Shown: in pieces, positions 1-64,000 of the stretch | Position numbering within the stretch: position 1 is the stretch's first letter | Layout of the letters: every line of letters starts with the position of its first letter | Assembly: GCA_964016885.1 (NCBI GenBank) | Contig: OZ024743.1 | Span: 75,268,001-75,332,000, forward strand | Source of the DNA: Eledone cirrhosa | Lineage: Eukaryota | Direction of reading: 5' to 3' | DNA: 64,000 bases | The notes under the pieces: model-generated | Databases searched by the model: none | What the model was told of the DNA's origin: nothing | The model's input: the letters and a program-made list of their open reading frames with translations, nothing else | Made by a program: the position numbers and the translations under genes

Positions 1-39
1 AAACAACACTATGGTCGCATCACATTAAAATCAAAGACC

Positions 40-520
40 TTACTCTTATATTGTACCTTCTTTCGTTGGATGTGCAATGTAAATGTAAGAGAAAAGAAGA
101 GCTGAGATGAACTGAGAGAGAAGCTGTGTTTAAGATGAATCCGAGGTGGTGCCGTGCAGGAGAGAAGACTGCATTAGTATGAACATGTGAAGTGCATGGA
201 TGATGACAGCTGGGTAAAGAAGTGCGAGGAAATGCTTGTGGAAAGAAATTGTAGAAGAGGTAGACTGAGAAATACCTGGGCAGAGGTAGTGTGCAGGAGA
301 GAAGACTAAATTGGTATGGACATGTGATGCACAATGACCACTAGGTGAAGAAATGCCAGGAAATCCCAGTGGGGGGAAGCCGCAACAGAGGTAGACCAAG
401 AAAGACCTGGGCAGAGTTTGTGACTCACAGAGGAGATGACAAAGAAATGCAGTGGAGAGAAGGATCCATCCAACCCAGGCAATATGGAAAAGTGAACGTG
501 GAAATGATGATGATGCTGAT
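40..520 (+). mobile_element. Decayed RTE-clade LINE 3' end (other copies at ~3490-3920, ~8500-8686, ~11000-11152)
   Basis: Remnants RL.WYGHV...GSRNRGRPRKTWAE, ending in an (ATG)n tail. Confidence 0.7.
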
Positions 521-606
521 GAATGTAAACATTTATAAACAAAGATATTATAAACCACGTGATTGCAAAACAAACTTTTTAACCATGTCTCAAACATAAG
601 TTTTAA

Positions 607-1046
607 CCCCTTAGCATTTAAACTGACCGTATCTGGCCAGAATTCTATTACCTCTTTCTGTTCAAACCAGCCATAACTGGCTGCTCTTAATTATGTTAAG
701 GTATTGTTCTCAAAATAAATAATATCAAAATCTCATAGATTCGATTTATGTGAGATAATTATGTAAAATAAAGTGTTTACCGTGAAAATACAATAGTAAA
801 CACACAGTCCATGCTGTAATGTGGCTGTGTAGGTAACACGGTTAAAACCTCCCAGTTCACACTGTAAACGTGGTTGGTGTTAGGAAGGGCATCCAGCTGT
901 AGAAAACCTACCAGACAGTCCTATACGAGCGAGACGACCAATCTTGCCTCAAGTGGGACAATTCCCATCTAAACCCATGCTAGCGTGGAAGATAGACGTT
1001 AAACGATGATGATGATGAAATATAGAGTAATGTAAATACTAAAGGG
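607..1046. mobile_element. piggyBac-type MITE, interrupted by a SINE tail; related copies at 4814-5021 and 59621-60158
   Basis: TTAA|CCCCTTAGCATTTA ... TAAATACTAAAGGG|TTAA terminal inverted repeats with TTAA target site; internal sequence shared among the three copies. Confidence 0.75.
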
Positions 1047-1129
1047 TTAAAATTTCAATTACTTTCCATTTTTACTTCTAAAAAATAACAAAGAAATATC
1101 TGTTTTCTAAAATTGTAGTTTTAATCCAA

Positions 1130-1173
1130 TCAAGTTTTCTTTCTCTGAGCACAGATGATTTCACGGGAGAGTC
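1130..1173 (-). CDS. METTL18: METTL18 last coding exon (GLSREIICAQRKKT*)
   Basis: Acceptor ttttcag, phase matches the previous exon, TGA at 1132-1130; GL.REI fits the METTL18 C-terminus. Confidence 0.88.
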
Positions 1174-1832
1174 CTGAAAAACACAGAATTAATTTTTAAT
1201 ACAATAAAACACTTCAAATGTGAGGGGGGGGGGGGTAATTTCCTCCACCCTGATGTGAGGAGGGTGGAGGGGGAAACTTCCCCACCCTGGTGTGAGGAGG
1301 GTGGGGCAAGCAACTTCCCCACCCTTGTGCAAGGAGGGTGGAGGAGGCAACTTCCCCGCCAGTGTTTATAGTATCTTTACCAGTGGATAAATTGTTGTGA
1401 AAATTTACTATATTTGCATTAATAAAAACTTCTCCCTGTGAGGGTTTTGGGGACAGAGTCCTCAAAAACTCCTTCCAGCTGGTCCTGTCAGAAGCAACTG
1501 TCTCCAACTGATCTGGCAGGATGCCCAAGTGAGACCAGCCAGGCTCATGGATGCTATCCAACCATCTTGCTCAGGATCTACCCTTGGGTCACCTGCCGGT
1601 TGGTTTTACCCATAAAATCTGTCCAGTGATATCCATCTCACAAGATTGTGATCTTAAATCAACTCTGTTTGAGAAAATCTACATGGTTTAAGAGGTGAAT
1701 ATTAAAACAGTATTTCACACAAAACTGAAATAGTTATACCCAGGATACCAACCAAACAATGAGGCTTGATTTGAATGAGAATTTTTAATGAAATTACATA
1801 ATGAATCTAAAGTCTCTAATATCTGTCTCAAG

Positions 1833-2098
1833 CCAGGAGGTTCACCAGGCCAGTGCTTATCCCGGTTTCATAGCGTGAAGCAACTGAGAGTACAAGACTC
1901 TACCCTGGAGAGGACGTCAATCCATCGCAGGTTAAACCCCCAGCTATTGCTGGTACTCATTTTCAGCTGAGTATACTGTAGCAACGTGAAATGAAGTTTT
2001 TTGCTCAAGAACACAACACACAACCCAGCCCAGGAATTGAACCCATGACATTATGATGATAAGTCCAACACCCTTACCACTGGGCCACTCACCTCCAC
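1833..2098 (-). mobile_element. tRNA-derived SINE (CORE-like and V-like segments)
   Basis: A-box TGGCCCAGTGG, B-box GGTTCAATTCC, TTCTTGAGCAA core, CCTGCGATGGA...TCCAGGGT block. Confidence 0.65.
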
Positions 2099-2731
2099 TA
2101 GTAACAATGAGCAGAAATTAATATCATTAAAATGACTTATGGTTTTTATTCTACAGAGATAAGAGTGTCTCCTAAATATAAATAGATGACAACACCCATT
2201 CACCATCATCGCCATCATCATCATCATTATCGTTTTAATGTCTGCTTTCCCTGCTAGCAAGGGTTGTACGGATCCACATAGACCAAGTCAGTACTGAAGC
2301 GGCGCCACTGATCTCCTAGGCAGGCCAGGGACCTGTGTCTCGCTTTATACATGGCCAACATTCCACCGTGTGCTCAGGTGAGGTTGTCATGTCCTGGGCA
2401 CAACTGAGGCTCCTCCCAGCTCTTTGTCTAGCGAGTTTTCTACAAATGGATGCCCTTCATAACACCAACCACTTTACAGTGTGTACTGGATGCGTTTATC
2501 GTGTAAATCACCAACACTAGGGAGGTTGTCATGAATGAAGAGTCCTCCCAACCCTTTGTCTGGCAAACTTTCTACAACTGGCTCTTATCAATAGAATATT
2601 TGACCAAAAGCTTCCCAATAACAAGGAAAGAACATGAAGATTAACTAAAATACTCTCTTGCTTCATTGAAAAAATTGTAGTCACATAAGAAGCACACAAA
2701 TATTGTACAAAACATTCCATACTTTACTCAC

Positions 2732-2847
2732 CCTCAGCATTTGTCCAGCAAACAGATGACATAAAGCGACCATCTTTTTCAAGTGACTCTTCAAACAGTC
2801 TAGTTCCACCACCAACGCCAAAATAATAGTTTTTAGCAGCAATGAGA
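2732..2847 (-). CDS. METTL18: METTL18 exon 8 (LIAAKNYYFGVGGGTRLFEESLEKDGRFMSSVCWTNAEG)
   Basis: AG/GTGAGT boundaries; conserved YFGVGGG motif. Confidence 0.93.
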
Positions 2848-3940
2848 CTTGAGAATAAGTTAAGAATTAATATACTCAATGACACCTGATGAAGTCATTG
2901 TGGTACTGTAGTGGCATACAGCCTTTTTAAACCAGATGGAACCCATTCCCTCACCATATATCAAGACAATTGGTTTCAGAGAGAGAGAGAATGACATACA
3001 GCGTTTCTGGAGTATTTTTAAACCTGGCAGAGCCCATCCTCTCCAGGTCTGAATACAGCAGATTTCTTCCAGAGAAGGATAGAGAGAGTGAGAGAATAGA
3101 AGTGAGAAAGAGATATAGAGGAAGAATTGACCCCAGTACTAGACTGGTACTTTTTTATTGACCTTGAATGGATGAAAGGCAAAGTTGACCTCAGCAAGAA
3201 TCGAACTCAGAGAGCAGAAAACCAAAACTAACACCACAAAGCATTCTATCTGATGTTCTAATGACTCTGCCAATTTGCTGTTTATTTTCTATATTACATA
3301 AAATAATATGATACTGAACCAATGATAATGATGGTGATGGTGCTCTGAGAGCATAACAGCTAGAATAAGGATAGGATAGAAGTTTAGAGAGCTACTCCCA
3401 CTGTTGACAACAAAAGGTTTCTCCCTTCGTACAAAAGGATGTCAGTATGACACCTCTGTATGAAGTGCGATGCTGCATGATAGTGAAACATGGGCAGTGA
3501 CTGCAGAGGACATGTGTTGACTGGAGAGAAATGAAGCAGCCATGCTTTGTTAGATGTGCAATGTAAGTGTGAGAGAAAGGCAGAGCTTGGATGAACTGAG
3601 GGAGAAGCTGGGGTTAAGAGGAATCTGAGGTGGTGTGCAGGAGAGAAGACTACATTGGGATGGACATGTGATACACATGGATCATGATGGATGGGTGAAG
3701 AAGTGCTAAGAAATGCCAATGGAAGGAAGCCACAGTAGAAGGAGATCGAGAAAGACCTGAGCAGAGGTGGTGAGAGATGACCTCAAATCACTGAGACTCA
3801 CAGAGGAGATGACAAGGAAACATGGTGAGTGGAGAGATACTGTGTTGAGAAGGACCCGTCCAACCCATGCAAGCATGGAAAAACGGATGCAAAAATGATG
3901 ATGATGATGATGGTGGTGATTAGAAGAAAACAAAGGATAC

Positions 3941-4039
3941 ATAAAACCATTTTCCTTTAATAAGAAATCAAAAACTTTGATGAGCTTCTCGTAATTCTTG
4001 GTGTTGTAAATTGTTTCGGCAGTTAATATGATGTCAAAC
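3941..4039 (-). CDS. METTL18: METTL18 exon 7 (FDIILTAETIYNTKNYEKLIKVFDFLLKENGFI)
   Basis: AG/GT boundaries; seven-beta-strand methyltransferase motif II D.IL..ETIY. Confidence 0.93.
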
Positions 4040-4199
4040 CTACAAAAAAGAAATGTTAAAAATAGCTAACATACGAATATAAAATTAGATTGACATTTTT
4101 AAGATATTTTGCAAATACTTTCTTTCAAAGAAAAAAAAAAAAAAAAGAAGAAGAAGAAGGAGAAGGATGAGGAGGAGGAATATTTGCAGCTGAACTTAC

Positions 4200-4339
4200 T
4201 TCTGTGGAGAAATGTCGGACTGAAGAACAGCTTGTGGAAGACTTCCCCAGTCTCCACTAAAAAAATGGCACTTCTCTTTTCCTTCATGGCAGTTAAGCAA
4301 AATATTTGGAACTGTTAATTTGGTGAGTACTTCACTGTT
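4200..4339 (-). CDS. METTL18: METTL18 exon 6 (NSEVLTKLTVPNILLN...CHFFSGDWGSL...)
   Basis: AG/GTAAG boundaries; T.PN and FFSGDW motifs. Confidence 0.93.
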
Positions 4340-5387
4340 CTGGAAGATAAGAAGATAATAAATAATTTTTATATTTTAATATTATTCATATATTTTAAAT
4401 AAAATATCAAATTTCTTTTTTTTTTTTTGAAAGGATGGGGGAGTGGCAGGTTAATTGTAAATATAATTTGTCATCGCAAAGACATGACAATTTCCCTAGT
4501 GTTGGTGATCTATGATAAACACTCAGTATATGCTGTAAAGTGGTTGGTGATAGGAAGGGCATCCAGCAGAAGAAATCTTGCCAGACAAAAGGTTGGGAGG
4601 ATCTTTTAGTTGTGTCAAAGACATGACAACCTCACCTGAACACTCAGTGGAACATGAGACCGTAATAAGCAAGCCAGATCTCTGGCTTGTCTGGGAGATC
4701 AGTGGCTCCACTTCAGTACTGACTTGGTCTATGTAGACCTGTCCAACCCAAGCTAGCAGGGAAAGTGGACATTATGATGATGATGATTAAAATGTGTAAG
4801 TGTACCTATTTAACCCTTTAGCATTTAAACTGGTCATATCCAGCCAGAATTCTCTCACCTCTTTCTGTTCAAACCAGCTGTAACCGGCTACTCATACTGA
4901 TGTTAAGATAGTGTTCTCAAAATAAATAATATCAAAATCTCATAGATTCAATATTATGTGATATAAATCCTTTACTGTGAAAATACAACAGTAAATATGG
5001 AGTAATGTAATTGGTAAAGGGTTAGATATGTGTATAGTTGATCACTCTACCCAGGATCAGCCCCAATACCACCCTTAAAATCAAAACACACCAGTCATAA
5101 CCCACCCCTCAGTAGATGTTGCCATTACCATACTTCCCATGTTACCAGGACACCCCACCTCCAGTACCTCCCACACCAGCTGAGGTCAACACCTCCCCCT
5201 TATTCACCACCCTGTCAAATCCCACCACTTCACTACAACCATGACAACATCCTTCTTAAATTCCCCCTTCCCCCACAATAGAGTAGAGAGGACACTTGAG
5301 CTGTGTCAAAGACATGACAACCTCCACTGTGCTGGTGTCATGATAAAATACACTCAGAAATTGTATATATAAGCAATATACAGCACT

Positions 5388-6635
5388 CAGTGCTGTAATA
5401 TATCTCATACTGAGCTATCTTGACAGGATATGACATACAGTGCTGTAATATATCTCATACTGAGCTATCTTGACAGGATATCTCATACAGTGCAGTAATA
5501 TATCTCATACTGAGTTATCATGACATCATCATCATCATCGTTTAACGTCTATCTTCCACGCTCGCATGAGTTTAGACAGGATATGACATACATCATCATC
5601 ATCATTTTACTTCAGCTTTTCCCTGCTTGCAAGGGTGGGACGGTAACTGATTCTGGCTTGATTTCTACAGATGGATGCCCTTCCTAACACCAACCTCATT
5701 TACACTGAGTGCTGGGTGCTTTTTTTCCGTGGTGCCTACACGTTCACTTTACAGTGTGGGCAGGGTGCTTTTTTGCCGTGGCACCTACATGTCCACTTTG
5801 CAGTGGAATGATAGGGACCCCAGTCCCTATCATCTCACTTCTACAGCTGAGTAAACTGGAGCAATGTGAAATAAAGTGTCTTGCTCAAGGAAACAACACA
5901 TCACCCAGTCTGAGAATTGAACTCACAACCTTTCAATTGCAAGGCCAATGCTCTAACCACTAAGCCATGTGCCTCCATACAGTGCTGTAATATATCTCAT
6001 ACTGAACTATCATGACAGGATATCTCATATAGTGCTGTAATTTATCTCATACTGAACTATCATGACAGGATATCTCATACAGTGCTGTAATTTATCTCAT
6101 ACTGAACTATCATGACAGGATATCTCATACAGTGCTGTAATATATCTCATACTGAACTATCATGACAGGATATGACATACAGTGCTGTAATTTATACTAC
6201 CTTGACAGGATAGCTCATAGTGCTGTAATATATCTCATACTGACCTACCTTGACAGGATATCTCATACAGTGCTATAATTTATCTCATACTGACCTACCT
6301 TGACAGGATATCTCATACAGTGCTATAATTTATCTCATACTGAGCTATCTTGACAGGATATGACATACAGTGCTGTAATATATCTCATACTGAACTATCT
6401 TGACAGGATATCTCATACAGTGCTGTAATATATCTCATACTGAGCTATCATGACAGGATATATCTCATACAGTGCTGTGATATACACTGAGCTACCTTGA
6501 CAGGATATCTCATACAGTGCTGTAATATATCTCATACTGAGCTATCTGATAGGATATGACATACAGTGCTGTAATATATCTCATACTGACCTACCTTGAC
6601 AGGATATCTCATACAGTGTTGTAATTTACACTGAC
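5388..6635. repeat. ~50-bp minisatellite, interrupted by a SINE
   Basis: Unit TATCTCATACTGAGCTATCTTGACAGGATATGACATACAGTGCTGTAATA, about 16 copies. Confidence 0.9.
5590..5977 (-). mobile_element. tRNA-headed CORE-like SINE, family A
   Basis: Head GGAGGCACATGGCTTAGTGGTTAGAGC...GTTCAATTC, CCTTGAGCAAGACACTT core, (ATG)n tail; near-identical to the copies at 28138, 35290, 36045 and 59068. Confidence 0.85.
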
Positions 6636-6671
6636 CAACCCAAACAACACATATATAATAGAGATACTTAC

Positions 6672-6746
6672 AAAATCTTGAAAGAGTACAATGCTAGCCC
6701 CTTTCTTCAGAGCACAGAGTCCTGGTAGTCCTGCACCACAACCAAT
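6672..6746 (-). CDS. METTL18: METTL18 exon 5 (IGCGAGLPGLCALKKGASIVLFQDF)
   Basis: ttacag/gtaag boundaries; SAM-binding motif I GCGxG and post-I FQD. Confidence 0.95.
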
Positions 6747-6857
6747 CTGTAAAGAAATGTTTACTCTTTAATTTCAGTTGCCATTTTAGAGTTTACTTTG
6801 TTATTTGTTCTAAGTTCTACAGTGAAATTTGGTAAATATTGTATTGTTATCTTAGAA

Positions 6858-7581
6858 CAGAGATGGGGAACCTGTGAACTTAAGGCTGCATGTGGCCTTC
6901 TATGTCATCCTGTGCGGATTTTTGAAAGGATCAAACATTTTTAACAAATTTTAAATTTTTATTATGTTTGTGACTATGTCTTACTATTTTAATTGGCAGT
7001 ATCGGTAGAGGGTCGGACGCCATGCTTTGCAGCAAAGAGTTACGGCCCTTTATGGTCTGGGTTCAAATCCTGCCGAGGTTAGCTTTGCCTTTCATCCTTA
7101 CGAGGTCGATAAAATAAAGTACCAGTAATGTACTGGGTAATTGCTGGCCTTGTGCCAAAAGTAGAAACAATTATTTTAATTTAAACCACTTATTGCTGTG
7201 AATCTACATTTTCCTACCTAACCAAAATCAAGACAGCTTTGAGATCAGAAATGGCGGATGCCCATCTCGAGGTTCCATTGCAACTTAAGACCTACATGTT
7301 GCAACCAAATATCAAAATGTTTTCCTATAACAAGTAATCACATCAAAGTTATTAAAAGCTTTAAATATTTTTGTTTTGTTTTTTAGATAATTAGTATATA
7401 GTAATTAGACTGTTACAAAATAATGTAGATTTTAAGAATATATCATCATCATCATCTTCGTTTAACGTCCATTTTCCACGCTAGCATGGGTTAGATATAG
7501 TTATGGTTTCTTGAATGTAGCCTTATTATATTACAAGTAACTTAATGTAGCCTTTCAACATGAAAAGGTTCCCCACCTCTG
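6858..7581 (+). mobile_element. hAT (Charlie/Buster-like) deletion derivative with nested SINE pieces
   Basis: TIRs CAGAGATGGGGAACCT / AGGTTCCCCACCTCTG, perfect 8-bp TSD TCTTAGAA, transposase C-terminal remnant STFSYL..IKT..RS.M.D.HL at ~7200-7350. Confidence 0.85.
6992..7174 (+). mobile_element. tRNA-derived SINE, family B (Nin/Deu-domain-like); copies at 11209-11386 (+), 49062-49268 (-), 59720-59908 (-), 3120-3275 (-)
   Basis: GGTTCAAATCC B-box followed by GCCTTTCATCCTTACGAGGTCGATAAAATAAAGTACCAG. Confidence 0.75.
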
Positions 7582-9555
7582 TCTTAGAACCTAGATTGAT
7601 GCACAATATAAAGAGAGGATTAAATCAGTTTTGGTCTATCGATGTCTGAAATTTAAATATTCTACACTCAAAGTATTTGGTGTGACAATGCCAGTACTGA
7701 AGAATTTAGAGAAATTTAACAAAATAACTAATCTCTCCACTACAAAACAGCTGTTAGGAATATTAACCCTTTAGTTACCAACCCAGCCAAAACCAGTTCT
7801 GGTTATATGAAATAAAACCACCCATTTTAAAGGTTTCCAATTTCCAGCATAATTTTATATAAGAACCTTACATTAAGTTACTATCTTAGTAATGAAATAA
7901 TTAATAATTTTAGTAAATCCCTCGAAATTCTTCATTAATTAATTAACATAGAGTGATTTTCATTAGAAATGTAGACATGAAAGGGATAAGTTACTATCTT
8001 GGTAATGAAATCATTTGAGGTCAATCAAAACAAGTACCAGTCAAGTACTGGGGTCGATTCTTCCTCTATATCTCTTTTTCTCTTCTTTTCTCACTCTTTC
8101 TCTCACTCTGTCTGTCTTTCTCTGGAAGAAATCTGCTATATTCAGACATGGAGAGGATTGGCATCCACCAAGGTTAAAAAATGCCTTAGAAATGCTGTGT
8201 GTGAATATGTCACCCCTACGACTCCCTCATGAGTTACGGAACTATGCATGCATGCATTTCCATGCTGGCATGGGTTGGACGGGTCTTTTCCAGCACAACT
8301 TCCCTTCACCTATTATATATATATATATATATATCATAATCATTTTTACATCCACTTTTCCATACTGGCATGGATTGGACTGGATGGTTTGAGACAATGT
8401 TTTACAGCCAAATGATATTTCTAATGCCAACCCTTTTAGTTGTCTCGTATGGCACACAGGGATATGATATACCTATCCTAAAAACTGATATATATATATA
8501 TGGAAGGAAGCCACAGTAGAGGTGGACCAAGGAAGACCTGGGTAGAGGTTGTGAGAATTGACCTCAAATCACTGAAACTCACAGAGGAGATGACGAAGGA
8601 ACGCGATGAGTGGAGAGATGCCATCTTGAGAAGGACCTGTCCAACCCATGTAAGTGGAAAAACAGACATAAAAACGATGATGATGGTGTGTGGGTGGGAA
8701 TCAGAAATTTGCTTCCCAATCACTGTGCCAATCTCAAATCAACCCATACAATGTTAAGAAAATTGCATACATTGAACTAATGTAGTAGTGTGCCAAATGG
8801 AACTGTGATTCAATGGTATAGCTTTGATAAACAGAGTCACACAGTTAATGACTGAACATTAACCTGAATATTCCATGAGTTTTTGGTGAGGGTTTTCTTT
8901 TTTGTTTTGAATATTTGTTTTTATTTTATGCCATCTATATTTTACAAAAGCTATGCAATGATGTAAATATTAAAAATAGGATAAAAACAAAATTAAGTAA
9001 TGAAAGATAGAGGAAGGGGTAAAGAAAGGCAGATCTGGCTGTATAGAAACATAGAGGAAAGGACTATAAATACCATAAATGAGAGGAAAAGGAGGGAAAG
9101 AGCAAGGTCTCTTAGGGAAGAGAAGAAAGGGGGAAGGGGAGAGGATGACAGACATTACCATAGGTCGAAACAGTGTTTCAGTTGCGCCCCACAGACAAAA
9201 CTGCAATGACATTTCCGTGGACAATAACCAGCGATACCCACTGGAACAGTCACCCCACCTTGTAGGGCTCCTTCCTCAGACAGACTGCTGACGTTCTGAT
9301 TTTACAGAGGAGTTCAACTTATCTATTGGAGCACATCATCACCGTTTTACGTCCTTTTTTTCCTCGCTAGCATGGATTAGACGAGTTGTCCTGTTGTGGG
9401 CAATGTTAGGTCAGGTGACCATGTCTTGCACATATAGAACTGATTTTGGCTTGGTTTCTACATCTGGATGCCCTTATGCAACAATATCACACACAAGACT
9501 GTAATCAACACATAGGTGACTAGCTCTAATGATGAAATCCATTAAGTATACCTAC

Positions 9556-9638
9556 CTCAGCTACTGATGATCCAGAAATAATTTGTTTACTGACATATCT
9601 TGTAAGATCTATGCTGCATTCCCAAATTTGAAGTCCAC
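9556..9638 (-). CDS. METTL18: METTL18 exon 4 (GGLQIWECSIDLTRYVSKQIISGSSVAE)
   Basis: tttag/gtaggt boundaries; GL.IWEC..DL motif. Confidence 0.95.
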
Positions 9639-10171
9639 CTAAATTGAAGAAAATTATATTATGGTTGACTGAATACATATCAGATTTTTCTCAAAAGAAA
9701 ATTTTTTTTCTCCGTTTCTTCCTCTTCTCGCTCTCTATCTTTCTATTTCTTATTCTATCTTCTGATGAAGGACTTGACAAAAATTAAGAGTCCTCTCGAC
9801 CCTGTTTTGTATGGCTTCTACAGCAGGGTGCACTTCCTATCACCAGCTACTTTACAGGGTGTACTCATTTGAAAATGAAATTGTTTGGTGTCAAAGATAT
9901 AAAGAAATAGGATTACATCAAAAGCACTCCATCCACACTGTAAAGTGGTTGTGTAGGTGTCATGACAAAAAGCACCCAGCACACACTGTAAATGTGGTTG
10001 GCATTAGGAAGGGCATCCAGTTGTAGAAACCAAGCCAGAAACAGTTCTATATGAGCAAGACACAGTCACCTGACCCAACTTGCCTCTAATGCGACCCATC
10101 TAACCCATGCTAGTGTGGAAAATTGACGTTAACCAATGATGATGATGATGAAATGAAACAAATGTATTTAC

Positions 10172-10349
10172 CTTCATATTTATTTGGAATTAGATCACTT
10201 TGATGGTGTAAAGCTTCTTTTAGAGGCGTCATTTCAGAATCTCCACCATCATCTTTTAGAATAGTTTCTATATACTTTGGTTTCATGCTAACAAGTGATA
10301 AACTTTCATCGAAATCATATGTTATTGTATTGAGATCTTCGCATGGTGT
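10172..10349 (-). CDS. METTL18: METTL18 exon 3 (TPCEDLNTITY...HQSDLIPNKYE)
   Basis: tctcag/gtaaat boundaries; SDL....YEGG motif across the junction. Confidence 0.92.
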
Positions 10350-10431
10350 CTGAGAAAAGAAAAGTGAACTAAAAGAATGAGAAAGAAAATGAGAGAAATC
10401 ATTGTAAACATTGAAACAATAAATTAAAAAC

Positions 10432-10636
10432 ACCCAGTCCACTCTGTAAGGTGGTCATATAGGTGTCATGAAAATAGCACCCAGTCCACCCTGTAAGGTG
10501 GTCATATAGGTGTCAGGAAAATAGCACCCAGTCCACTCTATAGGGTGGTCATATTGGTGTAATGCGAATAGCACCCAGTCCACTCTATAGGATGATCATA
10601 TAGGTGTCACGAAAATAGCACCCAGTCCACCCTGTA
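10432..10636. repeat. 47-bp tandem repeat derived from a SINE internal unit (also 57566-57780)
   Basis: Unit GCACCCAGTCCACTCTGTAAGGTGGTCATATAGGTGTCATGAAAATA, about 4.5 copies. Confidence 0.8.
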
Positions 10637-10849
10637 ATTTTAGTAAATCCCTTAAAATTCTTCATTAATTAAAACAGTGTATTTCATTAGAAATGCAGTC
10701 ATGCGAGGTTTAATAATTGTTAATTTTGTAAGACAGAAATGTTATTTAAGAGTACAAAAATTATTAGTTTCTATGTATTTATAAAGTGTCAGATATTGAA
10801 AAATGGACAAAAACAAAACTAAAACTATCAATAAATATCATTTTTTTAC

Positions 10850-10923
10850 CATCTGTTTCATCTGTTTTAAATCTAATTTCATTTCAATGGCTGCTGTTTC
10901 TTCTTCATTTTCATCAGTGGATT
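10850..10923 (-). CDS. METTL18: METTL18 exon 2 (ESTDENEEETAAIEMKLDLKQMKQM)
   Basis: ttgcag/gtaaaa boundaries; phase 1 to phase 0 links exons 1 and 3; poorly conserved acidic linker. Confidence 0.8.
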
Positions 10924-11458
10924 CTGCAACAAATAAAAATATTGACATAAACTTAGTTTCCAACTCAGTTATCATCATCATTTAACATCCATATTCGAAA
11001 AACATGGGTGGAGGTGGTGAAAGCAGACCTCAGATCGCTGAAGCTCACGGAGGAGATGACGAAGGACCGTGTCAGGTGGAGAGATGCTGTGCTGAATAGA
11101 ACCCGTCGCACCCTTGCAAGCAGGGAAAAGCAGACGTAAAATGATGATGATGATTCCATGCATGGGTAGGACACAATAACAGTTCAGAGGTGTGATAACA
11201 TTATGTACTTGGCAGTATCAGTAGAGGGTCAGACACCATGCTTTCCAGCATAGTTCCATCCCTTTACGATCTGAGTTCAAATCCTACCGAGGTTGACTTT
11301 GCCTTTCATCCTTACGGGGTCAATAAAATAAAGTACCAGTAATGCACTGAGTAATTGCTGGCCTTGTGCCTAAAGTAGAAACAATTATGTACAACACAGT
11401 ACTTTTCCCCAACCCCACTGGAGCTTTCTTTACCATTTTATTTTAAATTTTCGTGTCT

Positions 11459-12015
11459 TTTGAGTATCTCGGAGTCATGTTCATGAGTGAGGGAAAGCAA
11501 GAGGCTGAATTAAGTGCAAGAATTACAGGAGCTGGTGCAGTAATGTGTCAGCTTCAGCATTCAATAATCAGAAGGGAGGTAGGTGTAAAAGCCAAACTTG
11601 CTGTCTTCAATTCGGTATTCATGTGAACCCTTACCTATGGTCATGAATCTTGAGTAATGACCAAAAGAATATGATCCCGAATACAAGCGGCCGAAATGGG
11701 TTACCTTCAAAGGATCTTTGAAGTAACGTTACTCGATAAGCTCAGAGATCAGAAAGTCGCTCCAGGTAGAGCCACTACTTCTCTGAATTCTATGAGCATT
11801 TGATTTAAATGTCTCAGGAAAGGAAATATGGGCAGATTTTATGAGCAAAACCAATTGGCAGGGTACCTAGGAGTAGACCCCAAGCAAGATGGTTGGTTAA
11901 CATCCATGAGCTTGGCTGGTTTCGCTTGGGGATCCAGCCAGATCAGTTGAAGATGGTTGCTTCTGACAAGCCCTGCGAAAAGTTGTGTTTGAGGACTCTG
12001 CCCCCACGACCCTTT
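11459..12015 (+). mobile_element. Rex3/Expander-like RTE LINE 3' fragment (smaller pieces at 1433-1625 minus and 57193-57400 plus)
   Basis: Decayed FEYLGVMFMSEG...LTYGHES*VMTKR..SRIQAAEM...GRP...W, with stops. Confidence 0.75.
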
Positions 12016-12240
12016 CCTCTGAAAGGAGGAGGAGAAGAAGAAATGATATATTATTCGTTTTTTAGTTAACTGTGCTTCACGACAAATGTCAGGGCTAGGT
12101 TTAGGGTTTAAGATTAGTGTTATTGGTTAGGGTTAACGTGTTCGGCGAAAAAAAAATACTATGCAAAAAAATATCGAGTGGGGTGTTCTATAATAATACC
12201 GTTTGTACTTTTTCCCAGTCATTGTATGTATGACTACAAT

Positions 12241-12404
12241 CAGGGCCCATGAGATGAGGGTCCAGCCGGTACTTTCTTCCGGAGCCCAAGAGCTATGAAG
12301 GCCCCACAACAACCATGCAACATCCATTTTGAGAAAAATCTTTGCCTGCTTCGGGCCCCAAAGGAGTCTTGTACCGCCTTGTAAAATTTCTCTTGGAGGC
12401 CTCG
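12241..12404. mobile_element. Small hAT-type MITE
   Basis: Starts CAGGGCCC, ends GAGGCCTCG; 8-bp flanking duplication ACTACAAT/ACTATAAT (one mismatch). Confidence 0.55.
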
Positions 12405-12607
12405 ACTATAATTTACGCTACAAAAAAAGCGAAAGTGACTTTGAAATGTCGTCTTGTTGATGTCTAATGGAAACACTTTATCTCGCTATTAATGACTGGA
12501 TGCTACCAGGAACACGTTTAATCACATTCTTCTAATCCTACATATGAAGCCCAATAATCTGAAATTAAACGGATTCCCGGCAGAATCCAGTAATTAATAT
12601 CGATTTC

Positions 12608-12730
12608 GGCACTACAACGCTATTAGCTGTCAGTCGAAGCAGCCGATGAAAGCAAAACATTGTTTATTTCCGTAAGTGGAGTTACTTAAATGAAAATATA
12701 GGTGGCCCTTAAAAGGGCCAAATTAGAATA
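12608..12730 (-). mobile_element. Partial copy of the GGCACTAC-TIR MITE, with histone-type stem-loop at 12719-12704
   Basis: Same 25-bp TIR and internal blocks as 48669-49053, in opposite orientation. Confidence 0.7.
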
Positions 12731-12789
12731 TACCGCTGCGTTTTTACAGTTTTACTAGTTACACATACACACATATATATATATATACA

Positions 12790-12868
12790 CACGGTGTCCC
12801 CTCCAAAATATATACACACTTTGATTACTTTATGGTTGAAGTGTGTATACATTTTTTGGGACACTGTG
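12790..12868. mobile_element. ~80-bp Tc1/mariner-type MITE
   Basis: CACGGTGTCCC...ATATATACACACTT / AAGTGTGTATACAT...GGGACACTGTG inverted ends in a TA-rich context. Confidence 0.55.
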
Positions 12869-13303
12869 TTTGTATATATATATATATATTGGGGGAAGGG
12901 AGAAAGTTTTGGATGCTATACCTGACATAATAAAAAACCAAAATACACCCCTAACATTTGTCGGAATATCAATCACGAGAGTAGATAAATAAATATATAA
13001 ATACATAAATAAGAAATGATAGAAAAGGAAAAGAAAATCCCTACATTATGTAATATTCCCAGTCACCCCTAAATTTTCCCTAAATTTCAAAACCGGGAAG
13101 GGAAAGTCCGCGGGTTAAAATCCCAAATGATGGTACCTCAAATACTCGTGTATCCCTTCGCATTACAGTTTAAAGCAATACATATGATCGCTTTGATGAC
13201 TCTTATTCGTTTCTAAGGGTCTCGTTTTTTTCTCTTCTTTCTATATATATATATATATAGTTTTGCGAGGTTTTTTATATGAAATCGTGTCGAAACAAAT
13301 ATT

Positions 13304-13532
13304 GTTATACTTGGGGAGGGTCATATTTGTGTAATATTGCCAGAATTAATAAAAGAACACACTCACTGTTTGGTTGGTTTTCGCTTCTGTGTCTTTTATA
13401 TCGATAATCTAATTTATTAGATTACCGATATAAAAGACACAGAAGCGAAAAGCGAAAACCAACCAAACAGTGAGTGTGTTCTGTTATTAATTCTGGCAAT
13501 ATTACACAAATATGACCCTCCCCAAGTATAAC
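13304..13532. repeat. Near-perfect ~230-bp palindrome with essentially no spacer
   Basis: Arms 13304-13413 and 13416-13532 are reverse complements, with few mismatches and one ~7-bp duplication. Confidence 0.92.
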
Positions 13533-14211
13533 TATATATATATATGTCAAAATCTTTCCCTCTCTGTCTATCTTTTGCCATAAAAACGATAATGATAATC
13601 AATTCAATTAAGAAATATATATATATATATTATTATTATTCTGCGGCAGAGAACTTCATCTTCCCAGAATCGTAGTACTGGTGGTTATGGTATGTGTGTG
13701 TTTCTGCGTATGTATATATATATATATATATCTATGTGGTGTATATACGCATTCACATATTTAGAGGTAATATCACGTGAACACAATCACGTGACAAATC
13801 ACATTATTCTTTCAAAAAGAAAGGTTTGGCGCCATTTTTCTCCATGGAATAGCACGTCAACAAACGCAAGAGAAAAGAAGAAGCAAAAGATAAGAAAACG
13901 GTAAATAATATCAGTTTCCATTTATTAATATATTGTATATCCTAAACGGACGGTAGTCCGTTTAGTAATATTGTTGTGGTCGTGTTTTCGTTGGCAATCG
14001 TCTGTTTACGACAGTACAGCGCGGCTCCACTTTATTTAACTGAGATAAAACTTACATGAGCATGAACAGTAGATCATTACGCATCTTTTGGCTTAAAAAT
14101 CTAGAAATTTGGTCCAGCGGGAAAAAGTTTATAATCAAAGTTTGCTGATAAATCTTGTGTTCAAGTGAGTGAGTAGTAAGCGTGACGCTAGGGGATGTAA
14201 TCCAGAAATGA

Positions 14212-14397
14212 CGACGTTTGGAAAAGTTTAATTACTGCATGAAAGAAATGATTCAAAAATTGAACTTGCCCAATCTTCACAACATTGAAAATTGGTCAAA
14301 ATTTGACAAATCTGACTTCAAACCAGATATGATTCATTTGAATAATGTTGGAAATCTTAAATTGACACAAATTTGTGCCAATGATTTTGCCACCTGA
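14212..14397 (+). pseudogene. C-terminal fragment of an SGNH/GDSL hydrolase-like ORF
   Basis: RRLEKFNYCMKEMIQKLNLPNLHNIENWSKFDKSDFKPDMIHLNNVGNLKLTQ resembles SGNH block V (DxxHLNxxG) and the preceding helix. Confidence 0.5.
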
Positions 14398-14577
14398 TCC
14401 TTGTTCTATGGCTGACTGACTAATTTTGTGACTTAATAAAATGTCATCATACTAGTAATGCACAATGGTCATTTTTAAATTTAAATTTTATTAAATAGTT
14501 GTTGCTTGCATTGCCTTAAAATAGTAACAAGAATGTACACATACTTTTTAAAAATACATCATTATCAGTCAAATCAG

Positions 14578-14937
14578 TCAAATGTCACTAAAAGCCAGGT
14601 GGTCGATAACAACTTCTATAAGATTAGTTACATGCTCACACATTGGATCACCTCTCATCAATGGCATTGGGTGTCTGAGATAATCGTGGAGATAACTGAT
14701 GAAGTCGCAAATGAAGTGATGGTCTTCCAGTGTTAACAACTCCCTATATCCATTGATATATGTGATGGCTTCCGATTCATAGGTGTATTTTATGAGGAAT
14801 TCCATGCATCCGATTTTCAGTGATTCAATGGGCATTTTATCAGAGATGATAAGGTATTTGACCACGTTTTGCTTTGTAAGTAAATTGGAGAGAATCACTG
14901 CAGTCAAAGTCATTTCTTTGCATGGGTTTTTGTCCAT
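14578..14937 (-). CDS. Intronless 119-aa ORF resembling a SPOP-type BACK (BTB-adjacent) domain
   Basis: ILSNLLTKQNVVKYLIISDKMPIESLKIGCMEFLIKY...INGYRELL...HHFICDFISYL follows the L..NL...N....L..AD....LK.....FI pattern; TATA-like TATATAG ~35 nt upstream and AATAAA downstream. Confidence 0.55.
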   Translation of the reverse strand: MDKNPCKEMTLTAVILSNLLTKQNVVKYLIISDKMPIESLKIGCMEFLIKYTYESEAITYINGYRELLTLEDHHFICDFISYLHDYLRHPMPLMRGDPMCEHVTNLIEVVIDHLAFSDI

Positions 14938-15201
14938 TCTAAAAAGTTAAAATGATAAAGTATTACTACTATATAACTTGTTGTAACACCATTGAAATGC
15001 ACAAGTTTCACCAATTCACTATTATGCACTAATCATCTCAAATGCATTCATGATTTACTAGCTTTGTCATTAAGCCAGTTGCCTCAAGTAGATTGCAATT
15101 ATACTCAAAAGAACTTTAAAATGTCAATCACTTGTCAGTAATTCACTATGATCATTTAATTATTAGATAGTTGTTGCTTGCATTGCCTTAAAAAATAGTA
15201 G

Positions 15202-16296
15202 ACCAGATAGAAAAATGCATACAGCAAAAAAAAGTAATATTGTTGGAATATAAACCTTTAAAAATACAGGACAAGAAACTAAAATAAAACTTTAAAAGAA
15301 TAGGACAAGAAACTAAGATAAAACTTTAAAAGAATAGGACAAGAAACTAAGATAAAACTTTAAAGAATTGGACAAGAAATAAAAAATTTTACAATAATAT
15401 TAGTGGCAAAATTTTTTTATTCGTTTCCTGTGCTATGCCCCAGTATCTTCTTGATTAGTGCATAATAATTGTCATGCTCTCATTGTGCGTTGCCCCTGAA
15501 TGGTTGGTTCTGGTTGGGGTTGGTTGGCTGAGCAGTTCTGCTCCGTCAGAATGACCATTGCAAGAAGAATTGGTCGATGCAGCCGCAGGTCTCCTCCAAG
15601 AATGCACTTCTGGTCCCGCAACACCAGACGAAGATGGAGAAGACAACCGGGACAAGATGTCGACTCTGACCACCGACTACGGCACCTCCCTCAACCACCG
15701 GTCCTCCCTCCCTCTGTGCCGTCATCCCTCCAGTCCTCCTGCTCCCCCTTCCTGTACCAGAAAGCTGTGGCACGCATTCATCTGGACTGCTGGACTTGAA
15801 CTCAAGGACAAGATGCAAGGAGAAGATGGACGGGTTGGTCAAGATCAAGGATGAGCGGGACAACAAGACCGTCCGCTGCTGCTCAAGATCTGTGCTCATG
15901 GGCCCATGGGTCCATTCACATTATGCATGACACATGAGGCGTGTCGCCGAATGATGAAATAGGGGTATGGTTATGGCCCAATTGGTGTTCAAACCAGGAT
16001 CAAATGATCCCTCCGGTCTGACGACGACCTCTGAATGTGGAACCCAGAGCCTATGAATGTGGAACTCGATTTTTTACCAATAAAAATTTTGCCACTAATT
16101 TTATTGTAACATTTTTTATTTCTTGTCCAATTCTTTAAAGTTTTATCTTAGTTTCTTGTCCTATTCTTTTAAAGTTTTATCTTAGTTTCTTGTCCTATTC
16201 TTTTAAAGTTTTATTTTAGTTTCTTGTCCTGTATTTTTAAAGGTTTATATTCCAACAATATTACTTTTTTTTGCTGTACGCATTTTTCTATCTGGT
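15202..16296. mobile_element. Foldback-like element: ~218-bp inverted arms with internal ~34-bp subrepeats around a ~660-bp GC-rich core
   Basis: 15202-15420 is the reverse complement of 16079-16296; the arms contain repeated TAAAACTTTAAAAGAATAGGACAAGAAACTAAGA. Confidence 0.75.
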
Positions 16297-16315
16297 ATAT
16301 GTATGTATATATATA

Positions 16316-17374
16316 AAGTGGTGGAAATAAGTATAAGACACCCCATTAAATTGTTAATAATTTTCTTATTACTGCACAAATTCCTTTGAAAATTTGTGTG
16401 TCTAACATAAATCCTATGGGAATCGGTATACATATTCGATTTTATAAAAACTTTCCACGAAAAAAAATTCTTAACAAAACTACGTTTTAGAGGGTGGAAA
16501 TAAGTATAAGACAGTTTTGAAAATATGTATTTAGCAACAAAATGGTACAAATTTTAGTATTTACATTTATTCGGGCCCATCCAAATTAAACTTTTTCTCG
16601 TCAGAAAACACCACGGTTTCCCATTTATTCTTTGCCCATGTTACTTTCTCCTTTACCAAATCTACACGCTTCTTCTTGTGTTCAGCAGTTAAAGCAGGAG
16701 CCATCTTCCTCTTTCGATATAGGAAATTTGGCGAATCATGGAGAATTTGACGAACTCTTCTTGGAGACAAGGGCAAATTCTGAGATTGTTACAGGTCTCT
16801 TGAGCTTGACTGTCCCTTAGAAGCTTCTCGAAAAAGTCGACGCCTGGCTACATCTGTAATTTTAGGTGGACGGCCTGGTCGTTTTTTGGTGCCATACGAT
16901 TCAGTGTCCTTTAGATAATTTCTCACAACTGTTCGGGACCTCGACAGTTCTCTTGCAATGAAACTAATAGATTTTCCTTCCAAGTTATAGGCAGAAATTT
17001 TCCCTTTTTCATTTTCATTAAGGTGAGAGTTCCTCGGCATTTGCAGTGACTTTATGCAATGTTTAATTAGGAATCACGTGGCTTGTAATCATGATAAGAG
17101 TTGTTTACAATATGCGCATGCACTTATTCTTTCTTTGGCACTCAGAAGTAATCCGGAAATACGAATTTTCTAAACTGTCTTATACTTATTTCCACCCTCG
17201 AAAACGTAGTTTTGTTAAGAACTTTATTTTCGTGGAAAGTTTTTATAAAATCGAATATGTATACCGATTCCCATAGGATCTATGTTCCACACACAAATTT
17301 TCAAAGGAATTTGTGCAGTAATAAGAAAATTATTAACAATTTAATGGGGTGTCTTATACTTATTTCCACCACTT
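16316..17374 (-). mobile_element. Tc3-like Tc1/mariner transposon, internally deleted
   Basis: ~200-bp TIRs with inner and outer direct repeats (GTGGAAATAAGTATAAGACA) and TA flanks. Confidence 0.92.
16567..17040 (-). pseudogene. Tc3-like transposase, N-terminal half only (broken, ends at VVFSDEKKFNLDGPE)
   Basis: MPRNSHLNENEKGKI...IARELSRSRTVVRNYLKD.ESYGTKKRPGRPPKI helix-turn-helix and the first catalytic-Asp motif; the rest of the DDE domain is missing. Confidence 0.88.
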
Positions 17375-17384
17375 TATATATATA

Positions 17385-18975
17385 TAATGAGAATCTAAAT
17401 TATGTTAATTTTAAATCTAACAACCCCACTAACATTAACAATGCTATAGTTAGTAATATTGGAAAAAGAATATCAAAACTATCATCTAATAAAAATATCT
17501 TTGATGCTAACGCCAATTACTATAATAATGCGCTTTCTAAAGCCGGTTATCCTGATAAAATCAGATACAGTAAAGAAACCAATCCTAGAAGATCTTACAG
17601 TAAAATAATTAATTATGATCATTCCAATAACATAAATAAAAGACCTAGATACAAAAATATAATCTGGTATAATGCTCCTTTCTCTATTTCTATTAATAAT
17701 AATATTCCTAAATTATTCTTTAGTGCCTTAAATAAATTGTTGAAGAATATATGAAACTTAGATGTTGAAGAATATATGAAAGAACTGCTTGATTCTTCTG
17801 ACTCCCAAGTACAGATATTTCTAAATCATTTACTTAAAGAATGGAAGACACCTGTGATAAAACAACTTGTCAACTCTAAACAGTCGACCAAACAAACCAG
17901 TGCCAGTAATTCTAATAATCGACAAAAAAACTCAGACACTACCATCTAAACTTTCCAACAATACAGAACCTTCCAAAAATGTACCCATCTTTCTACCTTA
18001 TTTCAATATTATTTATTATACATTATATAATACTAGTTGCTCATTCTATATCATTCCTATTTATCACTTTCCTTTCTTCCTCTTTTCTTTTAATTTCTAA
18101 CCTCTACCTAACTACTTCTCAATTCTTATTATTACTCACCACAACATATCCACTCTTCCATCTTTCTTCATATCGTTGGCCATAAAAATTATTATTACCT
18201 TTTAAATACTTTATAGCATTACCTTTAAAAATCCTTCGTAAACATAAACATTTTTTTGACATTAGATTATTCCTCCTCAGTTCATTATATTTTTCTCCCT
18301 TTCATGCTCGTCTGACTTTTACATATCACACATCACAATACATAAAAACAAACTTAAACCATAACTAATCTCCTTTATTACATTATATTATTACCATTAG
18401 AAAATACTTCATAAACATATATATTTTGATGTTAGAGTCTTCTCTTCCTTAAACACTATTTTCTTCTTTGCTTTCTGCGCTCATTTGTAAATGAACAATA
18501 ATAATTCTTAGGGGTATAAAAACCCTAGAAAATGCTATTTTCATCATTTCTAAAAATAGCAAAACAATTGATGCTTTGAATAGGGCCAAATAGAAGTCGT
18601 TAGATATGCCCAACCAACCGTGATGCCTAAACCAATCAGTTTCAGTAATCCAGTGAAACTACACACCGATTGGTCGAAATACAGTTTGCAAAATTAGCAT
18701 TCTGTAGCTGCTTTTCACTGTATATAAGGCACAAAATTTACCCATCTCATTATAGTTGAAAATTGTAAACTTGACTGTCACCACAGAATATGAACCTGAA
18801 GATTGCGAAAGCATGAAATTACTTGTTCAATTAACACTTAACACTTAATATTCTACCATACTATTTCATTCTAATACCATTATAATTTTAAAGGATTGTA
18901 AATAAAACGAGTAAATCAGACAAAGTTGGAATTCCTTTTATTAATATAATCTTCTATACACAATCATACACACCT
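17385..18975 (+). mobile_element. Penelope-like element fragment (post-RT C-terminal region plus pLTR-like 3' sequence)
   Basis: 17385-17754 encodes SNNPTNI..AI...I.KRISKLSSNKNIF....YYNNALSKAGY...KNIIWYNAPFS, typical of PLE sequence downstream of RT; 3' extent uncertain. Confidence 0.65.
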
Positions 18976-18988
18976 GTATATATTTATT

Positions 18989-19020
<32 letters not shown>

Positions 19021-19849
19021 GCTTTTAAGCTATTTTGTAGTATCTCTGTTCAGGAACACACCACTTATATTAAATTTATCTCCCTGGAGCTTTGTAAAAG
19101 TCTGAGAGATTGGCTACATATGTTTTATATATATATTTTTTTTTGTTTAGATGGAAGACAAAACAAAGAAGATGAATACAAAGATGAAGAGAAAGATGAA
19201 GAACCTCACTGCACAACACCACACTGCACCGCACTGCAGCACACCACATTGCAGTGCACCGAACCACATCACACCACACTTCACCACATAAAAACATACA
19301 ACACAACTCCACACCACAACTACTCCACACCACATAACACCACAACACAACACTCCCCACCACAACACACCACTCCACACCACAACACAACACACCACTC
19401 ATCACTACAACACACCACACTACTCCACATAAAAACACACACCACACTACTCCACACCACATAACACCCAAAATGTGTTCCTCATCTTTTTTTCATGTGT
19501 TATCAACTAATCTGATCTCCAAGATGTTTGTTATTGACTCTCTCTTCATGGAAAACTTAGGTGGATGCACTTCTCTCATTTAACACCAGAGTTTTCTCTA
19601 AGATTTTTCGTATATTATCAACGAATATGACCTCCAAACCAGTTGGAAATGATTAGTTGTTCTAGAAAAAAGGAGGGATAAAGCAGGTGGAAAAACCATT
19701 GTCGTTTTGTAGATATATACCCTAATGATTTTTCTTCGGTCTCCTTTTGAATGCTATCAACTAATCTGACCTTTTAGTTGCTCTGAATCAATTTTTTTTT
19801 CCTGGGATTTGGAAACTAAAACTAAATAAAACATAAAATTAAATCTAGC

Positions 19850-20177
19850 CCCAACCCTAAACTCTAAATCTAAACCAAACCAAGCTAAATCTAAATATAA
19901 ACATTACCCCAACCCTTAAACTAAACCCTAAACTATACCCCAACCCTAAAACTAAACCCTAAACTTTACCCCAAACCTAAAACTAAACCCTAAACTTTAC
20001 CCCAAACCTAAAACTAACCCTAAACTTTACCCCAACCCTAAAACTAGACCCTAAACATTACCCCAACCTTAAAACTAGACTCTAAACATTACCCCAACCT
20101 TAAAACTAGACCCTAAACATTACCCCAACCCTAAAACTAAACCCTAAACTTTACCCCAACCCTACCCTAAACCTAAC
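19850..20177. repeat. 31-bp telomere-like (AACCCT-rich) tandem repeat within inverted arms
   Basis: Unit CTAAACCCTAAACTTTACCCCAACCCTAAAA, about 9 copies. Confidence 0.85.
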
Positions 20178-20535
20178 CCAGGGAAATAAGTTGATTGGAA
20201 GCATCTAGTAGGTCAGATTAATTAATAGCACAGGAAATAGCATAGGAAATTAATAGCACAGGAAATATACCGAAAATGATTAAGTCCCACAACATGTGAG
20301 TGGGGTGTAAATCTGTAAAACGCTTCCCCTCTCCCTCTCCTCTTTCTCCAAAGCTAGTTGTTTTTGACTGGTTTAGAAGTCATATTCACTGATAACGCAT
20401 GAAAATAGAATCAAAGAGAAAATTCCGAGTAAGCAGGGGTTATCCGGGTGAAGGGGGAACCACCTCACCCCGCCGTTTTCCTGGGTGGAAAAAGTCAGTT
20501 TCAAGCATCTTGGAGATTGGATTAGTTGATAGCAC

Positions 20536-21325
20536 ATCTCATCGCATCTCGTCTCGTCTCGTCTCGCCTCGCCTCAAAAAGCCTCGCCTCACCTCGCCTC
20601 TCCTCGCCTCGCAAAGCCTCGCCTCACCTCGCAAAGCCTCGCAAAACCTCGCAAAACCTCGCAAAGCCTCGCAAAGCCTTGCCTCGCCTTGCAAAGCCTT
20701 GCCTCACCTCGCAAAGCCTCGCCTCACCTCGCCTTGCCTTGCAAAGCCTCGCCTTGCCTCACCTCGCAAAGCCTCACAAAACCTCGCCTCGCCATGCCTC
20801 GCCTCGCCTCGCCTCGCCACGCATTGCCTCGCCTCACCACGCCTCGCCTCGCCACGCCTTGCCTCACCTCGCAAAGCCTCACAAAGCCTTGCCTCACCTC
20901 GGCAAGCCTCGCCTCGCCACGCCTCGCCTCATTTCAACACGCCTCGCCTCATTTCACCACGCCACACCACATTTCATCACATCACATGCTACCACACTAC
21001 ATCCCACCACACTCCACTACACCATATCCCCCACCCTACATTGAACCACACCACTGTCCACTACACTAAACCACACTCCACTACACTACACCACTCCACT
21101 ACACTACACCACACTCCACTACACTACACCACTGTCCACTACACTACACCACACCACTATCCACTACACTAAACCACACTCCACTACACTACACCACTCC
21201 ACTACACTACACCACACTACACTACACCACTGTCCACTACACTACATCACACCACTGTCCACTACACTAAACCACACTCCACTACACTACACCACACTCC
21301 ACTACACTACACCACACCACACCAC
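20536..21325. repeat. Pentamer-based simple repeats (CCTCG)n grading into (CACTA/CACCA)n
   Basis: Direct inspection; similar CACAC tracts at 19205-19470. Confidence 0.9.
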
Positions 21326-22539
21326 TGTCTATTCGACTGTTTTCTATTTCGTAGGTATGTCCAGTTACAGTAAGAGAAAGAAAGTTATTTCAAAGGATCT
21401 GAGTAAGTAAACACTTCACTGACCATCATTTTAAGCAGAATCTCAGTGTAGTTTTAAATTGACCTTTTCATATGATTACACCTCAGTCTTAACTTAATCA
21501 CCTGTAGATGGATGCTACATGTAATGTTAAAATTAGTTAAACACTGTTTTCCCCTTCTCATCACATGTGGATGCTACATGTGTATTGTTAGCCTCACCAT
21601 ATCATACCACACCACATCACACCATGTTGTACCACACCAGACCACATAACACCATGCTATACCATATATATATATATATGAGCTCCCCACTTGTTATATT
21701 AACTGTATCTCCTCAGTGTTTCATGAAAGTCTGAGAGATCAGCTATATATTTGTTTACAATTTTTTTTATATTTAGATGGAAAAGAAGAAAAAGATAACG
21801 AACCAGACGACTAAAATGAAAATGACAACAAAGACAAAGAAGACACGGGAAACGAAGATGACAAAAAGAAGAAGAAAGTATGATCTCAGTTCAGTCTAAA
21901 CCTAATGATTTATAGATATGATCTTAGTTCAGTCTTAACCTAATGACTGTAGATACGATCTATTTAGGTTTAACTTAAACATTCAAAGATATTTGTATAT
22001 ACTTTTGTTGATGTTTGACATTGTTTTTTAGTTATGAAATAGCTTATAAGCTACATTATAGGATCACAGTGCATGAGCACACTGCTCTTTAAATTAACTT
22101 TATCTCCTCAGCACTTTGTAAAGTCTGAGAGATAGGCAACATATATGTTTTACATTCTTTGTTTTGGGTATTTAGATGGCAGAGGAGAAGATAAAGGCAC
22201 AGAAGAAGTCAAAGGCACAGAAGAAAACAAAGAAAATGAACAAGAAGAACAATTTTTATTACTATTATTATTTGTATTATTATAATCAAACTAAGCCACA
22301 CTACATCAACCTATACCATACCACACCACACTGACAAACATTATACCATACCAAATTATCCAACATCACACTACGAAACACTGTACGACCTCACATCAGA
22401 CCATGCTATGAAACAATATACCATACTACACTATACAACAAGAGACAACACCACACAAGACTATGAAACACTATACTTTACCACACTATATCACACCACT
22501 CAAGTTAGAGAGGACCAACTTTTTTCCTGGAAAGTAGAA

Positions 22540-25500
22540 AACCTAACTTTAAGCTAAAACCGAACTTTAAAAATAACACTTACCCTAACACTTGCACTCA
22601 CACATGCTCTAACAGTGAACTTAGCGCTAACATGAAAACTAACACAAACACAAAATCTGAAAACTAACACTAAATAGAAAACTAACACAATCACTAACAC
22701 TAACCTGAACACCAGCACTTAAACTAACACTACCATAAATACTAATACAAACACTAACACTAAAACTAACATTAGCACAAACATTAGCCTGAACACTAGC
22801 ACTAAAACTAACACTACCATAAACACTAACACTGACCTGAGCACTAACACTAAAAGTAACACTAACACAAACACTAATCTGAAAACTGATACTAACCAGA
22901 AAACTAAGCTAACATTAACTTCAACACTAAAACAAACACTAACGCTAACAGAGATACTAACACAAATATTAACACAAAAACAAACACTAGCACAATCTCT
23001 AACACTAACCTTAACACTAAAACTAACATTAACTTGAACACTAACACTAACCTGAACACTTACACTAAAACTAACATTAACCTGAACACTAACACTAAAA
23101 CTAACACTAACAGAAATACTAACACAAATATTAACACAAAAACAAACACTAACAAAATCTCTAACACTAAAACTAACATTAACTTGAACACTAACCTGAA
23201 AACTAAGCTAACATTAATCTGAACACTAACACAAACACTCATGCTAACACTAACAGAAATACTAATGCTAACATTAACACAAAAACAAAGACTAACGCTA
23301 ACACTAATGGAAACATCAATCACTAATGCTAACAGAGATACTAACACAAATATTAACACAAAAACAAACACTAGCACAATCTCTAACACTAACCTTAACA
23401 CTAAAACTAACACTAACATTAACTTGAACACCAACACTAACCTGAACACTTACACTAAAACTAACATTAACCTGAACACTAACACTAAAACTAACACTAA
23501 CAGAGATACTAACACAAATATTAACACAAAAACAAACACTAACAAAATCTCTAACACTAAAACTAACATTAACTTGAACACTAACCTGAAAACTAAGCTA
23601 ACATTAATCTGAACACTAACACAAACACTCATGCTAACACTAACAGAAATACAAATGCTAACATTAACACAAAAACAAAGACTAACGCGAACACAATCAC
23701 TAACACTAATGGAAACATCAATCACTAATGCTAACAGAGATACTAACACAAATATTAACACAAAAACAAATACTAACACTAACCTTAACACTAAAACTAA
23801 CACTAACATTAACTTGAACACTAACACTGACCTGAACACTTACACTAAAACTAACATTAACCCTGAACACTAACACTAAAACTAACAGAGATACTAACAC
23901 AAATATTAACACAAAAACAAACACTAACACAATCTCTAACACTAAAACTAACATTAACTTGAACACTAACACTAACCTGAAAACTAAGCTAACATTAACC
24001 TGAACACTAACACAAACACTCATGCTAACACTAACAGAAATACTAATGCTAACATTAACACAAAAACAAAGTCTAACGCTAACACTAATGGAAACATCAA
24101 TCACTAATGCTAACAGAGATACTAACACAAATATTAACACAAAAACAAACACTAACCTTAACACTAAAACTAACATTAACACTTACACTAAAACTAACAC
24201 TACCATAAACAGTAACACAAACACTAACACTGATCTGAGCACTAACAGTAACACTAACACTACCATGAAAACTAACACAAAAAAAACACTAACACTAACC
24301 TGAACACTAACACTAAAACTGATACAAACCAGAAAACTAAGCGAACATTAACCTCAACACTAACATTAACAGAAAAACAAAGACAAGCACTAACACAAAC
24401 ATTAACACAAAATAAAACAGTAACACTAATGGAAAAACTAACACTAAAACTAACACTACCGTAAACACTAACACGAGCACTAACTCTAAAACTGACATTA
24501 ACACGAACATTAACCTGAACACTAACACAAACACTAACACTAACAAAAATGCTAACACTAATACAAAATCAAACACTAACACGAATACTAATGAAAACAC
24601 TAACGCCAACGCTGGCACTGACGAAGATGGCTATGCTGGCACAAACGCTAGCGCAAATGTTGATACAATCGCTTACGCTGACACAAATGCTCACGCTGAT
24701 ATAAAAAAAGCAAATGCAGACACAGAGGCAAATGTTGATGCAGATGTTAAAGCATACCTGAAAACTAAGCTAACATTAACCTGAACACTAACACAAACAC
24801 TCATGCTAACACTAACAGAAATACTAATGCTAACATTAAAACAAAAACAAAGACTAACGCTAACACAATCACTAACACTAAAGGAAACATCAATCACTAA
24901 TGCTAACAGAGATACTAACACAAATATTAACACAAAAACAAATACTAACACTAACACATTCTCTAACACTAACCTTAACACTAAAACTAACATTAACACT
25001 AACATAACTTGAACACTAACACTAACCTGAACACTTACACTAAAACTAACATTAACCTAAACACTAGCACTAAAACTAACACTACCATAAACAGTAACAC
25101 AAACACTAACACTGATCTGAGCACTAACAGTAACACTAACACTACCATAAAAACTAACACTAACCTGAACACTAAAACTAAAACTAACACAAAAACTAAG
25201 CTAACATTAACCTCAACACTAAAACAAACACTAACATTAACAGAAAAATAAAGACTAGCACTAACACTAATGGAAACACTAACACAAACATTAACACAAA
25301 ATAAAACACTAACACTACCATAAACACTAACGCTAAAACTGACATTAACACGAACATTAACCTGAACACTAACACTACCATAAACCACTAACCTGAGCAC
25401 TAACACTAAAAGTAACATGAGCCCTAACCTGAAAACTAACACTAACCAGAAAACTAAGTCAACATTAACCTGAACACTAACACTAACAAAAATACTAACA

Positions 25501-27620
25501 CTAACAAAAATGCTTACACTAATACAAAATCAAACACTAACACGAACACTAATGGAAACACTAACGCCAAAGCTGACACTGACGAAGATGGCTATGCTGG
25601 TACAAACGCTAGCGCAAATGTTGACACAATCGCTTATGCTGACACAAACACTAAGGTGAATACTGATGCAGGTGCAAAGGCGAATGCTGACAAAGATTCT
25701 GACGCACACGCTGATGTAAATGCTACACAGACTCTAACGCTGACGTGGACACTGACACAAATGCTCACGCTGATGCAAACACTAAAGCAAATGCAGACAC
25801 TAATGCAAACACAGACGCAAATCTTGATGCAGATGTTAAAGCAAACGCAAATACTGACGCAAATGATGACAGCGATGCTAATGTGAACCTTAACGCAGAC
25901 GTAAACATTGACGTAGAAGTTAAAGGAAACACTGATGCAAACACTAATGAAAATGCTGATGCAGACGCTGACACAGACGCTAACACACATTAACACAGAT
26001 GCTAACGTAAACACTGACGCAGATGTTAATATAAACACTGACGCAGACGCTAACATAAACGCTGACACAGACGCTAACACACGTTAACACATATGCTAAC
26101 GTAAACACTGACGCAGATGCTAACGTAAACACTGACACAGACGCTAATATAAACGCTGAGACAGACACTAATATAAACACTGACACAGACGCTAACATAA
26201 ATGCTGACACAGATGCTAACACACGTTGACACAGACGCTAATGTAAACGATGACGTAGAAGCTAACGTAAACGCTGACACAGACGCAAATGTAAACGCTG
26301 ACGTAGAAGCTAATGTAGATGCTGACGTAGAAGCTAACGTAAACGATGACGTAGATGTTAACGTAGACGCTGACGTAGAAGCTAACGTAGATGCTGACGT
26401 AGAAGCTAACGTAAATGATGACGTAGATGTTAACGTAGACGCTGACGTAGAAGCTAACGTAAACGCTGACGTAGAAGCTAACAAAACGCTGACGTAGTTG
26501 TTACGTAGAAGCAGGCGTTGAAGTTAGCGTTTACCCTTACCGCCGAAGCTGATCTCCAAAACGCAATTGCTGATGTGGATTGCTGAAGCCAAAGCGAAGC
26601 TAACGCTGACGCAAATGTTGAGGCAGTTTTGCCGGCGCTGACGTGTATGCTGACGCTAATGCAAATGCTGATGCGGATGCTAAGGCTAACGTTAACGCTG
26701 ATGCAAATGCTGAAGTTAACGCCTACATGGGATATGCAGACGCTGCAATGATGCGGAGGATGCCACAGGAAAGGTTGATGGAAACGCCAATGCTAACGGA
26801 AAACGCTGACGTAGACGTTACGGAAACGCTGACGTAGAAGCTAACGTAAACGCTGACACAGACGCTAACGTAAACACTGACGTTAACTGAAATGCTGACG
26901 CTGATGTAGATGTAAATACTGACGCTGACACAGACGCGGTCGGAAACACTGACGTAGATGCTGTCGGAAACGCTGACGTAGAAGCTAACGGAATCACTGA
27001 CACAGACGCTAACGGAAACGCTGACAAAGACGTTAAAGGAAACGCTGTCGCTAATGCTAATGTGAATGCTGATGCAGATGCTGAAGCAAATGCTAACCCC
27101 TACACAAATGCAAACGCTGATGCTAACACTGACTCAAACACTAATGCAAATGCTGACGTGCACGCTGATGCAAATGCTGACACTGAGGGAAATGCTGACA
27201 CTGACACAAGTGCTGACGCGGACGCTAATGATAATGCTGACTCAGAAGCTGATGTAGACGTAGGCACTGAAACAAACACTAATGCTAACACTAATGTTGA
27301 CTCAGACGCTAAGGGAAATGCTGACACAATCACTATCACCAATGCAGACGCTGACGCAAATGCTGACACTTACGCAAACACTAACGCAGATGCTAACACC
27401 AGTCTACATAGACACTAACACAAAAGCTTACATAGACGCTTATGCAAATGCTAACGCTGATGCAGACAGTAACGCAAACAGTAACTGTAAGAGTAACAAT
27501 TACAGTAACACTAACAGTGACAGTAATGCTAACAGTAACACAGTCACTAACAATAAACTTACCATTAACAGTAAAACTTACCCTAACACTAACCCTAAAT
27601 CTAACATTAATCCAGAGAAA
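22540..27620. repeat. 5-kb degenerate hexamer array (ACTAAC grading to GCTGAC/GACGTA) with ~390-bp higher-order repeats
   Basis: Hexamer periodicity throughout; the marker GGAAACATCAATCACTAATGCT recurs at ~23309, 23711, 24090 and 24883. Confidence 0.9.
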
Positions 27621-28137
27621 AAAGTCATTTAAGGTCACTCTTTAAGATATAGAAGATAGGCATTACATTTTAATGATTTTAATTTAAAGAGAATCACGCT
27701 ATACGATGCAACACAATAACACACCACACCACACTAACCTACACTACACCAAACCAGATTATACCATACCTTGGTAAATTTATGATAGGTTTCCATGTTA
27801 TAACTACACCAAACTAAACCATACCAAACTACACCAAACCAAACCACACCATAACAAACTACACCATACTACATCACACCATGCTATTGAACTCAGTGTG
27901 AAAAATTTTCTTCATGCTTTTTTTGTCTTTTTTTGTGTGTGTGCTTACCACCCAATCTGACATTAAAAATGTTTGCAATTAACTATTTTTTGCACATATT
28001 ATCAATGAAGACTTTGAAACCTGTTGAAAATGACTATCTTTGTAGAAAAAAGAGGGCGGAAAGTGGGTGGAAATACCATTCACAAAGCTTGTCATTTTTG
28101 ATTGCAGTGAAAGTCATATTTGTTGTTAATATGGAAA

Positions 28138-28469
28138 TGGAGGCACATGGCTTAGTGGTTAGAGCATTGGCCTTGCAAAAGGTTGTGAGTTCAATTCTCA
28201 GACCAGGTGGTGTGTTGTTTCCTTGAACAAGACACTTTATTTCACATTGCTCCAGTTTACTCAGCTGTAGAAATGAGATGATAGGGACTGGTGTCCCTAT
28301 CATTCCACTGCAAAGTGGTCGTATAGGTGCCACGGCAAAGACCACCCAGCACTCACTGTAAATGAGGTTGGTGTTAGGAAGGGCATCCAGCTTAGAAATC
28401 AAGCCAGAATCAGTTCCTGTCCCACCCTTGTAAGCAGGGAAAAGTGGACGTAAAATGATGATGATGATG
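28138..28469 (+). mobile_element. SINE family A
   Basis: Full head, core and (ATG)n tail. Confidence 0.85.
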
Positions 28470-30149
28470 GTAAAAGCATAGACGGCTGTGAGCATGTTGG
28501 AGGTTGGAAAACCATACCACATTAAACTACATCAAACTACACCATACTACATCACACCATGCTATTAATCTCAGTGAGAACATTTTTCTTCCTGTTTTTT
28601 TTTTTTCTGTATGTGTGTGTGCTTACCACCCAATCTGATATCAAAGGTGCTCACAAATGACTATTTTTTTACACATTATCAATGTATATAACATGGAAAC
28701 CTATCATTTGCAATAGGTTCCCATGTCATAACTACAACAATCCAAACCACACCACAACAAACTACACCATTCTACATCACACCATGCTTTTGATCTCAGT
28801 GTGAAAAATTTCCTTCCTGTTTCTTTTTTTTTTTTTTTTTTTGTGTGTGTTCTTACCACCAAATCTGACATCAAAGGTGCTGCAATTGACTATTTTTCGC
28901 ACATATTATCAATAATTATGACATGGAAAACTGTCAAAAATGACTAGCTTTGTAGAAAAAAGAGGGAGGATGTGGGTGGAAATACCATTTACAAAGCTAG
29001 TCATTTTTTATTGCAGCGGAAGTCATATTTTTTGTTAATATGCTAAAAGCATAGTCCACTGCAAGCATCTTGCAAGTTGATAACACAGGCAAAAATGCAG
29101 GTATAACAGGCATAACTTCACCAAACCAAACCAAACCACACCATACCAAGTTACACCATACTACATCACACCAAGCTATTGATCTTGGTGTGAAACATTT
29201 TCTTCCCGTTTCCTTTTTTTTTGTGTGTGTTTGCTTACCACCCAATCTGACATTAAAGGTGCTCCCAATTGACTATTATTTTTTCCACTTATCAATAATT
29301 ATGACATGGAAACCTGTCGAAAATGACTATCTTTGTAGAAACTTCACCAAACCACACCATACTACATCACACCAAGATATTGATTTTGGTGTGACAAATT
29401 TCCATCTGGCATTTTTTTTTTTTTTTGCTTACCACCCAATTTGACATAAAAGGTGCTTGCAAATTACTATTTTATGCACATATTATCAATGGTTATGACA
29501 TGGAAACCTGATGAAAATGACTAGCTTTGTAGAAAAAAGAGGGAGGATGTGGGTGGAAATACCATTTACAAAGCTAGTCATTTTTTATTGCAGCGGAAGT
29601 CATATTTTTTGTTAATATGCTAAAAGCATAGTCCACTGCAAGCATCTTGGAAGTTGATAGCACATGCAAAAATGAAGGAATAATTTTTTTTCTAACATAA
29701 ATCAAAGTGGAAATTTAAATCCTCACTTATAATAAAGCACACCACAGCACATTAATCTACCCCAATCCACACCATAACCATACTTCACTATATGGTAAAT
29801 TTATTACAGAACACCTACTCGTACCATTTACATCACACCATGGTATGGAGATCAATGTGACAAATTTGCTACCTGCTTTTTATTTTTTTTGTGGCTACCA
29901 CCACCTCAAACTAACATCAAAGGTGCTTGCAAATGACTATTTTCCCACACATTATCAATGAATATGACATGGGAATCTATCGTTTAGAATTGGTTTCCAT
30001 TTCATAACTTCACCAAACCAAACCACACTATACCAATTTACACCATACTACATCGCACCAAGCTATTGATCTTGGTGTGAAAAATTTTCTTCCTGTTTCC
30101 CTTTTTTTTTTTGTGTGTGTGCTTACCACCCAATCTGACATTAAAGGTG

Positions 30150-30620
30150 TGTACAGCCACCGGAAATAACATCTGTGAAATATACAGTGCCATCTACATG
30201 TTAGCTAGCTACCTCAACGTGAAACAAAAGAATCCTTAAAACCTACCAGAATAAACGCCTACACACCGGCTAAACATCAAACGATTGTTTCTGTATAAAT
30301 AGAGTGGTTCCAAACACTTCGCCAGTCGACATTTGGCAGAGTTAGCTAGCGCATCGTTGTTCCTTTACTCTGCCACGCTTTGTCACTCACACACGCCTTG
30401 TACCTCGTATCACCGCTTCATGTGAAAATAAATAACTGATCAAATTTACATCTCGCCTTGCTTCGTCCTTTCAACTTGTGCTTTCGTCTGTCCATCCTCA
30501 ACAGTTCTTTTAAGGGTTATCTTCAGATCTGATCAGACCGTATGCAATAAAAGTCCTTCTAAGGGCTATTCTCGGATCTGATCAGAAGTAGTGACTAGAC
30601 TGACTAACCACGTCGCCACA
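30150..30620 (+). repeat. 5' LTR of Gypsy element 1
   Basis: TGTACAGCC...GCCACA, direct repeat of 33858-34390. Confidence 0.93.
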
Positions 30621-30866
30621 ATTGGTGACCCGAACACGAGTCGAACGCGCAACCAGACAGCACCTAAGAAAATATCAACATGGACATGTCACAAACGACA
30701 GAGGCCGAGATTTCAGAGCTGCGGGCTATGATCAGAGAGCGGGCTGGTCAAATTAAAGCCCTCTCGAATCAAATAGAGAACTTGACCTTTCAAACACACC
30801 GGCGACGCAGCAACAGTCGATCCAGGCCTTTTCACAGTCGAAGATCCAGTAGTCCCAGTCAAAATC

Positions 30867-31575
30867 GTGTGCCTGGCAACCTCTGCTGGTATCACACAGG
30901 CATCTAAGTGCAAAGCCCCGTGCTCTTTCCGGAATGCCACCCAGGGCCTGGCGACGACGTTCACCCTTGGTACTGAAAAGAAAAGTCGTCTACTTTTTAT
31001 TAACGACCAGGCGACAGGCATCCGTTACCTCGTGGATACAGGAGCCCAGGTTAGTGTTATTCCTGTTTCACTAATCTCAGGCAAAAGACACCCAACCCCG
31101 TCCTTTCTGCAGGCAGTGAACCAATCGTCAATTCCGACTTTCGGGGAGAAGTCTCTGACCCTCAATTTAGGCCTGAGGCGGCATTTTCAATGGGTGTTCG
31201 TCGTGGCAGACCTGCCGACCCCGATCCTAGGAGCCGATTTTCTCCACCACTTCAACCTTCTGGTGGATATGAAGAACCGGAGGATTATTGACACCACCAC
31301 AAACCTCACTGTGAGAGGTATATTTACGACGCAATCCACAGTGAGCCCTGTAATTTGCCAGTCAGAGCCTTCGCGGTACAACTGCATTCTCCAGAAATAC
31401 CCAGACATCACTCGCCCGGTATTTAAGGATGGTCCCATCAAGCATAGTGTCACACACCACATCGAGACAAAGGGACCACCCACAGCTGCCTGACCAAGGA
31501 GACTGCCTCCAGACCGATTGAGAATCACCAAGCAGGAGTTCCAACACATGCTGGACCTCGGAATCATTCGCTCTG
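30867..31575 (+). pseudogene. Gypsy aspartic protease and start of RT (interrupted)
   Basis: YLVDTGAQVSVIP...PILGADFLHHFNL, then HHIETKGPP..*PRRLPPDRL...EFQHMLDLGIIR before the deletion. Confidence 0.88.
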
Positions 31576-31579
31576 TCCC

Positions 31580-32908
31580 GTAGCAGCCGACGCACTGTCC
31601 CGAATCCAGCTGAACGCAATACATGTGCATTCAGGCATCGACCTTCAACAGATCGCAGCTGAACAAGAGACTGACGAAGAGTTTATCAAGCTCCGAGATT
31701 CGCCATCCCTCAAGTTTCAGCAAGTTCCCATTCCTTCTTCTCCGGGACAAATTTGGTGCGACCTTTCTACCGGTCATGAACGACCTTACGTACCACAGAT
31801 GCATCGTCGACAAGTTTTTTCTGCTTTACACTGCTTGTCTCACCCGGAAATCCGGGCTACACAGAAACTCATCTCTGCTCGTTTTGTGTGAACTAACATT
31901 AACAAGGACATACGCGACTGGTCCAGGAGCTGCATTTCCTGCCAGAAAGCCAAAGTCCACAGACACATCAAAACTCCACTCGGTACATTCGCGCAACCTG
32001 ATGCACGTTTTCATCATGTGCATATCGACATCGTCGGACCTCTACCACCATCACAGAACTACACACACTTGCTCACCTGCATAGATCGATTTTCTCGTTG
32101 GCCTGAGGCTTTTCCCATAAATGATACCTCAGCGGAAACAGTCGCTAAAACTTTGGTTTTACACTGGGTATCACGTTATGGCGCCCAAACGAAGATAACA
32201 ACGGACAGAGGACGCCAATTTGACTCCCACCTCTTCAGGGAACTGACTCGCCTGTTAGGATGTAAACACATCCGCACGACAGCTTATCACCCGCAAGCTA
32301 ATGGTCTCGTGGAAAGATTCCATCGCCAATTGAAAGCTGCAATAAAAGCATATCCAGACAAGACACACTGGTTTGAATACCTACCACTCATCCTTCTGGG
32401 CATTCGATCCACCGTTAAAGAGGAATTCGGACACACACCTGCAGAATTAGTGTACGGCACCACCCTGGTTCTACCTGGTCAGATGATTGCTCCCATCTCT
32501 CCTCAGGATGTTCCAGACTCAGGATCATACGTACACCGTCTTCGACAATATATGTCTCACCTTGCTCCTGCAAGTACCCGTCAACAGAACATGGCCACAC
32601 ACGTACCTTCAGACATTAAAGGTTGGACACACGTTTTCGTTCGAAACGACACCATCTCAGCTCATCTTCGACCTCCATATTCTGGCCCTTATCGCGTTCT
32701 AAAAAAATATCCAAAATATTTTATTCTCGATCTAGATGGTAAACAGAATTCTGTCAGAGTGGACAGATTAAAAAAAGCCATCATGGATACTGTTACAGTC
32801 TCTACACCAGAAACTCCAACAGATTGCTGTCCCAGCGAGCCACCTGTTTCATCTCCAGTCACGAGAAGCGGACGACACGTCGATTGGCCCGCAAAGTTGG
32901 CACAATAG
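31580..32908 (+). pseudogene. Gypsy integrase (HHCC zinc finger, DDE core, GPY/F module)
   Basis: AADALSRI, LH.LSHP...[42 protein letters not shown]; one in-frame stop near 31890. Confidence 0.9.
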
Positions 32909-33857
32909 GTGAATTACCGTTAACCTCAAGTGAGTTTCTTAATCAGTCTTCGTGCAAAACATTTCCATTTTTCTTGTGTTTACTATTTCCAGTTTCAAAT
33001 ACAATGAACTTTCTGCTTGAACAATTGCAATTTTTAGTGACCATGTGCTCATGTCACGAAGAACATTATTTATAATGAACATTATTTATTACAAACTCTA
33101 TTTAAGAACAAACATTGTGTATATCATTGTGTATAACATTTTTTTTCTTCTCTCTCTTGTTTTGCAAAATTGGTATTTTTCTTGTTCTGTAACATTGATT
33201 GTGTAATTGCCATAATTTTGATATACATATAAGGCGTGTACATATTCTGTTTTTCATGCACACTACAAAACCACGTTTGTTTCACCTTTTAGTTCATACA
33301 CTGAGCAATAGATATTTGTGTCCCTCTAAATCTTACACTACAAAATGTTTTCTCTTTGATCACGCACTTCACAAATCGCAGCCTCAAAACACTGGCCTTC
33401 TTTTTTCACGTACACATTCACTCAAAAGCTCGAGAATGCCTCGCTATTTTTTTTTTACCACATGCATTCGCTCAAGTCATATGCTGTGGAGCAAACTGTT
33501 ACTTTTAGGCAGCATGCTTACGGACTTTCAGTTGACACATTACGGTTATCTTCACTGCCCAGTCAGACTTTTTATCACGCAATTCACAGGCAACTCAACC
33601 GAAATTGCAACAGGCTCATTCATCACGCCTGCATAAATCTGGTCAAAGTCATTTTATAGTTTATTTCTTTTTTCTCTTCCTGACACACACATCTTGCCAT
33701 ATCATCTCTACATCGACTCTGTCCTATACTCGATGATCACAAAATTTCACAACGTGCTGGACACTCCTGGGGCAATTGTCATGACGAATGCACCACTGGC
33801 CCATTACTATACGATATTTCGCTCTTTTGTTGTACAAAAGATCTGGCAGGGGGATAA

Positions 33858-34390
33858 TGTACAGCCACCGGAAATAATATCTGTGAAATATACAGCGCCA
33901 TCTACCTGTTAGCTAGCTACTTCAACGTGAAACAAAAGAACCCTTAAAACCGCCTACACATCGGTTAAACATCAAACGATTGTTTCTGTATAAATAGTTC
34001 CAAACACTTCGCCAGTCGACATTTTCTGTATAAATAGTTCCAAACACTTCGCCAGTCGACATTTTCTGTATAAATAGTTCCAAACACTTCGCCAGTCGAC
34101 ATTTGGCAGAGTCAGCTAGCGCATCGTTGTTCCTTTACTCTGCCACACTTTGTCACTCACACACGCCTTGTACCTCGTATCGTCGCTTCAAGTGAAAATA
34201 AATAGCTGATCGAATTTACATCTCGCCTTGCTTCGTCCTTTCAACTTGTGCTTTCGTCTGTCCATCCTCAACAGTTCTTTTAAGGGCTATCTTCAGATCT
34301 GATCGGACCGTATGCAATAAAAGTCCTTCTAAGGGCTATTCTCGGATCTGATCAGAAGTAGTGACTAGACTGACTAACCACGTCGCTACA
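33858..34390 (+). repeat. 3' LTR of Gypsy element 1 (contains a triplicated 40-bp TATA segment)
   Basis: TGTACAGCC...GCTACA followed by TSD GGTG. Confidence 0.93.
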
Positions 34391-35159
34391 GGTGCTACCA
34401 ATTGACTATTTTTTTTCCACTTATCAATAATTATGACATGGAAACCTGTCGAAAATGACTATCTTTGTAGAAACTTCACCAAACCACACCATACTACATC
34501 ACACCAAGATATTGATTTTGGTGTGACAAATTTTCATCTGGCATTTTTTTTTTTTTTTTTTTTTTTTTTTGTGTTTACCACCCAATTTGACATAAAAGGT
34601 GCTCGCAAATTACTATTTTATGCACATATTATCAATGCTTATGACTTGGAAACCTGATGAAAATGACTAGCTTTGTAGAAAAAAGAGGGAGGATGTGGGT
34701 GGAAATACCATTTACAAAGCTAGTCATTTTTTATTGCAGCGGAAGTCATATTTTTTGTTAATATGCTAAAAGCATAGTCCACTGCAAGCATCTTGGAAGT
34801 TGATAGCACATGCAAAAATGAAGGAAAAATTTTTTTTATAACATAAATCAAAGTGGAAATTTAAATCCTCACTTATAACAAAGCACACCACAGCACATTA
34901 ATCTACCCCAATCCACACCATAAATTCACCATAACCATACTTTATGGTTGCAACGTTTTTCGAAATATTTACTTCTGCGTTCACAGATTGATTTTTTTTT
35001 AGTTTCAGAAGATCCCATTAAGGGTGAAAGCAGCCGATTCTTTGCTTAAACTTTAATCTGTTATTTTAATAAATATTTGCTCTACGGTTCTTATATAATT
35101 GATATATATTTATCCCTTTCGAGCCCTCGTAAGATTTTAGTCTTCATATGTATTATTAT

Positions 35160-35241
<82 letters not shown>

Positions 35242-35289
35242 ATATATTAGTATATATATATGTGTGTATATATATATATATACATATCG

Positions 35290-35643
35290 AGAGCATTGGC
35301 CTAGCAATCGAAAGGTTGTGAGTTCATTTCTCACACCGGGTGATGTGTTATTTCCTTGAGCAAGACACTTTATTTCACATTGCTCCAGTTTACTCAGCTG
35401 TAGAAATGAGATAGGACTGGGGTCCCTATCATTCCACTGCAATGTGGTCGTGGAGGTGCCACGGCAAAAAAGTACCTAGCCCACACTGTAATGTGGAGGT
35501 GCCACGGGAAAAAAGCATCCAGCACTCACTGTAAATGAGGTTGGTGTTAGGAAAGGCATCCAGCTGTAGAAATCAAGCCAGAATCAGTTCCCGTCCCACC
35601 CTTGCAAGCAGGGAAAAAGTGGACGTAAAATGAAATGATGATG
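35290..35643 (+). mobile_element. SINE family A (5' truncated)
   Basis: Core and tail match the other copies. Confidence 0.8.
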
Positions 35644-35644
35644 A

Positions 35645-35978
35645 ATGCTCCCAGCTGTGGTCACCCCATAGTATCAAACTAACCATGGAGCTTGAAGCAA
35701 TCCAATGAAGCTACACCAAGAAGGTTTCTACGATGAAGGAGATAAACTACTGGGAGAGTTTAAAAGAACTGAAACTCTACTCCTCGGAATTAAGATGGGA
35801 GAGATATGCAATGATATACATATGGAAAATCCTGCGGGGACTAAGACCAAACTTTCGCATTCAGAGCTGGACCAATTCTCGAACAGGACGTCACTGTGTG
35901 GTACCAAAGGTCCCGTCTTCCACATCTAGAATCAGGAGCAGCTATTGCAATAGCCTGGGGTTCAAAGGCCCTCAACTT
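35645..35978 (+). mobile_element. CR1-clade LINE 3' fragment
   Basis: QLWSPH...LEAIQ...NYWESLKELKLYS...RWERYAMIYIWKIL...GRHC...NSLGFKGPQL. Confidence 0.8.
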
Positions 35979-36044
35979 GGTTTTCAAAATTTAAATTTGT
36001 TTCCTATTCATCAATGCTTCAAGCAAGCTATAAAACTGTTATAT

Positions 36045-36418
36045 TTCATCATCATTTTATTCTACGCTAGCATGGGTTGTCCTGTTGTGGGCAGTGTCCG
36101 GTCGGCTGACCTTGTCTTGCTCATACGGGAACTGATTCTGTTCTGAATTCTACAGCTGGATGCCCTTCCTAACACCAACCTCATTTACAGTGAGTGCTGG
36201 GTGTATTTTTTTTTTTTGCCGTGGCACCTCCATGACCACTTTGCAGTGGAATGATAGGGACCCCAGTCCTATCATCTCATTTCTACAGCTGAGTAAACTG
36301 GAGCAATGTGAAATAAAGTGTCTTGCTCAAGGAAACAACACATCACCCGGTCCGAGAATTAAACTCACAATCTTTCAATTGCAAGCCCAATGCTCTAACC
36401 ACTGAGCCATGTGCCTTC
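36045..36418 (-). mobile_element. SINE family A
   Basis: Reverse-oriented head and core matching 59068-59404. Confidence 0.8.
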
Positions 36419-37019
36419 TATTGTTGGCAATGTTAGGTCAGGTGACCATGTCTTGCTCATAAAGAACTGATTTGGGCTTGGTTTCTACAGCTGGATGCCC
36501 TTCATAATGCCAAGCTCATTTACAGTGAGTACTGGGTGTTTTTTGTTGCGATTCCTCCATGACTACTTTACAGTGTGGGCTGGGTGTTTTTTACCGTGTC
36601 ACCATCACGACCACTTTACAGTGTTTCGGCCTGTTCTCATGAAAGATATATTGGCGGGTGGGATGGAGTGGTGCATACTGTATGCATGTTTCAGCCTTGG
36701 CTTGGGCCCGTGGGAAGTTGGGGTTTCTGTATTACCTCATAACGCCAGAGATCTTGGTCCTGTGTCATTGCCTTTCAGAGGTGCAATTGGGCAAGGTCGG
36801 CTTTTATCACTTCATCTCAAGTCTTTCTGGGACTTTATGATTGATTTTAAATCATATGATATAATTTATGGAGAAAAACTCAATATTACTCAATGTAAAA
36901 TATAATGCATGAAAAATTGGAAAACATCATTTTTTGTAATATATCAAATCAAAATTGCATTATTAAATCTTATTCTTATTTTGTTTCTTGTAAATAATTT
37001 TTTTCAAAATATCAATTGA

Positions 37020-37590
37020 AAACTTTTGTGAATAGGCATCATATCTTGTCATTTACCTATGGTTTAAGTTTCATATAAATCGAAAGGGAAAAGTTTTCAG
37101 CGGGGGTTTGTACCCTCGGGGAACCCTAATAGGGGGTTTAATCACCATTAAGGTGTCTTATAGTATTGAAATTTTGTGAATAGGCATCATATCTCTTCAT
37201 TTATCTATGGTTTAAATTGCATATAAATCAAACCGAAAAAATTTTCAGCGGGGATTTTGTGCCCCCTGGTGAACCCTAATAGGGGGTTTAACCCCTATTA
37301 GGGTATTGTAATTTTATTGAAATTTGCTGAAATGATGTGAATAGGCATCATATCTTGTTGTTTACCTATGGTTTAAATTTCATATAAATCGAAGGTAAAG
37401 TTTCAGCGGCGGTTTTGTGCCCCCGATGAACCCTTTGATTAAAATGAAATATACTTATACAAGTACCCTGGGCAATGTAGTTTCAGAATATATATGGTTA
37501 TGGGGGTCTATCTCCAAAACCATAGGAGGAGTTCGTAAAATCTTGTTCAATTTATTGGCCAAACTTTTCACTATAGGGTGTTGAAATTTG
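37020..37590. repeat. Three ~150-bp tandem units followed by an (AC/AT)n microsatellite; possible HINE/DINE-like non-autonomous element
   Basis: GTGAATAGGCATCATATCT...TTTCAGCGG...GAACCCT recurs at ~37028, 37176 and 37337. Confidence 0.6.
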
Positions 37591-37601
37591 CACACACACA
37601 T

Positions 37602-37686
<85 letters not shown>

Positions 37687-37691
37687 CACAA

Positions 37692-37728
<37 letters not shown>

Positions 37729-37733
37729 CACAA

Positions 37734-37768
<35 letters not shown>

Positions 37769-37829
37769 CACAAACACACACACACATATATATATACACA
37801 AACACACACATATATATATATATACACAA

Positions 37830-37860
<31 letters not shown>

Positions 37861-38254
37861 CACAAACACACACACACATATTTATATCTTTTAGCAGAGC
37901 ATTTTAATATTGCCACTCAATGAAAACCCTTTGTTTGTTTGGAATAAATGAATCTTGAAAATTAGGAGTGCCTGTCAATGTGTATGTGTTTGTCTACTTA
38001 GCATCAATTTACTACCCTCCCTACCACCAGAAAATGTATAAATACCACCATATTACATTGACAGTCGGCTTTTCTGATGATTTCCTCCGAATGAAACAGT
38101 TCTAGTCTTGTTGAAGCCATTTCTATATTAAATATATATATATACTCTTTTAGCTGTTCCAGCCATCCGGCTGAGACCATGATTGGGTACTGCCCTTGTT
38201 GCTACACATTCTATCTCCAGCCTGTGTTGGCTGGCCATTCATGTAAGAGGGAGT

Positions 38255-38665
38255 TCGTTGCTGCTGCCCTTAGGGTACCTTCGTACCGTGATGTGGGCTC
38301 ATCCGGGATCCTGGATAACAGGGTGTCGAGAATTTTCTTTGAAAATATCCACGGCCACACCATGTAGATCTCTCAAATCCCTCGGCAGTTTGTTGAAGAG
38401 TTGAGGGCCTTTGAACCCCAGTCTATTGCAATATCTGCTTCTTGTACTAGATGTGGAAGACGGGACCTTTGTCACCACACAGTGACGTCCTGTTCGGAGG
38501 GTTGGTTCCGCTCTCAATACCAAAGTTTGGTGCTAGTCCTTCCAGGATTTTCTATATGTATATGCTTGCGTATCTCTCCCGTCTTCGTTCCAAGGAGTAG
38601 AGTTTCAGTTCTTTTAGCCTCTCCCAGTAACTCATCTCCTTCAAATGGCCTTCATAGTATTAACA
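38255..38665 (-). mobile_element. CR1-clade LINE 3' end, same family as 35645-35978, opposite orientation
   Basis: TGRHCVVTKVPSSTSSTRSRYCNRLGFKGPQLFNKLPRDLRDLHGVAVDIFK. Confidence 0.8.
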
Positions 38666-38823
38666 TAGTCTCCCGGTCTCTTATATAGAAAACCTCAAAT
38701 AAAAAGTCAAGATTTATTTCAATTTAACAGAGCAGAAAGAATTCGCGTCAGAATATTCCAACCAATCCAGCCTATATCAGCTGAATAAATATGTATATGG
38801 AGATATATATACACACCCACATG

Positions 38824-38877
<54 letters not shown>

Positions 38878-39824
38878 CACACATACATGCATACATGATG
38901 GCTGCCCGAGTATGGCCATTGCACGATATACCATTATTAATAATTATTAATTAATTCTATCATGCAATGCCTGTGCATGAAAATATTTTTTTAAATGAGG
39001 AAAGTCTGTGCACTGAGCCAATCCCACTCTCTGAGCGACCATAGCTATAACCCGAAAAGAAGAAAATATCAACATCATCGGTAACTACTGAGCCGCAGGT
39101 TTTATATCGGAGTTATCCCAGTTTCCCGAGTTGCCTTCTCCTAGAAGAATGCCCTGACAAAGGCTAGGGGTCCTTCTCTCCCAGTGGTTTAACCGCGCGA
39201 TCGGGTGTCCAGTCCAATTATTTCTATGTCCCCGCACATGTACATACACATGCACCCATGTATATACACATATACATATACATACATATGTACATGTGTA
39301 TATACATATTTACACACTTTTGGATAGCCATTGACTCTTATGAGATCTTCCGCCCTTTGTCAGGTTTTGTTTTTTGTCCTGCAGGGTGTCCAAAATCACC
39401 CTCCTCACCAAGTAAACTTGGTGGGGTTGCCGGTTTAGTCGCCGATGACCCGACCATGCGACAGGTTGTACTGGGTTACATGTTACCAATAGCAGTCAAG
39501 AGTGACCCGACATACATCCATCCATACATACATACTACATAATGCTGCAAACTCGTGTTCAAGTATTGCCATCGCCAGATAAAATGTTCAAAAATGTGAA
39601 GCACAAATGTGACTCTTTAAACCAGCCAAACTTTAGGCTCCCCCGAAACTTTCCATTGCTTTGTTCTGCCTGTATGTTCACATGTATCTTTTAAGACCTC
39701 CCATGCTTGTACATTTCTTACACCTTTTCAGATCATAATCTACATGAGGTCTACTGATATGACTTTGTTCATGTCTAATTAAACCAGCTTTGCTCAGGCT
39801 GACTAAGACCACAGTGCTGGCAAA

Positions 39825-40943
39825 CTAGATGATGTTCAACAGCAGGCAGTTCAGAACAGTCTCAATCCTCACCTTCCTTTTCAGTGTTAGGTGTTCTCTC
39901 CGACGAGTTTCAAAGTGTTCACCACCTGACTTGATCAAACGTCTCCACTTCACACGCTCGTCAGCCATTTTCTCCCATTCGTCAGATGAAATTCCAGCAC
40001 AAGCCAAGGTGCCTCTGATACAGTCCCGGTACCACCTTTTTGGTTTATGTGGTGGTCGCCTTCCTTCACACAGTTCTCCATAGAGAAGTTGCTTTGGAAT
40101 ACGATCATCAGACATCCGGACCACGTGACTGCACCACCTCAACCGATACCGAAAGATTATGCTCTCTATAGTCACGCACCTGCTCCGTTCTAGAACTTCC
40201 AAATCACTGGCGAACATTTTCCACCACACCTCAAGTAACTTATGAAGAGATTGTTGGTGAAATCTCTCCAGATCCTTGAGGTGCTTTCTGTATATGACCC
40301 ACGTTTCACATACATAAAGTAAAGAGGAGACAACACAAGTCAGATACACTTTCACCTTGGTTTTGATAGTAATACCTCGTCTGGACCATAAACGTTGATG
40401 CAGCCGTCCAAAAGCATCACTGGCTTTCTTGATTCTTAAGGATATTTCATTATCATGTGTGCATGAAGTGTTCAACGTACTACCAAGATAAACAAACTTG
40501 TCAGCAACTTTTAGCCTCTTTCCGTACATGTACACACTTGGTGCAGTGTACTCGTTTTCAGGTACTGGCTGATACATCACAACAGTCTTTTCCAAGCTTA
40601 TTGTGATGCCCAAAGTGCTGCAAGCTGCAGAAAAAGAGTTCATAATATGCTGCATGTCACTTTGTGAGTGTGCAAAAAGATCGCAGTCGTCTGCATACAA
40701 AAACTCTCGGATTATAGATGTTAATACCTTTGTGCTTGTACCAAAGCGCCTGGTGTTGAACAACCTTCCTGAAGTGCGATACCTGATGTAAACCCCATGA
40801 GAACAATATTTGAATGCCATGAGAAACACTATCGTAAAATATAAGGAAAACCGAGTTGGAACCGGAATGTCCCCCTGCTTCACTCTATTTTCAACTGATA
40901 TTGGTTCAGAGATGCTACCACCAATACTGATCAAAGCCTTCAT
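39825..40943 (-). pseudogene. RTE LINE reverse transcriptase (C-terminal part)
   Basis: 372-aa ORF with VKQGD, LYADD and YLGS motifs; upstream part disrupted. Confidence 0.88.
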
Positions 40944-41059
40944 ATCATCATGGAAAATATGTAGAATCTTCTACCCTACCTTGGATTTTTTTCCTACAAC
41001 GCAGTTCGATTGACAGTGTCAAAGGCCTTTGTCAAGTCAACAAAGACCTGGTAAAGGTC

Positions 41060-41515
41060 TGTGGTAAAATGATGCATCCTAGTTGGATTGTTTATCGACA
41101 TAGACGTGAGGGAAGGTCCCTCGTCTATTTACCATTTTTGTAAGTGAGAATTATAACAAGTGAGTGGGTGTGTGCGTAAACAAGACAATAACCACAACGA
41201 GAGTTATATTTAACAATGTAAATAATGGTGATGTTTATTTTGTTTATATGTGTTTATTATATTACAAATGAAACATACCAAATATATACGTGATCCAGTT
41301 GTTGTGATGGGAGCGTATTACAATTACAAAGGTATTGCTGTGTTTGCTGTTCCCAAGGGCTGTTTGTCATTTCGTGGTACAGAGGCTTTTTTCTGTGGCG
41401 TGTATACCGTCTGCTTTCCTGTGGCTGTCTCTGTTTACGTCTGGTGTTCTCAACCAGAGGGCGACAACTAGGCCTGTTCCATTATCCGCCAGGAGGCGTG
41501 AGGCGTCTTACTCCA
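41060..41515 (-). repeat. 3' LTR of Gypsy element 2
   Basis: Direct repeat of 46311-46767. Confidence 0.94.
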
Positions 41516-41732
41516 GTACCCCCTGCCAGATTTTCAAATCATCGAAAATCGATGTTATTACTCACACGTGGAGTAAGATGCCGAACAATGCAACAAGGGG
41601 GAGCTATTCGCTCTACCAATCATTAAATCCAAAATAAGGATTTGAAAAATGTTAAAAAAAACAACATGCATGAAAAACAAGGCAAAGAAAAAGCAGAAAC
41701 ACAGAGGCAAAAAAAGGTGCAGCTAACATAGT

Positions 41733-44700
41733 CTAAAAATAGACGGTGCTGCAAAATATTTTGGGCCAGTGGACCCTACGACCTGAACGGGTCGTGGTCT
41801 TGTAACGTGGCGATGGTGGTGGTGTAGGGACAGGCGATGATGGTGGTTCAGGAACAGGCGTTCGCTCAACAGGCAAATACAAAGGGGTTCGTGGATCAGG
41901 AACCACAGCGTCCGTGTCAAGGTGTGCCTGCTTAAGCCTGTCTATTGTAACTGTCTCCCTGGACCCTTTAATATCTAAAGTGAAATGCTTAGCCGAGCGC
42001 GCTAAGACACGGTAAGGTCCAGTGTAAGGCTGTGTGAGCGGGGGCTTCACAGAATCTTTCCTTACAAAGACATGCGTCCACGAGGCAACATCCCTTGGGA
42101 CAGCAGTCTTGACAGTTTGTTTCCTAGTGTCCATTGGCGGCAAATCCTGGAAATAGGAGTGCAAACGGGACACGTAGGAAGCGTGATCTTGGGCATTAAG
42201 ATCGATAGGGGCAAGCATTTGCCCGGGCAACATCAGAGGGGCACCGTACAGTACTTTGGCCGGTGAAAATCCAAAGTCGACCTTCACCGTTGACCGAATC
42301 CCTAGTAGCACAATAGGGAGGTACTCGCCCAATGCGCCGAGTCCATTGAGACCATTAAGGAGGCCTTCAGTTGTCGGTGAAAACGCTCTACGATACCATT
42401 CGAAGCGGGATGGTACGCTGTAGTTCAGATGCGTTTAGCACCAATTAATTTTGACAGTTCGAGGAAAAGGCTCGACTCGAACTGTCGTCCACGGTCGGTA
42501 GTTATTGTGGATGGAACTCCATAACGAGAGATTCATCCAGACACAAGAGCACACGCTGTTGTCTCAGCGGTGATGTTTTTCAAGGGGATGGCTTCAGGCC
42601 ATCTCGAAAAACGGTCAATTATGGTCAGCAGATAAGAATAACCATCGCTGACAGGCCAAGGTCCCACTATATCAATATGAATGTGCGAAAAACGCGCATC
42701 TGGGTTAGTAAAGATACTCAGGGGAGCCTTGACGTGTCGATGGACCTTTGATTTCTGGCAAGCGACGCAGGAACGGCACCAAGCAGCAATTTCACGCCTC
42801 ATATTTGGCCAGAAAAATCTAGCTGATATGAGCTTTGCTGTGGCAGAAGATCCTGGATGCGAGAAACCATGTAATGCCAGAAACACGGTCTGATGATGAT
42901 TCTCTGGAACGAAGGGCCTAGGCACCTCCAAAGAGACGTCGCAGAGAATTTGGCCAACTGCAGTCGACAGAGGCAAGTATTTCATCTCGCAATTCGCAAA
43001 CTCGGGCGATGTAACATCCAATGACTCAAGGGGAGGCTGATCCGCAGCCAAACAAGTCAGATCTATGTCAGAGGGTGACGAGATCGCTGTCACGGGTAAG
43101 CGGGACAAAGCATCGGCCACTGTATTCAGTGAACCCGGAATGTGTTGGATATCATTCGTATATTGCGAGATGAAATCAAGGTGTCTCATCTCTCTGGGCG
43201 AGAATTTATCAGCCTTCGCTCTCAACGCAAAAGTCAATGGTTTATGGTCAGTGAGGATAGTAAATAGTCTACCCTCTAGCATATGTGAAAATTGTTTCAT
43301 GGCCAAATAGATGGCTAAAAGCTCCCTTCCAAAGGTGCTGTAGCGCGTCTCAGCAGGTTTCATCTTTCTGGAAAAGAACTCCAGCGGTTGCTGGTAACCA
43401 TTGGTGTTTTGCTGTAGCACTGCGCCCACAGCGATATTCGATGCATCAACACAAAGCGTTAGCTTTGCACCGGGTACCGGGTGAGCCAGTAAAGAGGCAT
43501 TAGCCAAAGCAGTTTTGGCGTGCTGAAAATCAGCAAGTTGAGCCTCGGTCAAAGAAATGTCTTTGTTCTTCTTCCGACAATTTTTTAAAATCTCCGTCAG
43601 GGAGAAAAGCAATCTTGCACAATTTGGCACGAAACGCCTATAAAAGTTAATCAGGCCTAAGAACTGGCGTAACTGACGTAGTGAGGTCGGTGGAGGCAAA
43701 TCCTCTATGACCTTAACTCGCTCAAGCCGGGGTCGAATACCGTCAGCATCGATGACGTGACCCAAGAAAGTCAGTGACTCAGCACCAAAAACACATTTGG
43801 GTGCATTAATCTGCACAATCGGCAGAAAAGAAGATTCAAATGGTGCGTATGTTGCTCTTGAGAAGAACTAGCAATGAGCAGGTCGTCAATATAGGTATAG
43901 ACGAAATCGAGGCCACGAGTAACCTCATCCATAAACCGCTGAAACGTACTAGCGGCATTCCTTAATCCGAACGGCATGGTCAAAAACTCAAATGACCCAA
44001 ATGGCGTAACTATAGCCGTTTTTGGAATGTCATTTTTATGGACAGGAATTTGATGGTACACACGAATTAAATCCAGTTTGGAGAATATCTTGCATCCCTG
44101 CAACGAAGACGCAAAGTCTTGCAGATGAGGGATAGGATAACGGTCCGGTTCCGTTATCGAATTTAAGCGTCGATAATCTCCAGTAGGTCTCCAATCGCCA
44201 GTCGCTTTCGGTACCATGTGTAATGGGGACGCCCACGGGCTCGTGGACGGACGAATAATCCCCAACTGCAGCATATGATCAAACTCTGATCGTGCTGCTT
44301 TGAGTTTGTCCAGAGGCAAGCGACGAGGACGAGAAAAAACGGGAGCACCAGTTGTAGATATGAAGTGCTCCGTGGTATGAGTTGGCTCATCAACTCAAAA
44401 ATTTCCCTGAGTCAGTTGCAGGAATGAGTTCAACAACGCATGGTAAGTATCACCGGTGTTAGCAAGAAAAAAGGTCGGGCTAACCGTTGGAACTCCTGCT
44501 GCCTTGCCAACAACAGCTAAACCAGTGATGCCATCAATTAGGCGTTTACGACGGAGGTCCACCGTCAATGAAAAATGGTGGAGAAAATCCGCGCCTAGAA
44601 TCGGATACGGCCAGGCAGCGACAGTAAATATCCATTTAAATTCACACCGCAGATTACGGAACTGCAAAGGTAGCGAGATTTGTCTGAAGTTTCGAATCGG

Positions 44701-44913
44701 CGAACAATTTACTGCCTGCAACTCAATAGGTGTCTCAGGGGGAGTTTCCTTCATACAACATACAGGCCATATTGAACAAACTGCACCTGTGTCAACCAGA
44801 AAGGCTCTACCTGATAGCAGGTCCTCAATGAAAAAGTGGCGGTTGGATGATGTTTCGCAGAGCGCACTATCCGCCGTTAGTGACTCTGGTCGTCGTTTCC
44901 CTTGTAAGCACAA
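41733..44913 (-). pseudogene. Gypsy pol (protease, RT, RNase H, integrase) with frameshifts and stops
   Basis: FLVDTGA; [30 protein letters not shown]; DAS, ELLAI, TDHKPL, ADALSR; HIDIVGP, PYTGPY. Confidence 0.93.
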
Positions 44914-45053
44914 GGAGGCCTAAAACGGGCGGCTTTATCACCATATTTGTCATGGCAATAACAATATGTTTGATTTGATGTTTTGGAAAGGCTACGGTGG
45001 CGAGGAGTTGAATATGTTCATGAGCGGCTCCTCTGCCGTCCAAAAGACCTGAA

Positions 45054-45653
45054 TTATTGGCACAACTCCGCCATTTGACGAGTCATGGCTTCCATTGTTT
45101 TGACTAATTTCTCATCACTCGCTGATGAGCGTGATTGAGGAAGAGAAGAGGAAGCAACGTACTTTGGCTTCGAAGTGTCTCTCTTCGTCACTTCTACAAT
45201 TTTGTCAGCAGAGACAGCAATGTGGTCGAGGGTATTTACTTCTAGCATATGGGCTAGGATCGCCTGTACCTCTTGAGGTAGGCGAGAGAAGAACAATTGC
45301 TTCAGGAAAGGGCTATCCTGATCTTGGGAATCGCCCAATTCCCGCAAATGCCGGAGAAAAGCGGTAGGGGTCCTGTCACCTAATCGTTCATCCTCAATCA
45401 ATGACCGAAAACGACTCTCTACCGACTTACAGTTCCTTCTCAAGATCTCGCCTTTTAAAGACTCATACGTTAAGTCAGAGGGGGGGTCTGTAATTAGGTC
45501 TTGGACCGAATCTGCTAAATTAGAGGGAAGTCCGCTCATCAAGACAGCGAGGCGCTGGTCAGACTCGGTCTTACAGACCGTAAAATACGCCTGTAGCTGG
45601 GCAAACCACAGCTTAGGGTTTCCAGTAAAGGCGGGCAAATGTGGCGCATTCAT
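45054..45653 (-). pseudogene. Gypsy gag
   Basis: MNAPHLPAFTGNPKLWFAQL..F...PP....YESLK...LGDRTP..FLRHLREL...LFFSRLP..VQAIL. Confidence 0.85.
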
Positions 45654-46310
45654 TGTGGAACGTTTAAAATTTAAAAAAATATATATATATAAACAGCAAT
45701 TAATGTTCCCTCGTACAGGGAAAAGCAAACACCCAAAATGGAAAAAAAATGAAAGGTCAAAAAGAAACAGACATTCAAAACATTAGGAAATAGGAAAAAT
45801 ACATAAAATACATATATATATTTCTTTAAAAAATTTTTCCTTCAACGTCTGTCCCCTTGTGTTGCTTCAACGGGCAGGCCAAATCAAATAACCCGTGAAA
45901 AAGAGAAAAAAAAAAAAAAATGTTTGTCTTAGAATATATCCACGTTGGATATCAACAATAGGTAGCCTGTGGCTAAAAATCCCTTAGGAAAAAAGTAAGG
46001 CATGTATATCCCCTGCGGGGCAGTAATGTTCACAAAAAAGTTTTTTCCCCTTGATCAAATATGGAACACACACGTAATTCAAAATGTCCCTGTCCTGGCG
46101 GAAAATTACAAAACGGGGAAGGAAAGCAACGCCATCTTTGAAAAAATGTTTGGCTGGTTTGTATACATTGTCAATACTGTATAAACACTTTATTATATCT
46201 CTGTCTTTTTTTTGTATTTTCGTAAGTTGCGAAAAGGTTGGCAACGTGGTAATAACAGTGAAGTTCAACTGAATAAAAAGGCTGCGTAAAATTCTTACGT
46301 CGGTCACCAG

Positions 46311-46767
46311 TGTGGTAAAATGAAGGTATCCTAGTTGGATTGTTTATCGACATAGACGTGAGGGAAGGTCCCTCGTCTATTTACCATTTTTGTAAGTGAG
46401 AATTATAACAAGTGAGTGGGTGTGTGCGTAAACAAGACAATAACCACAACGAGAGTTATATTTAACAATGTAAATAATGGTGATGTTTATTTTGTTTATA
46501 TGTGTTTATTATATTACAAATGAAACATACCAAATATATACGTGATCCAGTTGTTGTGATGGGAGCGTATTACAATTACAAAGGTATTGTGGTGTTTGCT
46601 GTTCCCGAGGGCTGCTTGTCGTTTTGTGGTACAGAGGCTGTTTTCTGTGGCGTGTATACCGTCTGCTTTCCCGTGGCTGTCTCTGTTTACCTCGGGTGTT
46701 CTCAACCAGGGGGAGACAACTAGGCCTGTTCCATTATCCGCCAGGAGGCGTGATGCGTCTTACTACA
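46311..46767 (-). repeat. 5' LTR of Gypsy element 2
   Basis: TGTAGTAAG...ACCACA on the minus strand, adjacent to the PBS. Confidence 0.94.
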
Positions 46768-48369
46768 GGTCCATACATTGTTCGATACACTTTTCTTGCA
46801 GCTGCCAAGCAGAAACGATCATATCCACTGTTCCTCTTTCGTTTCTGAACCCACACTGCGACTCAGGCAACACATTCAGAGCAACTCTTGGGATCAATCT
46901 ATCCATCAATATTCGACACGACTTTACCAACTACTGAAAGAAGGGATATGACATGATAATTGCCACATTTGTCCTTTCCTTTATGGAGAATCACCATGAG
47001 TGCATCCTTCTTGTGGGACATTCTCATCTTCCCACACCATTTTCATGAGGTCAGTCAGGCGCTGCGTGAAGTTTTCATCACCACACTTCAAAACCACTCC
47101 ACTCAGACCATCCATACCAGGAGACTTACCACAGTTCAGCTTATGCACAACAGAAGTCCCCTCTGCAAGAGAAGATACATTAGCCATCTCATATGCTTCA
47201 CTGGTTCAATAGGAATGGAACAAATGAAATCATCATCAACCTGGTTTAAGAGCTCATCAAAATGATCTCTCTATCTGTCGAGTGTCTTTTGGGTCACGCA
47301 GTAATTGCTTGCCATCTTTCGATCTCAAAGGGCCATACACCTCTGTGAGTAGAAAGTGCGGCAGTTTCACATTGTTGCCGTCAGATGCCACTTGAACTTC
47401 ATCTTCTTTGTTGCTCCACCAGGTATTTTGCATAGCCCTGAGTTTCACCTGCACTTCCTTCTTTACCTGTCTGTAACGCTCATAATTGTCACCAACAGAG
47501 CTACCACCTTTAAGAACTGCATCAAGTGCCTTTTGTTTTCTGTCTAGCAGAGCCTTGACCTCCTGGTCATTCTCATCAAACCAGTCCTTGTTTTCTTGTG
47601 ACAAAGCCAAGGACCTCTGCTGAAGCCTCATAGACCGAGCTCCTGAAGTCCTTCCAGTTGTTCTCATACACGCATACATACTTACATATATACATGTATA
47701 CATACATCCATCCATCCATACATACATGTATACACACATACATACATCCATCCATCCATACGTGTATACATACATACATACAATGGTTAAAGTGTTTGAC
47801 TGACGACCATAAGTTCATGGGTTCATATTTGGGACCGGGTAGTTATTGAATCAACCTGATATCAATGTTTATTATACAGCACACTTCCTCTTTGGTATAA
47901 TATGACACATAGTAATATCTAACATAGTACCCATCTAATCTGTTATAATATGATTTACCTTTCCTATGTGAAGGCACATGCCTTATGGGTTACGGTACTG
48001 GACTAACCATTATAAAGGCATGGGCTCGTTTCTTCGATCCTGCAGCATGTTGCGTCCTTCAGTAAAATACTTTAGTTCGTGTAGCATCTTCTACCAGGAC
48101 TTGTGGCAGACAGATAATATCAGTAATGGAAAAAACCTTGTTTCATTAGTATGACCTGGAAATCAGTTCCACTCTATTTATTGTATTTATTAAAGGCAAT
48201 CAAATTATTTTTTATTTTATTATTTTTTTTATTTTGTCATGTTTGTTAAATAAATTCCAAAAAATCGAACTAAATTGAAATTTTGTAATAAAATTTCCAT
48301 AAAAGTTAATGTTTACAATACAATAAAATGTAATAAAGTCGACGAAATGTGGACCTTCATTTTTGAAAG

Positions 48370-48632
48370 ATGGATAATGCTATAAGCAGACCTTACAATA
48401 TTGTACCACAATTTTCCTTTGTGCAAAAGCAGGCAGCCGAATTTAGGAAAGGATAGGGGATTCTTGAAGATGACCCAATGTCTGGACGTCCTACAACTGC
48501 CACTACCGAGGAAAACATTGATCTTAGTACTGCAACACCGATGGAAGAAGTATGTGGAACGCAAGGGAGACTATGTTGAAAAATAAACCTCATTTGGTCA
48601 TATTCTATGAGAGTATCTTTGTCAACCCTCGT
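48370..48632 (+). mobile_element. Internally deleted mariner relic
   Basis: VQK.AAEFR.G...LEDDP.SGRPTTATTEENID joined to the C-terminal LQHRWKKYVERKGDYVEK*. Confidence 0.72.
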
Positions 48633-48668
48633 ATCTATGCACAATATACGTAAAGATACAGAATTGCG

Positions 48669-49053
48669 GGCACTACAACGCTATTAGCTGTCATATTTGT
48701 TGGTGAAAAAAATTTGATTATAAAACTTAAATTTGTGAATGATAACCATGACTTGTTTTCTAATTAACTTAAATTTGTTTTCTAATTTGGCCCTTTTAAG
48801 GGCCACCTATATTTTCATTTAAGTAACTCCACTTACATCGATATGCTTTATAACCAAGACTTGTTTTCTATTTGTTGTCTAATTTGGTCCTTTTAAGTCT
48901 TCTCTCTCTCTCTCTTCCCTATTTCTCTCAAAAAAAAAAACGCGTGAAAACTCCACTTACGCGTGGTAGTAATACGGAAATAAACGATGTTGACGAATGA
49001 CGTCACCTTCGCCTGTTTTCCACTGGACTGACAGCTAATAGCGTTGTAGTGCC
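48669..49053. mobile_element. 385-bp MITE with perfect 25-bp TIRs, carrying a histone-type stem-loop
   Basis: GGCACTACAACGCTATTAGCTGTCA (48669) / TGACAGCTAATAGCGTTGTAGTGCC (49053); GGCCCT-TTTA-AGGGCC-ACC at 48789-48807. No clear TSD. Confidence 0.8.
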
Positions 49054-49830
49054 ATGATTTCTATGTATAGGCACAAAGTCAGCAATTTGAGGAGAAGGGG
49101 AAACTCGATTAAATCGAACCAGTTCATTACTGGTACTTTATTTTATCGACCACGTAAGGATGAAAGGCAAAGCTAACTTCGGTGGGGTTTGAACTCAGAA
49201 CGTAAAGGGCCGTAATTCAATGCCGCAAAGTATGTTGTCTGATGCTCAACCGATACTGCCAATCCACCGAATGGACCACGGTTTTTCCTGGAGAACGATC
49301 GGTGACATTAATCAGACATCTCCAAGTTACTTTTTTTATGCAACTTAAAATATGATTCAACTCTGTATTATTCAATACGCCCTCCTATTCTTTTTAAAAG
49401 ACGGTAGGGTATGGTTTAGTGTGGATTTGGTTACTATATCTAGCAGGACATAGAACTTGCCTAAGTTAATTGATGATTTTGATGTAAGGAAAATACTGGC
49501 ATGGGCTGTAATAATTCAGTTAGACAAAATAAGAAAGTCTAAAATGGACGGAAAACTGAAACTTAGATTTTTCACGGCATGTGTAGAAAGTACTCCGTTA
49601 TACAACTAAGAAACAATTAATAAATGTTATATTAATTGTCACTTTTATTGTGACTTTTGAAGAAATTTTTAAAGAAATAGAGAGAGAGAGTGACACCCGA
49701 ACAGGTGTCCTCCACCTCCAACTAATTTACCCCCCTCCTTTTGGTCCCGGCAGACGGGATGGAGAATATATATGAAACTACAAACAATTAAACTTGTTTA
49801 AACTAGTTTTCTCATAAAAATATTAATTAC

Positions 49831-49912
49831 CTTTCTCATTTGAAGTATCAGTTTTTCCACGGGTATTTTCATTTTCCGCTTCAGGATTCGGGAAGTTAAA
49901 AGAAAATGACAT
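49831..49912 (-). CDS. METTL18: METTL18 exon 1 (MSFSFNFPNPEAENENTRGKTDTSNEK)
   Basis: ATG at 49912; N-terminal MxFxFNF is typical of METTL18/Hpm1; AAG|gtaatt donor, phase 1, matches exon 2. Confidence 0.85.
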
Positions 49913-50061
49913 GAGTGTCTTACTTCCACTAACACAAACAAAACATTAAGCACGTGTAAAACACCGGCTAAACACTCGCTGTAAAACTCCGTTCTATTGG
50001 TTAACTTATTTAAGCGGACCAATCAGAAATACTCTTCTAAGTATTCTTAATTTGTTAAAAA
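49913..50061. promoter_or_regulatory. Compact bidirectional promoter between METTL18 and GTF3C4
   Basis: 149 bp between divergent ATGs; E-box CACGTG (49951), opposed CCAAT boxes (ATTGG 49996, CCAAT 50019), YY1-like AAAATGGCG over the GTF3C4 start. Confidence 0.75.
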
Positions 50062-50190
50062 ATGGCGAAGCAAAGTGATGGATCGTCTATTGTGTGGGCT
50101 TTTAAAACTAATGTAACTTGTAAAAATGGACTAACTTGGTCCGATGACAATCGGATTGCTATGTGTGCTGATGATGGTGTATTCATAATT
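50062..50190 (+). CDS. GTF3C4: GTF3C4 exon 1 (MAKQSDGSSIVWAFKTNVTCKNGLTWSDDNRIAMCADDGVFII)
   Basis: aaaATGGCG start, ATT|gtaagg donor, WSxDxRI motif. Confidence 0.88.
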
Positions 50191-51181
50191 GTAAGGCTCT
50201 TATACTTTTGTTGTATCGTTTACATCTAACAGAGCAGATGCTTGTTTCCAGATACTAATTAGTCTATGTATACATTATTTATGTTGTTTAGAAAATCTTT
50301 TATTCACAGTTGTATAAAAAAATATAATAATATAATGGTTACAGAACGAAAACACAAACACCTATAATATATACAAAGCAGGTTATATATATAGGACCAC
50401 ATACAACAAAGGTTAGGCGAAAGGGGTGGACAAGCGAACCGCTACCAGAACAAAAGCTAACACTATAGCGAGGAGCACTGAGAAACCTCTCTTAGCTTTT
50501 ATCTTTATATACTGGAAAATAATCAATTATTTTCTGTGTCTGTGCACATTTGTTGTTTTGGCAACAAATTTTATTAAGTTTTAATAATCCTTAAATGTTG
50601 CTTACAACACAAACACAGTTAACTCCCTCGTAAAGTGAAAATACTTGAATAGAAATAATTTTATAAAAAATTATAGTTATAAACATTAATTAAAGAGATA
50701 TATAGTTACTTCGTTCCAATGCATAAAAATATCACCTTGTACCATTTGTTTAAATTGTTAGTTATGTAGGCAAAATGTATGAATTAATGTAGTTTTTTTT
50801 TTTTGTTATTCAATTATATTTATCTTGTGGTTTGTTTAATGTTTGATTATATATTTCTTATCCTTTATGGTATATAAGTGTCAAATTCTAATAATTTTTA
50901 TTTAAAAACATAAGAGATTTTAAAAGAACCGCTGTAAGACATATTAAGATGAAGAAAATGGCTCCTCCCACCTCGATATTTTTGACATTGTCCAGTTTAT
51001 AAATACATCGTCCTCTTTGTGAAATGATACCAGGAAGTAATCTTTTATTACTAAGGGTTTCGGTCCCAGCACCCTATTCCTTGACCTTATAGGTGATAGG
51101 TACTCTAATTCTACTGAGGTAAAATTTCAGGAATAATTTTTCTTCCATCCTTTTGTAATCAATAAAAAAACTGACAGTGGT

Positions 51182-54100
51182 AGAATCTCACCCGTCTTCT
51201 ATAACTGATACTGTGTTAGGTTGATTGCTAGTGTAATAATATCACCTGCCTTCTATAACTGATACTGTGTTAGATTGATTGCTAGTTTAAGAATCTCACC
51301 TGTCTTCTATAACTGATACTGTGTTAGGTTGATTGCTAGTTTAAGAATCTCACCTGTCTTCTATAACTGATACTGTGTTAGGTTGATTGCTAGTTTAAGA
51401 ATCTCACCTGTCTTCTATAACTGATACTGTGTTAGGTTGATTGCTAGTGTAATAATATCACCTGTCTTCTATAACTGATACTGTGTTAGGTTGATTGCTA
51501 GTGTAATAATATCACCTGTCTTCTATAACTGATACTGTGTTAGATTGATTGCTAGTGTAATAATATCACCTGCCTTCTATAACTGATACTGTGTTAGGTT
51601 GATTGCTAGTTTAAGAATCTCACCTGTCTTCTATAACTGATACTGTGTTAGGTTGATTGCTAGTTTAAGAATCTCACCTGTCTTCTATAACTGATACTGT
51701 GTTAGGTTGATTGCTAGTTTAAGAATCTCACCTGTCTTCTATAACTGATACTGTGTTAGGTTGATTGCTAGTTTAAGAATCTCACCTGTCTTCTATAACT
51801 GATACTGTGTTAGGTTGATTGCTAGTTTAAGAATCTCACCTGTCTTCTATAACTGATACTGTGTTAGGTTGATTGCTAGTTTAAGAATCTCACCTGTCTT
51901 CTATAACTGATACTGTGTTAGGTTGATTGCTAGTTTAAGTATCTCACCTGTCTTCTATAACTGATACTGTGTTAGGTTGATTGCTAGTTTAAGAATCTCA
52001 CCTGTCTTCTATAACTGATACTGTGTTAGGTTGATTGCTAGTTTAAGAATCTCACCTGTCTTCTATAACTGATACTGTGTTAGGTTGATTGCTAGTTTAA
52101 GAATCTCACCTGTCTTCTATAACTGATACTGTGTTAGGTTGATTGCTAGTTTAAGAATCTCACCTGTCTTCTATAACTGATACTGTGTTAGATTGATTGC
52201 TAGTTTAAGTATCTCACCTGTCTTCTATTACTGATACTGTGTTAGGTTGATTGCTAGTTTAAGTATCTCACCTGTCTTCTATAACTGATATTGTGTTAGG
52301 TTGATTGCTAGTGTAATAACATCACCTGTCTTCTATAACTGATACTGTGTTAGGTTGATTGCTAGTTTAAGAATCTCACCTGTCTTCTATAACTGATACT
52401 GTGTTAGATTGATTGCTAGTTTAAGAATCTCACCTGTCTTCTATAACTGATACTGTGTTAGATTGATTGCTAGTGTAATAACATCACCTGTCTTCTATAA
52501 CTGATACTGTGTTAGGTTGATTGCTAGTTTAAGAATCTCACCTGTCTTCTATAACTGATACTGTGTTAGATTGATTGCTAGTTTACGAATCTCACCTGTC
52601 TTCTATAACTGATACTGTGTTAGATTGATTGCTAGTTTAAGAATCTCACCTGTCTTCTATAACTGATACTGTGTTAGATTGATTGCTAGTTTAAGAATCT
52701 CACCTGTCTTCTATAACTGATACTGTGTTAGATTGATTGCTAGTTTAAGAATCTCACCTGTCTTCTATAACTGATACTGTGTTAGATTGATTGCTAGTTT
52801 AAGAATCTCACCTGTCTTCTATAACTGATACTGTGTTAGATTGATTGCTAGTGTAATAATCTCACCTGTCTTCTATAACTGATACTGTCTTAGATTGATT
52901 GCTAGTGTAATAATGTCACCTGTCTTCTATAACTGATACTGTGTTAGATTGATTACTAGTTTAAGAATCTCACCTGTCTTCTATAACTGATACTGTGTTA
53001 GATTGATTGCTAGTTTAAGAATCTCACCTGTCTTCTATAACTGATACTGTCTTAGATTGATTGCTAGTGTAATAATGTCACCTGTCTTCTATAACTGATA
53101 CTGTGTTAGATTGATTACTAGTTTAAGAATCTCACCTGTCTTCTATAACTGATACTGTGTTAGATTGATTGCTAGTGTAAGAATCTCACCTGTCTTCTAT
53201 AACTGATACTGTGTTAGGTTGATTGCTAGTTTAAGAATCTCACCTGTCTTCTATAACTGATACTGTGTTAGGTTGATTGCTAGTTTAAGAATCTCACCTG
53301 TCTTCTATAACTGATACTGTGTTAGATTGATTGCTAGTGTAAGAATCTCACCTGTCTTCTATAACTGATACTGTGTTAGATTGATTACTAGTTTAAGAAT
53401 CTCACCTGTCTTCTATAACTGATACTGTGTTAGATTGATTGCTAGTGTAAGAATCTCACCTGTCTTCTATAACTGATACTGTGTTAGGTTGATTGCTAGT
53501 TTAAGAATCTCACCTGTCTTCTATAACTGATACTGTGTTAGATTGATTGCTAGTGTAAGAATCTCACCTGTCTTCTATAACTGATACTGTGTTAGGTTGA
53601 TTGCTAGTTTAAGAATCTCACCTGTCTTCTATAACTGATACTGTGTTAGATTGATTGCTAGTGTAATAATATCACCTGTCTTCTATAACTGATACTATGT
53701 TAGGTTGATTACTAGTTTAAGAATCTCACCTGTCTTCTATAACTGATACTGTGTTAGGTTGATTGCTAGTTTAAGTATCTCACCTGTCTTCTATAACTGA
53801 TACTGTGTTAGGTTGATTGCTAGTTTAAGAATCTCACCTGTCTTCTATAACTGATACTGTGTTAGGTTGATTGCTAGTGTAAGAATATCACCTGTCTTCT
53901 ATAACTGATACTGTGTTAGATTGATTGCTAGTGTAATAACATCACCTGTCTTCTATAACTGATACTGTGTTAGGTTGATTGCTAGTTTAAGAATCTCACC
54001 TGTCTTCTATAACTGATACTGTGTTAGATTGATTGCTAGTTTAAGAATCTCACCTGTCTTCTATAACTGATACTGTGTTAGATTGATTGCTAGTGTAATA

Positions 54101-54593
54101 ATCTCACCTGTCTTCTATAACTGATACTGTGTTAGATTGATTGCTAGTTTAAGAATCTCACCTGTCTTCTATAACTGATACTGTGTTAGATTGATTGCTA
54201 GTGTAAGAATCTCACCTGTCTTCTATAACTGATACTGTGTTAGGTTGATTGCTAGTTTAAGAATCTCACCTGTCTTCTATAACTCATACTGTGTTAGGTT
54301 GATTGCTAGTTTAAGAATCTCACCTGTCTTCTATAACTGATACTGTGTTAGATTGATTGCTAGTGTAAGAATCTCACCTGTCTTCTATAACTGATACTGT
54401 GTTAGGTTGATTGCTAGTTTAAGAATCTCACCTGTCTTCTATAACTGATACTGTGTTAGGTTGATTGCTAGTTTAAGAATCTCACCTGTCTTCTATAACT
54501 GATACTGTGTTAGATTGATTGCTAGTGTAAGAATCTCACCTGTCTTCTATAACTGATACTGTGTTAGGTTGATTGCTAGTTTAAGAATCTCAC
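51182..54593. repeat. 54-bp minisatellite, about 63 copies, in GTF3C4 intron 1
   Basis: Unit AATCTCACCTGTCTTCTATAACTGATACTGTGTTAG(G/A)TTGATTGCTAGTTTAAG. Confidence 0.97.
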
Positions 54594-54623
54594 AGCATCT
54601 CTCCACTTGTCACGGTCCTATAC

Positions 54624-54644
54624 GTATATATATATATGTATATA

Positions 54645-54689
<45 letters not shown>

Positions 54690-54750
54690 GTATATATATA
54701 TGTATATATATATGTATATATATATGTATATATATATGTATATATATATG

Positions 54751-54820
<70 letters not shown>

Positions 54821-54847
54821 TATATATATATATACATAGATATATAG

Positions 54848-54879
<32 letters not shown>

Positions 54880-54927
54880 TTATATACATATACACATATA
54901 TATATATATATATACATAGATATATAG

Positions 54928-54959
<32 letters not shown>

Positions 54960-54973
54960 TTATATACATATAC

Positions 54974-55041
<68 letters not shown>

Positions 55042-55088
55042 TTATATACATATACATATATATATATATATATACATAAACATATATC
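54624..55088. repeat. (TA)n-based compound microsatellite (others at 35162-35285, 37590-37880, 38826-38890)
   Basis: Direct inspection. Confidence 0.95.
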
Positions 55089-55674
55089 ATTTCATCATTT
55101 CATTTCATTTTACGTCCGCTTTTCCCCTGCTTGCATATTCATGTATAGGTATCATGATAAAAAGCACCCAGCCCACACTGTAAATGTGGTTGGCATTAGA
55201 AAGGGCATTCAGCCATAGAAATCAAGCCAGGAACAGTTCTATGTGAACAAGACATGGTCACCTGACCCAACCTGCCCCTAACAGAACAATCCGTCTAACC
55301 CATGCTAGCATGAAAAAAATGGACATTAAACGGTGATGATGATGACTCTATCCTACTAGTCATAGAAGCTCTGAGAAGAGTTATAAGCATTGTTCTTTCC
55401 CTGACTACACCATTATCATTTTTTGACACCAAGGACAAAACCATCTCTGGTTCTGTGAAACACAACCACCCATTTTAAAGGGTTCTTATTTGAATTATAC
55501 TGTTCCAACATAATTTTATGTAAGAACTATGTGATAGGTTACTATCTTACTAATTAATAAATCCCTCCTAATTCTCCATTAATGAACTGAAATAGAGTAT
55601 ATTTCATTAGAAATATGATCATAAAAGGTTTTGAAAAGTTAAGTTGCTGCAGTAAGAGGCAGTACAATACAAGA

Positions 55675-56040
55675 TAGATGTGATGCCACATGCAGTGACA
55701 TATTCTCCAGTAGCAACCTGGTGCAGTCTGTGACTAACCCAGGCTCTGCTGCACTTTGGGCTGAGGAGGATAAACTCTCCAAATATCTGTCACTCTCCAA
55801 CAGGTTTGCAGTCAAGCCCATAGCAGTGGGGACTTCTGGTGTCCTTGGCCCTAGAACCACCTCCCTACTCACCACAATCGGCACAGAGTTGGCTACTCGC
55901 AGGTGTGAGCCTCGTGAGCTGGAATGGCTCTTCCAACACATCTCTCTCACCATCCTCCAGAGAAATGTCTTCTCTATTCTGTCCGCCAGGGCCACGAATC
56001 AGCCAGCGCATGGACCCCCATTTGCTTATAATAGTGAGAG
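55675..56040 (+). mobile_element. CRE-like (restriction-like endonuclease) non-LTR element 3' fragment
   Basis: DATCSD...GSAA..AEEDKLSKY..L...F...PIAV.TSGVLGP...LL..IG...RE..WLFQ.ISL.I...N. Confidence 0.7.
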
Positions 56041-56464
56041 ATGGGGAGAGAGGGAGATACAGAGGCAGTGACTGTAGGAGTTTGGTTCCATTGTGTTTGG
56101 ACCTGATGTATATATTTATTTACCACACCACATTAATACTTTATAACAATAAAGATAGAGTTGTCCTCTAACTGGAGACTTGATCTGAATATATGCAACA
56201 GAGTAGACTCCCCTAATGTCACTCAAGAACCAAGTGGCTGCATTTAACTGGATGATGGATTAAGTTTACCACCCAATAATATGTACAATTTAACAGCCTC
56301 CTGCTTAGTTGTTGTCCTTCCAATTTCCTTCACAAGGTTTAGATGTGTTAGACATCATTTGTGCTACAAACTTCATTACCACACATCCATACTTGCACAC
56401 TCATGTATGTATGTTCATAACTTTCATGGCTGTTGTAGATTCTCTTCTAGTCTCATTATGTCTA

Positions 56465-56712
56465 TGTGTCCCTTAATTGGATCCACACAACACATGCCAG
56501 GACAGCCCATCATCTCCATCAATGGAAAATGAAAGACAGCCCAGCATGTGACTGTGGGGACCCTGACCGAACAGTGTTACATGTTGTTCAAGATTGCCCC
56601 CTCGGATGTTTTCCTGGCAGCCTGGAAGCAATTCATAATACTACAAATGACGCCTTAGTCAGGCTCACCAATCTCTCTAACTATTGTGCATATGTCATAC
56701 GACAAGAAGAAG
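56465..56712 (+). mobile_element. Ingi/Vingi-like LINE 3' fragment
   Basis: LHQW....SPACDCGDP.RTV.HVVQDCP zinc motif followed by a CATACGACAAGAAGAAG tail. Confidence 0.6.
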
Positions 56713-57000
56713 TCTCTACTAATCCCATCAAAACTTCTTCAATTTACTCATTCCTTCTCTTGTTAACCTTACATCTTCACCTTATAGACCATATTTTCCC
56801 TCTTCTGTAGAAACCTCTGTCCTCATACTTCTACTAACGATTTAACTACAAACAACAACATTTCAGATTATCTTCACTCATCTCATCAATTTCTACCTCC
56901 GGCTAATTGACACAAAAATGTTTCAGGAATTGCATCTTTTATGAATAAAATATATTATAAACCTTAAAAAATATATTCATGCTTTGTTTTTCTATAAAAG

Positions 57001-57133
57001 GAACTAACGTCCAACTTCCATCTTTTGCGAGGAACTCTCCTTGCCAGGAGGACTATGATTTCACCTCATTCAGACATCTTTTACAGCACAGAAATTTTCA
57101 ATCTAGAAGAACTTGAAAACAGACTACCTCGAG
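57001..57133 (+). CDS. GTF3C4: GTF3C4 exon 2 (ELTSNFHLLRGTLLARRTMISP...ENRLPR)
   Basis: aaag/gtaaat boundaries, phase 0 to 1, open frame. Confidence 0.82.
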
Positions 57134-57993
57134 GTAAATATATCAGTTTTTATCTACTATTCCAAAATTATCCTAATAAGTTTCATATCTCTGAACAGAT
57201 TTTATGGGCAAAACCAACTGGCAGGAAACCCAGGGGTAAACCCCAAGCAAGATGGTTAGATAAAATCCATGATCTTGGCTGGTCTCGCTTGGGAATACAG
57301 CTGGATCAGTTGGAAACAGTTGCTTCAGACAGGACCCGCTGGAAGGAGTGTTTCAGAACTCTTCCTCCACTACCCTCTCAGGAATAAAGTGGCAAAGAAG
57401 AAATTTCATATCTCTATTTTAGTTGGTTAATTTGTGATAAATATATCGGCTTCTCTTTTGACTCCATTTGACTTTTACTCAGTTACATTTCACATATAAT
57501 TTCAGGATAACTTGGGAAATGGTAACAAATCTTCAGTTATTCATGCAACAGATTATATATATATAAGCACCTAGTCCACTCTGTAAAGTGGTCGCGTAGG
57601 TGTCACGACAAAAACCACCCAGTAATCACTGTAAAGTGATTATGTAGGTGTCACAACAAAATGCACCCAGCCCACACTGTAAAGTGATCATGTAGGTGTC
57701 ACGACAAAAAGCACACAGCCCACACTGTAAAGTAGTTATGTAGGTGTCACAACAAAAAGCATCCAGTGCACTCTGTAAATGTGGTTGGTGTTAGGAAGGT
57801 CATCCAACTGTAGAAACCAAGCCAGAACCAATTCTGTATGAACAAAACAGGGTCACCTGATCTGACTTGTCTCACAACTGGACAACTCATCTAGCATGGA
57901 AAATAGACGTTAAACAGAGATGATGATGTGAGTTGGCTGTACTGATATTGCTAGAATATCACAAATGTATGCAATATATTTTTTTCATTCCAG

Positions 57994-58111
57994 AGGAATT
58001 CAATTCCATCCTTATTGACAGAACAATTAGCCCAACAGTCCAGTATTCCATTCCTCCTCAAGGTTACAAGTCTGCAAACTGGTCCCCAAAAGGGGCAGAT
58101 GATGTTGGCAG
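57994..58111 (+). CDS. GTF3C4: GTF3C4 exon 3 (EEFNSILIDRTISPTVQYSIPPQGYKSANWSPKGADDVGR)
   Basis: ttccag/gtaaaa boundaries; WSPxGxDxxGR motif. Confidence 0.92.
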
Positions 58112-59067
58112 GTAAAAGCTTCTCCTCGCTTCTTACATTTTTATATTATATATATAATAGTCATGAATCTTGGGTAATGACCAAAAGAGTACAATCACAT
58201 CTTTGAGCGTTAGCCAAGCCCCAGACAAGACGAGATGAATGCTATGTACATCATCATGGAATTCGGCCTCACTGTAGCTAATGTTTATCACTTCGAACTT
58301 GGATCACCTAGAATATAAGCCGAAACTCCCCCCACCCCACATTTTACCATTGATTTTTTTTTTTTGTCAGATATTTCTCAGCTTATATACAAGTATATGC
58401 GGTAATTGATTTAACCTGTATATTTGGTGTTAGGAAGGGCATCCAGCCGTAGAAAACCTGCCAGATAGTCCTATACAAGTGAGACAGCGTCACCCAACCA
58501 ATCTTGCCTCAAATTGGGACAACTCCCGTCTAACCCATGCTAGCATGGAAGATAGACGTTAAACGGTGATGATTATTGAGAGGATGTGTCTGACAGTGTT
58601 ACTGACATATTCTTCTGCACAATATAATTGCACTACTCTTGGGTCTCGCATAATCGTCCCATCCTCTCTTTCTCTCTCCCCTCCCAGCTTATTAATTTTT
58701 CAGATATTTCCATTGTCTAACCCTTTGCTTTTATTCTACTCCCGTCCTCCACTTATTAAGTTTTGCTAATCTATCCCCGGCAAAATGTTATTTTAAGTGG
58801 TAGCGTTCCTGTGACAATTTTCTTTGTACATTAAAAATCATTATACATGAGAAAAAAGTACATTACTAGAAATCCCACATGTTATAAAATAAATAGGATT
58901 GGTTGGGGTCTCAATATGTATACTAAACGACTAATTCTGGTTTTAAAAAAAAATCAATGGAGACAACCTAGAAAAATTACTAATTTTCCATCTCACCCCC
59001 TTTATTCCATTCCCTGCTCTCTCTCCTCCTCCAACCCCCCCCCCCTGCGCCCACACACACAATTATT

Positions 59068-59404
59068 TGGAGGCACATGGCTTAGTGGTTAGAGCATTGG
59101 CCTTGCAATCGAAAGGTTGTGAGTTCAATTCTCAGACCAGGTGATGTGTTGTTTCCTTGAGCAAGACACTTTATTTCACATTGCTCCAGTTTACTCAGCT
59201 GTAGAAATGAGATGATAGGGACTGGGGTCCCTATCATCCACTGTAAAGTGGTCGTGGAGGTGCCACGGCAAAAAGCACCCAGCACTCACTGTAAATGAGG
59301 TTGGTGTTAGGAAGGGCATCCAGCTGTAGAAACCAAGCAAGAATCAGTTCCCGTCCCACCCTTGCAAGCAGGGAGAAGCGGACGTAAAATGAAATGATGA
59401 TGAT
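59068..59404 (+). mobile_element. SINE family A, full length
   Basis: tRNA-like A and B boxes, CORE-like block, (ATG)n tail. Confidence 0.87.
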
Positions 59405-59493
59405 CCAAGAGTATTTATTGCACTTCTAGTTGTATATTGTTTCCTCACAATGATTTATTACTTATCTTGAATATTTTGTCTGTGTTTCTTCAG

Positions 59494-59572
59494 ATGTGTC
59501 CTTGCATGTCTAGCCATTGACCACCGACTGACCATCTGTCGGGAAGATAGATATAGAAGTCTGTGGATTAAG
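59494..59572 (+). CDS. GTF3C4: GTF3C4 exon 4 (CVLACLAIDHRLTICREDRYRSLWIK)
   Basis: cttcag/gtaaat boundaries; C.LA.L..D.RLTI motif. Confidence 0.92.
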
Positions 59573-60319
59573 GTAAATACATTTTTTTTTTGCATGCAAC
59601 TTCGTAAATTACCCCCTTAACCATTTAGCATTTAAACTGGCTGTATACGGCCAGAACTCTCACCTCTTTCTGTTCAAACTGGCCATACTGACATTAAGGT
59701 ATTGTTCTCAAAATAAATAATTGTTTCTACTTTTGGCACAAGGCCAGCAATTACTCCAGTGCATTACTGGTGCTTTTTATTAAATCGACCCTGTAAGGGT
59801 GAAAGGCAAAGTTAACCTCGGCGGGATTTGAACTCAGACCATAAAGGGTCATAACTCTATGCTTCAAAGCATGGCATCCGACCCTCTACCGATAATGCCA
59901 ATCCACAGCCAAAATAAATAATATCAAAATCTCATAGATTCGATATTATGTGAGATAATTATGAGAGGTAAAGCCTTTACCATCAAAATATAATAGTATA
60001 TATAGAGTAATGTAAATATTATGAGAGGTAAAGCCTTTACCATCAAAATATAATAGTATATATAGAGTAATGTAAATGTTATGTGAGATATTATGAGAGG
60101 TAAAGCCTTTACCATCAAAATATAATCGTATATATAGAGTAATGTAAATGTTAAAGGGCTAAAGACAAGAAAAAAATAGACAGTTTCCTCTGTCTACTTT
60201 AATTTCCATCTCTAAGAGTAATTACTCAGTTTCCTCAACTATCATCTATAACGATTGACTGTTATTACGGTTAATTTCTGCAGTTGGGACACTCACGTTT
60301 TCAACTTTCTGTATTTCAG

Positions 60320-60440
60320 GTCATAGACTGCTCCAAAGTATATGAAGATATTTGGAAAAAGAACAACAGCAGTTTTTTAAAAGGTCAGGAGATCAATTTT
60401 GAGTACCTGAAGACAATCTCCTATGCACTAGCAGCTGTTG
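60320..60440 (+). CDS. GTF3C4: GTF3C4 exon 5 (VIDCSKVYEDIWKKNNSSFLKGQEINFEYLKTISYALAAV)
   Basis: tttcag acceptor, GTTG|gtaagt donor; its 3' end is the first unit of the downstream minisatellite. Confidence 0.85.
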
Positions 60441-63400
60441 GTAAGTTGGTGGTCACTCTCACTTTGCTCTTATACACTAGCAGCTGTTGGTAAGTTGGTG
60501 GTCACTCTCACTTTGCCATACACTAGCAGCTGTTGGTAAGTTGGTGGTCACTCTCACTTTGCTCCTATACACTAGCAGCTGTCGGTCAGTTAGTGGTCAC
60601 TCTCACTTTGCTCCTATACACTAGCAGCTGTTGGTAAGTTGGTGGTCACTCTCACTTTGCCCCTATACACTAGCAGCTGTTGGTAAGTTGGTGGTCACTC
60701 TCAGTACACTCCTATACACTAGCAGCTGTCGGTCAGTTAGTGGTCACTCTCAGTACACTCCTATAGACTAGCAACTGTTGGTAAGTTGGTGGTCACTCTC
60801 ACTTTGCTCCTATACACTAGCAGCTGTTGGTAAGTTGGTGGTCACTCTCACTTTGCTCCTATACACTAGCAGCTGTTGGTAAGTTGGTGGTCACTCTCAC
60901 TTTGCTCCTATACACTAGCAGCTGACGGTCAGTTAGTGGTCACTCTCACTTTGCTCTTATACACTAGCAGCTGTTGGTAAGTTGGTGGTCACTCTCACTT
61001 TGCTCCTATATACTAGCAGCTGTTGGTAAGTTGGTGGTCACTCTCACTTTGCTCTTATACACTAGCAGCTGTCGGTCAGTTAGTGGTCACTAGCAGCTGT
61101 TGGTAAGTTGGTGGTCACTCTCACTTTGCTCCTATACACTAGCAGCTGTTGGTAAGTTGGTGGTCACTCTCACTTTGCTCCTATACACTAGCAGCTGTTG
61201 GTAAGTTGGTGGTCACTCTCACTTTGCTCCTATACACTAGCAGCTGTTGGTAAGTTGGTGGTCACTCTCACTTTGCTCCTATACACTAGCAGCTGTTGGT
61301 AAGTTGGTGGTCACTCTCACTTTGCTCCTATACACTAGCAGCTGTTGGTAAGTTAGTGGTCACTCTCACTTTGCTCCTATACACTAGCAGCTGTTGGTAA
61401 GTTGGTGGTCACTCTCACTTTGCTCCTATACACTAGCAGCTGTTGGTAAGTTGGTGGTCACTCTCACTTTGCTCCTATACACTAGCAGCTGTTGGTAAGT
61501 TGGTGGTCACTCTCACTTTGCTCCTATACACTAGCAGCTGTTGGTAAGTTGGTGGTCACTCTCACTTTGCTCCTATACACTAGCAGCTGTCGGTCAGTTA
61601 GTGGTCACTAGCAGCTGTTGGTAAGTTGGTGGTCACTCTCACTTTGCTCCTATACACTAGCAGCTGTTGGTCAGTTGGTGGTCACTCTCAGTTTACTCCT
61701 ATACACTAGCAGCTGTTGGTAAATCCGTGGTCACTCTCAGTACACTCCTATACACTAGCAGCTGTAGGTAAGTTGGTGGTCACTCTCACTTTGCTCCTAT
61801 AGACTAGCAGCTGTTGGTAAGTTGGTGGTCACTCTCACTTTGCTCCTATACACTAGCAGCTGTCGGTCAGTTAGTGGTCACTCTCACTTTGCTCCTATAC
61901 ACTAGCAGCTGTTGGTAAGTTGGTGGTCACTCTCACTTTGCCCCTATACACTAGCAGCTGTTGGTAAGTTGGTGGTCACTCTCACTTTGCTCCTATACAC
62001 TAGCAGCTGTCGGTCAGTTAGTGGTTACTCTCACTTTGCCCCTATACACTAGCAGCTGTTGGTAAGTTAGTGGTCACTCTCACTTTGCTCCTATACACTA
62101 GCAGCTGTTGGTAAGTTGGTGGTCACTCTCACTTTGCTCCTATACACTAGCAGCTGTCGGTCAGTTAGTGGTCACTCTCAGTACACTTCTATACACTAGC
62201 AGCTGTTGGTAAGTTGGTGGTCACTCTCACTTTGCCCCTATACACTAGCAGCTGTCGGTCAGTTGGTGGTCACTCTCAGTTTACTCCTATACACTAGCAG
62301 CTGTTGGTAAGTTGGTGGTCACTCTCTCTTTGCCCCTATACACTAGCAGCTGTCGGTCAGTTGGTGGTCACTCTCAGTTTACTCCTATACACTAGCAGCT
62401 GTTGGTGGTCACTCTCAGTTTGCTCCTATACACTAGCAGCTGTTGGTGGTCACTCTCAGTTTGCTCCTATACACTAGCAGCTGTTGGTGGTCACTCTCAG
62501 TTTGTTCCTATACACTAGCAGCTGTTGGTGGTCACTCTCAGTTTGCTCCTATACACTAGCAGCTGTTGGTGGTCACTCTCAGTTTGCTCCTATACACTAG
62601 CAGCTGTTGGTGGTCACTCTCAGTTTACTCCTATACACTAGCAGCTGTTGGTGGTCACTCTCAGTTTGCTCCTATGCACTAACAGCTGTTGGTGGTCACT
62701 CTCTGTTTACTCCTATACACTAGCAGCTGTTGGTGGTCACTCTCAGTTTGCTCCTATACACTAGCAGCTGTTGGTGGTCACTCTCAGTTTACTCCTATAC
62801 ACTAGCAGCTGTTGGTGGTCACTCTCAGTTTACTCCTATACACTAGCAGCTGTTGGTGGTCACTCTCAGTTTGCTCCTATACACTAGCAGCTGTTGGTGG
62901 TCACACTCTGTTTACTCCTATACACTAGCAGCTGTTGGTGGTCACTCTCAGTTTGCTCCTATACACTAGCAGCTGTTGGTGGTCACTCTCAGTTTGCTCC
63001 TATGCACTAACAGCTGTTGGTGGTCACTCTCTGTTTACTCCTATACACTAGCAGCTGTTGGTGGTCACTCTCAGTTTGCTCCTATACACTAGCAGCTGTT
63101 GGTGGTCACTCTCAGTTTGCTCCTATACACTAGCAGCTGTTGGAGGTCACTCTCAGTTTACTCCTATACACTAGCAGCTGTTGGTGGTCACTCTCAGTTT
63201 GCTCCTATGCACTAACAGCTGTTGGTGGTCACTCTCTGTTTACTCCTATACACTAGCAGCTGTTGGTGGTCACTCTCAGTTTGCTCCTATACACTAGCAG
63301 CTGTTGGTGGTCACTCTCAGTTTACTCCTATACACTAGCAGCTGTTGGTGGTCACTCTTAGTTTGCTCCTATACACTAGCAGCTGTTGGTGGTCACTCTC

Positions 63401-63510
63401 AGTTTGCTCCTATGCACTAACAGCAGTTGGTGGTCACTCTCAGTTTGCTCCTATGCACTAACAGCTGTTGGTGGTCACTCAGTTTGCTCCTATACACTAG
63501 CAGCTGTTGG
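60418..63510 (+). repeat. Minisatellite of ~40 x 49-bp then ~27 x 41-bp units, starting inside GTF3C4 exon 5
   Basis: Unit CTCCTATACACTAGCAGCTGTTG|GTAAGTTGGTGGTCACTCTCACTTTG; distal units lack 8 bp including GTAAG. Confidence 0.97.
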
Positions 63511-64000
63511 AAGCCAGATACCCTTTTTGACAACAACTCTTTTAGTCCCCTCTTACAAAATGCAAGAATAAGGAATACCTATTCTAAACTATTACACTGG
63601 TCAACATACTTTTTGCTGACTCATGTTTTGTTGTTGTTTTTAGCTAATTTTGAGATGCTGATTTCAAATATGGCATCCATTTCCCCTTAACACAGGTTTT
63701 CATGTTTGTCTTTCGCTCGGTTATCCCATAAACACAGGAAACATGGATATTTTGTATATACTCTCCTTGTTGGTCATAGGAAAACTTGACGCGATAGAAA
63801 AGAAAGTATTGCCATTCTTAAACTCAGTGGCCCCAAATATCTCAAGAACAGGTCTTTAAACTATGATCACCAGAAAAAGAGGCAAAATTTTGTTGACCAG
63901 TGTTGTATATACAGACAAAAATATATTTACTATATTAAGTTTATGGCTGAAACTATTAGAATATTTTAATAACAATTTCAATGTTATGCACATTATCTAT

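Follow-up and report, generated by a model that had tools for sequence, protein, structure and literature searches.

Introduction

Tandem repeats whose first unit lies across an exon-intron boundary have been described before. According to the available part of PMC1557585, the first unit of the 37-bp VNTR in intron 7 of F7 spans the exon-intron boundary, and the same class includes IFI6 (6-16), CBS (intron 13), LMNB2, and PDGF. Only the most upstream of the identical donors is reported there to be used in F7, LMNB2, and PDGF, and nearby pseudo-donors are used in CBS and IFI6. Minisatellite-like boundary duplications, many of them with AG/GT signals, are known from amphioxus as 'mirages' (Adh3 and the globins BflGb6 and BflGb9); as far as the accessible portion of PMC3087553 describes them, they leave regular splicing undisturbed and undergo concerted evolution within blocks. 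That portion also contains the proposal that exons and introns may be gained from mirage AG/GT signals. A further system to compare is that of eMIC-dependent microexons. In flies these exons have UGC, UCUC, a weak acceptor, a long AG exclusion zone, and CUAAY (PMC8797185, in the part available), and UGC accompanies 74-79% of mammalian eMIC targets (10.1101/2024.09.17.613571, likewise in part).

Here, we analyzed a 64,000-nt stretch of DNA from the octopod Eledone cirrhosa (the window; positions 75268001-75332000 of contig OZ024743.1, assembly GCA_964016885.1), in which a minisatellite begins inside exon 5 of GTF3C4 and reiterates its splice donor. Our searches of literature listings, which reached few subscription papers, turned up neither a cephalopod minisatellite that spans a donor nor one that gives rise to microexons.

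Results

Identity and exon layout of GTF3C4

We placed 19 exons of the gene in the window and the 95 kb downstream of it (given below in coordinates continued past the window end). They encode an open 726-aa protein, of which 702 residues are identical to the GTF3C4 protein of Octopus bimaculoides. The latter stands in a cluster of five octopod sequences and matches human GTF3C4 in PDB 8cli_B (E 1.7e-29). The gene name proposed in an earlier sequence-only reading of this DNA is confirmed. The first five exons lie on the forward strand: exon 1 with the ATG start (50062-50190, tblastn 100% to residues 1-43 of protein P0001, with a GT donor), exon 2 (57001-57133), exon 3 (57994-58111), exon 4 (59494-59572, placed with the other GTF3C4 exons), and exon 5 (60320-60440, 98% identity to O. 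bimaculoides GTF3C4), which is entered in phase 0 and left in phase 1 through the authentic donor after 60440. Exon 6 starts at continued coordinate 64039, 39 nt past the window end, and intron 5 is therefore 3,598 nt long, 85% of it array, with unique sequence at 63511-64000 (forward strand) up to the window end. The shortest intron of the gene measures 329 nt. An open frame at 63696-63862 was considered as exon 6 and rejected, as it has no match to GTF3C4. A search of the genome for PF12657 gave no match anywhere and is uninformative. Apart from exon 6 (E 0.0047, under the cut-off), no single exon had the length that Pfam needs.

Further downstream, intron 16 (continued coordinates 88090-90884) is, by the consensus motifs, a U12-type AT-AC intron; it starts with ATATCCTT and carries TTCCTTAAC just before the terminal AC. 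This intron is required for the GTF3C4 frame.

Anatomy of the array

The minisatellite covers 60418-63510 (TRF: period 49, 68 copies) and runs head-to-tail from a start 23 nt inside exon 5, so that its first letters are the last 23 nt of the exon, as the sequence-only reading had stated. That reading had closed the array at 62400 and thereby missed 1.1 kb of donor-less units, which run on to 63510. We split the array into 69 anchors that fall into two blocks and a final partial copy, all on the forward strand.

The donor-bearing block (60418-62392) has 41 units, namely 38 of 49 bp, one of 46 bp, and two of 28 bp. The 49-bp units are 96% identical to their consensus, and 16 of the 38 match it exactly. 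In agreement with the earlier count for 60418-62400, the donor position reads GTAAGT in 29 units (the real donor and 28 copies), GTCAGT in 11, and GTAAAT in one. TAGCAG and GTAAGT occur together in 27 of the 40 internal units of this block, each of which holds a potential pseudo-exon of 9 nt (after TAG) or 6 nt (after CAG). CTCTCAC occurs 31 times, and the distance from a donor to the next TAG is 40 nt (49 minus 9), with adjacent units 40-43 nt apart. These counts confirm what the sequence-only reading observed. The acceptor that it saw in the units consists of the exon's own Leu-Ala-Ala codons standing behind the intronic part of the preceding unit, and is no new element. Exon and copies show a one-base difference (TATGCAC in the exon, TATACAC in most copies).

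The donor-less block (62393-63497) comprises 27 units, 26 of 41 bp and one of 39 bp; an 8-nt piece that held the donor is missing from them. Judging from their sequence, these units would derive from an 8-nt deletion between two copies of GTTGG. In total, the donor has been lost in 28 of 68 internal copies. The array ends on its exon-derived part, a last partial copy of the exon tail at 63498-63510. At 63498-63520, the letters after this exon-derived end lack a single base of a GTAAG donor; they may represent either the original start of the intron, minus a T, or the junction left by a deletion.

Single-locus occurrence and origin

The array is neither chance nor artefact. A 23-nt motif of the unit has 34 matches in the 3.0-Gb genome, all 34 of them inside the array, and its reversed control has none. 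The 49-bp go-back joint was found in contigs of three DNA runs, at a depth of 104-213 compared with 3-8 for single-copy contigs; the three runs are not independent, because they come from one sample, possibly the assembled one.

As to its origin, the array probably arose when a segment of about 49 bp across the exon 5 boundary was duplicated locally in tandem; slippage or unequal exchange would then have multiplied the copies. The 41-bp donor-less and the 28-bp variants would stem from short deletions at microhomologies and would have spread in blocks. Both variants look like the outcome of a deletion between short direct repeats, and their grouping in blocks is what slippage and unequal exchange would be expected to leave.

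Strength of the copied splice signals

We scored splice sites with weight matrices built from the 16-17 sites of GTF3C4 itself, and all scores are accordingly rough. Copied GTAAGT donors scored 10.0-10.4 and the real one 10.0; as the real donors of GTF3C4 range from 2.2 to 11.2, the copied donor is a good one. The GTCAGT donors reached 1.8-5.4, against 10.0 for the real donor. The acceptor of the unit is mediocre. In the commonest unit, CAG scored 4.8 and TAG -1.2, compared with a median of 10.6 for real acceptors, and the tract contains 6 T in 17 nt, compared with 9-13 in the real acceptors of the gene. The CAG site stands above 98% of 1,566 background intronic AGs and above 4 of 17 real acceptors (one of the four being misplaced by 1 nt), and below the other 13. 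Measured back from the CAG end, a branch-like CTCAC lies at about 25 nt, a UGC at 19 nt, and the next AG upstream at -38. Few donors are preceded by a YAG at a distance of 6 or 9 nt: this was the case at 2 of 79 exon ends, one of which is that of GTF3C4 exon 5 itself. Other exon flanks, 366,800 nt in all, contained 44 similar motifs of the form YAG-6/9nt-GTRAG.

The 40-43 nt between adjacent units are less than the usual sizes of animal introns. Alternate units, 89-92 nt apart, could splice together. Folding did not make the first donor more open than its copies (unpaired 0.06, against 0.06-0.33), and variant counts per position were too few for a test of selection on the pseudo-exon.

Consequences for the reading frame

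In silico, an insert of 6 or 9 nt leaves an open protein of 728 or 729 aa with Ala-Val or Ala-Ala-Val added. Use of the second donor adds 49 nt, and the shifted frame runs into a stop within exon 6, at codon 215. Every later donor takes in an in-frame TAA at 60491-60493 (forward strand). The frame arithmetic of the sequence-only reading therefore holds for these in-silico isoforms. An insert would sit directly ahead of the residues aligned with the human PVRMEWS motif and would leave the sequence there unchanged, so that its effect is likely small.

Transcript and protein evidence

Four sequencing runs from one study were listed, none of them recorded as RNA; one run, X4, was judged RNA-like on the sole ground that its contig joins exons. 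In this contig (contig 25, 2,304 nt), exons 2, 3, and 5 are joined, and the lengths agree with exon 4 lying between the last two. Its match to exon 5 contains no additional letters and runs up to 60440, where the contig leaves the exon for a further 1,725 letters that do not belong to the intron start. The first donor is used in the major form, as seen in one assembled contig from one run of unrecorded tissue. Contig 25 was read on the exon 5 side only, where a clean join and a 6/9-nt insert look alike, and rare forms are lost in assembly. The length of 1,725 letters corresponds to 1,601 nt of coding sequence and 124 nt of UTR, with the end 16 nt after AATAAA; with an insert, the end would fall 7-10 nt after AATAAA, and the length of the contig gives a slight hint that no insert is present. 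The X4 depth over exon 5 (bins of 13.4 and 17.4) equals that of contig 25 alone (25.9 x 62/120 and 25.9 x 61/91). No 49-bp joint occurs in the X4 contigs, which carries no weight as evidence, since contigs drop rare forms.

Among related proteins, none of five octopod GTF3C4 sequences has an insert, and all read YALAAVAMAWS; these are gene models that may miss microexons, from species that may lack the array.

Other arrays and a wider test of donors

Arrays lie at or beside 3 of the 18 GTF3C4 donors, and the donor is reiterated at two of the 18, the second case without GT. At the exon 18 donor (continued coordinates 91796-91948), the first unit of a repeat of about 30 bp x 5 spans the donor, and the nearest copy has lost its GT. 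Intron 15 (continued coordinates 79682-86678) holds a 7-kb array of 24 bp x 291 that starts 8 nt after the exon 15 donor and does not copy it. In intron 1, a minisatellite of 54 bp x 63 is followed by a long TA tract (51182-54593).

We then considered donors of two other gene sets, placed by score from 17 sites so that some may be wrong. The myosin set (70 of 72 exon matches, 61 donors scoring 4 or more) had 7 array starts within 50 nt, compared with 3.1 expected (P 0.04, post hoc). The kinesin set (70 of 107 exon matches, less 9 that had no intron, were broken, or were duplicates; 47 donors) had 2, compared with 2.0 expected, and did not replicate the myosin signal. Pooled, the two sets gave 9 array starts against 5.1 expected (P 0.07), and the donor 16-mer recurred downstream at none of the 108 donors. 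The arrays at or beside GTF3C4 donors had prompted the notion that minisatellites in octopus tend to arise at donors, which we rejected. Donor reiteration is rare in the E. cirrhosa genome, going by these 108 donors and the 18 of GTF3C4.

Repeats of other kinds were also observed. Just upstream of the exon 5 acceptor, 60203-60310 is the end of a dispersed repeat that has matches of about 80% at dozens of places; these often occur in inverted pairs, and the repeat is therefore MITE-like. Two similar composite low-complexity blocks, at 19200-27900 and at continued coordinates 129400-136500, lie about 110 kb apart, and their repeat types (ACCAC, CTCGC, CTAACA, and 24-bp and 72-bp units) follow one another in an identical order, which suggests a large repetitive mobile element or a duplicated gene.

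Discussion

We consider the array to be, most likely, a neutral single-locus minisatellite spanning an exon boundary, whose first donor is used and whose leaks are cleaned up by NMD. Exon 5 would be recognized as the segment between its strong upstream acceptor and the first donor. Occasional use of a later donor would lead to premature stops, and the products would be cleared by NMD. The 6/9-nt pseudo-exons would mostly be ignored by splicing, because their acceptor is mediocre and exons so short usually need dedicated enhancers. We thus infer an origin by duplication, neutrality, clearance by NMD, and silence of the pseudo-exons, and the copies are likely silent passengers. The anatomy and the reading frames given in the sequence-only reading stand; none of the functions it attached to them is supported. 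The one spliced contig uses the first donor, the five proteins have no insert, and 28 of 68 copies are without a donor. Its route to the birth of microexons or introns had a forerunner in the proposal made for amphioxus mirages (PMC3087553).

A less probable reading, which we regard as unlikely, is that the second or third donor is used measurably, with the products lost by NMD, so that the length or composition of the array slightly lowers GTF3C4 output, as in a CBS/IFI6-like case. The 28 extra GTAAGT are about as strong as the real donor, and every extension brings in a premature stop far ahead of the last junction, so that such products would not show in steady-state contigs. IFI6 and CBS use their two nearest pseudo-sites, according to the available part of PMC1557585. 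Against this, the spliced X4 contig uses the first donor, and F7 constructs are described in the same part of that report as using only the most upstream site, even when a stronger one lies downstream.

The possibility that, in particular tissues, a neuronal SRRM/eMIC-type factor includes one or more non-adjacent units and so places (AV)n or (AAV)n in front of a conserved strand in the propeller of TFIIIC90 appears more doubtful still. The frame would be kept, the donor is strong, a small rate per site would be multiplied by 27 copies, and the rarity of a YAG at 6 or 9 nt from a donor makes the arrangement unusual. The UGC at 19 nt, the UCUC run, and the weak acceptor are features of fly eMIC exons as given in the available part of PMC8797185. 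However, no more than about 35 nt are free of AG, CTCAC stands in place of CUAAY as the branch-like motif, and chance alone often puts a UGC into a window of this kind. Moreover, no insert-bearing transcript was seen (in one contig, on the exon 5 side only), the close spacing of adjacent units stands against their joint use, and the insert is not conserved in the five related proteins, with the donor being lost in so many copies. In its boldest form, this proposal makes the array a microexon nursery in octopus neurons, in which non-adjacent units are spliced singly or serially and a basal Pol III factor acquires a variable (Ala-Val)n or (Ala-Ala-Val)n stutter at a rate set by repeat number. 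We give this form an equally small chance; if true, it would be a mirage caught creating frame-neutral exons.

A ratchet point of recursive splicing is an AG directly followed by a donor, which allows traceless removal. AG stands directly before a donor in one of 68 internal copies, the sole unit with AG directly before GTAAGT being at 61756-61804 (forward strand, AGGT at 61766), and the stepwise splicing intermediates once suggested for this locus find a fit in that unit only. A selected U1 decoy field or stepwise splicing ladder is highly improbable: it can point to this unit and to the density of donor motifs (29 in 2 kb), but the intron is short at 3.6 kb, donors are disappearing from whole blocks of units, the acceptor of any other unit leaves 6-9 nt in the mRNA so that removal would not be traceless, and two other large GTF3C4 arrays have no donors, so arrays here need no splicing function.

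The neutral minisatellite that we favor offers a ready-made test of donor choice, with the donor-less block as a built-in control. Pseudo-exons in mRNA, if found, would show the step from boundary duplication to new microexon, which has been proposed and rarely witnessed.

The locus is a single-locus repeat with units within 10-160 bp, its first unit sits on the authentic site, and the signal is reiterated; upstream-site predominance in mRNA is seen in the one contig that leaves at 60440 (one run, major form only). Compared with F7-type VNTRs as described in the available part of PMC1557585, it shares a first unit that spans the donor, donors reiterated in the intron, and use, as far as seen, of the most upstream one. 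It differs in belonging to a mollusc gene, in having 28 exact extra donors instead of 4-25, and in the exonic share of the unit (23 nt, compared with 4 in F7). The NAGNAG located 6/9 nt before the donor in each unit and the derived donor-less block set it apart as well. With amphioxus mirages, in the accessible portion of their description, it has in common that it is an invertebrate boundary duplication, with 68 copies compared with 3-6 in the globins; its pseudo-exon would be a frame-neutral 6/9-nt microexon, not a large exon piece. Like SRRM3/4 (eMIC) neural microexons, as far as the available parts of the sources describe them, the pseudo-exons have a length that is a multiple of three (3-27 nt, frame-preserving in that system), a weak acceptor, and UGC/UCUC upstream. 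Unlike them, they have a short AG-free zone, no CUAAY, no conservation, and many competing copies, and are known here from sequence alone. Local duplication that copies splice signals is known from another system as well; in GTF3C4, the duplicated segment includes a donor that was already there, and it is an old intron that has grown. The GTF3C4 array belongs to the described F7 VNTR/mirage class, within which the frame-neutral 6/9-nt pseudo-exon is the one uncommon twist, and it extends this class to an octopod with a fairly large natural case of many identical donors, the first of which is used.
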